A DNA stretch of 62,962 bases, filler included, from Lenisia limosa (Eukaryota > Protista > Breviatea): assembly GCA_001655205.1 (NCBI GenBank). It is 7 parts of 7 records of this genome, joined end to end, with 100 filler letters (N's around TTAATTAATTAA, not from the genome) between each part and the next. Parts side by side here need not be neighbours in the genome. Positions count along the whole stretch, not along the records: positions 1 to 27,804 come from LPNZ01008486.1; 6 more parts are not named here. The stretch is one strand, 5' to 3'. Under the pieces are notes generated by a model, which searched no databases, was not told the origin of the DNA, and saw nothing but the letters and a program-made list of their open reading frames with translations. Every line of letters starts with the position of its first letter. Position 1 is the first letter of the stretch. Of this stretch, positions 1-62,962 are shown piece after piece. Position numbers and translations under genes: made by a program.

Positions 1-1863
1 TTCCTGGGAGGGGGGGGGGGAGGGTCAATAAATTGTCATCTTGGACTCGCTTGACCAAACAGTTGCCACAAAAAAAACAGCCTAGTATGCATGCAAGATT
101 CTTGTGTACAATCTTAACATCATTTTAGTTTACCAAATAGCTATAATATTACAAACACAATGGTAACAGTAAATATTGTCAAATAGGGATGAAAATACAT
201 TTCTACATACTAGTATATGAAGTAGTTACCTTTTTTTCAACATTTAGAACCACAGTTATTGACATTATCATTTATTATTACTGATGGAATTTGCGCATGA
301 TCAATGATACCGTCTCTTCCATTCCCACAATCGCATTCCCATGTCTTCTTCCGCCACCATGATGTATGATGACCTTGAAGGGAAAATTAGCTAATAACCT
401 CAAGACATTTTTTCCGAAGATTATCTTCTACTTAGGAAACGGGTTCTTATTAAGTCGAAAAACAGGCACCTGAGAGAGGAGTTAGCATCACAACTTCAAG
501 ACATCACAAAGTTTACTTGCAGTCTTCATTACCTCAAGAGAAAAAGTCAAGCCTCGAAATTGATGCCGATGAGTACTGTCTTCTTTAAGAAGTCTGTGCC
601 AACTCCAAGCGTAAGGCCTTCTGCAAGAAGCGCATAAAGCTCAATTTATCATAGGAGTCCGTGTTTGCGGGGTTCTATTTTCCACCATGACATTTATTTC
701 CACCCCAACATATGATATGTATTATCTTATGATATATGATATGTATTTTCTGATGCATTGTTGTTTTGTGTTTCCCCTCTGACATACTTTATCATTACTA
801 AGCTCAGAATGCTATACTGCTACATCATCCATAGATAGGTTACTGGCACGGTTTCAGGAAACGCAGATGATGATCAAGGTGCAGGTAAAAGAGGAAAGGA
901 GCATTCCTTCTTTGAAGCGTATTTTCACCTCGTTTATCATAGAAAACGGCCTCATCTTACAGTCCTCTCCTACCTATATTCCATCATCCCCTTCTTGGTC
1001 AGATCATGTGAAGAAAAGCGCGCACTACTGTGACGAATGGTAGAACATTGATGAGGCAAAGGTATTACAATAGTTTACTTTAAAGAAGTTGATGCAGGGC
1101 AAAGGAGGGTGGAAGGTGTAGTAGCTGAAGCACGACCCTTTCAAAAACAGGGGATCGGGAAGGACACACCCCTTACCTAAAACAAAACTGCCCTTTAAAG
1201 GGCTACAATCTCCCGGCCTGTATCAGATTTGTTTCAGTTTTGTGACATTCAATTTGGATTTTCACGTTTTTAGAAGCCAATTTCTAAAAAGAACACCCAA
1301 TTCGGATATAATCGGATTAAATACTCTTTGCATCATGCGGCCGTTCAAAATTCTGGTTTTTCGCTAACGAGATTCACTCTTTTTGAGAATAACAAATCGT
1401 GCTTATCTCGCAAAATTAGAAGTAAAATGACCTTGACTTTGTTTATCCTTCATTTTCGGATGATTTGTTTTCTACTGTATTTCAACAATCGGTTTCAAAT
1501 TCTTGTAAAATATTTGGGATAGTAGATAGCTCTAACTAAGTAGCCCACATTTTTAACTTTTAATCACTTTTGAAGCCTATTTGCTGATTGATAGGAATTT
1601 TAAGGACGGATACTGAATAACAAAAAAATATACTATAAAACATAAACAAGAAATACATGATGGTTGCTAAGCTGGCTGCGATTTAAGTGGCCATGACGGC
1701 AGTTGCCAAGAAGGCGGCCCCGGCACCTCCTCAGAGAGGATGACCAAAACACTTCAAGACGCTTCCCCGACATGTCTATTGCTCCACCGTCTATCTTGTT
1801 CCCCGTCTGCAACTCCAACCAAATATGGACTCTCTTCCAGTAACAACAATTGAATAAAAGAAA

Positions 1864-3244
1864 CTACCAGAAGTCATCTTCGTCAAGATCACTTTCAGGA
1901 GAGAGTGCAACAAAATCAACTCTATATCTTAGAAGTCCTCCGATTCCTCCAAAACCCTTGCAGAATTGAGACCCTTCTTGAGACCTATCAGAAATGAACT
2001 CAAGTGATGACCCAAAAGATTTATAATTATTAGCAAACCACTCAAGCAATGGTTGGCACTCTTGAAGCTCAAGAGTAACCCCAGATTCTTCATCAATGAG
2101 AGATTCTGGGGTAAACGAAGAAGGATCCAAAGTTTTGATAATGTCTTTTCCTAAAAGAGGATCTCTCAGCACATATCTCTGAGTTTGTAAATTTTCCCAG
2201 CATATTAGGACTTCAACTGCCCCCAGCTCTAATGCTTGTAAAGTGTCTTTAACACCAAAACAATATTTTCCAGTGTCTTGAGAAATTTGGTCAAAAAAGC
2301 ATCCCAATAATTTTTTTTCTTGAATAAATTTAACGTTTCCAAGAGTTTCTGATGACAACTCGATAGCCTGATTAAAACCATTTTCTGATTAAAAAAAAAA
2401 AACTGTCAAACCCCCACCATACGACACGTCAACCATTTTTAATACGATTCCGAATAAACGTGGATCAAACATTCCACTTTGCGATAAAACTGTTTTAAAG
2501 TCTGCACTACCAGCAAGAACAAGACCAACAATATTGGGCAAGTTATGAAAACAAATAAACTTTATCATTCGAGATAAAAAATTGAGTCGCTAACTCAGCA
2601 ACTTTACGAACATAATTATGCCTTTTCTCCATTCGTAATCTCGCAAACCTAACAGCAGATTGTCCACCCCGCCCATGCTTTTTTGGTAGTTCAACTGATA
2701 TTTTATGAAGCACTGCCCGAGTATTGCCAGACAAAGTAGCAAATAGACATCCATTTCCATCCATTACAATAAAGCCGAATTTTTGATCAGACACCAATAA
2801 TTCATTGAGAGGTCATAATTAAAAGAACTACACAACTCTGTATGAAACTTGTTATCACAAAGATATAGGCTAGTATTCACTGGCTTAAATGGTTCCAAGT
2901 CAATATTGACTTTCTTTTCTTTACCTTCTTCGGAAATTACCGTACCACAATAAATAACAAGTCCATTAGTTGGTACACGATGGTATAATTTTAATTTTTG
3001 CTGCGTTGAGGTGATTGCTGATAGCACTGAGAGCCTATTCACTCGATTTTTAATATGGGAGGCAGTACCATATTCTTCTGCCAACATTTTTGCCACTCTA
3101 GAAATTTGGTCCTTTGGGGGTATTATAAGGGATATCATGGATGTTCCATTTCTCAATAAAAAAGTAAATGTACCCTCTTGCAGCTTGCAAACTCTTGATC
3201 AGTTGCTTTATTTGCCACTGTTTCACAGAATTTTCACCTTCCAT
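1864..3244 (-). CDS. eRF1: Eukaryotic peptide chain release factor 1; 5 exons (3244-3174, 3151-2837, 2813-2561, 2538-2412, 2384-1864), 428 aa
   Basis: Spliced translation has ARG|[18 protein letters not shown]|[24 protein letters not shown]|[19 protein letters not shown]|[27 protein letters not shown], acidic tail then TAG. Introns are 22, 23, 22 and 27 nt; exon sum 1287 nt is divisible by 3. Confidence 0.97.
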
Positions 3245-3359
3245 TTTCCTTGATTGTCCCCAGGTACCAGTTCCCAGTTGGTTTTGGTCAAATTTGGTTT
3301 CCAAATAGAGGTTCCAAGGGAAAAAAAATAAAAAATTCCCCAAAAAGATTGGTTGTTCA

Positions 3360-3426
3360 TTCATGGAGGTAAAGTAATATCGTAGATGGGGGTCTGACCA
3401 TATAGACTGAATCCGCTAAAGACTCC
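3360..3426 (-). repeat. 57-bp element, copy upstream of eRF1
   Basis: Reverse complement matches 6599-6655 at 56/57 positions. Confidence 0.9.
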
Positions 3427-3429
3427 GGA

Positions 3430-4390
3430 TACATCCGTGAATTTGGGGAATAATTTCTTCTCAAAGTTTCCGTTTGAGTTGTATTGGAGGCGAGTTTTGC
3501 CTTTTTGCGCACCTTACAGATATATCATAACACACAACAAAGGAGTATTCGATTATATATTTGAACCAGATATTTGAAAAGTATGCAACCTCAAGGGAAT
3601 GCAGCTTACAACATCATTCAAACACAAAGCCTTACATACAAGTTAAACATTCAATCATCTTGACCACCCACATCCTTGTCAAGTATATCAATATCGGCAC
3701 CCATCTCCTTGAGGTACTTCATAATATGCAAGTAGCCATATACAGCGGCATATCCGAGGGGTGTTCTTCCCTGTTTTAAAAGGTCAGTCAATGAGACATA
3801 TATGCATGCATACAGCGGATATGGGGGAAATTTACTTTTTATTGAACCTTGACCACCCACAATTTTTTTATTAGCTATGTATATAAATATCGGGACCCTT
3901 CTCAATCAGATACTTCACGAGATCCAGGTTGCCTCCTTCAACAGCAAATCCGAAAAGTGTTCTCCCCTATTTAATGAAGGTCCACCAAATGATGGATCAA
4001 ATAATGACAGGAAACAAAAGTTTGAAAATAATTGCATACGAAATGTAGCTTAGAAAAACGCAATCACAAAGGCATACAACACACAGGTTAAATTTACTCA
4101 ATACCATCAAGACCACCCACATGTGCATCAGTTTTTCCAATATCGGCACCATTCTCAATGAGGTACTTTAACATATCAAAGTGACCACATTTAGCGGCAT
4201 AACTTGGTGGTGTAAATCTCTGGTAAATTAAGGTCAGCCAATGAAGAGTGCAATGATTCAGTACCAAAGGCTTGAATTGAACAGAATATCACAAACACAA
4301 AGGCATACAACACACCTGTTGAGTATTTATTACCATTGTGACCACCAACATACAGCAGCTTTTAAAAATGAGCTGGGCCCTTCATGGAAG
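3430..4390 (-). CDS. Ankyrin-repeat protein, multi-exon (boundaries approximate)
   Basis: Three ankyrin-like exons: GRTPLGYAAVYGYLHIMKYLKEMGADID, GRTLFGFAVEEGNLDLVKYLIEKGPDI, FTPPSYAAKCGHFDMLKYLIENGADIG. Each is followed by a similar gtgggtggtc donor-like segment, i.e. tandem exon-intron duplication. Confidence 0.6.
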
Positions 4391-5829
4391 GACAAAGACT
4401 TGGACTGGACCCTAGATAGATTGCCTAATTTGTCGAATTTTGACTGGATTTTGAGTGGTTTTCTTCGCTAAGCTAACGAGACCTTTCCTAAGTGGAGGCC
4501 ACGAGTTTAGCGGAACGATGTGAAGGAAACGAGTGACCGTAGCAACGGAAAGGTCGAGTTAGCGGAGCAGAAGAAGACCAATCGGGCAAGTTTATGTGGG
4601 AATTCGCTTGGAAATAACTGAATTTACAAGGAAAACTACGTTAACGGCTAGGAGCACAAGTTTACACTGGTCGGTGAAAGTATCAAATTCTTTCTCTCAC
4701 ANNNNNNNNNNNNNNNNNNNNNNNNNNNNNNNNNNNNNNNNNNNNNNNNNNNNNNNNNNNNNNNNNNNNNNNNNNNNNNNNNNNNNNNNNNNNNNNNNNN
4801 NNNNNNNNNNNNNNNNNNNNNNNNNNNNTTCTGAGTGCCCCCAGTAGTCAGTAAGAGTAGTCTTCTGTTCGGAACTCAGACTCGGCAATGGCCTTATCAC
4901 CCGTTAAAGCAGCCTGGTATTGGATGGTGGTAACCAATAATCAATATTTGATAATTGTACCAAACAACGTGACCGTCTTCGCTGAGACTTTGTTTGAATT
5001 CTTGGTGTCAATAATCTGGCATGATCATGCGCGAGGTCTATTGTGTCCTAAGCAGTAAGCGTCCTTGATCAAAGTTTGTTTGCCTCCTTACTTCGGCAGG
5101 TAATTCGACATTGACTTGCTGTATTTATCGAATATTGGAGCGTATTCAGTCTAACAAAAATTTTTTTGGGGATGCTTTTGTTTGTTCTCAAATAAAAGAA
5201 GATCTGTTGATCTCTGGAACTGACTGGATTGGATGGAGATCATTTTGAGATCAAAGTCTCTGTCAGATATTTCTGTCAAATATAGTGCTGTATTTAAACC
5301 TTTTTATCGTATTGTATAAGCATATATACTCTAGAGGTAACTCCTGGCTTCTTTGGAAGCTGCCACCTATATCAATGCAAATAATATATTATATGATCTA
5401 TATCATAGCGACAGGGGGGCGGGGAAACCTCGACAGGGGGGGGAACCTCAACTATCTTTTTAATTTGGGAAATTGAAATAAAAAGGGGGAGGGGTATTAT
5501 GTGTTTCATAAATAATACAGACATTACATAGTATTACTAATACGTCATATCAGCTTTGTCAAGGCTTTAAGGCCAAGCTATATCAAAACACAAAAAAATG
5601 GCTAGCGAGACTTCTTTTTTCCTAGAGAAGTGAGGTTTTTCAAATGTCTTTTGAGAGCACAAGGTATATGACAGTTTAATCTCAACAACAAATAAACACC
5701 AACATACCACGGCGAGGCTTATCGACGGAAACTCTCTCGAAATTCAACGAGTTTTTGCTAGTGGTGTAAGGATAGACCAAACTGGTAATGGAAGAAATGC
5801 AAAAAAGGGACAATTAGAAGAAAGTACAA

Positions 5830-6396
5830 CTAACCCTGAGGTTTTTGTTGCTTTTGGCGCTTTTGACGCGTTTCATCTTCAGCTTCTATATCATGACTGG
5901 AATTAAAGAGCCAAAAAGTAGCTACAACCACATCCCTGCAATAGTAAGTAGCCTCTTCCAGTTGACGGCGCCTCTCGTTTTCAGCAGCCTCCACTTCTTG
6001 AAGGAGCCTGGCCTTATAGTGGTCAATGGTAGAGGGAGTGACGTTAACGCGCTTCTTTTTAGGAGAAATTGTCTCGTAGATGGTCATGGGGGCAAACTTG
6101 ATACAGCTGCAGTTGGCGTCACGGTCGGTGAGGAAAAGGTTAGCAGCACGGTACTTTGCAACTTCTACCCAAGCGTCTTTGGCAACGGCAGCGTCCTCAT
6201 TCTCCTTGGCAATCTCAATCAAGGAAACGAGCTCGAGGGTGTTCAGAATGAAGGAATAAAGGGCAGTTTCAGTAGGTGGCAAAGTGGCTTGGGTGAAGTG
6301 AACTGTTCCAGGAAGGTGGATGGCAAGGCGGGAAGGGTCAACTGAGTGGCCACTTTCAACAGTGACAACAAGACCTCCAGCAGCGAAAGGAAGCAA
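5830..6396 (-). CDS. Unidentified ORF/exon(s), head-to-head with AP-3 mu
   Basis: 188-codon open frame with charged segments (EVEAAENERRRQLEE; SPKKKR). No family recognised; start not defined. Confidence 0.35.
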   Translation of the reverse strand: MLPFAAGGLVVTVESGHSVDPSRLAIHLPGTVHFTQATLPPTETALYSFILNTLELVSLIEIAKENEDAAVAKDAWVEVAKYRAANLFLTDRDANCSCIKFAPMTIYETISPKKKRVNVTPSTIDHYKARLLQEVEAAENERRRQLEEATYYCRDVVVATFWLFNSSHDIEAEDETRQKRQKQQKPQG

Positions 6397-6590
6397 ATGT
6401 TTGTAATAATTGCAGATAGGGAAATGTCAATATCATAAGCTTTTGGGATAATATGTTTATGGAAGCTATGATATGGTTCAAATAACCTGTTTCCTGAAAT
6501 ATATATACCTAATTATTCTGGGGGATACAAGACGCAGTAAATTTATTCTTTGTATTTTTACCTGGGCACAAACTAGATTCAGCCAATTCA

Positions 6591-6655
6591 GGAGTTTGGC
6601 GGATTCAGTCAATATGGTCAGACCCCCATCTACGATATTACTTTACCTCCATGAA
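6591..6655 (+). repeat. 57-bp element, copy upstream of AP-3 mu
   Basis: gcggattcagtcaatatggtcagacccccatctacgatattactttacctccatgaa, matching the inverted copy at 3360-3416. Confidence 0.9.
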
Positions 6656-6732
6656 GATTGGAGCTTGGGATCTGGATGGGATTTGGGTCATGGATTGAGG
6701 CACAAGGTGGGTACAAGGGTTTAAGAGAAAGA

Positions 6733-9700
6733 ATGGAGTCTTTTTTCATGTTTAGCAACACAGGGTCTTAGTTTTTCTTGATCAGAGTTCCAATTTTTGA
6801 GAGGCAGTGGAGGTCACATATACCTAAATCAGCACTGTTTACTATTTGGGATTCGTTTAAGGATAGCGTTATTAGGAACAAGTCTTCCCAATTTCAAGTG
6901 TCTCAAAACACTGTTTTATATATGAAAGAGGCAGATATTATTATATTTGCTGTTTTTTCTTTGGAAGCCCAACCTCTTCTGTACCTTGAATTTCTGAATA
7001 GAGTGGTTTGTTTCATTTGTTGAAGTGATTTCAATCAGGTTGAAGTATTGAAAAAGTTCTTTAATGTGACAGAGGAGTCTGTTAAATCAAATTTCCAAAC
7101 AGTGTATCAGGTTGTTGTTGTTTCTCCCCCATAGTAATCTATGTTTTGTGAATCATAGATGCTTTCAATTTTAATTTTTTACAAAGAGGGTTTTATAAAA
7201 TCATACTTTCAGCAAACCAGGTACGCTGGGGAGGCATGCAGAAAGCGGTGTACAGAGATGCATGGTAATGATTACGCTGTCATGTTTTATTTCTCATTCC
7301 TTGGTTTGAAATATCTTGTGGGCGATCTTTCGGTCAGAGCTCGTTTTACCTGTTTCGAGCTTTTTCTTTCCCAAGTTTATAAGTTAAAAATACTAAAGGC
7401 ATGTATGAGAGCAGCCTTTTTTTTTCATGTCTTTAGAGTTGTGCTCCCTCGATAAATGTACCGCAATAATACGGATATCCTCGACCAACCCAGGCTTTCT
7501 GAACTTTTCAAAGGCAGCATCCAGGAAGATTATAGTTAATGATTATGTTTGGCTTCATAGTGACGAACAAAGCTAAAGCAACCAACTTCCTTCAACTTGT
7601 TCATCTGCTTCGGTCCGTTGGTAAAGATTGAAGGGAGGACTTTTTTTTTCAGCCTTTCAAAGATGGCTTCGTATGATCTTTTTTGCAAATGCTTGCGTCA
7701 ATTTTGATTTGAAAGATGGCTAATAAATATGTAAATACAAAACAGAAGTAATTATCTGTCTGATGGGTAACTGGCCTCTCAGCAAAAATAAACGTGGTGG
7801 CATTGATGTGAGAGCGTGACCTCAACTGACGAGAGGTCTTACATTCGCCTATGCAAGTGCATTGACAAAACTCCAAGATGAAAATTTGCTTTAAATATGC
7901 GTTCAAAACTTCTCTAGAATATGCTGGGAAGATGCATCATATTAAGAGTCCAGTGAAAATATTGTGAGGTTGAAAATTCCAGATGTATATTTATTTGCAA
8001 TCTCTCTGAAAATCATTTCAAAGAACAAATTTTATTGCATCTAATTTCTTGGAAAATTGAATTGCGCAGACTTAAGTTGTGGTAAACAGTTGCTCTATCC
8101 GAGATCAGTTTAGCTCATGAAACCTAAACACTATCTTGACTCTGCTTCACAATGAAGTTTACCATGTCGAATGTTTTTTGGAGGTTTTTCGGTTTTCACT
8201 CGGCAGTACCTCGTTTGTCCCTCAGAACCTCCTTAAACCAACCTCAAACTATATGATACACTATCTTTAATAAAGAAACAAATAAATGCACAGGGAAACA
8301 CAAACATACCTTACTGACGCATGATTTACTATATGCAGCCGTTCAAAATTCTGGTTTTTTCGGTCATTGTGGTTTCAGGTTACTCTGCCTTTTTTTAAAA
8401 CCGCGAACATGATAAAAACCGCGAACAAAAACTGTGGGTTTCCCCTCAATTTTGGACAAGAGATTCCTTGTTAACCCTGCTTTTACTATTTTCACTAATT
8501 TTCGCCCTTTAGGAAAAGACATTATCAATGAGAGATTCTGGGGTAAACGAAGAAGGATCCAAAGTTTTGATAATGTCTTTTCCAAAATACTACCTTCAGA
8601 GTATCTCATTATTTCTTTCAAAACACATCAAAAACACGGAATATGGACTGATGTAGCATATACTTCGATTTGAAGATTTTTTCCATTTAGCTTCATTATA
8701 TTGGCTGACATGGAAAATTCTTCCAAAAAACTGTTACAAAAGTTAGCTTAAATATCTTTTAACCACTGTATTGTCTCTAGAAATGGACTTCAGATTCGAA
8801 TTCTCTTTAAATCTGCGTTTCTATAGTGGGACACTTTATTATGCCCAGGTGCTATTATTTTGTAAGAGGGGGTTTTCAAAAATTATTTTGGACCTCGGCC
8901 CGGTTCGAATCAGATCACGAGATCTTTTTTTATATCTTCTCTTTTTTTGTCTTTTTTTTTATGTTACTGATGATCCTATCCTCGAAACTGTCGATTTTTC
9001 CACTAAAAAGGGTGTTATTGAAGGGATTTTTCAAGATATTTGGCTTGTTCGCACCAACCTATAATTATGTAAAATTTTGGACCCTTGAATTGAGTTTAAT
9101 TTAAAATCTGTTGCTTTTTTTTTTTTTGTTTTTTGTGTGTGTATTTTTTCTGGGGTTTTGGGATTCATTGTGTAATTGTTTTTAGGTTATTGATGAAATG
9201 GTCGATGATGGTTACCCTTTGTCAACTGAGATTGCACTTTTGCAAGATTTGGTAACGACTACTTCATATTTAAATAAAGCGCTTGAAGGTATGAATGTTC
9301 AAAGGAAGGTTTTCCCGTTGTTTTTAATTTGCTTCCTGAGAACACCTTGTCTTTTATTCCTTGGCGAAAAACTGATATTAAGCACAGCTCCAATGAAATC
9401 TATATTGATGTTATTGAAGAAATTGATTCAATTACTAATATCTCAGGAGTTTCTTCCACAACAATACATGGAAAAATCAAGGTAATGTGCCTTTTTATGG
9501 TGTTTTAGCACCTCTTTAGCACTTGAATTTTTTAATTATTACTTGAGGATAATATATATTTTTTGTAATATATCAGAGTTATACTATATGATATATACTT
9601 TTTTATTTGATATGATATAATATATGTACATATACTATATGATATAATATAGTTAACCGAATAATTCGTTGGATAAATTTTTTTATTGTGTACAAGTCTA

Positions 9701-12700
9701 TTAAAGTCATTTTTTTTCAACGGCAAATTGAAGCTCATATTGTATAATATATCCCCCCCCCCTTTTTTTTGGGGGTTTGGGCAAAAATAAATGTATATTT
9801 TTTGTGGGCATAAAAACAAGAAAAAATCAGCTTTCAAAATCTATCGATTTTGCTTCACGCAGACTTAAAACAGCTTAGAGAGCTTCTCAGCAGTTTGCGT
9901 GGAGAGTAGAGAAGACATGGGTCGGAAGTTAGACAAACCACTCCTCATTTAAGGTGGTGGTTCCACCTTCCACAACTCACCATTTCAGGAGAATTATTCT
10001 AATTATACACCTTTTGAAAATATTTGAAATCCCAAGAGGCAAATAATTGTTGAGAATTGAAGGCAAGATATGAGTAGACTAAAAATGAGCAAGATAAAAA
10101 TTGTGAGAAGCTCTCAATTCCAAACCTGTCAGTTGATAACTGGTTAAATTAAATTGTATAATAATTGACGGGAAAAGGACAGTAAATTCAGTGTCGACTT
10201 GTTTCTCTGGGAGATCTGGTGTCAATGAAGACCAACTGCCATATCGGTGTATTTAGCTTTTTTTTAGAGCAGAGCTGCACTAAGAAGTACTGCAAAAGTG
10301 TTCCATTACCCTTCCTCTTGTAAGTTTTCTTTTATGGGTTCTCTTCTCACCTTTTAGCTCCCTCCACCCCCTATTGGTATTGCCTTGTCTGTCGTTCTCT
10401 CCGGTGAGCTTTTTTATGTGTTGTTATTGACCTAATATTTGTGTTTGTTTTATCTTACTCTCTTCAGGAACACCTTTCCATGCCTTTGAGATGAACCAGG
10501 TTCTGAAAGGAGTACCCGCCATCTCCAAGTCCACCTTCAATCGCAAGTTGAAGGAGGTGATTCTCCCCAATCTTCGCGAGGTAAATATTTATTTCAAAAA
10601 TGTTCCATATCCTCATTAATGAGGCCTGGATTTACCACATTACGGAAATGGACCGCGAGCTGAAGCAGCAGCCCCGCTTCCCCATCTGCTATGATGGCCG
10701 ATACTCTAAGGTTTGTGAGACTGCTTTGTGGTGAGAATTTCCGTTTAGTGCCCAACTCTTTGGGTTCGGTGAGCGTCGCTATGGCGGACAGCAAGGTCAT
10801 TGGCCTGGGAATCTAGACCCGTAAGAAGCCCTCAGGACATGAAAACTCTGAGAAATATTAGCTCCCGTTTTTTATTATTTACCTCAAAGGAAAGTCCCAC
10901 GACCTGAGCCATAGCTGTCACACTCAGCGACCTCTCTGCCAAGGACCTGGATCCTGTCGGGACTGCCAACCTCTTCAAGGACTTGTGCTTCAGAGGCTTC
11001 TTGGCCGATCTGATTGTGGGTTATTCGTTCTTTTTATTTTTCAGATGCAAGAAGGTCAATTATATTTGGACAGAAAACTTGATAATCACAATACCAACTA
11101 TGTCTATTTCTGCTTTTAGCCACCAGCTTCAAGACAATGACTCCGGTGCTTTTGCGTTTGTTGACGTGACTTCGAGCTCTCCGAGATGCTTTGCTGTCTC
11201 CACGTTCTTCGTTCTCTGCAAAAAGGGATCCTGAAGGCGTTTAAGGACGCGAAGGTCAAGAAGGCTGGTTGGATGGGGTATTTTAATTAATTATTGTTGA
11301 CATGGCAGCCCCCTTTTTTTTTTGGGGAGGGGGGGATTGTTCATCTCAACAAAAACACTAGACATTCATGCATTTTCAAACCTGTCAAGCCTGGATGACA
11401 TGAGTGATGGTGCGCTGACAATAGTTGGCAATGCGTTTGCCTACAAATCAGTCAATTAAATTGAAAAAACAAAAATAAAAGAGGAAATGTAAAACGCAAT
11501 CACATTTGTGGAAAAGTATTACAATTGGGTGTAGTCATTGAATAGGGCTGAGATGATCGCCGACATCCCTCACCATCTCCACGGCTCCCACCTCAAGGAC
11601 GACAAGGTCACCGAGCACACTCTGTGCAAGGACCTGCTCTACCAACATGGTGGAGGCCTTCAAATCTCTTGTGGGGGTACTATTATTTTCTTGAAATTCA
11701 ACTCTTACAAATTAGCTCATTCGTCTTCCGTCTGGAGGCCGGTATCGTTTTGTCAGCTGGTTATCAAAACAAGTCCTTCACCTTCATTTCTGACCTCTGT
11801 GACAGTTGGCGGGATGTATTCCTAGNNNNNNNNNNNNNNNNNNNNNNNNNNNNNNNNNNNNNNNNNNNNNNNNNNNNNNNNNNNNNNNNNNNNNNNNNNN
11901 NNNNNNNNNNNNNNNNNNNNNNNNNNNNNNNNNNNNNNNNNNNNNNNNNNNNNNNNNNNNNNNNNNNNNNNNNNNNNNNNNNNNNNNNNNNNNNNNNNNN
12001 NNNNNNNNNNNNNNTCTTTTTTTCTTTTTTTTGTGTGTGAGTTTTTCTTGTTAATCTCATCTCAAACATCAGGATAGAGAGTCCTGATGCAGACTTTAAC
12101 ACAGTCGGGCAGAACAATACGACGAGTAATCAAACCTAAATACATGGCTACTGCCCGATAAGCGTTGGTGAAGGCGTGGTCATTTCAGCAACAAGTCACG
12201 GTTTCGACACCAGTCCTGTTGTTTGCTACAATAGAAAAAGAACATACAGACAAATGAGAGAGCTAAAATGAAGAAAATAATAACGTTAAACGATAGAAAT
12301 TTTGGAAAGAAATAGAAAGTAGATGAAAAATCCATTTTAACCTCACATACTACGCCTAAAAACTCTTTGCTTACCTTCAGTATCCTTAAGCTCAAGGAAG
12401 AACGGCTCCTCAAGGACAGCCTGCCATACAGCCTCAATGAGGTCGGCGTCTCTGACGATGATGTGGTTAGCATCAACGTCAGTAACACCTTCCTTACCAA
12501 AGAGGCTGGCTGTTGGCGCAGAACAGGTATATCATCTCCATTTGAGTTGAATTCCTCGTGTCTCCGTCACCTTCCCCTTTTAGAGCGTCAAGGACTTTCT
12601 TTTGCAAGACAATTTTGGGCCAATAGAATCAAATAAAAAATGACCGTTCATCTCGTGTATACAGTCTGATTGCTCATATCCACTCGTCGCATATTTGCGG

Positions 12701-15700
12701 ATTCAGAGGGGAATGATTGGAAACGTCATTTTTTTTTTGAGTGATTTTATTATATCAGCCCAAAATTGTCTTGCAAAAGAAAGTCCTTACGCTTTGAAAG
12801 GGGAAAGGTGACGGTGAGACAAGAGGAATGATGCTTTAGCCGGCTTTTCAGAACATGATCTTCAACAATTTCAAAGGTTATTCTTTCTGTATTCAAAAAG
12901 CTTCTTTTTTATATTAACAAAAAATTGAAATATAAAGTATACCTTGGGGTGTGACCTTATTTCAGAAGAGTATTAATTAGCTTATAAATAATGCCCTCAA
13001 AAAACAGAATTGAGGGATTTTGGATGCTGATCAGTAATAAAATGTTGAAGGTTTTTATAAGAACTTCTGTCTTTTTTTTTTGACTCGATTAATTGCCTAC
13101 TTTAAATGATAAATGATTTGTCAACTTCCGACATCACCTCTGCCTTCTCTACTCTCCACGCAAGTTACTGAAAAGCTCTCTTAGCTGTATTAAAGTCAAT
13201 GTGAAGCAAAAACTATCCTTTTATGGACCACCCGACCATATTGGTTAGTTTTTGACAAGAGAGGTATTACCGAAAATAGGAACCCTTTTCCGTCATTTTG
13301 ACAAATAGGTCGAGATTGACTCCAGGAAAATTAACTACCCCAATTTTAAAAACGCTTTCATTTCCTTTTAAAAATCTGGTGATCTAAAACTCAATTTTTT
13401 GAGAATATTCAGTTAATGGTACACTGGAGGATATGAACTATATAATTCTTATTTTCCACATAAAAACTTTTTTGAAAACGATATGAGTACTGGTCCACCC
13501 CCTTTAATGAAACTGCCTTTAGTGATCTCTTCTTGAAAAATAAAGTTTTGAGAAAAAATATGGAAAATATGGATAATATCAGAATGAAATCAACAATATC
13601 ATTCCAAAATCTCCATGTGTACCTGTAATATAGTAGATGTTGGGAAAATGAGAGTCTTTTTTTTTTGTTTTGGGTCTTTTTTTTGTCTTCGCGAAAAGTC
13701 ATATTTTGTCGCTTTGATCGAACTATTAGAAGCGTAAAACATCATTTACGGGGCAAAGGGGATAAAGGGGGTAAGAAGTGTGGGATATGGGGTGACACGT
13801 CATCGATATGTCATAAATATGATGGGGGGGAAAATGACATTTATGATATTTTTTTACCTGCGGGAATATACAATATTTATTTACCCGAGGGAATAGGATA
13901 TATAACATAATTTGACTCATTATTCCCCACTTGTTTTAGAGAATAGTCATGGGTGGGGGATATACGTCATGGGAATGTCATATTTTATATGATGAAAAAA
14001 TATGACATTTATCATCCGCGGGAGAATAAAATATGAGATTTATCATATTTATTTACCCGGGGGAAGAGGATATATGACATATTTTGACTCATTGTTCCCC
14101 ATTTGTTGAAGAGAATAGTCATATTTTGCGTTGTTCACAGAGAAGAATATGGCAGCCTTTCGGCTGCACATATGGCAGAAAGGAATGTTCATAAACCCCA
14201 ATTTCTCATATAAAATCAACACAAAAAAACGTGCAAAAAACACTTCAATTCATTCTAAAACCATTGATGATGCTCCCCAAAGGACAGGTCTTCAGCGTGA
14301 TCGATCAGTTGAGGAGGAAGTTGAGAGCAACGGAACTCCTGAAATCATGATTAATTGCTTATATTTTGTTAATAGTGCTAAGCACCTTCGGGATAATTCC
14401 TCAGTGCAGTTTTTTTATATAAAACAGTCCAGACATGAAAATTTCAAAAAAAAATGGTCTGGAATGTGACTATCCGAGGCTATATGAGGCTAAAATTGCA
14501 ATATGTAGACAATATGGCAGTGTTGGTTGTGCGTAGTTATAGCCATTTAAATTCCTCAAATACTATGTTTAAGCACCAGAAAGATGAAAAAAAGCGGAAC
14601 CAAAATTACACCCGAAGTTGTTTCATATGGAGAACTATCCCGAAGGGTCATTAGATTACTTACGATTTTTTTTTTTGATTTTTTTGAACCACTTTAAGGT
14701 CAAGAGTCTTAGATGCTTCCCTCTGTATGTGTTCAATACTATTTTTTGGTCCTTAACTTGAATACAAGTGATATTAGTTGTGATCACCTTTAAGGTACTT
14801 TCAAAACTATCTGGTATGCCTGATTTAAAACTGGTGTTGAATAATTCTGATCTTTTAAGAAATTGGTCATTTTTAGTGTTAACATGCAGTTCGTTTCACC
14901 CTTGTGTTAGGCTGAATAGGTATAATCAGTCTCATGAACTCAGTTTCATTCCACCTGATGGCGATTTTAACCTTTGTGAATTTACTGTTCCATCTTTAAC
15001 TCCCTTCAATATTCCAATTGAGATTGATGTTTTTTTTTTGTCATGATCTGTCTTTCATGAAAATGAAGGGAACACATGGTGAGGTTTTTATTTCGGTTAC
15101 TGCAAATCATGTGGTCGAGAACTGTGTTGTAACTTTTCCTCTTCCAACCGTGAGTGATGGTTCATTATTACTTTGTTGATTGATTACCTCTATCCCCTTC
15201 CTTGGTCCTGGCGTCTCACTGCGAGACGATTTTTAAGGTGTTAGCTTTTTATATATGATTAAAAACACTCAAAGATGATTTTTGTTGCGTTATTGAATAG
15301 TTTTTGCCTGAAAGATACCGTTGTGTGAATTTTTGGGCGTTATTCGAGGAAATTACACGATTTATTTGTAATTTTTAACCTGAAAAAGGTCCTTTTTGGG
15401 GTAGTAAATTACTAAAGACTTTATTATATTATCAATAGCACTATTCATAGCCATTATTTTATCAATGGTAACTATTAATAGCTATTATTTATTCAAGGTG
15501 GTTCAGTCTTTTTTTTTATTTTTTGTTTCTTTTTTTATAACAAATAAAAGTAAGTTTATAGCGTATTGGTTTGGTGGGGGGAACGAAAAACTAACAACAC
15601 ATGAAACACAACACCACAACCTTACTATGAAAGTTGGCCTGTTCCTTGTTGCTATGAAAACGACACAGCAAATTGTTTATAGCACTAAATTATGGGAAAG

Positions 15701-18700
15701 GATTCCTTAGACGTACATATACATCAGTAAGATCACACCTCATCGTCTGTCATTTTAACCAAATATTCCGCCGCTTACCTCGAAAGAGTTTCTTGAGCAT
15801 GCCTGACCTTCAGGTCAGTAGAAAGAGTAATGGATCAAGTTGGAGATATCGATGCAAACTATGGTCTCCAGAGAGTTGCCACTTGAAACTGGGGTACACT
15901 TGTTTAATTTAGTACAAAAACGGGGGAATGCACGCATAGTTTCATGTGAATTGCCAAATCAAATTACCGACTCAAGCACCTTAAGGTGGTTGGTTATGGG
16001 TCATTTTTGGCGGTTTTTGAATTTTTCGAAAAATGTAATGTGCAGATTTAAATTCCTCTTGTACTTTCCGTTAGAGTATAGTATGTAGCAAGTAGTAAAT
16101 GAGCACAAGAAAGGCAAGGTCTCACAAGCAGGCTCAGAGCACTAAAAAATCTTAAATGCAGTAGTGTGTTTAATGTTAGTTGTATTTCAATTAAAGAGGG
16201 ACGCAAACAATGATAGCAACATAATTATCCATTCGACATTTCGTAAATATGTTGAGACTAATAGTTCATCTGATATTAACAAAAATTGAATCCTCTTTTG
16301 AAATATTTTTGAGCTACTTTGAGCTAAAAATGGTGAATACCAGACGAAACAAGCGTGCTGTGTACCCTTCCCCCCCTCCTCCTCAAGAAGAATAGGCCAA
16401 GAAGTTGTCAAGCATACCATCCTCAAGTAGTCCAAGAAGAAGACGCCGGTAAGAACTAATTTGTAATTCCATGTGACTGTTCATCCTTCCTTCACGTTGC
16501 TGAGCTTAGCATCAAAACCCAGTGTCTTAATCCAGCTCTTGGTTCGGATAAGTCGTTGGTACATCTTTCACTTAAAGATGTTGACTTAATCGTCCTCCCA
16601 AACCTTCACTTATTACTCCGTTGAGGAGGAATTGTGTGTTTTGTCACAGACGCCATCTTGGATATTGTTACTGAGAAATTCATATTTTTCGTTTTCGGGT
16701 CATTTTTTTCGCTAAAAATCATATTTTGTCGCTCTGATCGAACTATTAGAAGCATAAAACATCATTTACGGACAAAGGGNNNNNNNNNNNNNNNNNNNNN
16801 NNNNNNNNNNNNNNNNNNNNNNNNNNNNNNNNNNNNNNNNNNNNNNNNNNNNNNNNNNNNNNNNNNNNNNNNNNNNNNNNNNNNNNNNNNNNNNNNNNNN
16901 NNNNNNNNNNNNNNNNNNNNNNNNNNNNNNNNNNNNNNNNNNNNNNNNNNNATTTTGCGTTGTTCAGACAGAGAGAAGAAAATGGCAGCCTGTTCATTAA
17001 CCCCAATTTCTAATACAAAATCCACAAAACCTTCACTTCATTCTAAAACCCCATTCATGATGCTCCCAAAGGACAGGTCTTCAGCGTGATCGATCAGTTG
17101 AGGAGGAAGTTGAGAACAACTGAACTCCTGAAATCATGATTAATTGCTTATATTTTGTTTATAGTGCTAAGCACTGCAGTGAACAATAAAAAAGAGAAGA
17201 GTGGAGGAACCCAGCAACTTTTAGAATACCCTTGAGAAGATGAAGCATCTTGATCTGTCTTCTGGATTTTAGTATTTCAGGAGTTCAGTTGCTCTCAACT
17301 TCCTCCTCAACTGTGCTGAAGACCTGTCTTTTGGGGAGCATCATCAATGGGGTTTTAGAATTAATTGAAAGGGTTTTTTTTTTGTGTCGATTTTGTATGA
17401 GAAATTGGGGTTTATGAACATTTCTTTTTGCCATTTGTGCAGCCGAAAGGCTGCCATTATCTTCTCTCTGTCTGAACAACGCAAAATATGACTATTTTCT
17501 TCAACAAATGGGGAACAGTGAGTCAAAATATGTCATATATCCTATTCCCGCGGTAAATAAATATGATAAATGTCATATTTTATGTTACCGCAGGTAAATA
17601 AATATGATAAATGTCTTTTTTTTTTTCCCGTCATATTCATCAAATATATATGACATTCCCATGACGTGTCACCCCATATCCCCCACCCTTCTTACCCCCT
17701 TCAACCCCTTTGTCCCGTAAATGCAGTTTTNNNNNNNNNNNNNNNNNNNNNNNNNNNNAAACTCTATAGTCTTCAAAAAAATCAAAAACGGAAAAAAAAT
17801 AGTGGACATTTTATGACTACTTGAAAAATCGTTGTGTCAACTGTCAAATACCTAGATATTGGTTCATATCTTACCAACTCCCCTTTCAGGTAGTCTGAGT
17901 AACCTGGGATCTCTTCAGTTTATTGGTCAATGACTCGTCTCAAGAGGGGAGGGGGACTAAGAGTCCTTTTGATGGTGAACTTGTTAGTTTCGCCGTGGAA
18001 GGCAAGCCCCCTCCTCATCTGAGTCGAGAGTCTCGGCGACCCCCTGGGGGAAGAGCTTGTCGGTGGTTTCAATGCTCTTCCTGGACCTTCATGTTGAAAC
18101 TCTTCCTTTCTTCCTCCTCTTCGTTATCATCATCGTGAGAGAAATGAGCAGGTTATTAACAAACACCAACAAAGACACGACATCCCCAACATATAATCAT
18201 ATGCCTCGTTATCTCTTTGAGACAGACATGCACTCCCCAAAAGAAATGACTTCCTTTTCCTTCTATTTTTTGACTGTCTTTGCCTTCTATTATATTAGTT
18301 TTCAGAATTAGGTACAGATCTCAAGTTAAAAAAAACCAAAAGTACCTACCCCGCAGAACTGAGTGGTCACGTATGTTTCAAATTATTTGTCAAAGAAAAC
18401 GGCAAAAAGAGTTCAGTTCAGGGTGATCAGATCAAGACATGAAGCCACAGGTGTTGACATTTTGGGGTAATCAGTCAGTTTCTTTCTCAGCTAGAATTTA
18501 TATTCACTAACCTTTTACTATAAAAACTTGTTGGTGTTATATTTTTTACTGTTTAGAGTGTTGGTTCTCATCAATTTTCTTGTAGTTTTGGGCAGGTGTG
18601 TGTGAGAGAAAAAACAGTATTCTCATATCTTTTTTATTTTGGTAACATGGAATGCTGGTCGAGTTAATTTTGGAAAAGAAGCTGTTTTAAAAGGATTTCT

Positions 18701-18897
18701 ATCTTTGTTATCTGTGTCTAAGGAACGACCTGTTCTTTCAATACAGTTTAAAGTAGCGCAATTCTCAGCTTCTGGTTTAAAAGTGAGATTTATTCTTTAT
18801 TTTGATTGATTCTCTTCACATTGATAATGTGAAATACAAAGCATTTAAAGGAATGAGGTCAATCACTCAATCTGGTCGATATGACATAAGACCTTGA
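6733..18897 (+). CDS. AP3M: AP-3 complex mu subunit; 11 exons (6733-6764, 6786-7005, 7039-7110, 9186-9308, 9332-9481, 14795-14865, 14890-15028, 15051-15149, 18557-18616, 18642-18782, 18805-18897), 399 aa
   Basis: Spliced product has IFERQW, EAQPLLYLEFLNRV, VIDEMVDDGYPLSTE, IPWRK..NEIYIDVIEEID, KLSGMPDL, CSFHPCVRL, LSFIPPDG, SGLK|IDSL..KYKAFKGMRSITQSGRYDIRP-TGA, colinear with mu3 adaptins. Exon sum is 1200 nt. Confidence 0.9.
8511..8583. pseudogene. Captured ~60-bp fragment of eRF1 last exon with a 17-bp inverted duplication, inside AP3M intron 3
   Basis: 8524-8583 is essentially identical to 2094-2153. 8512-8528 (ggaaaagacattatcaa region) is the reverse complement of 8567-8583. Confidence 0.9.
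9845..13215 (+). mobile_element. Mutator-like (MULE) DNA transposon inside AP3M intron 5
   Basis: Imperfect inverted repeats of ~110 bp at ~9847-9955 and ~13100-13211 (shared core ttgcgtggagagtagagaag) flank a spliced transposase-like gene. No TSD identified. Confidence 0.6.
10468..12530 (+). pseudogene. Intron-containing Mutator-like transposase, degenerate
   Basis: Motifs in MULE order: ICYDGRYSK, NSLGSVSVAMADSKVIG, SAKDLDPVGTANLF, DNDSGAF, HHLHGSH..LC. In-frame TAG (GI*T, ~10814) and an apparent frameshift near 10920. Partly in an N gap. Confidence 0.5.
13672..14385 (+). repeat. ~700-bp dispersed repeat (family D), copy 1
   Basis: Matches 16697-17174 (direct) and 17275-17730 (inverted). 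Contains internal sub-repeats (atatgacatttatcat / acc(c)gcgg). Confidence 0.9.
16697..17174 (+). repeat. Family D repeat, copy 2 (contains N gap)
   Basis: Shares both ends with copy 1 (tcatattttgtcgc... and ...atagtgctaagcac). Confidence 0.9.
17275..17730 (-). repeat. Family D repeat, copy 3 (inverted)
   Basis: Reverse complement aligns to ~13735-14345. Confidence 0.9.
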
Positions 18898-19500
18898 TAT
18901 ATTTTGGATTTTAGGCAGTGCAATTGATATTGACTATGGATCAGAGATTAACTGTGGATCCTTATCCCTACTTTACCCTTCAGTATTGGCTAATATCGAA
19001 TTAAACAACTCCAGACTGTACACTATAATATCTCTTGGCTTCTTGTTTGCTTGAGTTTTCTTCTTTCTGGATATTTTGAAGCAGCATGATTCCACGTAAA
19101 TGATGTGAATGGCCAGACACATCAGAAATCAACTACTCATCATCCTTTCCAAACATCGTCATTGACATTGAAATATTGCAATATGGGAATTTAGAAGCAG
19201 AATATAATCCTTATCTCCAATGATTGTGTATACGATATTGCGGGGGAGGCACCGAGAAAGCTGTGCAAACGATTGGGTGAATAATATTATACAGGTCAAA
19301 ATGTATCTCTCAATAGCACATCGTTTCACCTGCCCTAAAGTGAGCACGAAGAGTGGGTTTTGTTGAGACACTTGTTAGGTTAAAAATCAGCCCGAGCCTC
19401 TCAATTAGAGGATTAATAACCATAATTTGAATCATTAAACTTCATTTTCAAACACACATTTCTGAAAGCTAAGCCATATTGCTCTCATTATGATTAACGA

Positions 19501-19592
19501 TACTATTTATCAGCAACTTGGATAAGTTACACTTATTTCGTCGTTCAATTGAATGATCAAGTGAAACTTATCCAAGTTGTTGATAAATAGTA
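19501..19592. mobile_element. 92-bp palindromic MITE-like element
   Basis: 28-bp inverted termini tactatttatcagcaacttggataagtt / aacttatccaagttgttgataaatagta (one mismatch); begins and ends with TA. Confidence 0.65.
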
Positions 19593-21077
19593 TACTACAT
19601 ATCATACTATATCATATACTATGTCCAATATTTGATATAGCTATATGTCATGATGTTAGCTAACGGCACTCGATACTCTTCCTTACCAAAACGAAACTTT
19701 ATAAATAGTACCCAGTTATAACACTTGGTTATTTGTGCATCCTGGTAGCTTTTTGACACTCATTACTTTTTAGACACCTCTCCTGATAGCTTCCACTGGC
19801 AGATATGGGGTATTTTGAAAGATCTACTTCGTCATAGTGTGATTAAGATATCCCAGTTTTACCCAATATATTACATATATCTTTTCCAAACTCAGGATAG
19901 TGATCATCTTTTCCATCTTTGATGTTACTAATTACTATAAATATGCACTTTACACATCTTGCAAAAATATGAAATCTTTTTTCGCATAAATTTTGAGATC
20001 AAGAAATTTTGTGATCTCGTACCCCCAGGTTTTTCAAAATAATAATAATGCCAATAGTTCTAACTTCAGGTACTCTTCAATCACCTTCTCTCTCAATATG
20101 TACTTAATATATTATATAAAAATTGATTTTGGGGATAAAGGGGCAATAAGAGGACCTTTGTATAAGATCACTTCCTCGGGTTGTTCTTGTGTATTTTTTA
20201 TTTCAACTCCTAGATTAGTGTATTTTCCATTGCTAATTTAGTGTATTTTATACACTAAACTCGAAAAACACCTATTTTTAGGAATGTTCTAGAAACACTG
20301 GACTCAAAACCCATCAATGTAGGAGTCAAACCATTGTCTCAATTACAAAAAATCAAATTAGAACAACAGAATGACTCTGGCTTAAAAGGTTATCTTTGTG
20401 CCCAGGTAATAATACAAAGAATTTAGGGGGAGGATTTATATACACTTTAAGCAGTTTTTCAATTATTTTTATGTTGTATCACCCCAAGGAGGGTTTGTGT
20501 GAGGTTTTTATGATAATCCCCAGTGCAAATCGGAGACTTTCTGTTTCTAGGATGAATATACCCTCAGATTATTGATGCACTAAAGTTCAAAGTTAAAAGT
20601 TAGGAGTTGGTTAGGAGTGAGCGGAGCCTGGGCACATGTAAAACAAGCACATTTAAATTGCATTTAAAAGACAGTGAGAAGCGTACAGAACATACAACTG
20701 TGGCAAACTTTGTTTTTGAAACATAGCGCTCTTCCTGGGCTCTTCTGTCGTTATTTCACATTCCATAATACTTAGAAATTCGCTCCCCTCCGGGTTTGGT
20801 GCCGCTGCTTCTCCTAATATGTTTATCAGTAAACTTTGGTTTTTATATTCATTCCTCTTTAAATAGATCTTTAAATATTATTACCCTTTTTTCCTCTTTT
20901 ATACACAACTGATCCTCTTCCAGTCATGATTATTACTCTTATTCTTATAATTACAACTAATATCCCTTCTTGTGTAATAGACACTTGTTTGTCCCACTTT
21001 TAATCACACTTGTTTCTCTTTAAATCAGCCTTGTTCCCCTTGTTTTCATTTTTTTCTACATATGTATATGGTGCGCA

Positions 21078-24056
21078 GAAACCCCGTTGTTAATTCGAAA
21101 ATTCCGTTGTAAATTCAAATTAATATTCTACAGATAATTCTTTTATGTTTCTTTCAAGAATACTTAATAAATTGCTTTAATTTTATATTATCTCTGTTTA
21201 AATCTATAATGTAGTCAAAATACTAATAAAAACACCCCGTTGATATCAAAATAAGCTGAAAAACCATCTATTTATTGAAAAGACCGAAGAATAATTACTA
21301 TTTCTTAGCCTTGGGAGCATTTTCTTCTTCTGATTCTTTTTCTTGAGTTTTTTAATGACGTGCAATCTGTCCACAAGTGAGGGATCACGGAGTTGTACTG
21401 TAGCCAGTGCAGCTGCAACACCTTTTAAAAAATCAATAATTGAAGACTCTACACCATCAAGTCTTGAATCAGATTGGATTGCAGACTGAGCTTGTAATGA
21501 AATAGCCTGATCTGGTGCTAGATCTTCTCCAGACTCCATGATCTGAACTGATTATCTGAATTAAATAGTGTCCATCATAGAAGGTTTGTCAAGAAAAGTA
21601 AAATATTAGGTGAAAAATAAAGAGATCTTAAAAACGGATGAGTAACTTTTGGGTAGCCGTCGCTTTCTGTCAGACGAAAACTAGCTCCTTTTGAAAACTT
21701 TTTGATATTTACTGAAGAGGCATCAAATCCTTTTGCACTGTAGCCACAATCTTTTTGGGAGGCACGGATAACAGAAAATGATGGTTCTTTTAAAGACACA
21801 GCAACAATCTCAGTCACTTCATCATCTTTCATATCCCTTGATAATTATTCACATACAGTTGGGTGTACTCACTTTTTTGAATTGACAGCGAGGAATTTAG
21901 CAAGTTCAGATTGCTGCTTCGTGTTCACTTTGGCATGATAATAACTGTCTGCAACCTTTTTTTAAGTCAAACGTAGGTAATAACAAACCTGAAGCATATG
22001 AGAAGTAAACGGAGGCTCCAATACAATAATAACACCATATCTAATAAAGCAAGTACGGATGACCTAACAGTTGTGAGGCAATAACTTGAAACAAACCTCA
22101 GGTGTGACATGAATTCTAGCATTATCACCAATTGCCATTATTGGGTTGGAGGGTGATGATTGGTATGTTTTATAGAGAGATTCCAAAGTCATCATGAATG
22201 TCTCCGTGGTGTAATATGCACTCATATTGACGCCAAGAACTTCCATGTAGACATTTCTTGCAGCTCTAATAGCCTCATCAGACGCACGAAACAGTTCTTT
22301 TGGAGATAAATCACACTAATTTACTTCTTGAATCATTGATTTTAATTCTGCATTCAGTCCAAAAGCCAATGGAATTTTGACAGGTTCAAAGGTTATCTTT
22401 TCATTTGCAGAAGCTTTTTGAAAACAATGCTCACCACCAACAATGATTGTAGACTTCACAATCTGTCCAGCCAAGTTAGATATTGAAATAGCTGATGCCA
22501 GTGGTCTGCTTTTCACCCCTTGCCCCTTACCACTCATAAAGGCAATTTCGTCAAAAAGAGTGACATGGGTGCAATCTATTTCTTCCTCAGGTATTGAACT
22601 TTCAAGACTTGAAACCGCACTTTCAATAAGCTGTTTCGCAATCTTTTCGTCCAATCTTGTACTTAAAATCTGGATTATATTTGTTTAGTAAGAGAAAACA
22701 AACATTCTTAATATCGGAGTCATTCATGCTCAGGTTCAATTCTTTTTTTGCCAGTGGGACAAACTTTGAATACATTGGATCAATAGTCTCATCAAAAGCT
22801 CGTTGTGCTAAAGAGATAAAGTAAATAGATCTCAGTATTTAAGTATACCATTTTCAAGATTTCCATCAGTTAACGCACGATAAATATGCAATTGCCTACT
22901 CACAATTTCTTCTTTTGTTCTCACCAACATGAAAGTAGCCAAGGCTTCCTTGTCTTTTGCTAATGTGGTGGCTTTCTTCATCTTCTTAACTGTTGCTAAT
23001 ATCGACTTAAATAAGCGAGCGCCGGAATTCCAAGATTTGGCCAACGTCATGCAGTTTTCAGGCTGGAAGTGTAAGAATATGAGCTATGGCAGGGCGATTC
23101 AAACCTGAGATGCCATCTGCCTGTTGACATCGAGATCCCGTGGCTCTTTATTTCTTTTCAATTGTTGACGAATCATTGTTAATGAGCAGCTGTTGGTAAG
23201 GTTAACTTGTTTCATTTTGCGTAAGAGTGTGAGGTTTTAGACCATGCTAAAAGTGTCAAGACAAAAAAATAACCTACTTTCTTCATTCCTTTAGCAACAT
23301 CCACAACAGTTTCCTTTACAACTTCTGGAATTGGTTTTCTTCCCACTTTGACATCAACCAATTGAAACAGTCCTTTATTTTCAATTTGATTCAAAACTCG
23401 TTGTTCTAATAAATGAACATATCTGTCGTAGCTTTCAAGAAAGGTTGACTTTGGGATCCGAAAAGAGTAATCACTTGCAGAATCAAGCAAAGTAAAAGAC
23501 GTCATTTCTGTCCAAATAGCAACATCCCTATTATGCCATGCTGAACAAGCATCATTCATTGCCTTTTTCTTCTCAACATGATTCAAATATCCCCACCCTT
23601 TTGGGTCAAGATCTTTGGCTGAATTGAAGAAATTTCGGGCAGGTTTTCTTCCTCTGACCATATTTCACCTCTCTCCCTAAACAAATAAGGAATCATAAGA
23701 TTACATAAAATTTACGCTGTTATTTCAAAAATGTCACAAATACAATGTTTTAGATGCCTTTGTATCCACACCCAGGAAATATGAATTCACTTCAAAAGGA
23801 AAATACTTCACTTTATTGAAATCAGAAATGAAATGGTCAATTTTCCCCACAAACCAGCTCAACAATGTCGTAAAATCGTCTTGGTCCGGTGAAAACGAAC
23901 CAAATTTGCCGCTTCGGTGAGGTTATTTTGGCTCACCAAAGCACTGCTTTAACAAAACAACTTTGGAAAACAAAACTATTAGGTTCAAGCTTGTAAAAGA
24001 GCAAAAACGGTTTTTTCGAATTAACAATGGAGTTTTCGAATTAACAACGGGATTTC
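21078..24056 (-). mobile_element. pogo-like (DDE_1) DNA transposon
   Basis: Inverted repeats 21078-21119 and 24015-24056 (gaaaccccgttgttaattcgaaaa...) flank a spliced transposase gene. Confidence 0.7.
21246..23661 (-). CDS. Spliced pogo/Fot1-like DDD transposase, possibly inactivated
   Basis: TLFDEIAF..GKG; SAYYTTETF..PIMAIGDNARIH; LEPPFTSHMLQ|VAD (36 residues between the last two Asp). 33-36 nt GT-AG introns. One in-frame TAG at 22316-22318 that I could not remove by splicing. Confidence 0.7.
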
Positions 24057-25410
24057 ATTACAACTGTTCTCCTTATCACACTTTTCTGCCACATTGCAAG
24101 ATAATTTTTTTTTCGTTACTCAGGGAAGTTAACGTGATAATTTCACAAACGCTAGAGTGATGGGATGCAGTGCTGGCCGTGGATTTGTTTTGTTGTACAT
24201 TCAAAGTTACTCTCTTGTAATTCTTTTAATGTCTGCTCAATTACTTGTGCATATAGGCATCCTATCAATAAATAAAATACCATCAGATATTAAAGGTCGC
24301 CAATTCCCACATTTCTTAATTTTGTTAAATTATTTCATGCTTTAATGCTTCAACACCCCCCCCACACACACACACACCTTTTGTACCACCCACCTAATCA
24401 TATTGTAACAAGCGTATACTAGGTGGGACTTGAACCCATACACACTGTTGGAGTACTCAACATAAAAACAAGTTGAGTGGCACCTGAGTCTGTGCCTTTT
24501 CTATGGGTTCCCACTAATCCTTCTTAGAATACATTTTTTACAACAGAGACAATTGAAATACCTCCTATAACTAGGCAAGGACGAGTTTCAGCCTGAAAAG
24601 CCAAAATTGTACAGTGAAGAATAATAATACTGGGTTTAAAGAGTGTATCACAAACAACTTAAACATAATTAACAATAATATCATGGGTTCAACAGAAGCC
24701 CTCATCAAGACACACAAGAAATCATATCATTTCCAACCACCTCTACATAACAGGAGCTATTCCTTCATTACAGACGAGAGCCTCGTATTGCAGGGTCAGT
24801 GATGCATTGGCCTAAACAAGTGAGATAGACAATCGCAAAAGATATTCTAACACCCCACAACAGGAGTCATTGCCCCAAGAGAATGAGAGATACGCTTGAG
24901 GGGGTGGTTCATTTGTTCAACGCCCTATAGGTGGAAAAAAACAGAAAAACAATGCTTTTTAGTTCAACATTGTTGACTCACACGATAAAAACAACAAAAA
25001 GAAAGCTAAAACCAGGGGTCTTGAAACAACCCCACCCCAGAATTTTTAATGTATAAAAATTATGCAATTTTAATACTCTTGCTCCCCAAAAAAATCATAA
25101 TGGCATTTAACCTCCTGAACTATTGTGATACTCAATCATAAGAAACAGAAAATTTGAGAATGTTGAAAATAAAATCCCCACTTGTTTGTATGAAACAACC
25201 TCCATGAGAACATTCCATATCAGATACAGTTCCCTGTATTCCATCAATGTCTTGGATAGGAGAAAGACCGGTAAGATATCGATAGTTTTCGAGGATTTAT
25301 CGAGAGTCAGTTTTTTTTGGGACCGTGGGAAGCCCTAGATTGCTTACAGTATATACTAGTTTCTTTTTATAACAATTGTTCAGTTCCACTTTCTTATCCC
25401 CCCACATACC

Positions 25411-25490
25411 GCCTGGGTTTTGTTTGTTTTGTTGTTACCAACCCTCGTGTGTTGTCAACCAACAGAGTTGATTGTGGGCTTGGTTTTGTT
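25411..25490 (+). repeat. Family B dispersed repeat (partial)
   Basis: gcctgggttttgtttgttttgttgttaccaaccctcgtgtg..ccaacagagttgatt matches 55905-56020. Confidence 0.75.
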
Positions 25491-28400
25491 TTACAAGAAA
25501 AAGAGGAACAGGATTTGAAATAGCTTGCTGATACTGTGGCATTGTATATATCATATAAAATTAGCTCATATTTTCGTAAATTTCCCCAATATTCATATTG
25601 AGAAGTTTGCCAAAAAATCTAAGCCTTATAACGTGTGGTAAACTCAACTTGAAAGTAGCATTAATCAATAATCAGAAAATGTTAATATTCACATTTACCA
25701 TCGATTAGGATTGATTTTTAATTTAGGAATAGTATTTCAAGTTATCAATTCATAGTTAAACGTAAAAGAAGGAATAACCACAACTTCGTACTATTAGGGA
25801 GTGTTTTACAACATTCTCGGTCTTTAATGCAGATGCAAACTGTCCACTCTACATAAAGTTATAATTATTCATTACAGCATTATTATAATACATGAAGTGA
25901 ACAGGATAGTATAATACCATTGTATGTACTCTCTGTCTCTGAAACCGGAAGAGGGAGGGGGGGTAACACAACAAAAGAAAATCAACTCAGTGGCTAAACA
26001 TTTGATACACACGAGCTTGAAAATAACACATAAACAAATTGTCACTTGTACCACAATGAAAGAAAGTCGCTTTCGCAATGATCTCACGAGAGCAAAATTA
26101 ACCGACATACATAAGAGGTAATAAATTGTAACAACATTATGAACAAAAAGAAATACTATTAAAACGACCGGTGTAAAAAAACAATAGAAAGAGGCTAAGG
26201 TTCAAATAAGATACCATAAGCGACATCAAACTATGCACTCTGAACATACAGCTGGTTTCCAAACATAACACATAAACAGAAAAATAGAGCAAAACGCGAT
26301 ATATATATCAATAAACCAGATCAAAAGCTAAATCTTTGAGTCTAAAGGCTCTCCAAACCAAAGACGAAAAGCGAATAAAGAAGAGGCAATAGTAGAAGAA
26401 GAAGCCCACAGCCATTCTTACGGGTACACCGGGAGGGGTTAAGATTAGATTTACGGGGTAGAGATAGGTTAAGATTGAGGTGGTGGTGGGGGGTTGAAGG
26501 TACCTCTCTCCAAATAAGGCATAAGCTGACTATTTGAGGCGCAGATGAGGGTTTGAAAACAACAAAACAAAAACAGCCCAGACCAGTCGCTTCTTGTACT
26601 GTGCGGTAGATAAGGAGGAGGGTGATGTCAGATAATGATCTAATAATCAAACAATCTTATTCACCTCCAAAACTTCATTAACTTTGCCGTCAAGATCCAC
26701 ATTCTCTAAAAGTGCTCACCGGAGCAATTTTAATGTTTGAAGATTCAATATCCTCAATAATTTGGTATATTTGCTTATAATAATCAATTGTTCAGTGCAT
26801 TTAATTATAAATTGCCCTGTCATACATTGGTCGGGGGTTTTTGCTCCAACTCGGGAGAGAGGACGCATTCTTCACACCGATGTGAACACAATCCAATAGA
26901 CAGTTCATCATCGACACTCGAGATGGACTAGATGAGCCAGGCCTGGAGGTCGGCTTGCGCAAAATGCAGAAAATAGTAAGATGTGTTATGGAGAGGAATC
27001 TCTTTGTTGTATTATACATATCATATACATAGTATAATCTATAATATGATATGTATCATGTATCATGTATCATTTTGTAAATATATGAGTGGTCGTCAAA
27101 TATAATATGTATATACAGTGTATATGCAGGACCGGCTAAACCCTATAAAACCCTATATTTTTTAAAATAATTATTATTCTTTGCTTTTTAATGATTGGAA
27201 GTCCCTTTTATGTATATTTTTCGTTGTTTCCCTCTCAAAATGGGCCAGGTTTGGAAATACTACGAGGTTTTTATACGAAAAATGGGCTTTTCTCCTTTGG
27301 TTATAGGTTTGATTGGNNNNNNNNNNNNNNNNNNNNNNNNNNNNNNNNNNNNNNNNNNNNNNNNNNNNNNNNNNNNNNNNNNNNNNCACGTCAGTCATTT
27401 CTTCTTTTTATTTTGTGTTGGTGGTAGACTTAGCTTTAGCAGCACGGCGCTTGGCGTTGATTGTCAGTTCCTTGACACCTTCCACATTTTCAAAGAAAGG
27501 CTAATTAGTCAGTACAATATGTAGAAAAGAGAATTTTTCAGTAAAATGATAGAAAATGATAACACAATCGATGCAAACCTTTGGGCCGCAGGAGATACCA
27601 TGAGCAGAATCAATCCTCTTTTTTCGGATTATTGCCTCCTTGATATCACCTTCGGTAGCAACGAGTTCTCCGCACTTGAGTGAAACAGCTCTTTCACCCA
27701 AAACAAATAATGATAAATCAATCACAAAATACCCAATTCCTTCTGTGAGGATAGGTTTCGAAGCTTATTGCCTCTCGACCAGGACATAAGGCCGGCTCAT
27801 TGGGNNNNNNNNNNNNNNNNNNNNNNNNNNNNNNNNNNNNNNNNNNNNTTAATTAATTAANNNNNNNNNNNNNNNNNNNNNNNNNNNNNNNNNNNNNNNN
27901 NNNNTGCATGTGTGGAGGGTTATGTACATATGCATGTGTGGAGGGTTATGTACATATGCATGTGAGGGGATATGTGTAGCATATATGATAAACCCACATT
28001 AGATTGATGAAAAATGCGGGAATATTATCATATGAGAGGGGTGTTGAAGAAAGAAAAGAAAAACCACCAGACCTGAACTCCAGTGATGGATGCATGTCAA
28101 CCCAGGGGCGAACAACAATATGTTCTCTGAATCTGAACCCATGAATTGTGAATTAATATTACTGAGTGTGACAAAACTATTCCTCCAATAGTCCGAAAAT
28201 AGGAGATGACCTACAACAATATAGTTAATAGTATCTGACTTTTGTGAAAACTGAGAGAAGCAATAATCGTATCCCATCGGTAAATGAGAGAGTCTCCTGG
28301 ATAATAGTTGTTTTACTCAACGCAAACCTGTCAGGATAGTCAAGAGCCATGAGCATATCTTGCATGATGCGTTCAGAGGAGGAGAGTAGAGTCACAGCGT

Positions 28401-31289
28401 CTCTGAGGTGTCATTTATTAAAATGACACTGGAACGTGTTATTTGTAAGTGTTGGGGAAGTATGAAACCAGATAGCGTGTTATTATCATGTGATATGCCA
28501 TTTGAACTATTATGAAATTTGACTTGGAATGTTATTGTATAACAGGAATTAGAACTGGGATGTTTTCATGAACCAAAAGTGCCCACTTGGCGGATTTCAC
28601 TTTGAGAGCGTCCATACTGGCCATCAAAAGACTGGCAAGTTTGACATTGTCGCTCTTATCCTGTGAGGGTGAACAGGGGGGGAGGGGTAAAATTGGAAAA
28701 TTTATGTAACAAAAAGAGCCCAAANNNNNNNNNNNNNNNNNNNNNNNNNNNNNNNNNNNNNNNNNNNNNNNNNNNNNNNNNNNNNNNNNNNNNNNNNNNN
28801 NNNNNNNNNNNNNNNNNNNNNNNNNNNNNNNNNNNNNNNNNNNNNNNNNNNNNNCAAAAAAACAAAACTCAAAGGAAACACCTAATACTAACAGTGTTCT
28901 CAATCATCTCAAAGTAGCGTTTGTGAAGAAATTCTTCGGAAACTGGTGCATCTTTGGGGCTTCGGCACTGAACAATTAACTCGAATTTCCAGTCTACGCT
29001 ACGCGACGATACTCTTCGACCCATAACATTAACAACAAGCATACTGATGTTTTGATGAAGACTCCCTTGTGTTCAGGCTACACTAAATAAATCTATGGGG
29101 AAATCAGCTTGCTTGATAGATTTTAAACAAGCCTACCTCTCTCCAAAATATTTGACAAAAAAAAAAACGTTTACAACACACAGCATCACTATACTTGTTT
29201 GTGCTATTTATTTGATACTGCTTCAAAAAAACTAGATCCTCGGGTTACTGTGTATTCCACCAAGCTAATCCACTCAGGCTCAATTCTATCTCATAATTCA
29301 CCCCCCTCTGACGTCAATTTCATCAAATTTGGGCGAAATTCGCTCCACAATGGCATTGAATGCGGGCTGCAGCTCCTCTGCAAATCATTAACCAAAAAAC
29401 ATTCAATTTATAAACAAGAAGCAATATAAACATGAGTAACAATTAAATAAAGAAGGCTAACAAAAGTAGAAAGAAAAAAAGAAATAAGAAACAATAGAAA
29501 AAAATTGGCTGAATTTACAAAGATAAAGCAACCAGAAGAATTTCAAGGACACTTGCTCACCAATTGAGGCGATATCCTTGTTCTGTTTGACAATTTGGTC
29601 GTAGGCTTCAACAAAGAACTTTGCATCAGATACCTGGGTAATAGATAAAGGGAAGAAAGAACTGGAATGTAAAAATGTTTTTCGTCTTGGATGTGAGCGA
29701 TGTGATATGAAGGAGTATGAATGAATGTGAACGGGTGAAGGGAAATGAAAGAAGAAGCCAAGTCATGTGAAATGGAAATAAGAAAATGAAATTGGTACTC
29801 TTAATGACCATAAAAAGTCTGAAAATATCGACATTTTTCAAGGAATTATAAAGAAATTCAGTCTTTTTCGGACGAGGTGAAAGACTACTGCTAACCAACC
29901 AACTGTGAGAGGGATCAGAGTGGATGGAAATGTCAAATCCTTGAGAAGACCCTCCCATTCTTCAATGTTGTACTCCAAAATTTCTAAGATTGTCATTGAG
30001 AAAAAAAATACATAATATATTACTTTTTAGGTCATTTTCATATCAAATGTATACTATATATATAATTTTTATATACTATGTAATATATATGTGTGTACCA
30101 TTTTCCATTCGGTGTTATAACCACTCGGATGAGATAAACGAGTCAGTATTCCATCAAAATGGTGATTTCAAAAAAAAAAATGCAATGTGTTAATGAAATT
30201 TGTACTAAACTGTAAACACACCTTCTCCATCCTGCATAGCCTGTGTAATGGTCTCATAGGCAGCCTTAAAGTCCTCCTTTGGTGCCTCAACATGCTTCAA
30301 TGTGGTCCCTTTTGAGAGCTAGGGGAGAAATATTAGGAAGCAGAAAAAAACAACAACAATAAATTGAGAAATAATTCACATTGGATAAAATCTTAGGAAA
30401 CACATAAATCAATTGGGATTCTATGACCTTGTGAAGGTACCCAACTCAATATATCATATAATATATTTCATTATAGGGCGATTGGTTATGAAATCACATA
30501 GTATATGTACAGTATATGTTCAAAAAAAATCTGAAATTCAATACTCTTGCCGTTTAATACTTGATGTTAATCCCCTAATATAATAAACTTGGTTCCTTGA
30601 TTGCAGTGCTGATTCCCACCTGATCTAGAAATGACATTGCTCAGGGCACTGTGCGTAGCTGGAAGGTCAATATCGATCGGGTGAACCAAGGGACCAGTAA
30701 GGTGTATTATTATTTTATTGTTAATGTCGTTAGTATAATATATGTCTGATATATATAATCCAATAACTCGCTTTTGTGTGTCAACTTTTGAATGATTTTG
30801 ATTAATTATTGAAATTCAATTCTTAACTCCAATGAAATTCACAGATAGCATACACGATTGGAAACCATATTTTCATATTTATCATAATTTACATAAGATT
30901 GCAAATCATAACATGATATACAGTTGCAAAATACCTCCGCAATCTTGCAAGCAAATCTTTTTCTGAGGCGACTTTCAACACTGCTGTGGACTCGTTCTCT
31001 GATCTTGTTTTTTTGCTCTTTCTTTTTTTCAACTCTCTTTGTGTTTTATAGTTTTATTCTTGTTTGTGAATTTGACAACTTATGAATTTCGGTAAAAATT
31101 AAATTAATATAACTAATATTTGAACAAAACAACAAAATTGAATGACAACATATTTGGTGATAATTCTAGACACCTATTATATACTTATCAAATACTTATT
31201 CATTAATATTAAAATTTCCATTTTGAAAACTCCTTGAGAAAGATCTGGAAAGTAAAATCAGCAACCACAATGACACAGAGCCCTTCTCT

Positions 31290-34200
31290 CCTCTTACAGG
31301 CCTTTAACGAAGGCGAGTATGATATTCTGGCCTGGCTTCTTGAGCATAAGGAGTTCAATGGAATGGATGTGAGCGAACGTTATCTGCACCCTTCTTGCTT
31401 ATTGTTGCCTTTTGAACAGCTTCGTCTATCTACGCTTCATTATTCAATTCAAGATTTTTCTGCTTTGTTTCCAATGACACTCTGCTTTCCACATTTCATT
31501 CCCCTTTTGCGTGTTGACCACCCAGGACATTCTCAGACGAGCTATCTCAGAAGATGACTCTATGACTGCTCAAATTCTCCTTGCCCATGGTGCTGATGCG
31601 TCTTTGACTTATGGCGTGGGTGGTGACATGCTGTTTTGAGACCTATTTGACCAAGCAGGGGATTTGGACCTGGATAAGAAGATACGAAGTTTAGAGAATA
31701 AGAGAATAATTGGATGAGGATACACTGACTGCGATAAGTCCTTTCACGATTGACTGGAGATAAAGCTAAGTATACGTGTCAGGACTTATCGCAATATTTG
31801 TGTATATTGGGTGATTTAATATAATACTATAACCCAATATCACTATCAGTGATGGNNNNNNNNNNNNNNNNNNNNNNNNNNNNNNNNNNNNNNNNNNNNN
31901 NNNNNNNNNNNNNNNNNNGAGGGATTTCTACATAATATGAGAATTTTTGCTATCATTGTTGGTTCTAATGAGAAAGGAAAAAGAAATTATCGTACGATAA
32001 ACCATCGATAAATATGAACATTCTCTCTCTTTCCGGACTACAATTAAAGATGCAGGGCCTCCCGCTGACCGAGCTGTGCGACCGCGACTCTGACTGCTAC
32101 AACCTCCTTGTCGAGGCTGGTGCGCTGCAGGAGACCAAAAGAGTGGGGATCTAGGGATCTATATTAGAATCTAGGGATCTATGCACATGGAGCTACATGT
32201 ATACACACATCATATGATATACTATGATATATACAAATATATTCAAGGTGGCAATAGCTGGAACAAAAATAAGTATTATACCTGGAAAATATATTCATTG
32301 TCCCTAATTCTGAATCAATCTTGTTCGACGCTGTACCCTTTTTTCTCTCCCTACGTTTCCTCTTTTGACGTTCAGATGGCCCACAAACAGTTTGCTAAGT
32401 TGGCTGTGGATCCCGAGCAACGCAGCTACCTCCAGCATCTTCTTGTCAACCACATCGTTTCCCCCCACGAGACCGATAAGAGAGTGCGCGGTTTTAGAGA
32501 ACAGATCATATAATATATATAAGTAATCTATGGGAATATTTTATACAAGATACTTGAAACCCAAATTAGCATAGTGTATCATATATGATATGTACAAGCT
32601 GCGCTGAATTGGGTTATTATACGCCGACCGTGAGAAGTCATTACAGTGAACCTGAGCTTTATCTTTTGTCAATCGTGTTAGGACTTATGATTTCATTGAA
32701 AACAGTACAATATGTCGAACGAAATGTTGGAATATTGTATTCTACAGTTTGATGACAATACAGGGCAACAACCTTGTCTTCCACCTGATCAACCACTGCG
32801 CTCATTTCTTCCTCTCCACCGTCTTCAATGACTCCCTCGTTGTTCTCAACCACAAGGTTGGAATGGATGATTTGACCACACATTGACCACATCTTGACCA
32901 TATTTTGACCACATCTTGAATTGTGGTTTATTTTAGTGTTTTGAGTAATTCAATGAAGTTTATTTCGAAATTTTCAGTGGTACATTTTTAAACCCATTTC
33001 TGTTCTAAAAGCATCAAAAATTGTGATACAGTCGTGGTTAGTCTTGGCCAACATCCTTGAAAACCCGGTTTTTGAAGATTTGCCGACAAATTCAGTCAAT
33101 TTGGGAGCTGACATGAGAGACCGGACCTCACTATGTAATCACTAATGACGGGTTAGGGCGACACCCCCCTTTCGTATGCCATCAAGACGGGATGTGAGGA
33201 GTGCATCAGTATCATTGCAGAGGCCCAGACCGACTTCTCTATCGAAAACGAAAAGGTATTGCCACCGTCAATTATTTGGATAAGTTATTATGAAATAGAA
33301 CACCACAGAGATGATTTTGGGCTTTTTTTTTTCATACAATTTTATCCCCCCCCCCCCCNNNNNNNNNNNNNNNNNNNNNNNNNNNNNNNNNNNNNNNNNN
33401 NNNNNNNNNNNNNNNNNNNNNNNNNNNNNNNNNNNNNNNNNNNNNNNNNNNNNNNNGTCGCCCGCAACATGGTCCACAACGGAGCGTCTTTCTCCCACTC
33501 CGGTGATAATGCTATTGAGGTAGGTTTGATAATGCAATTGAGTAGGTTTGTGCAGGCGATAAAGCGTTTCGTTTCCCATTGCCATTTACTCTTTTCTCAA
33601 AATCATATTATACGGTCCAGGTCCTTTTTCATTAATCATCCCTGTGGTATAAGTACATGTACAGTATATAATTAGATAGGGGACATCAACATTACCTTAC
33701 CTATCATCAACAGCATTAACCAACAAAAACCATCCACATCCACATCATTGTTGTCTTCATCTCGCACCTCCTCTTGTATCCCCATAATCATACAGGATGA
33801 GCATCTCTTTGGCCAGGTTCTTGAGGCTGGAGAGTCCGAGCTTGCTCTGAGAATGATCAAGTCTGGCATTGCGGATGTTGTGGAGAAGGTAGGCAAGACG
33901 AAAAAAGGGGGGTCTGTTGCAGATATCAACTACCTCCCACTCCCTTCCCAAAATCTTGGGCTTTTTTGTTTTCGTTTTCGTAACATGGCCTTCCGTACGC
34001 TGCAGTGATGGGATGCGGTGCTGCNNNNNNNNNNNNNNNNNNNNNNNNNNNNNNNNNNNNNNNNNNNNNNNNNNNNNNNNNNNNNNNNNNNNNNNNNNNN
34101 NNNNNNNNNTTTACCCCCCTCTCAGGCCAACACGGAGTACCTGAGCCTGGCTGTTGAGAACTGTAATGAGAAGGTGTGCCTCACCCTCCTTGCCCACGGC

Positions 34201-35660
34201 TTCCACCCCGACACCAAGGATGACGCTGTGGGGGGTATAGAGCCTCCTTTTGGTCCGAAAAAGACCGGTTCAGAGCAGGTACCACCTTTTTGTAATACTA
34301 TATTTCTATCGCATATTATTTCAGCAATATTTAACCCAATAGGTTCGTGAATTCCTTGACGTAGTGGCGAGTAGTGATTATGAGGTTAGACTGATGGGTT
34401 TTTTTTTTTGGTTTTTTGGGGCACTGTGGCTCATTTTCATGAAATAAAGAAAATCTAGGAATAAAGAAATTCATCGGGTTACCATAAACCAAAATAATAC
34501 ACTCTACTCGCACCTCGGTGATCAAACTCATTGTACTGAACTCGGCCTGGGTTATAATTACTATTTTCTCCTGGAGTGCTTCATTGCCTTCTCATAGAGC
34601 AGTTTGAACCGGAGGGTGAAGACGACCAAGTAGAGAGCAGAAAGCGTCCATATGGGTGGGGGGGTCCAACAACGACAGATTGCATTTTTTTTTTTGTTGT
34701 TTTACGTTAACTCTGAGCTCTTTTTTGTTTCAGAAATTTTTCAACTGTTCTCCCCCATATCTCTAGCGATAGTGGACGCTTTCGACGTGATACTTCCTTT
34801 TTTCAACCTTAGAAACCATACTATATTGCTTTAGAGGATTTTTATCGATAAATTGTCTTTTAAACCTAATATATAAATTTTTATGATGCTGAGAATAATT
34901 CGGCTATAGTGAGGATGACGAGATTATGTTGGACGTGGGCGATGTGGTGTACTTCAATCGGGACGACAAGAGGAAGAAAAGCCGTATGCGGTGTTGTCAG
35001 TGATATCAGGGATTATTATTTCCTTGACATAATCTTTGCTCTTCTGTTGGTAGTTACACATTTTTTCATCTGGTGGTTGTATTGTTCTTTATGTTTGTGT
35101 CATTGGTGTTTTTCATCCAGATGTGTTTCTTTTTTCCAATTTTGTGCTGACTAAAACAAATAATCGAATAGTAAACCTGTTGATACTATCAATTTTCTTT
35201 TGGTATCAATCAACATGCATCGTTTTTCTCAACCCTCACCTGATGAATCTGATCTTTCAGAAGAAGAGGAGGAGGAGGATGAAGAGGAAGAGAACTTCCA
35301 TTCCGACCCCGAGGAGTTCCATTTCTTCGGCCCCGACCGGGTCCTTTACGACGAGGATGATGAGGAAGATGAAGGTGAAGAAGATTATGAAGAGGAAGAG
35401 GAGGAGGAAGAGGAGTATGAAGGTCTGTTGGTTTATGCCTTTGTTCGAACTTCTTCAGGGGAGAACTGAGTCAGCTTTTTACAAATAGTACATACCACAA
35501 CCACATTCCTTTTCTCATTGATATCATTAGTTTTACATTATATGAGGAAGTTCTCTTTGTTTCAGTTTTCCCTCAGCTGATTTTGCAGAAGCGCCACGCT
35601 CGGGTTCTCCTTTTGCCAACGCTGAGGACTACGGGTACTAAACTGCGGTACCATGTTAGA
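31290..35660 (+). CDS. Multi-exon ankyrin-repeat protein with possible SH3-like segment and acidic tract (partial, gapped)
   Basis: Exons such as ILRRAISEDDSMTAQILLAHGADAS, HPLSYAIKTGCEECISIIAE, YLSLAVENCNEKVCLTLLAHGFHPD; SEDDEIMLDVGDVVYF; E/D-rich exon 35200-35420. Confidence 0.6.
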
Positions 35661-36457
35661 TAGAGCTATGCATGTTATAATTCAAACAAGGTTTCAAATG
35701 GGAAATATGCCTCTTTTTGCGTGATTCATACAACTTTTGCCACTTTCACTTCTTTCAATTTGGATATCAGAGTCGTCTAGCATACTATTCAACAATCACT
35801 CCACCAAGTAAGATGTAGATAACTTACTTGGCAACGTGAAGTCCCATAGTTAAGTGATTTTTCTTGTGAGTTGGTCCAGAAAATAGCGGTACTGGGGGGG
35901 GGGGGGANNNNNNNNNNNNNNNNNNNNNNNNNNNNNNNNNNNNNNNNNNNNNNNNNNNNNNNNNNNNNNNNNNNNNNNNNNNNNNNNNNNNNNNNNNNNN
36001 TTCATTCTGATTTATTTGTCTTGGAACTTTATGCATAATTTCCTTGCTTTGACTTTCATAAAACACTTTTATGCTTTTTGTTATCATCAACCTGGAAAGA
36101 ATAGAATGGGAATGTATTGGGTCCTTCATACATGTACATTAGGGGTTTTCACTACAACTGCTCACTACAACTGCAAAACTTCGATTGTGAGAGTCACTTT
36201 ACGATTGAGCTTCATAACCAACTACTCTCAATCTGTACAGTAAATTACAGAAGCACGTGATCAAACAGGACCCTTAGTATTCTGAACCAAAATTCAAAAA
36301 TAGTTCCCTCTTTACGGTACTTGAAAAATGGATCCTGTACATACTTTGACTTTGTCAGGTACTCTCGAGGTGCCGGGTTTTCGTTGAATACTAGAGCATG
36401 AGTCGGCCTATTTTGAGCGGAAGATCGAGGGTCACACCGATACTCAACTGTTATCAC

Positions 36458-36559
36458 TAGGGCTTCACTTCGGTTCGAAAAAAAAGACTGAATTTCTCGA
36501 TAAATCCTCGAAAACTATCGATATTTTACTGGTCTTTTTCGAACCGAACTGAAGCCCTA
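36458..36559. mobile_element. hAT-type MITE (family A)
   Basis: TIR TAGGGCTTCACTTCGGTTCGAAAAA; 8-bp TSD gttatcac at 36450-36457 and 36560-36567. Confidence 0.92.
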
Positions 36560-39500
36560 GTTATCACCATACACAGGATAATCAATATCGATATCATATA
36601 CTACATCCCCTCACTGAAATATAAAGAGCAAACCAAAATGTTATATAACAAAAATAGAGCTTCCCTCAGTCTGAAAAAAGACCCAGACAATATCGTAACC
36701 TATCCAGGATTTATCAATAATTCTGACTGCTTTTACCACACTAGGAAGCCTTAGGGATGACAGATCCCGACATGTGGCAAAAAGCAAATATAGGAGTAAC
36801 TACTTACGGTACGGGTTTGACGGGTCTCTCAGCTGACATATCCCTGTTGGGTCAGAAGTGTTGATAAAATTATCCATTAAAAATGATATCATATTATGAT
36901 CCCCAACGCAGGTTTATAACTCCGTGCTTGAGTATTTATGATATACCATAACCGCCAGTTCTTCTTGTTAAGATCATAGATAACACACCACCCAACGCAG
37001 GTTTATAGCTTCGTGCCGGGCCAACAGCCAGGTTCGGCTGGGTACCCGGTGACGCCTCCGGATGGGAGGTGGAATCTGTCTTCTTTTGCAGCCTAGGTCG
37101 CGGTGAATTGCCTATTGCTGCAATACTTTTTGGGGTTTCGTTTCAGTTAAAACTTCTAAAACAGATTTTCAGAGAAAGAATAATTATTGAAATTTTCTGG
37201 ACAGTAAAAAATAAAACAGTTCTGCATAGAATCAGATAAAAAGGTGATACTCCCCCCTCCCCTCCCCGGAACCAGATAAAAAGCACAGCATACCACTAAC
37301 AAATAATGATAATTAGCCCTCCTCTCAAAAANNNNNNNNNNNNNNNNNNNNNNNNNNNNNNNNNNNNNNNNNNNNNNNNNNNNNNNNNNNNNNNNNNNNN
37401 NNNNNNNNNNTGGCCTCGTAATCTGACTTCAAATTCTGATTTGTAAATCATGGTGAGGAATTGGAATTGGATGTAATATTTCAGTATTTATGTTGTTATT
37501 GAATTTATGAATCTTTCATCCATCTATTCTGATAAGAAAAGAGATTAGCACCATATTGCCTACCAATATTGTCTCCGCCTGTTCATTGCATTTGGTGGTC
37601 AATGCTGATACCTCTAATCGCAGTTTCGTTTCTTCTTCTGTTGGTTCTTCAGCAGTCTGTTGACATCAATAACAGTTAATGAGAAGGACAAACTTCTCAT
37701 ACAAACGTTAATTGTAAGCTCCAATGGCAGGTAAAATTTTGCAATAAAAGACAAATCAATGAAATATATACTATAATATCATTATTAGAGCTTCCTTATT
37801 ATGAAATTAAAAACAACTTATAAGCCCGTACCGGTTTCTTCTCAGTTGTCACTGAAGGAGTCACCTCACTTACGGGGGTGGTACCAGTCTAAGTTCATCA
37901 AACTTCATTATTATTCCTGGGGCAATCTTAAAACGTTCTTTATAACAAAAAAAGAAACTGCATTAAATATGAAAAACTGAATTGGAACTACAATAAAATG
38001 ATACCGTATTGAATTTCTGAATCGTATCTTTAAGAATATGACCACTTAATACATTCTGTTTTCTCTTTACATATGTATATCACTTTGCTCTAATAAATTG
38101 AACACTGGCTCCTCATGTCGGAATTTGTACCTCTACTTTACCAATTTTATATGAAGCAAATGTCCAATTGCTTACATCAAAATGAAGCCTTGATTGGAAT
38201 AGTTTAAATTCAAGCTCATCAATGAGACCTTGAAGTTGAGAACAAATGAACAGCTTAAAAAGAACTAGGTGCAATGGCCAAAAAAGTCTGACCTTCTTTC
38301 GGTACCATTTCCCCTTAAATAAAGGAAACAGACCGTTTCTCGGTTAGTGTATGTATATGAGGTGAATTTCATCTTTTAGCTGCAATTTCCACATTCTCCC
38401 TTTCCCTTCCATCAAAGTTTTAGAATGAAAAAAAGAACAGTTTTCACCCAATCTTTTTTCATCACGCATTCTGTGTGCCTCCCAGCACAATATTTCATTT
38501 GTTTTAATAACTCCATGCACACAACTTGCTTCATGCCTCCCCTTCCTACTTTGCTTTTCAGCAATTTGCTGGTTGAACAAGGTGAAATCTTGGGCCTTTT
38601 GGAGGGCGGAAAGGGTGTCTTGAAGCGATTTCTACGCAGTAAGCTGGGAGAATTCTGTTGTTGTTGGGGCTGGGGGATGCATCATCATCGTTAGATTATA
38701 TATAAAGCTCTAGAAATAAAACAACAAGATCCAAAAATAAACTCCGCTCCGAAATCGACCCAGAAAACATGATAATTATCGAGAATAAGTCTTGTTTCAG
38801 ATCCCTTGAGCACTCCCACCTCCAGCGTCCTGTTGTCATGATGTTGTCTCGTAGCGGCAGCTGTGAGTCGCGATATTTCATCACGCAAACGGAGAATTTG
38901 GGCTAAATAGTCAGGGTACAAGTGACTGCTCTGAAAAAGACTTCAGGAAACATGAAATTCAGTCTTTTTCATACAGAAAGTGAAGCGCTGGGAAATGGAA
39001 ATAAATTGAACCGGATACTGGGGTGTTCGTTTGTGAGAGAACCTTATAACAGCAAGGGTTTCTATTTATTCACCTTATCAAATAAACCACGAGAAATATA
39101 CCAATTTATTGGTCTTTTCGGATCGAAGAAAGGTCTTGTGACCCCCCCCCCCCAATTACAATCTTTTTNNNNNNNNNNNNNNNNNNNNNNNNNNNNNNNN
39201 NNNNNNNNNNNNNNNNNNNNNNNNNNNNNNNNNNNNNTCGTTCGCAGCTGGAGTATAAAACGACGAATATATCCCTTTAAGCCAGTGAATACGTTTCAGC
39301 AGAGCTGAACACTAATATCATAGTTTACGTAGCAAAATAGGACAAGTAATGAGACAACATGTATGCATATTATAAAGCCGAGTTTGTTTATCGCAAGAAG
39401 AAATAGAATGAAGGTACAAGAAACTTAACATCGGAAGACAAACCTCATCGATTTCATTGACATGGTGACTTAAAGACTCTGTTAAGTGGGCATCATGCAT

Positions 39501-42029
39501 GGCCTGCGAGGTGATGAGCAGGATGATGAAGAATACTAATAGGTAGGTGAATGGATGGTGTAATACATAATCAAAAACCCATGATGATAAAAGGAAACAT
39601 TTGCACACAGTGTTTATTCGTTTTAGTATTGCATTGCATTTCAAGATATAAGGAAGAATCACCGCCTTAACAAGAGTATCAGCAGGATACTAGGAGATAT
39701 AATTACTATGAAGAGGAGAGAAGTATTAAAGGGAGTATCTGGTCGAAACGTTCAGACATTCGATATATTCATCAGACCTTGTTTTTAGCCTCCCTTTTAG
39801 CAACTTCATCATTCAGCTGTATGCGACAGGCGTGTCGTATTCTCTCAATCTTTTCTTCGTGTTCCTGCATGTGGTTAGAATTACCTTCGACTCGTAAGTT
39901 GGCGTATCACTCTGGATAAGGGGCAACATATAATTGAAACATAGGAGAATACGGAACCCTCACAAACTTTCTGCATTCCAACAATTCTGTGCGAAACATG
40001 CTCATAGAGTGTTACCAACTAAATGGTCATACAGCAACGGCTAAAATGCCATGTTAACGTAAGGGATAATATGATATTGTTAATGTCACAACATGTCTCC
40101 TAACAAGAGTTTCACTCTGGTCCAAAAAACCGGGTAGAATCTCGAGTTCTTGATTTATCGAGAAATTTAGCCTTTTCAGAGAGAAGTGAAGTTACTTCCT
40201 TACACCAACCTGATCTCTAAGGGTGACGTCTTCCTGCTTTTGGATTTCCTCCAGCTTTTCTCGGATGTCTTGCTTAGCCTGGTGCACGTTCTGTAGACAT
40301 TATTCGGGTCCAAACACTGTCACTAGTACTCCGTGGACTACATATTTTGAAAATATTAATTGACACAATTTCTCATGAAAGAGTCTGAAATGCTCAAATT
40401 ATTGAATGAATTTCCCAATTAACAGCAGGGTTGTACACATTTTTAACCAATCAAAAATGGGATACAAAGTAAAAAGAAGACCACAATTGCAAAAAGCAGC
40501 TCCCATTATTTATTGATCATTGGTGCTCTTCTCTGACGTCGCATAGCCTTGAAAAATCCCACCGTCGAAAGCTGGGAAATGGACTGTTCCACCTCTTTCA
40601 AAGCAGCAAAGTTGCTGGTGTCGGTGTTGACTGCGACGTCTCGATGCCTTTTCGAGAAACTGGGGGGGGGGGNNNNNNNNNNNNNNNNNNNNNNNNNNNN
40701 NNNNNNNNNNNNNNNNNNNNNNNNNNNNNNNNNNNNNNNNNNNNNNNNNNNNNNNNNTCTCCCCCCCCCCTCTCATACATTGGAATAGACTCAGGGGAGG
40801 GCTCTTCGACATTCGAATTGTAGTACACGGGGTTCCTTGCCTTCGAGGGTAACAGAAAGCGTACCAGTCTCTAACACACCACTTCTTTATCTCAATTAAA
40901 CATTAACAACATACACAATATCATATATTTAATCTTAACGATAGGTTCTGATATTTACCCCCACATCAACACTGATGCTCGAAGACAGCCGTCGTTCGCC
41001 TGAGCCGTGCCTGTCGTGTCAAAACGTAAGCTCCAGGCCAAGGTAAAGAAGCGATTAAAACAAAAAAAAATATCATGCAATAAAAAGGAGGTATCTTTCT
41101 GTGATAGTTTAAGGTAAATTCACCCAGTCATTTTTCTTACAACTCCGTGCAAACAATTCTACCCAGCATCCATACTAGGATTAGATTTATGAATTTGGGC
41201 AGATTCCCCGAAATAAGAAAGCAGGTAGGCCCTCCAACACCCTTTAATGCCAAGGATTAGGTATCAAAAAAATAAAAACCGATGACAAACACATTCTTTT
41301 AACATAATGAGCTATCCACAATCCAATACTCTTATAAACTGATCAAACTGGGCAAAACACAGTTCTCCACCGCCACCTGAGGGGAGACCCTTGACGCTGA
41401 TACATGGCAGTTTCAGAAGAAACGTCTTTTCCAATTGCTCACGCCTAGGTAGCTTCTGGTTGATTGAGATGGCTGTAGGAGTTGAGCTAGGAAGTATATA
41501 ACATAGTGTAGAAACGCCTGATAGAGATGAGTCAAAGTAGTAAATGTCTTTTGATTGTCATAGTGCTAATTATTATCAAACATTTCGGTTGTTGAAAGGA
41601 GAAATAGCAAAGAGGTTGCTTTTGGCTCCCAAACAATTAGGTTTATAAGAGATATTGACAGAGTTCGAGGCGAACCTTTATCTTTATAATTTATAAACTC
41701 TATCTTCTAAATGCTGTTTTAGAAACACTATATGTTATAAATATAACAAATTACCGTATCAATTCGTCCTCAAATAGCACTTTGTATTCGGGTGAGACCA
41801 GAGAAAGAGTTGCAAATATATGTTATGATACAGAGAGAGGCAAACTAATTTTACACACCATCGTACAAACTATCAGCTCCGAACAAACTCCTAGGCTAAA
41901 ACCCAGCTGCGAGAGTAAATGAAACCTATTTGGCTNNNNNNNNNNNNNNNNNNNNNNNNNNNNNNNNNNNNNNNNNNNNTTAATTAATTAANNNNNNNNN
42001 NNNNNNNNNNNNNNNNNNNNNNNNNNNNN

Positions 42030-45000
42030 NNNNNNGACGGAGTCTTTCAGCTGCTTTAATCGCTGTGGTCCTGGGTTGTGAGGATGAGAGATTGTTGGTT
42101 ACATTGCCCAGTAGAACTTACTGATGAGGTGGTTTCTAAAATGGATGCTTCTTCTGAAGGCTTCATCTTTTTGTCATATACTAGTTGGACAGGATTTATG
42201 AAGAAATTCAGAAAAAAATAATCAATGTGAAACAGTAGATGTTATATGATATATGATATATATATATATATATATATTACTACTTTTGTTATTGTAATAA
42301 TTAAAGCTGCACTTTCGGTCCTAAATAACACTGAATCCTCGATAAATTCTCGATATTTTGTCAGTCTGTTGGCCGAAAGTGAAGCTCAAGTAATAATCCA
42401 TATTGTTTCACTTCCGGTTCCTAACAAGACTAAAAATTCTCAATAATTTTTCAATATCATGTTGTACATGACTGTTTGATTCCCAAGTGAAGCTCTAGTA
42501 TACTACATTGCTACTTGGCATTTCCTCAATCACCTCAGATGGAGTTCCAGCCCCTGAAGAGCCCTTTATTAACTCGGTGCTTGTCAGTGCCGGCGACCAA
42601 GTGATCTCAATTCATGGTGAGATTTGCTATTTTTACCAGACTACACAACACATGTATCCATCTACATCTAAAAAGATGTGATGTTGTAAATTCACCTCTA
42701 TTGGGGTTTTCTGTTGAGAATACTTGCATTTTTTTTCACAGAAAATAAGACGTGCTCGCATCAAGCTTGAATTTCTTGGAAAAGCATGCTTAATTAGTTT
42801 CCACATAATTGCTCTTTTGGGACTAGAAGAAGCTGAGGTGACAATCAAGGTGAACATTTTGTCTCCCCCGCCATTGCAACCTTCCGCAGCCCAAGTACCA
42901 ATACTCCCTTCAGCTTCGTGTGCATTGTTGAGGTAAGAGGAGTGGGAAGCATGCTGCTTCCAGTAAAAATAATGATGAAGGAAAATGGTTCAGACTTAAA
43001 ACATTCAAAACAATTTGAACTTATAAATAATTATAACTGATTAAGACGGTAACTTGCTTTCACACACTTTCTGTTGGGAAGGGGGTATTCATTTTACACT
43101 TATAATATACCGTAGCCTATAGCTGACACCAAATTTTCTGTTTCATCATTACAGATTTTTCGATATGTGATTCAAATCCCTCTTGGATACGCATACAGCG
43201 TCTTTGTTTGATTTACTCTGTAGAGCGAGAAGGAACTGCTTTGTTCAGGCGCAAATATTGGCCTGGTGTGGGGGCAACAAGCTGAGTGCGTCATATGAGC
43301 AAGATATCATACATTACAGTAATACAATATTTGAGATAAAATTATTACAGATGTATAACTGAATATTGGTCTGATATAATTCTAACAGCTCAATATCATG
43401 GCAATATCTTGTTTTTTCATTTATCATTTAGATCACCTCCACTATGGCGTTTTCAGCAACCACCTTCGCTGGGTCTCCCATTTTTTCTTCTACAAAATAT
43501 GGTAGGCTTCTTTTGGGCAGAATTGCTATGAATGGCTTATCCTGTATGATGATTTGGTATCTGCTGCTCCGTATGATATCTCCTATGATACGCGGAAAGC
43601 TGTATGCAGAGTTGTACGGACAATTGTGTATATTTTAATCCAATATTCTTTTGATGGCATGGAAGGCTTCAGCCAGATACTACCTTGTTTCAGTTCTCAT
43701 TACATAGTATATGGTCCCCCCCCCCCCCAAANNNNNNNNNNNNNNNNNNNNNNNNNNNNNNNNNNNNNNNNNNNNNNNNNNNNNNNNNNNNNNNNNNNNN
43801 NNNNNNNNNNNNNNNNNNNNNNNNNNNNNNNNNNNNNNNNNAAAGAGTATACGACACATTATGGAGGGGGTAGCCTAACTAGAGGTATCAAAACTAAATA
43901 ATATACAATAAAATTGTTGCTCTTTGCTCTTCCGTTTGTGTAGCCCTCTTTTACCACGCCTAACATTGGTATATATTTGTGCGACCATCCCCTCACATTG
44001 AAATGCTGTTTATTTGTACGACCATCCCCTCAACATTGAAATGCTGTTTATTTGTACGATAATTGGAAGGACTAAATCTTTGGAAACAAATAAATACAAT
44101 GGGAAATTAATGTAGTAAAACTATACTGTTAGTGTTTAACACTCCCAAAAATATCGTTACTATTAAACAAATTCTTTATTAATTTCGAAGTTTTTGTTTC
44201 TTTTTAAACGTTTCGTCAATTTTGATTCAACTTCCTGGGCGATTTTCCCAATCATTTCTCTGATGCCACAACATAACTGTGTCCGGACGGAACATAGAGT
44301 CTAAAACAATACAGTGATTGAGGCGTCTGCATAGCTATCCGCTATAACGGCCATGCGCCCAATATTCAGAAACCAAGTGGTTTGTAGACAAGTGAATGGC
44401 TACTTTGGAAAGGTGATACTTCAAAAGATACCCTCTTCTGTCAACTCTCCATTGCCAAGGATAGTATGGAGACAGCTTAACTTTAACACCGTATAATGGT
44501 CATCCTTTTGAGCGCACTTCATTCAACGAATGGGTTTCAGGAACAGTTCTGATACATTGGATACAACTGTATTCATTCGTTTTGTTTTGTTGTTGTTTGG
44601 ATTATTGCTGTAATTGTTGTTGTTATTTTTATTATTGCTGCAGCTTTTGTTAATAATATTGTTTCTTTGTCTTATTAATATAATATTACATTATTATTGG
44701 GGTGGGGGGTTACATTGTTTCAGTACGAGGTTGAACATGCATGTATGTAGTTATTTTTTTATTTTTTTGACCCCTCAGCGGCTTTGGCAGTGATGACTTA
44801 CACGTGGGCAGTACAAGGAGCATGGATCGGGGATGTGTTCACCAACTTCACAATACCAATCAATGGGACCATTACGAACATCAGGTTGGAGATGGGAGAG
44901 GGGATTAAATGGTTGATATATTGATCATGCAATTCTGTATAAGAGGGCTTCACACCTGAACAAAAGAGATTTGTATCATTTGTGTATCATATTTTGAAAT

Positions 45001-45900
45001 TGATCTTTTTTTTTTAAGAAGTACATAATTTGGTTTACCTTATAGGTTGAACCATATATCCGGGACCATGAACGGTACTCCCGGTGCCTACGCATCATCT
45101 TGTAAGTTATTTATTTTGCTGCGTTTTGTTATTACGTTACGGTGTGAGCAGCTTTGGCCGGATCTGCCCCCCCCCCTTTTTTTGCTTCTTATTATTTTTT
45201 ACATATTAAAATTAAAACATATAGGTTTTGAAATACTATCATAGGCTTTATTTTTCTTGTCCTTTACCTTATTTGCGCATTTTCTACTTTCTCCAATTTC
45301 TATTTTTTTTNNNNNNNNNNNNNNNNNNNNNNNNNNNNNNNNNNNNNNNNNNNNNNNNNNNNNNNNNNNNNNNNNNNNNNNNNNNNNNNNNNNNNNNNNN
45401 NNNNNNNNNNNNNNNNNNNNNNNNNNNNNNNNNNNNNNNNNNNNNNNNNNAGTCTGTTTTCTGAATTCACACGGGTCGGAGATGTTGGCGAAGTCCTTGC
45501 CTGAAGTTTGCAAACGCCAAGAAAATGATGACACTGTGATAAATTCACCTCTGCCATACAGCCCTCCTCAAACATAGACGAAATCATGAGGGTATATCAG
45601 GTTTTAAATGGAAGCCATTAACGGCAGCATAAAAGGATTCTCTGTTAAGTATTGGAGTGTGCCCCACTGACTTCAGCCCGCAACACTCCGAGCAAAGAAT
45701 AAAGTCGTTTTCGAGCTGAATGAGCATCTAGAATATAAAAGATACATTAAAAAAAACGGCATATACCTTGGGAATATTGTGGTCTTCTTGTCCGCCACGG
45801 GAAGGTGAGAGGGCGTGTGGGAAAGAGGACGCTTCTTTCGCCAGATAGGCTCATAGCTTTCCTCGGAACCTGGGTCCGACTAGGAGGGATGGGCATTCAA
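42030..45900 (+). CDS. Unidentified multi-exon gene, possibly a secreted or surface protein (fragmentary)
   Basis: Short exon-like blocks bounded by ag/gt (e.g. DGVPAPEEPFINSVLVSAGDQVISIHG; ALAVMTYTWAVQGAWIGDVFTNFTIPINGTITNI). No family recognised. Confidence 0.3.
42302..42389. mobile_element. hAT-type MITE (family A), diverged
   Basis: Eroded TIRs; 8-bp TSD gtaataat on both sides. Confidence 0.8.
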
Positions 45901-46361
45901 GCATCTCTTTCGGATGATTTCTTGTTAGGTGAGAAGTGGAACTGAAAACACTCACCAGTTTCCGGAACAACAGTCCGTAATAGAACTATAATCAGAAACG
46001 TCACTCTGAAAAATTATTAGCTTTCCAATCACGAGGTTAATGCGTTGACCTGTTGCTGGTCCTCTCTCAAATATTTTTGGAGACAAAATCAAAAACAACA
46101 AAAAAATAACTGAACCAATTTGGCTTTTTATACTTTCATTGTCTTTTATACTTTCACTCTCTGAATCCTAACTTATTATTTTGTTGTTATGAATAGTACG
46201 CCAAGCCTCTCTAACTCTTTAGATGGAGTTTTCATTGTAGCACGACACTACTCCCGGGACCTCGCTGACGTTGTTCTCCCTTTTAATTTGGTGGGTATTG
46301 ATATGATTCGAGTATTTTCGAAATTCAATCCCTTTCACAAAGAGCGGTCAAGCCCTATGAA

Positions 46362-46462
46362 TAGAGCTTCACTTTGGTTCGAAAAAAGACTGAATTCTTC
46401 GATAAATCCTCAAAAACTATCGATATTTGAACGGTATTTTTTCGAACCGAAGTGAAGCCCTA
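46362..46462. mobile_element. hAT-type MITE (family A)
   Basis: tagagcttcactttggttcgaaaaaagac ... ttcgaaccgaagtgaagcccta; abuts the end of an older copy. Confidence 0.85.
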
Positions 46463-47236
46463 TGAATTACATTTTAGGCGAAGTTATGGGTGTATCCTCT
46501 CGTGCCGCCAATTACGACCGATGACGTGTCAATCAGGAAAATGATGAATGTTGACATGGTTGGTCTTCCGTCTGGAATTAGCAATGGAATGAGGATCAGA
46601 GGCTTCCATTGTGATTTGATAATACCTACCCAATGTCTTTTTTATTATTAATGATATGCCCTTATCATGATGATCTCATTTGTGTTGTTCAATATCACCT
46701 GCCTTGTAACCCACCCAATTCTCCCGATACCCTGGGACACGCAATTCTCATCTCTCAGACAGCGAATGGGCTGCAAGTCGAGCAAGGTGAACTGCATACC
46801 TTCGGTAACATTGAAGACTACTACAACTATTCGGGTTGGGCCTTGTGGTTGCAAATTAAAACTTGATTTGAAATTAATCCGCCTTGGAATACACTCGATA
46901 AAGTTCGATATGTTATTCTCTTCTTTTTTGGAACTGAAAGTGCTGTTGTGGTTCGGGGTTGGCGACTCCAACACAATTGGGATATACGAACGGAGAATAC
47001 TGATTCAGCTCTATCACTTATGCTGATCATTCACTCATCAATAACTTTAAAGTCACTTTGGGGAGGGGTAAATGATCAGTTTTTATCAACATTTATTTCA
47101 ATGGTTTTTCTCTGTTATTTTTTTTAACCGCATGTATTGACCCCTTACAGCTACAGCAAATAATTAGCCAACATAGTTATTTGATTTTTGTTTTTGTTTG
47201 TTTAGTTTTGTGTTTGTTTTGTTTTGTAAATTTTCC

Positions 47237-47316
47237 ATGGGATGGGACTGGTTTGGGATTTGCTTGTTTTGTTGTTATCAACCCTCGTGTCAACCAACAG
47301 ATTTGCTTTTGGGCTT
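47237..47316 (+). repeat. Family B dispersed repeat
   Basis: atgggatgggactggtttggg..aaccctcgtgtcaaccaacag matches the family B pattern. Confidence 0.75.
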
Positions 47317-47798
47317 CTTTTTTTTTTTTATTTCATACATTTCCATTTTNNNNNNNNNNNNNNNNNNNNNNNNNNNNNNNNNNNNNNNNNNNNNNNNNNN
47401 NNNNNNNNCTCTTATTTGCTGTTTTCAGCTATCAAATTTTTTTGTTCTTGTTCTGTTTTGGTTCTAAGATTTCAATTTTTAGTCCTATGCAATGACCAAA
47501 TCGATCCTTGGCTCAATTCTAAAAACTACCAACTCATATAATTGTGGACATAGGACATAATCAGCATTTATGAAAGGAATTTACTAAAAAGGACGAAACC
47601 ATGTGAAACCATGAATTTACTGAATTTTTCAAAATCTTTCATTTTTAATTGCAAAGGAACTCAAACACATAAATTGTCATCATATTGATTAAGTTGGATA
47701 AAATAACAACAACAAATGGTATAAAATGAAAAAAAAAAAGAAAAAAATTCAAAAATAGAAAAAACAAGTGTGAATTATAAAAATAAAATAAAAAAAAC

Positions 47799-47871
47799 AG
47801 CCAACAATGAGAATCGAACTCATGGCCTTATGCTTACGAAGCACACGCTCTACCATCTGAGCTATGCTGGC
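47799..47871 (-). tRNA. tRNA-Thr(CGT), 73 nt, intronless
   Basis: GCCAGCATAGCTCAGATGGTAGAGCGTGTGCTTCGTAAGCATAAGGCCATGAGTTCGATTCTCATTGTTGGCT folds as a cloverleaf; anticodon CGT; GTTCGA T-loop; T-rich run downstream on the coding strand. Confidence 0.95.
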
Positions 47872-48259
47872 ATATCTGCTTAAGTTTTGCCAATTCAAAT
47901 CCTTAGATAATCTTATTTGGCTCCGGCGGCGGAATTTCCCCTTTTTGAAAATGTCGGAAGATCGGTTGTTCCTTTGCCTTTGTGCAATAATTAGGTGAAA
48001 TGTTAGTATCATTATTACAGGGAATAGTTTCTCCCATAGAAGGAACTTGGGTTACTGTTGCCTCCCTATTAGGTTTATCATACACTCTATGCGCGCTACT
48101 GACAGGAAACTACACAGGAAGTTTGTTTAGTTTTCAAAAATACCAAATTAACTGTTTAGAAAAGACTCCCAAAGGAATCTGGGCGATTAATAACCTACTA
48201 GCAGCAGTCTGAGTGGTTTTGAATATGTTTTGATTAAATATTAACATAATGGGTCCCAT

Positions 48260-53350
<5,091 letters not shown>

Positions 53351-53924
53351 GGGGGGGGGGTAAAATGGGAAAATGTCAAACAAAAAATCCCAAATTAACT
53401 CTGTTGACANNNNNNNNNNNNNNNNNNNNNNNNNNNNNNNNNNNNNNNNNNNNNNNNNNNNNNNNNNNNNNNNNNNNNNNNNNNNNNNNNNNNNNNNNNN
53501 NNNNNNNNNNNNNNNNNNNNNNNNNNNNNNNNNNNNNNNNNNNNNNNNNNNNNNNNNNNNNNNNNNNNNNNNNNNNNNNNNNNNNNNNNNNNNNNNNNNN
53601 NNGAGAAACAAGCCACTCAACCGTAACAAGAGAAACAAGGCCTCCACCGATATACTTTTTTAAAAAATAGATATCATATGATATATTATAGATATAAAAA
53701 TAGCAAAAATGTATAATGTGATATTGATTACTGATTCCCACCCGTAACAAGGGAAACAAGGACGCGCGCGGCGACCTCAGGAGCCAGGGCCTCCATGACG
53801 GAATTGACGTGGACATTGAGGGAGGTGGTGAGGCGGTCGAGAGGGGTCAGACCGGGTCGACCAACGCGTGTTCGGTCGCTGGGGAGGGGGTGAATATGGA
53901 ATGTTTATGTAATATATGTCACAA

Positions 53925-54156
53925 AAAAAACCCGACATCAAAGGATAGATTTAAGAAACCCGACATCAAAGAACAGATTTAAGAAACCCGACATCAAAGA
54001 ATAGATTTAAGAAACCCGACATCAAAGAATAGATTTAAGAAACCCGACATCAAAGAAAAAATTTAAGAAACCCGACATCAAAGAACAGGTTTAAGAAACC
54101 CGATATCAAAGAACAGATTTAAGAAACCCGACATCAAAGAAAAGATTTAAGAAACC
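53925..54156. repeat. 28-bp tandem minisatellite, ~8 units
   Basis: Unit AAGAAACCCGACATCAAAGAA(T/C/A)AGATTT repeated head-to-tail without spacers. Confidence 0.95.
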
Positions 54157-55904
54157 ATTTAAGAAACAACAAAAGCACTTCAAATATAAACTCAAATAGT
54201 GATGGGAGAGTAGCACCAATAATTAAGAACAAAAACACACATCACACATCAACATATCAACATCATAGTGATAGTACCGCAGTCATTAAAAACAGCCCCC
54301 CACTTGAACTTGGCAGCCTCGCGGGTTTGGAGAGCAATGGTGATAGGGGGGAAAGAGGTCTTAGTGCCCACTGCCGTCTATTTGGGTCAACGGACAATAC
54401 ATTAGGACGAATCAAGTATCGTTGAAAACGGCAAACATAAAGTGAAACAGGGTTGCATCCCCTGCACAGTAGAGAATTAGGTTACACACTATATGCGCAT
54501 CATTTCATTCAATTGTATTTTGTATGTGAAAGCTCATGTAGGGGGCGTAGTAAATAAACTGAGGAGGCTTACCTTCAATTCGACCTTATCGGGGGCAACG
54601 GAGGCTGTACCAATGACAAAGACTGGCTCGGGACCTGGGCGATTTACGGCCAATTAGTGCGAATTATGGACAAGGAAATAGGCTTAGACGAAGAGGAATA
54701 AGCATGACGGTCAGACGTTGTCAGGTCTCCGGTATCGGCAAAATACACAATACATGGAGAAACACACTAGATTTAACGAGGTCCGTTCTGCCCCTGATAA
54801 AAAAAGTAACACATTGATATTCGTATTCCTCTAGTCTTTGCCTGACCGAAGTGAAGCCCTACTCATAAACAGGGGTTTGGCTCTTTGGTCTCTCCAAGTA
54901 TTATATTACTTTCATTTCAAATATTATATCATATATCGACATGTACATGCACATATAAAACACCCGAATACCCCACCCCACCGGAAGGCAAAAGCGAGAC
55001 AACAGGTGTGACCAAACTTGTGAGAAGTTTCTGATTGGTTTCCTGTGAGGAGTCAGGTTTTGCATTCTCAATTTGAGGGCTCCTCCAAGGTTATGAAGAG
55101 AACTTTCACAGATTTCACGGGTTTCAAAAACAAGTCAAAACGAAAGATAACCCCCAGACCTCAGGATCTTTGAGCATGTTTACAGGGGGGACGATATCAT
55201 CAATGATTAGCACAACGGTGTCGGCTGGTTTTGGGTCTGTAGAAGATTAAAGAAGCTTTTGGTTCTTTGGTGAAGGCACAAATAACAGTAACGGTGAAAC
55301 ATATAGTCTCCGAAAAAGACCTCAAATATCAGGGTTTATCGAGGATTTATTGAGGATTTATCAAAAATATGAATCCAAAACACAGTGCAACTGTTTAAGC
55401 ACCCCTCTCCCACCAGAAGCGAAGGTAGGGTACTTCTGGAAGAAGGTTCCATACCAATCATCGCTGCCTACGAGTCAGTGAGTAGTGGACATGNNNNNNN
55501 NNNNNNNNNNNNNNNNNNNNNNNNNNNNNNNNNNNNNTTAATTAATTAANNNNNNNNNNNNNNNNNNNNNNNNNNNNNNNNNNNNNNNNNNNNAGCCGGC
55601 ACACTTGAGCTGTCTGCTATCCTGACGCCTCTTCGCGTGGCGCTCAGCCAGGCCGCCCTGGCGTCTGTCATGGCTGTTTCTATCCAACCGTCCGTCGTGT
55701 CTCCCTATGAACAAGGTCAGGCCTGGTTTTAGCAAGAAATAATATGTAATTTGTTAAATAGCTAGGGGACAAATAAGACAATGGGATCCCATAATCTGAC
55801 GAAGGCTTCACTTACAGTTTCTATATTTCACTCCCACCCCGTGTGTTCATTCTAGGCCAACAGAGTTGGTTTTAGGTAAATTTTGTTTCAAAAATCCATT
55901 TTTA

Positions 55905-56020
55905 CTGATGGGATGCGGTGCTGCCGAAGCGACTGGCCTGGGCTTTGTTTGTTGTTGTTGTTGCTGTCTACCCTCGTATGTTTTCAGCCAACAGAGTTGA
56001 TTTTTGGGCTTTTTTTGTTT
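55905..56020 (+). repeat. Family B dispersed repeat, most complete copy (~115 bp)
   Basis: ctgatgggatgcggtgctgccgaagcgactggcctgggctttgtttgttg..ccctcgtatg..gccaacagagttgatttttgggc. Related copies at 24157, 25411, 26555(rc), 34006, 47237, 49318, 58053(rc), 59300(rc). Confidence 0.85.
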
Positions 56021-56043
56021 TCATTCCCCCCCTTTAGTCCCAG

Positions 56044-57450
56044 ACGAGGCCCTCAGCATCACAATGCGTGATAATGACGGTGGCATCCCCATGATCTACA
56101 AGAAAATGGGACCTGCTTTGACCCCGCAAGAGTAAGTGGGAGTTTTTTTGGAGTAAATGAGAGTGTTTGTGCTAACCAGCTAACCTCCTGCAGATATGGA
56201 ATTGTGTCGGCCTATACACTGCGTTTGGAGTCCCTCCTGACATGCGAAAACACCTGGACTGTCAAGGCTGAACTGCCTGGGTTGGAGTACACCCAAAACC
56301 CTGAGGTGGGGGTGAATTAATGGGACTGACCGGGGTAATTGAGCGGTTGATTCTATTATTGAGCGGTTGATTTAAGAACTTGGATGATAGTCCCTCCCCT
56401 TCACCCTTCTCCCCCACCAAAACAGGCCGCTTGTTGGCATCGGTTCACTCTTGCGCTTGAAGTGTGTCATGCCGTCTTAAGGTGGCAAGGGGGTGTAGTC
56501 TGAGTTTGTATAAATTGATACTTTTTTTGAAGTAAAAAGGGATCTTGTCTATTTTGGAGAATAAAGTAGTGACTGGACACGATGACACAAAAATAGCAAC
56601 TCTGTTCCCAAATTCTAATAGTCCTTTTAAACTAGTTGCCGAAAGAGTGTTGCCTAGATGAGAAAGGATTTTACAACAGGAAATCCAAACAAAGACCTAC
56701 CACAAAGACTATATAATCGATTCTTCCAACCCTCTCAAGGTCTGCATGAAGAATTTCTGATACTGTCTAGTGGAAAGGTCAACTCTCCTGAAGGCCTATC
56801 CAAATATGATATTAATAATACATGACTTCAATTCGATATAAAACCTCATTACAACACAACTCCGAGAATTGCCCACACCGGATTGAGAAGATGCAAGAGG
56901 CTCTGTTTTAGCTTCAGAAATAATTCTTGTTAGCCTATGAAAGCCAGAATTGAGGACAAAAGCTGTAAAAACTTTTACTCTACTCAGTTTGACTGTTTTT
57001 TGACTTTGTTGTATATAATATATCGATATATCTATAATATGCTTCTACAACTCCTCATGATTTCTAGGGGACTGAATGGAATAACTATTCACAAACGACA
57101 CCCAAAGCAACACTTCTATTCTCTTTTTTTTTATGTATAGACACCCCACGTTGACAACTTTAGATCGGCCATCTCCTATTGGGCCCCTGTCGCGATTCCA
57201 TTCTACTCAGCATCGCAGTCCAAGGTGAGGAGGGGAGTCGATATGATTTGGACTTCCCGAAAAAGACCGTCAAAATATCTCTATGTTGAAGGATTTTTCG
57301 AGAAATTCTGTCTTTTTTTGGGACCGTAGGGAAGCCCTAGATATGATCCATCCGAAGGTGAAGTTTCATTGTCACCCTTCAGATCTACTCAGACCCCACG
57401 GCTTCACTCCGAACTACACTCAGACAGAAATACGGTTTTTCATCTTCCTC
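56044..57450 (+). CDS. Unidentified multi-exon gene (fragmentary)
   Basis: Exon-like blocks with canonical sites: ..MIYKKMGPALTPQE|YGIVSAYTLRLESLLTCENTWTVKAELPGLE; TPHVDNFRSAISYWAPVAIPFYSASQSK|gtgag. Confidence 0.3.
57248..57339. mobile_element. hAT-type MITE (family A)
   Basis: Ends gaagcccta; 8-bp TSD gatatgat at 57240-57247 and 57340-57347. Confidence 0.85.
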
Positions 57451-57859
57451 TGCCGAAGCAGTTGTTGTTAATAATGGTGGGATTTTGGTATACTGTGAAA
57501 TGATGCTGCATACATATATAGACTAGAGCAGTATGAATTACACACAATCTACAACTTTATTCTTCTTGTTATTGTACATAAAAATTCAAACTTCCTTCTA
57601 TTTATTATTTTTATGGTGTGGAGGTGACTCGTAATTGAGTTTTGTTCACNNNNNNNNNNNNNNNNNNNNNNNNNNNNNNNNNNNNNNNNNNNNTTAATTA
57701 ATTAANNNNNNNNNNNNNNNNNNNNNNNNNNNNNNNNNNNNNNNNNNNNGGGGGGGGGGGTGAGGTATGGGTATTGCTAGTCGAGATGAACAAGAAGAAA
57801 GAAGAGAGAAGAAAAACAAGAAGAGAGAGAAGAAAAAAGAAAGAAGAAGAAGCGCTGTG

Positions 57860-60643
57860 ATCGCCCTTCAACAAGCCCTCCTACAGAAACCTTGGGGGTC
57901 AGCTTCTGGACGACAGAGATGGAAGCGACACCGGAAGAGGCCATTTTCGCCTTCATGGTGGTGAACTTGTTGCAGGCATGTGCAATACCTAAGGAGGGGG
58001 GTGGTGGTAAAAGTGTACTGAAATAAACTCCGTGGCAACATCCGATAAAATACGAGGTTGAAAACAAGAAGACAAGGCCAGTTGTTTCTCAAGCACCGCA
58101 TCCCATCAGGGGGGGGGGGTGGTAAAGGGTGACGAAAGAGAAAGCAACCATTTAATGTATTACCCTTTTATCTTGAATCAACACCACGCCCATTTACCCT
58201 AGTATATATCACATGTCCATTTACCTAGTATATCACAACTAGGACTTCACTTCGCTTCGAAAAAGACCGGTAAAATATCGATATTTATCAGGAAATTCAA
58301 CCATTTCTCGAACCGAAGTGAAGCCCTAATCACAACATCTCCCCATTACCGACATATCACAAACATGTTCATCCACTTCTCCCCATCATACCGACGTTGA
58401 AGAGAAGGGGCTTTTCGCCGAAGAGCTTTCCACTGGCGTTGGCAGCAAAAGCGGTGGCAGCGTCGTACTGGGGGGGGGGGGGNNNNNNNNNNNNNNNNNN
58501 NNNNNNNNNNNNNNNNNNNNNNNNNNNNNNNNNNNNNNNNNNNNNNNNNNNNNNNNNNNNNNNNNNNNNNNNNNNNNNNNNNNNNNNNNNNNNNNNNNGA
58601 GATAACAAATAAAAGAGTTACGATGGGGTAAATGTCACCAATGATAAAAAAACTGGTCCATTATCAGGATGCAATTAGGCCACCTTGTGTTGTGATACAT
58701 GTATATAGCAATGAGAAATAAAAAAATAAAGTTGTATCTGGCCGAAGCCGTCAACACCATCACGCTTATAAAAGATATTGGATTATAGTATATGATATGA
58801 TATTATTAATTCACCCAATCATTTGCCTTACAACTCTGTGCACACAGCTTTCTGCGTGCCCCAGCACACCTTGTGATAGAAAGAGAGCTCCTGGGACTTG
58901 CCGGAGTCCTTGCAGAGGACAGCAGCCTCGAAGGCCTTGTAGGACACGCCAACACCGTAGTCTCCCTTGGTCATCTTCTGGTTCATGACCTGCATGGGTC
59001 AGTATTGCGGATGAAATCAATAGATTTAATTCAATATCAAGAAGACATAATAATACTATATTATTTCTGACTCAAATTCAGATTTCAAGAAGATAAAATA
59101 CTATATTGTTTCCACCTATCGGGAATAATATACCTGCACCAACCACCCCTCCCCTTCCCACATTGAAGGCCATGTCAGCACCAACACGAACGGAAACGTC
59201 GTTGTACTTTCCACCAACCTATTGGGTTATTCTTCATTTTCATTGGGTAAGAAGATAAAAGGACTCCACTATCAAATCAGTAAAACTGGATAATTTATTA
59301 AACAAAACGCCCAAAATCAATTCAGTTGGCTGACAACACACGAGGGTTGATAAAAACAAAATACACAAAGTCCAGGCCAGTCGCTTCTGCAGCACCGCAT
59401 CATGGATGTCAAATAAAGGGGCTAATTGGGTCACATACCACGGGGGAAAGGGCCAAGACAGGGCTGGTAGGCTTAGAAATGGAGGCATTGAGGCTGAACA
59501 GATCGTGGGTGTAGAGAGCGTTAAATTTGGCACCCTTGAAAGAGGCCTTGCCTTCCTAATAGGGTAAGTGTCTCCTCTTTAGGAAAGCGTTTTGGCTCAA
59601 AATTTAGGCTTTACTCTGGATTTTAAAATATAAATTGCCATTTTGACTCCATAGACTTAGAGGCAAGTTTGATATGCCCCCGTAATCCCCCCCAAAAAAG
59701 ACGCCTACCTTCGCGTATTCACACATAACGGTGCATTTATCCCCTCGGTCTACAATAATAGTAAAGTACCCCTGTATCAACCAGCAGTACCTTGGCAGCA
59801 AGACCCCCCAGTACCTTGGCAGCAAGAGCGGCATCGACGTTGAGCTTGAGTCCCTTCACGAGTCCCTTGATCTCAGTTTCAACTGCGGGGTAAGGGGGGA
59901 GAGAATAATGAATGGTAAAGAAAAGCAACTCTGAATAATATCCAGGTAAGAATAAAAAAGAAAGCGGTTTAAACTGACATTTGATGTCACCCTGTGGGGT
60001 GAAGACGAAGGTGGCGTTGGAGTTGGAGCACAAGTCCGTTTTGACCTCAAATTCGCCGGAAAGAGATCCGTCAGCGGCACGCTTTACGGTGGTGTTGACT
60101 TTCTGGGGAGTTGCATAAGAAATTAAACAAATATTTATTCACCCAATCGTTTGCCTTATTAATAAGGGAAAACAAATAGAGAAACAACTTCCAATTGACA
60201 TTTATAGAAAAAAGCACCAAAAAAAGACAAAATGGATATCGATATGAGAAAAAATTCGAGCTCCGCTTGTCCCTAAAGACGTCCAGACCANNNNNNNNNN
60301 NNNNNNNNNNNNNNNNNNNNNNNNNNNNNNNNNNNNNNNNNNNNNNNNNNNNNNNNNNNNNNNNNNNNNNNNNNNNNNNNNNNNNNNNNNNNNNNNNNNN
60401 NNNNNNNNNNNNNNNNNNNNNNNNNNNNNNNNNNNNNNNNNNNNNNNNNNNNNNNNNNNNNNNNNNNNNNNNNNNNNNNNNNNNNNNNNNNNNNNNNNNN
60501 NNNNNNNNNNNNNNNNNNNNNNNNNNNNNNNATTGCTCACGTACTTCTTGTTAATGGTGTCTACACGGCGTTAGTAAAGCTCCCTAACAGAGATCCTTAC
60601 CCTTGGCAGCCTTGCCGATGTCTCCAAATTTTCCAATGGGCAT
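57860..60643 (-). CDS. VDAC: Mitochondrial outer-membrane porin (VDAC), multi-exon; 3' end unresolved
   Basis: MPIGKFGDIGKAAK|DTINKKY (40-nt intron 60561-60600 with ctaac), KVNTTVKRAADGSLSGEFEVK, VETEIKGLVKGLKLNVD, KGDYGVGVSYKAFEAAV..ELSFYHK, TTMKAKMASSGVASISVVQKLTPK. Confidence 0.85.
58240..58328. mobile_element. hAT-type MITE (family A) in a VDAC intron
   Basis: taggacttcacttcg ... cgaagtgaagcccta; 8-bp TSD atcacaac on both sides. Confidence 0.9.
59300..59405 (-). repeat. Family B dispersed repeat in a VDAC intron
   Basis: Reverse complement aligns to 55905-56020. Confidence 0.85.
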
Positions 60644-60910
60644 ATTGTAGTGTTATTCCAATAAATTGAAAGGGCAGATTCCTCGAAACAAATGGTTAAA
60701 AGGGATATAATATATTGTACCAGTACCTTTAAAAAAAAATTACAATTTTGCTCCTTTGCCTTTCTTCCTGCTGAATACCTTGAAATCATATACAGTTATA
60801 TATGTTGGTCTTATAATGTTAGTATAATTTGAACAATTCCTTTGATTGTGGTATGTAATCCACTTATTCCTCTTCCCTAAGAGCACTACGGTGCCATAGC
60901 TCGTTTAAAT

Positions 60911-62430
60911 ATGGCTTCCATAGTGAATGGAGAGAATATTGAACCGCTATCAGTCTCAGTGAGCGGACAGGAGTTCAAGGTCAACCAATTTGCTTCGAAA
61001 GTCATCTCCGCGGCCTCCAGAGTAAGCTATCTACATCATTATTTGCATGAATGCTGACAATTCAGCTGCGAAACTCGGCCAATGTTCACCTGGTTGGTGA
61101 GATGATATGATCACAAACGACTGTTTTTCTTGCTCATCAAAATTTTGGGTATTTCCCCTATTTTTGTCTTTAAACTGGTAGATTCGGGTTATTGTGTGGC
61201 AGTTCTAGGCTGGGGTAATTGGAAATGGCAGATTAAAAGATTTCTCTTTATTTCTATCAAGTTGGGTCCGTCATTTCTTCTCACTGCTGTACTCATAATT
61301 TAAGACAAATCAAACAAGGCTTTAATCAGTACACATTATTTAACACCAAATAATACGGGTAAAAAATGAATAAGGAAATGAAGCTCTTGTTCATCAGTTT
61401 TTTGGTTCCCGTCTTTTGCTCTATCTTATCGTCTTCCAGGTTGTGGGTATCCTGCTCTTTGCTTTTGGGGGCTGGGCGGCCGGACTGTTCAACATCGCCG
61501 GCGCTCTTCTCGCGTCCCATGGAGCCACATACTACAATGAGCTGCATCTGCAATTTGTGGGGGGTCTATAACTCACAACTTCAGAATCGTCTTATTAGGG
61601 TTGAGGGGATTGTGTCTGGAAAAGAAAGAGGATTTCAACTCAAGTAGTTGGATCTAAGCCATTCCTGACTCGTTTAGTATTCGTCGTTTTGCGTTATCTA
61701 CCCGATGCTCTCTTATTACACGGCCTTTATCACGGATTGGAAGGTTTGTTCCGACCGATCCTCTGACCAACATGTTCAGATTTTTTCATAACATCATTCA
61801 CTATACATCTGTTGCGAACACTATACATCTGTTACTGATATTCTGCAGTTTTCTGGAATATAATTTTGATACCTGTCTTCTTTTTAGTCCTTTCTTATAT
61901 CAAATGACCATAGGTCTTAGACTCTTGCATCAAAATCGAAACTCTGATGTAATTTGATGCTACAAAATGGGGTGCTGATCAATACCCCCCCCCCCCCNNN
62001 NNNNNNNNNNNNNNNNNNNNNNNNNNNNNNNNNNNNNNNNNNNNNNNNNNNNNNNNNNNNNNNNNNNNNNNNNNNNNNNNNNNNNNNNGGCTATCCTTAA
62101 TCTCTCCAGTCATTGTCTCTGTTGGAGGCTATCCTTAATCTCTCCAGTCATTGTCTCTTTTGGAGGCTATCCTTAACATGGTGATTATCATCTTGGTCAG
62201 TGTTGTTCTGGTAAGTGAGGGTGATTATCATCTTGGTCAGTGTTGTTCTGGTAAGTGAGGGTGGTGATTATGCATTGCCCTAGTGTTTATATCTGTCAGC
62301 TCTACAAATGAACTTGCCTGCAACAATGGATAGATTACCGTGGATTGTGTGCTCATTTTGCAGACGTTTTCCCGCCAACAGGCTGAAGTACTCAAGAACT
62401 ACATTGCTGTCATCGGAGTATTCACAGGTG
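60911..62430 (+). CDS. Unidentified multi-exon gene divergent from VDAC (fragmentary)
   Basis: MASIVNGENIEPLSVSVSGQEFKVNQFASKVISAASR|gtaag..ctgac..cag|LRNSANVHLV; later hydrophobic exons (VIIILVSVVL; TFSRQQAEVLKNYIAVIGVFT). Confidence 0.35.
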
Positions 62431-62962
62431 TGAAAGGGTATTTAGCATAATGATGGGTGTGAGGTGGTGGTAAAATGAATTAGAAAACTGTGTGACCATT
62501 TCAAATCTGAACTCGGGGAAGTACTTTTTATAACTGAACAAAATTGAGTAAATGAAAGAATTGTGAAAAGTTCTTTTCAATTGTTGAAGAAATAACGCTT
62601 TAGATTTGGAAGCGCAGGTACCCCAGGTACTGACCTCGGCCATTCTGAATGCGTCAGGCTTGAATAGTGCAACTAGTGGGGGGTATGGTTTAAGTGGCCG
62701 TAGTGAAAAGGCGCAATGAATGAATAATGATCAAGTGAAATACGGCTTAGCTAAACCAGAATAAAACCTCGGAGTTTAAGCATTCTTCCATGGGCAAGAC
62801 TACTTTTGACCAAAATTCATGGATTTGGGGCTCGGTTAAGATTATGTAATGAATCCGGTTTAGAGACCTACTTTAAATGGGAAAATGTTGTTCTGGATAT
62901 GTTAGTATATTTCACTTCATAAATTTTCCCATTTTACTGGTACGCTGGAGTGAAGGGCGCTG

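Follow-up and report, generated by a model that had tools for sequence, protein, structure and literature searches.

Tiny introns ending in TG in the eRF1 and AP-3 mu genes of the breviate Lenisia limosa

Introduction

Among the signals of major-spliceosome introns, none varies less than the terminal AG. U12-type introns, which are recognized by a 5' RTATCCTT and a TCCTTAAC branch motif, allow variation in the last two bases at the 3' end and keep branch point and acceptor close together. Fritillaria borealis, Amoebophrya and the euglenids harbor non-canonical introns lineage-wide, with both ends changed or with structure or inverted repeats. The branch-point and acceptor motifs of Giardia and Trichomonas are long, highly conserved and AG-ending, and occur in intron-poor genomes; Irimia and Roy are said to have described, in 2008, such fused motifs with fixed spacing in Giardia, Trichomonas and other intron-poor eukaryotes.

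In human, TG sites account for 0.02% of the acceptors; all are tandem partners of an AG close by and never the sole acceptor of a U2-type intron (Szafranski et al. 2007, PMC2374985). Their selection has been proposed to fall in step II, an argument for a catalytic core that accepts UG (PMC2374985). Their working only beside an AG is taken to mean that AG is needed for intron definition. Ultra-short GT-AG introns, for their part, have been described in ciliates (Stentor, 15-16 nt, and Paramecium), chlorarachniophyte nucleomorphs, myxobolid myxozoans and Dicyema (PMC13644364). The annotation behind the introns of that study was made with BRAKER3. This program would normally not report intron ends other than AG.

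Here we analyze a window of 62,962 nucleotides of joined genome records from Lenisia limosa, an anaerobic, free-living protist belonging to the breviates (Breviatea), in which two housekeeping genes carry tiny introns ending in TG. [quoted passage not shown]

Results

Gene models and intron catalogue

The eRF1 and AP-3 mu genes of the window were compared with Trinity ORFs of Lenisia limosa (EukProt EP01086), reached through protein cluster membership and a search of cluster representatives. Once spliced, the window yields ORFs of 428 and 399 aa, the lengths of P0241 and P0392, to which they are 100% identical (827 of 827 residues over both genes); P0243 is a second AP-3 mu isoform. Protein homology searches with eRF1 exons 3 and 5 and with an unrelated 149-aa ORF, under a length filter that conceals full-length transcript ORFs, gave near-identical matches to ORF fragments of the window itself only. 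Exon 2 of eRF1 is ~83% identical to human eRF1. The exact match demands the loss of 11 tiny introns (21-33 nt), as the original prediction had it, together with three long ones (2.1-5.3 kb). The genes and their introns are the following:

1864..3244, minus strand: eRF1 gene; 5 exons, 428 codons, TAG stop at 1866-1864; spliced translation identical to P0241
3173-3152, minus strand: eRF1 intron 1; 22 nt, GT..GAG
2836-2814, minus strand: eRF1 intron 2; 23 nt, GT..ATG (TG acceptor)
2560-2539, minus strand: eRF1 intron 3; 22 nt, GT..TTG (TG acceptor), CATAAC branch-like motif
2411-2385, minus strand: eRF1 intron 4; 27 nt, GT..CAG
6733..18897, plus strand: AP-3 mu subunit gene; 11 exons, 399 codons, TGA stop at 18895-18897; spliced translation identical to P0392
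6765..6785, plus strand: AP-3 mu intron 1; 21 nt, GT..CAG
7006..7038, plus strand: AP-3 mu intron 2; 33 nt, GT..CAG
7111..9185, plus strand: AP-3 mu intron 3; long, 2075 nt, GT..TAG
9309..9331, plus strand: AP-3 mu intron 4; 23 nt, GT..TTG (TG acceptor); unused in-frame AG 9 nt downstream (9339-9340); DNA identical in the ENA contig
9482..14794, plus strand: AP-3 mu intron 5; long, ~5.3 kb, N gap and repeats, GT..AAG
14866..14889, plus strand: AP-3 mu intron 6; 24 nt, GT..CAG
15029..15050, plus strand: AP-3 mu intron 7; 22 nt, GT..CTG (TG acceptor); sole register fitting the transcript ORF; in-frame AG at 15067-15068 unused
15150..18556, plus strand: AP-3 mu intron 8; long, ~3.4 kb, two N gaps, high-copy repeats, GT..TAG
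18617..18641, plus strand: AP-3 mu intron 9; 25 nt, GT..TTG (TG acceptor); overlapping GT-AG candidate 18596-18617 (22 nt) unused
18783..18804, plus strand: AP-3 mu intron 10; 22 nt, GT..TTG (TG acceptor)

Six of the 11 tiny introns thus end in TG, in a sample of two genes from a window chosen for its odd look, and AG closes the other five and all three long introns. The TG introns measure 22, 22, 22, 23, 23 and 25 nt, none of which is a multiple of three, and the tiny AG introns 21-33 nt. Elsewhere, Pfam analysis of 20 other window ORFs returned ankyrin repeats only, a cluster look-up of nine other window ORFs gave no transcript partners, an Rfam scan of the window gave no match, and the extra 8 kb of a corresponding ENA contig held no recognizable genes.

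Junction registers and unused AG alternatives

Exhaustive enumeration of the boundary pairs that reproduce P0241 and P0392 left between one and five registers per intron, exactly one of which begins with GT in each of the 14 introns. An AG end is absent from all registers permitted for the six TG introns; for eRF1 intron 2, just two fit P0241, namely GT..TG and TT..GA. The coordinates, lengths and termini originally predicted for the six introns proved exact in this enumeration, and their predicted frame-breaking lengths hold. P0241, P0243 and P0392 come from a third-party Trinity assembly and provide RNA support for the junctions at the protein level, lacking exactly the intron segments. The six GT..TG segments are real introns, present in genomic DNA and missing from transcript-derived ORFs.

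The accompanying claim that no AG was available to restore the frame is wrong for three of the six introns, where in-frame GT-AG alternatives exist at 9309-9340 (32 nt), 15029-15068 (40 nt) and 18596-18617 (22 nt). Since the transcript ORFs carry the peptides LPENTL, SFMKMK and VCVREKT, these alternatives are not the junctions used, and in-frame AGs 9-22 nt downstream of TG acceptors are bypassed. Downstream of 2814, 2539 and 18804, in turn, a sequence scan detected no AG within 25 nt, and the internal AGs of the corresponding introns (2836-2814, 2560-2539 and 18783-18804) lie only 4-9 nt from the 5' end. Hence, TG is the sole acceptor for at least these three tiny introns, and a tandem acceptor of the human type is excluded for them by the AG-free downstream sequence.

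Signals of the tiny introns and choice of the 3' splice site

The TG introns and their GT-AG neighbors share a common size class, the 5' GT, T-richness (56% T in the tiny-intron body vs 33% in exons) and a branch-like T-N-A-Y motif. AP-3 mu intron 7 includes a run of ten T residues, in which indel errors would not make a TG end. As originally noted, each of the 11 tiny introns has an A at -5 or -6; a pyrimidine follows this A, and the ligated G lies 4-5 nt past it. With 17% A, the chance of such a pattern is ~3e-6, for a test picked after the data had been seen. Conservation among the tiny introns is confined to the GT, the A-Y motif and the final G. At position -2, A is present in five and T in six of the 11, with no C or G (p ~0.03 given 27% C+G); the original idea that a terminal G alone would suffice as acceptor may or may not hold, A and T being the only bases seen there. 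The long introns of AP-3 mu show a putative branch-to-acceptor distance of ~9-12 nt, a short pyrimidine run and an AG.

The motif and its spacing are observed; that the spliceosome removes the tiny introns, that this A is the branch point, that distance governs the 3' site and at which step the choice falls are inferred. The tiny introns are probably ultra-short (21-33 nt) spliceosomal introns in which position -2 is not fixed as A and the 3' G is chosen by its distance from the branch A, a choice with which their A-to-G spacing is consistent. U2 would pair with the T-N-A-Y motif, and the first catalytic step would run without the AG being read, because branch point and acceptor would lie too close together for U2AF to fit. 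In the second step, the G located 4-5 nt past the branch A would be docked and ligated as the sole G within reach; an AG would be favored if available at that distance, and a UG would work otherwise. Known branch-to-acceptor distances in model organisms exceed 4-5 nt, and the A at -5 or -6 may perhaps not be the branch point.

A possible but less likely explanation keeps the TG introns as real and spliceosomal and assigns another role to the A-Y motif, with the acceptor set by a length ruler of ~22-25 nt from the 5' end, by the first suitable G after a T-rich tract or by a lineage-specific factor. The lengths of the TG introns are indeed tightly grouped when compared with those of the tiny AG introns, and a ruler from the 5' end fits them nearly equally well. 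Yet across all tiny introns length spreads over 12 nt, against a spread of 1 nt for the A-to-G spacing, and Gs nearer the motif A, 2-3 nt past it, are skipped in two introns (eRF1 intron 1 and AP-3 mu intron 6). Extending the choice of the G by distance from the branch A to the whole genome, one might propose that the Lenisia spliceosome dispenses with AG recognition for ultra-short introns and ligates any G 4-5 nt past the branch A, with constitutive UG (perhaps NG) acceptors in about half of the tiny introns; we regard this broader proposal as plausible, albeit at somewhat less than an even chance.

DNA accuracy, copy number and transcripts

Over eRF1 and exons 1-5 of AP-3 mu, the window agrees at 100% identity with an independent ENA assembly that is free of Ns. 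The remaining three TG sites are spanned by Logan contigs of DNA run X1 at ~40x, the single-copy depth, with no differences over 14414-16123 (AP-3 mu intron 7) and no other letters over 17672-19900 (introns 9 and 10). All sampled words of 2150-3300 (eRF1) and 18540-18900 (AP-3 mu exons 9-11) are present in X1. No exon or tiny intron is touched by the assembly gaps:

4702-4828: intergenic gap, closed with 74 nt by the N-free ENA contig
11826-12014: gap in AP-3 mu long intron 5, closed with 177 nt by the N-free ENA contig
16780-16951: gap in AP-3 mu long intron 8
17731-17758: gap in AP-3 mu long intron 8, closed by a Logan contig with ~8 nt, not 28

RNA run X2 contains 0.65 of the sampled words of 2150-3300 and 0.58 of those of 18540-18900. 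Splicing of every intron would predict shares of ~0.76 and ~0.63, and retention of the TG introns 0.85-0.95. When contigs were placed on 14000-19900, none from the RNA run fell on the AP-3 mu exons, even though by the word index the run contains 58% of their words, and an exact search of JGI metagenome contigs for the spliced eRF1 exon 3/4 junction produced no matches.

These data bear on the very unlikely prospect that the window copies are silent, with TG as decayed acceptors, and that the transcripts derive from paralogues or alleles with AG introns or without introns. Since the junctions were checked through protein sequence alone, a paralogue with only synonymous differences is formally possible. 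Against it stand the complete residue match with the transcript ORFs, an AP-3 mu exon depth of ~38-42x vs ~35x for the assembly of the ENA contig, single unbroken DNA contigs over the sites with no variant letters, and the intact GT, A-Y motif and terminal G in all six segments.

Even less probable is a non-spliceosomal removal of the segments, whether by cleavage of the IRE1 or tRNA-endonuclease type, as structured introns like those of euglenids or by DNA elimination. Introns of the XBP1/HAC1 type measure 23-26 nt and are thus similar in size. Nevertheless, all six segments begin with GT and resemble the GT-AG neighbors of the same genes in motif, size and composition, and folding gives no common stem joining their ends but unrelated shapes of 0 to -8 kcal/mol; the invariant GT and the weak, dissimilar folds exclude non-conventional introns of the euglenid type. 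In DNA, the segments occur at full depth and have no TA-type boundaries, and a germline-limited segment (IES) is excluded by single-copy depth in all DNA assemblies and by the lack of a flanking direct repeat. Finally, a sequencing or assembly error replacing a true AG by an artefactual T is barely conceivable, as originally argued, for nothing in the data examined was found to favor it, two assemblies and the Logan contigs give the same bases throughout, and it is implausible that an A-to-T error should have struck the same intron position six times independently.

Discussion

The introns of the two Lenisia genes agree with U2-type introns in the 5' GT, present in all 14, and in their precise removal, seen at the protein level, the 3' AG being absent from six of the 11 tiny ones. 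The tiny introns share with U12-type introns a latitude in the 3' dinucleotide and, presumably, a short branch-to-acceptor distance but differ in the defining motifs: neither RTATCCTT nor TCCTTAAC was present in the six TG introns, the 5' ends of which read GTTGTG, GTTTAT, GTTTTC, GTTTTT, GTATTC and GTGAGA, and U12-type identity is thereby excluded. The human and vertebrate TG sites (PMC2374985) likewise lie in GT..TG introns, removed presumably by the major spliceosome. In human, however, TG is a tandem alternative only, whereas in Lenisia it ends more than half of the tiny introns seen, at least three of them with no AG in the 25 nt that follow.

With lengths of 21-33 nt and minimal motifs, the tiny introns fall within the ultra-short class (<~35 nt), resembling those of PMC13644364 in their reduced 5' and 3' motifs, weakly conserved As near the 3' end and lack of a real polypyrimidine tract. 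The latter are described with AG ends, whereas in Lenisia, an unrelated lineage, about half of those seen end in TG. Giardia, Trichomonas and Lenisia have in common a branch motif, putative in Lenisia, at a short and near-invariant distance from the acceptor, so that the 3' site would in effect be set by the branch site; in Lenisia, however, the motif is merely T-N-A-Y, the spacing 4-5 nt and position -2 free to be T. As in Fritillaria borealis, Amoebophrya and the euglenids, many introns of a single lineage break the GT-AG rule, but the Lenisia introns all keep the 5' GT, and variation is limited to -2 and to the tiny class.

If the proposed explanation is correct, the AG requirement can be lost in a free-living eukaryote, with TG as sole acceptor for a large share of introns, and its loss would be tied to extreme intron shortening, the branch point and acceptor lying only 4-5 nt apart. 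The reading of position -2 by the catalytic core would then be testable in a natural system. Should AG recognition have been given up, Lenisia would be the first known organism with a routinely AG-independent second step and a test bed for 3' splice site selection.

Like introns could have been overlooked wherever a genome with ultra-short introns was annotated with canonical-only models, for instance in myxozoans and dicyemids. Predictors that accept GT-AG introns alone will shift the frame of many Lenisia genes or break them up; the length of every TG intron seen is frame-breaking. A descriptor comprising GT, a length of 19-35 nt, A-Y at -5 or -6, a terminal A or T followed by G and at least 45% T recovers 10 of the 11 true tiny introns, with three purely exonic false matches in 2.5 kb of exon.

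Transcript-derived proteins and splice junctions

The window holds a gene for eRF1, exon 2 of which is ~83% identical to human eRF1 and the C-terminal domain of which matches solved eRF1 structures with E = 1e-62, and four groups of exons for the AP-3 mu subunit. T-rich segments, 21-33 nt long, split conserved peptide blocks of the two genes and either shift the frame or bring in stop codons.

1864-3244, minus strand: eRF1 gene
6733-7110, 9186-9481, 14795-15149 and 18557-18897, plus strand: AP-3 mu subunit exons, in four groups

P0121, an ORF fragment of the window itself, shares its cluster with a second member, P0241, a 428-aa TransDecoder ORF from the Trinity assembly of Lenisia limosa (Breviatea, taxid 1653305) in EukProt EP01086. 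For AP-3 mu, searching cluster representatives with one exon as query gave the 193-aa transcript ORF P0243; its cluster also contains P0392, which is 399 aa long and represents another isoform from that Trinity gene. Working at the protein level and gene by gene, we enumerated all donor/acceptor pairs that give the exact transcript ORF. Four removals are needed for eRF1 (22, 23, 22 and 27 nt) and ten for AP-3 mu (21, 33, 2075, 23, 5313, 24, 22, 3407, 25 and 22 nt). Each intron retains one to nine registers owing to sliding ambiguity, exactly one of which starts with GT in every case, and this GT register ends in AG in all three long introns (AP-3 mu introns 3, 5 and 8). The tiny introns are as follows.

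3173-3152, minus strand: eRF1, 22 nt, AG end
2836-2814, minus strand: eRF1, 23 nt, ATG end
2560-2539, minus strand: eRF1, 22 nt, TTG end
2411-2385, minus strand: eRF1, 27 nt, AG end
6765-6785, plus strand: AP-3 mu, 21 nt, AG end
7006-7038, plus strand: AP-3 mu, 33 nt, AG end
9309-9331, plus strand: AP-3 mu, 23 nt, TTG end
14866-14889, plus strand: AP-3 mu, 24 nt, AG end
15029-15050, plus strand: AP-3 mu, 22 nt, CTG end, single register
18617-18641, plus strand: AP-3 mu, 25 nt, TTG end
18783-18804, plus strand: AP-3 mu, 22 nt, TTG end

The six GT..TG introns put forward in the original prediction are real, on the basis of independent transcript-derived proteins that lack these segments, and exhaustive enumeration against the transcript ORFs found an AG end in none of their allowed registers. 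The accompanying statement that no AG could restore the frame fails at three sites, where canonical in-frame GT-AG alternatives exist (9309-9340, 32 nt; 15029-15068, 40 nt; 18596-18617, 22 nt) and which sequence alone is insufficient to exclude. Residues that would be lost or changed under these alternatives (LPE, SFMKMK and VCVREKT) are all kept in the transcript ORFs; hence, the TG junctions are those of the assembled mRNAs.

Anatomy of the tiny introns and choice of the 3' splice site

The sample analyzed here comprises 11 tiny introns from two genes of one window, possibly picked as unusual. They consist of 56% T, 17% A, 17% G and 9.5% C, against 33% T in exons, and conservation at the 5' end is limited to GT. 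The adenosine earlier noted at -5 or -6 recurs in all 11 and is followed by T or C; the chance probability of an A at one of these two positions in every intron is ~3e-6, for positions that were picked post hoc. Its contexts, mostly TTAAT, TTGAT, TCAAT, TTTAT and CATAAC, agree with the general branch consensus yUnAy. The ligated G always lies 4 or 5 nt beyond this adenosine: Gs at +2/+3 are skipped and the AG at +5 is taken in eRF1 intron 1 and AP-3 mu intron 6, and introns that lack an AG within this spacing take a TG at +4/+5, even when an in-frame AG follows 9, 18 or 22 nt beyond. Position -2 is T in six introns, A in five and C or G in none (p ~0.03 if unconstrained). A rough descriptor that combines these features picks up 10 of the 11 true introns and, across 2.5 kb of exon, makes three false hits that are purely exonic. 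In the long introns, the best branch-like motifs stand ~9-12 nt before the AG, upstream of a short pyrimidine run.

The most economical reading of these data is ordinary spliceosomal removal in which the tiny-intron acceptor is set by reach from the branch, and not by AG recognition. Because the gap between candidate branch and acceptor is 4-5 nt, there would be no space between them for a U2AF-type reader; on this view, step one of splicing would not depend on AG and step two would decide the 3' site. In cryo-EM structures of the C* and P complexes, the last intron G pairs with the first G in the second step and position -2 contacts the branch adenosine, a contact at which U might be accommodated. 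Such a second-step choice of TG would be consistent with the conclusion drawn for human TG sites that early steps are AG-specific and later ones can take TG (PMC2374985). The proposal that AG is dispensable for the six TG introns is supported, and a putative ruler measured from the branch fits all 11 tiny introns; a ruler counted from the 5' end instead is a live rival.

All six TG introns (22-25 nt) are non-3n in length and four of the five tiny AG introns (21, 24, 27 and 33 nt) are 3n (Fisher p ~0.015), a split that may be due to chance. Three of the four 3n introns contain an in-frame stop, the exception being 14866-14889.

DNA support, copy number and RNA runs

An N-free ENA contig (ERZ3820729 NODE_164, ~35x) is 100% identical to window positions 12-4701 and 4829-11825, a span that takes in eRF1 as well as exons 1-5 of AP-3 mu with their TG intron (9309-9331). 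Logan contigs of the DNA run (X1) cover 14414-16123 and 17672-19900 at a depth of 38-42 with zero differing letters, and they show no variants at the other three TG sites (15029-15050, 18617-18641 and 18783-18804). For the eRF1 stretch, X1 contains every 31-mer sampled (100%). This single-copy depth, together with 827 of 827 identical residues, speaks against a hidden paralogue with canonical introns. Assembly gaps, four in all, are confined to intergenic DNA and the long introns 5 and 8; other assemblies close three of them. Their sizes are wrong in the window: the gap at 4702-4828 is 74 nt (7584-7657 of L001, the N-free ENA contig), that at 11826-12014 is 177 nt (L001 410-586) and that at 17731-17758 is ~8 nt according to a Logan contig.

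X1 and the RNA run X2 are 2016 runs of a single study, in which one library is poly(A) and labeled 'metatranscriptomic'; a mutualistic association of Lenisia with a bacterium has been reported, and given this partner the label would fit a mixed culture. X2 contains 0.65 of eRF1 words and 0.58 of those at 18540-18900, for which our arithmetic expects ~0.76 and ~0.63 under full splicing and 0.85-0.95 if the TG introns were retained. These shares lean towards splicing, with incomplete coverage as an alternative cause. In one contig placement no X2 contig was placed on the AP-3 mu exons, a hole of a kind that proves nothing. A separate observation concerns an X2 contig, a 124-nt circular unitig closing on a shared CTTTTCC, that connects AP-3 mu exon 8 at its end (15133-15149) with 19774-19887 through a 4.6-kb GT..AG intron. 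The join omits exons 9-11 and would stop the protein early (..FPLPT-TPLLIASTGRYGVF-stop); possible sources are an alternative 3' exon, back-splicing and a template-switch artefact.

Comparison with known systems

U12-type, euglenid-type, IRE1-type and DNA-elimination models for the TG introns each fail defined features. Non-AG intron ends are not normally reported by BRAKER3. For ciliates, nucleomorphs, myxobolids and Dicyema, a report with annotation made by BRAKER3 describes ultra-short introns as GT-AG, their motifs reduced and their As near the 3' end weakly conserved (PMC13644364). Among human acceptors 0.02% are TG, and none of these is the only acceptor of its intron (PMC2374985). The searched full-text literature contains no description of the introns of Lenisia or of any breviate, a mention in the 2016 genome paper being possible. 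What is new here is a constitutive and frequent TG acceptor in candidate spliceosomal introns of a new lineage.

Other features of the window

The eRF1 NIKS motif, involved in stop-codon recognition, reads HIKN at 3046-3057 (minus strand) in a domain otherwise ~83% identical to its human counterpart (TASNIKSRVNR). The stops used are TAG in eRF1 and TGA in AP-3 mu, with no stop observed in frame within either gene.

At 3650-4350 (minus strand) lie three tandem ankyrin-repeat exon units, each with a ..D.HVGG.D-like tail, separated by spacers of ~110-130 nt that share a GTGTGTTGTATGCCTTTGTG motif and one of which can be read as a GT-AG intron of 77 nt. In-frame stops occur in the middle unit and no transcript was found for the array, which may be decaying.

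The long AP-3 mu introns are full of high-copy repeats (14000-14600 and 15970-17750; DNA word depth 300-650 versus ~40 in unique sequence), so that tiny and transposon-laden multi-kb introns share one gene. Inverted joints linking 14024-14297 with 17386-17648 suggest inverted copies of one element on either side of exons 6-8. Finally, the 19500-19650 region contains a near-perfect long inverted repeat (~19500-19595) followed by TA-rich 'tatactatatgatata'-type repeats, which recur at 9560-9660 within AP-3 mu intron 5; both look like a small foldback (MITE-like) element.
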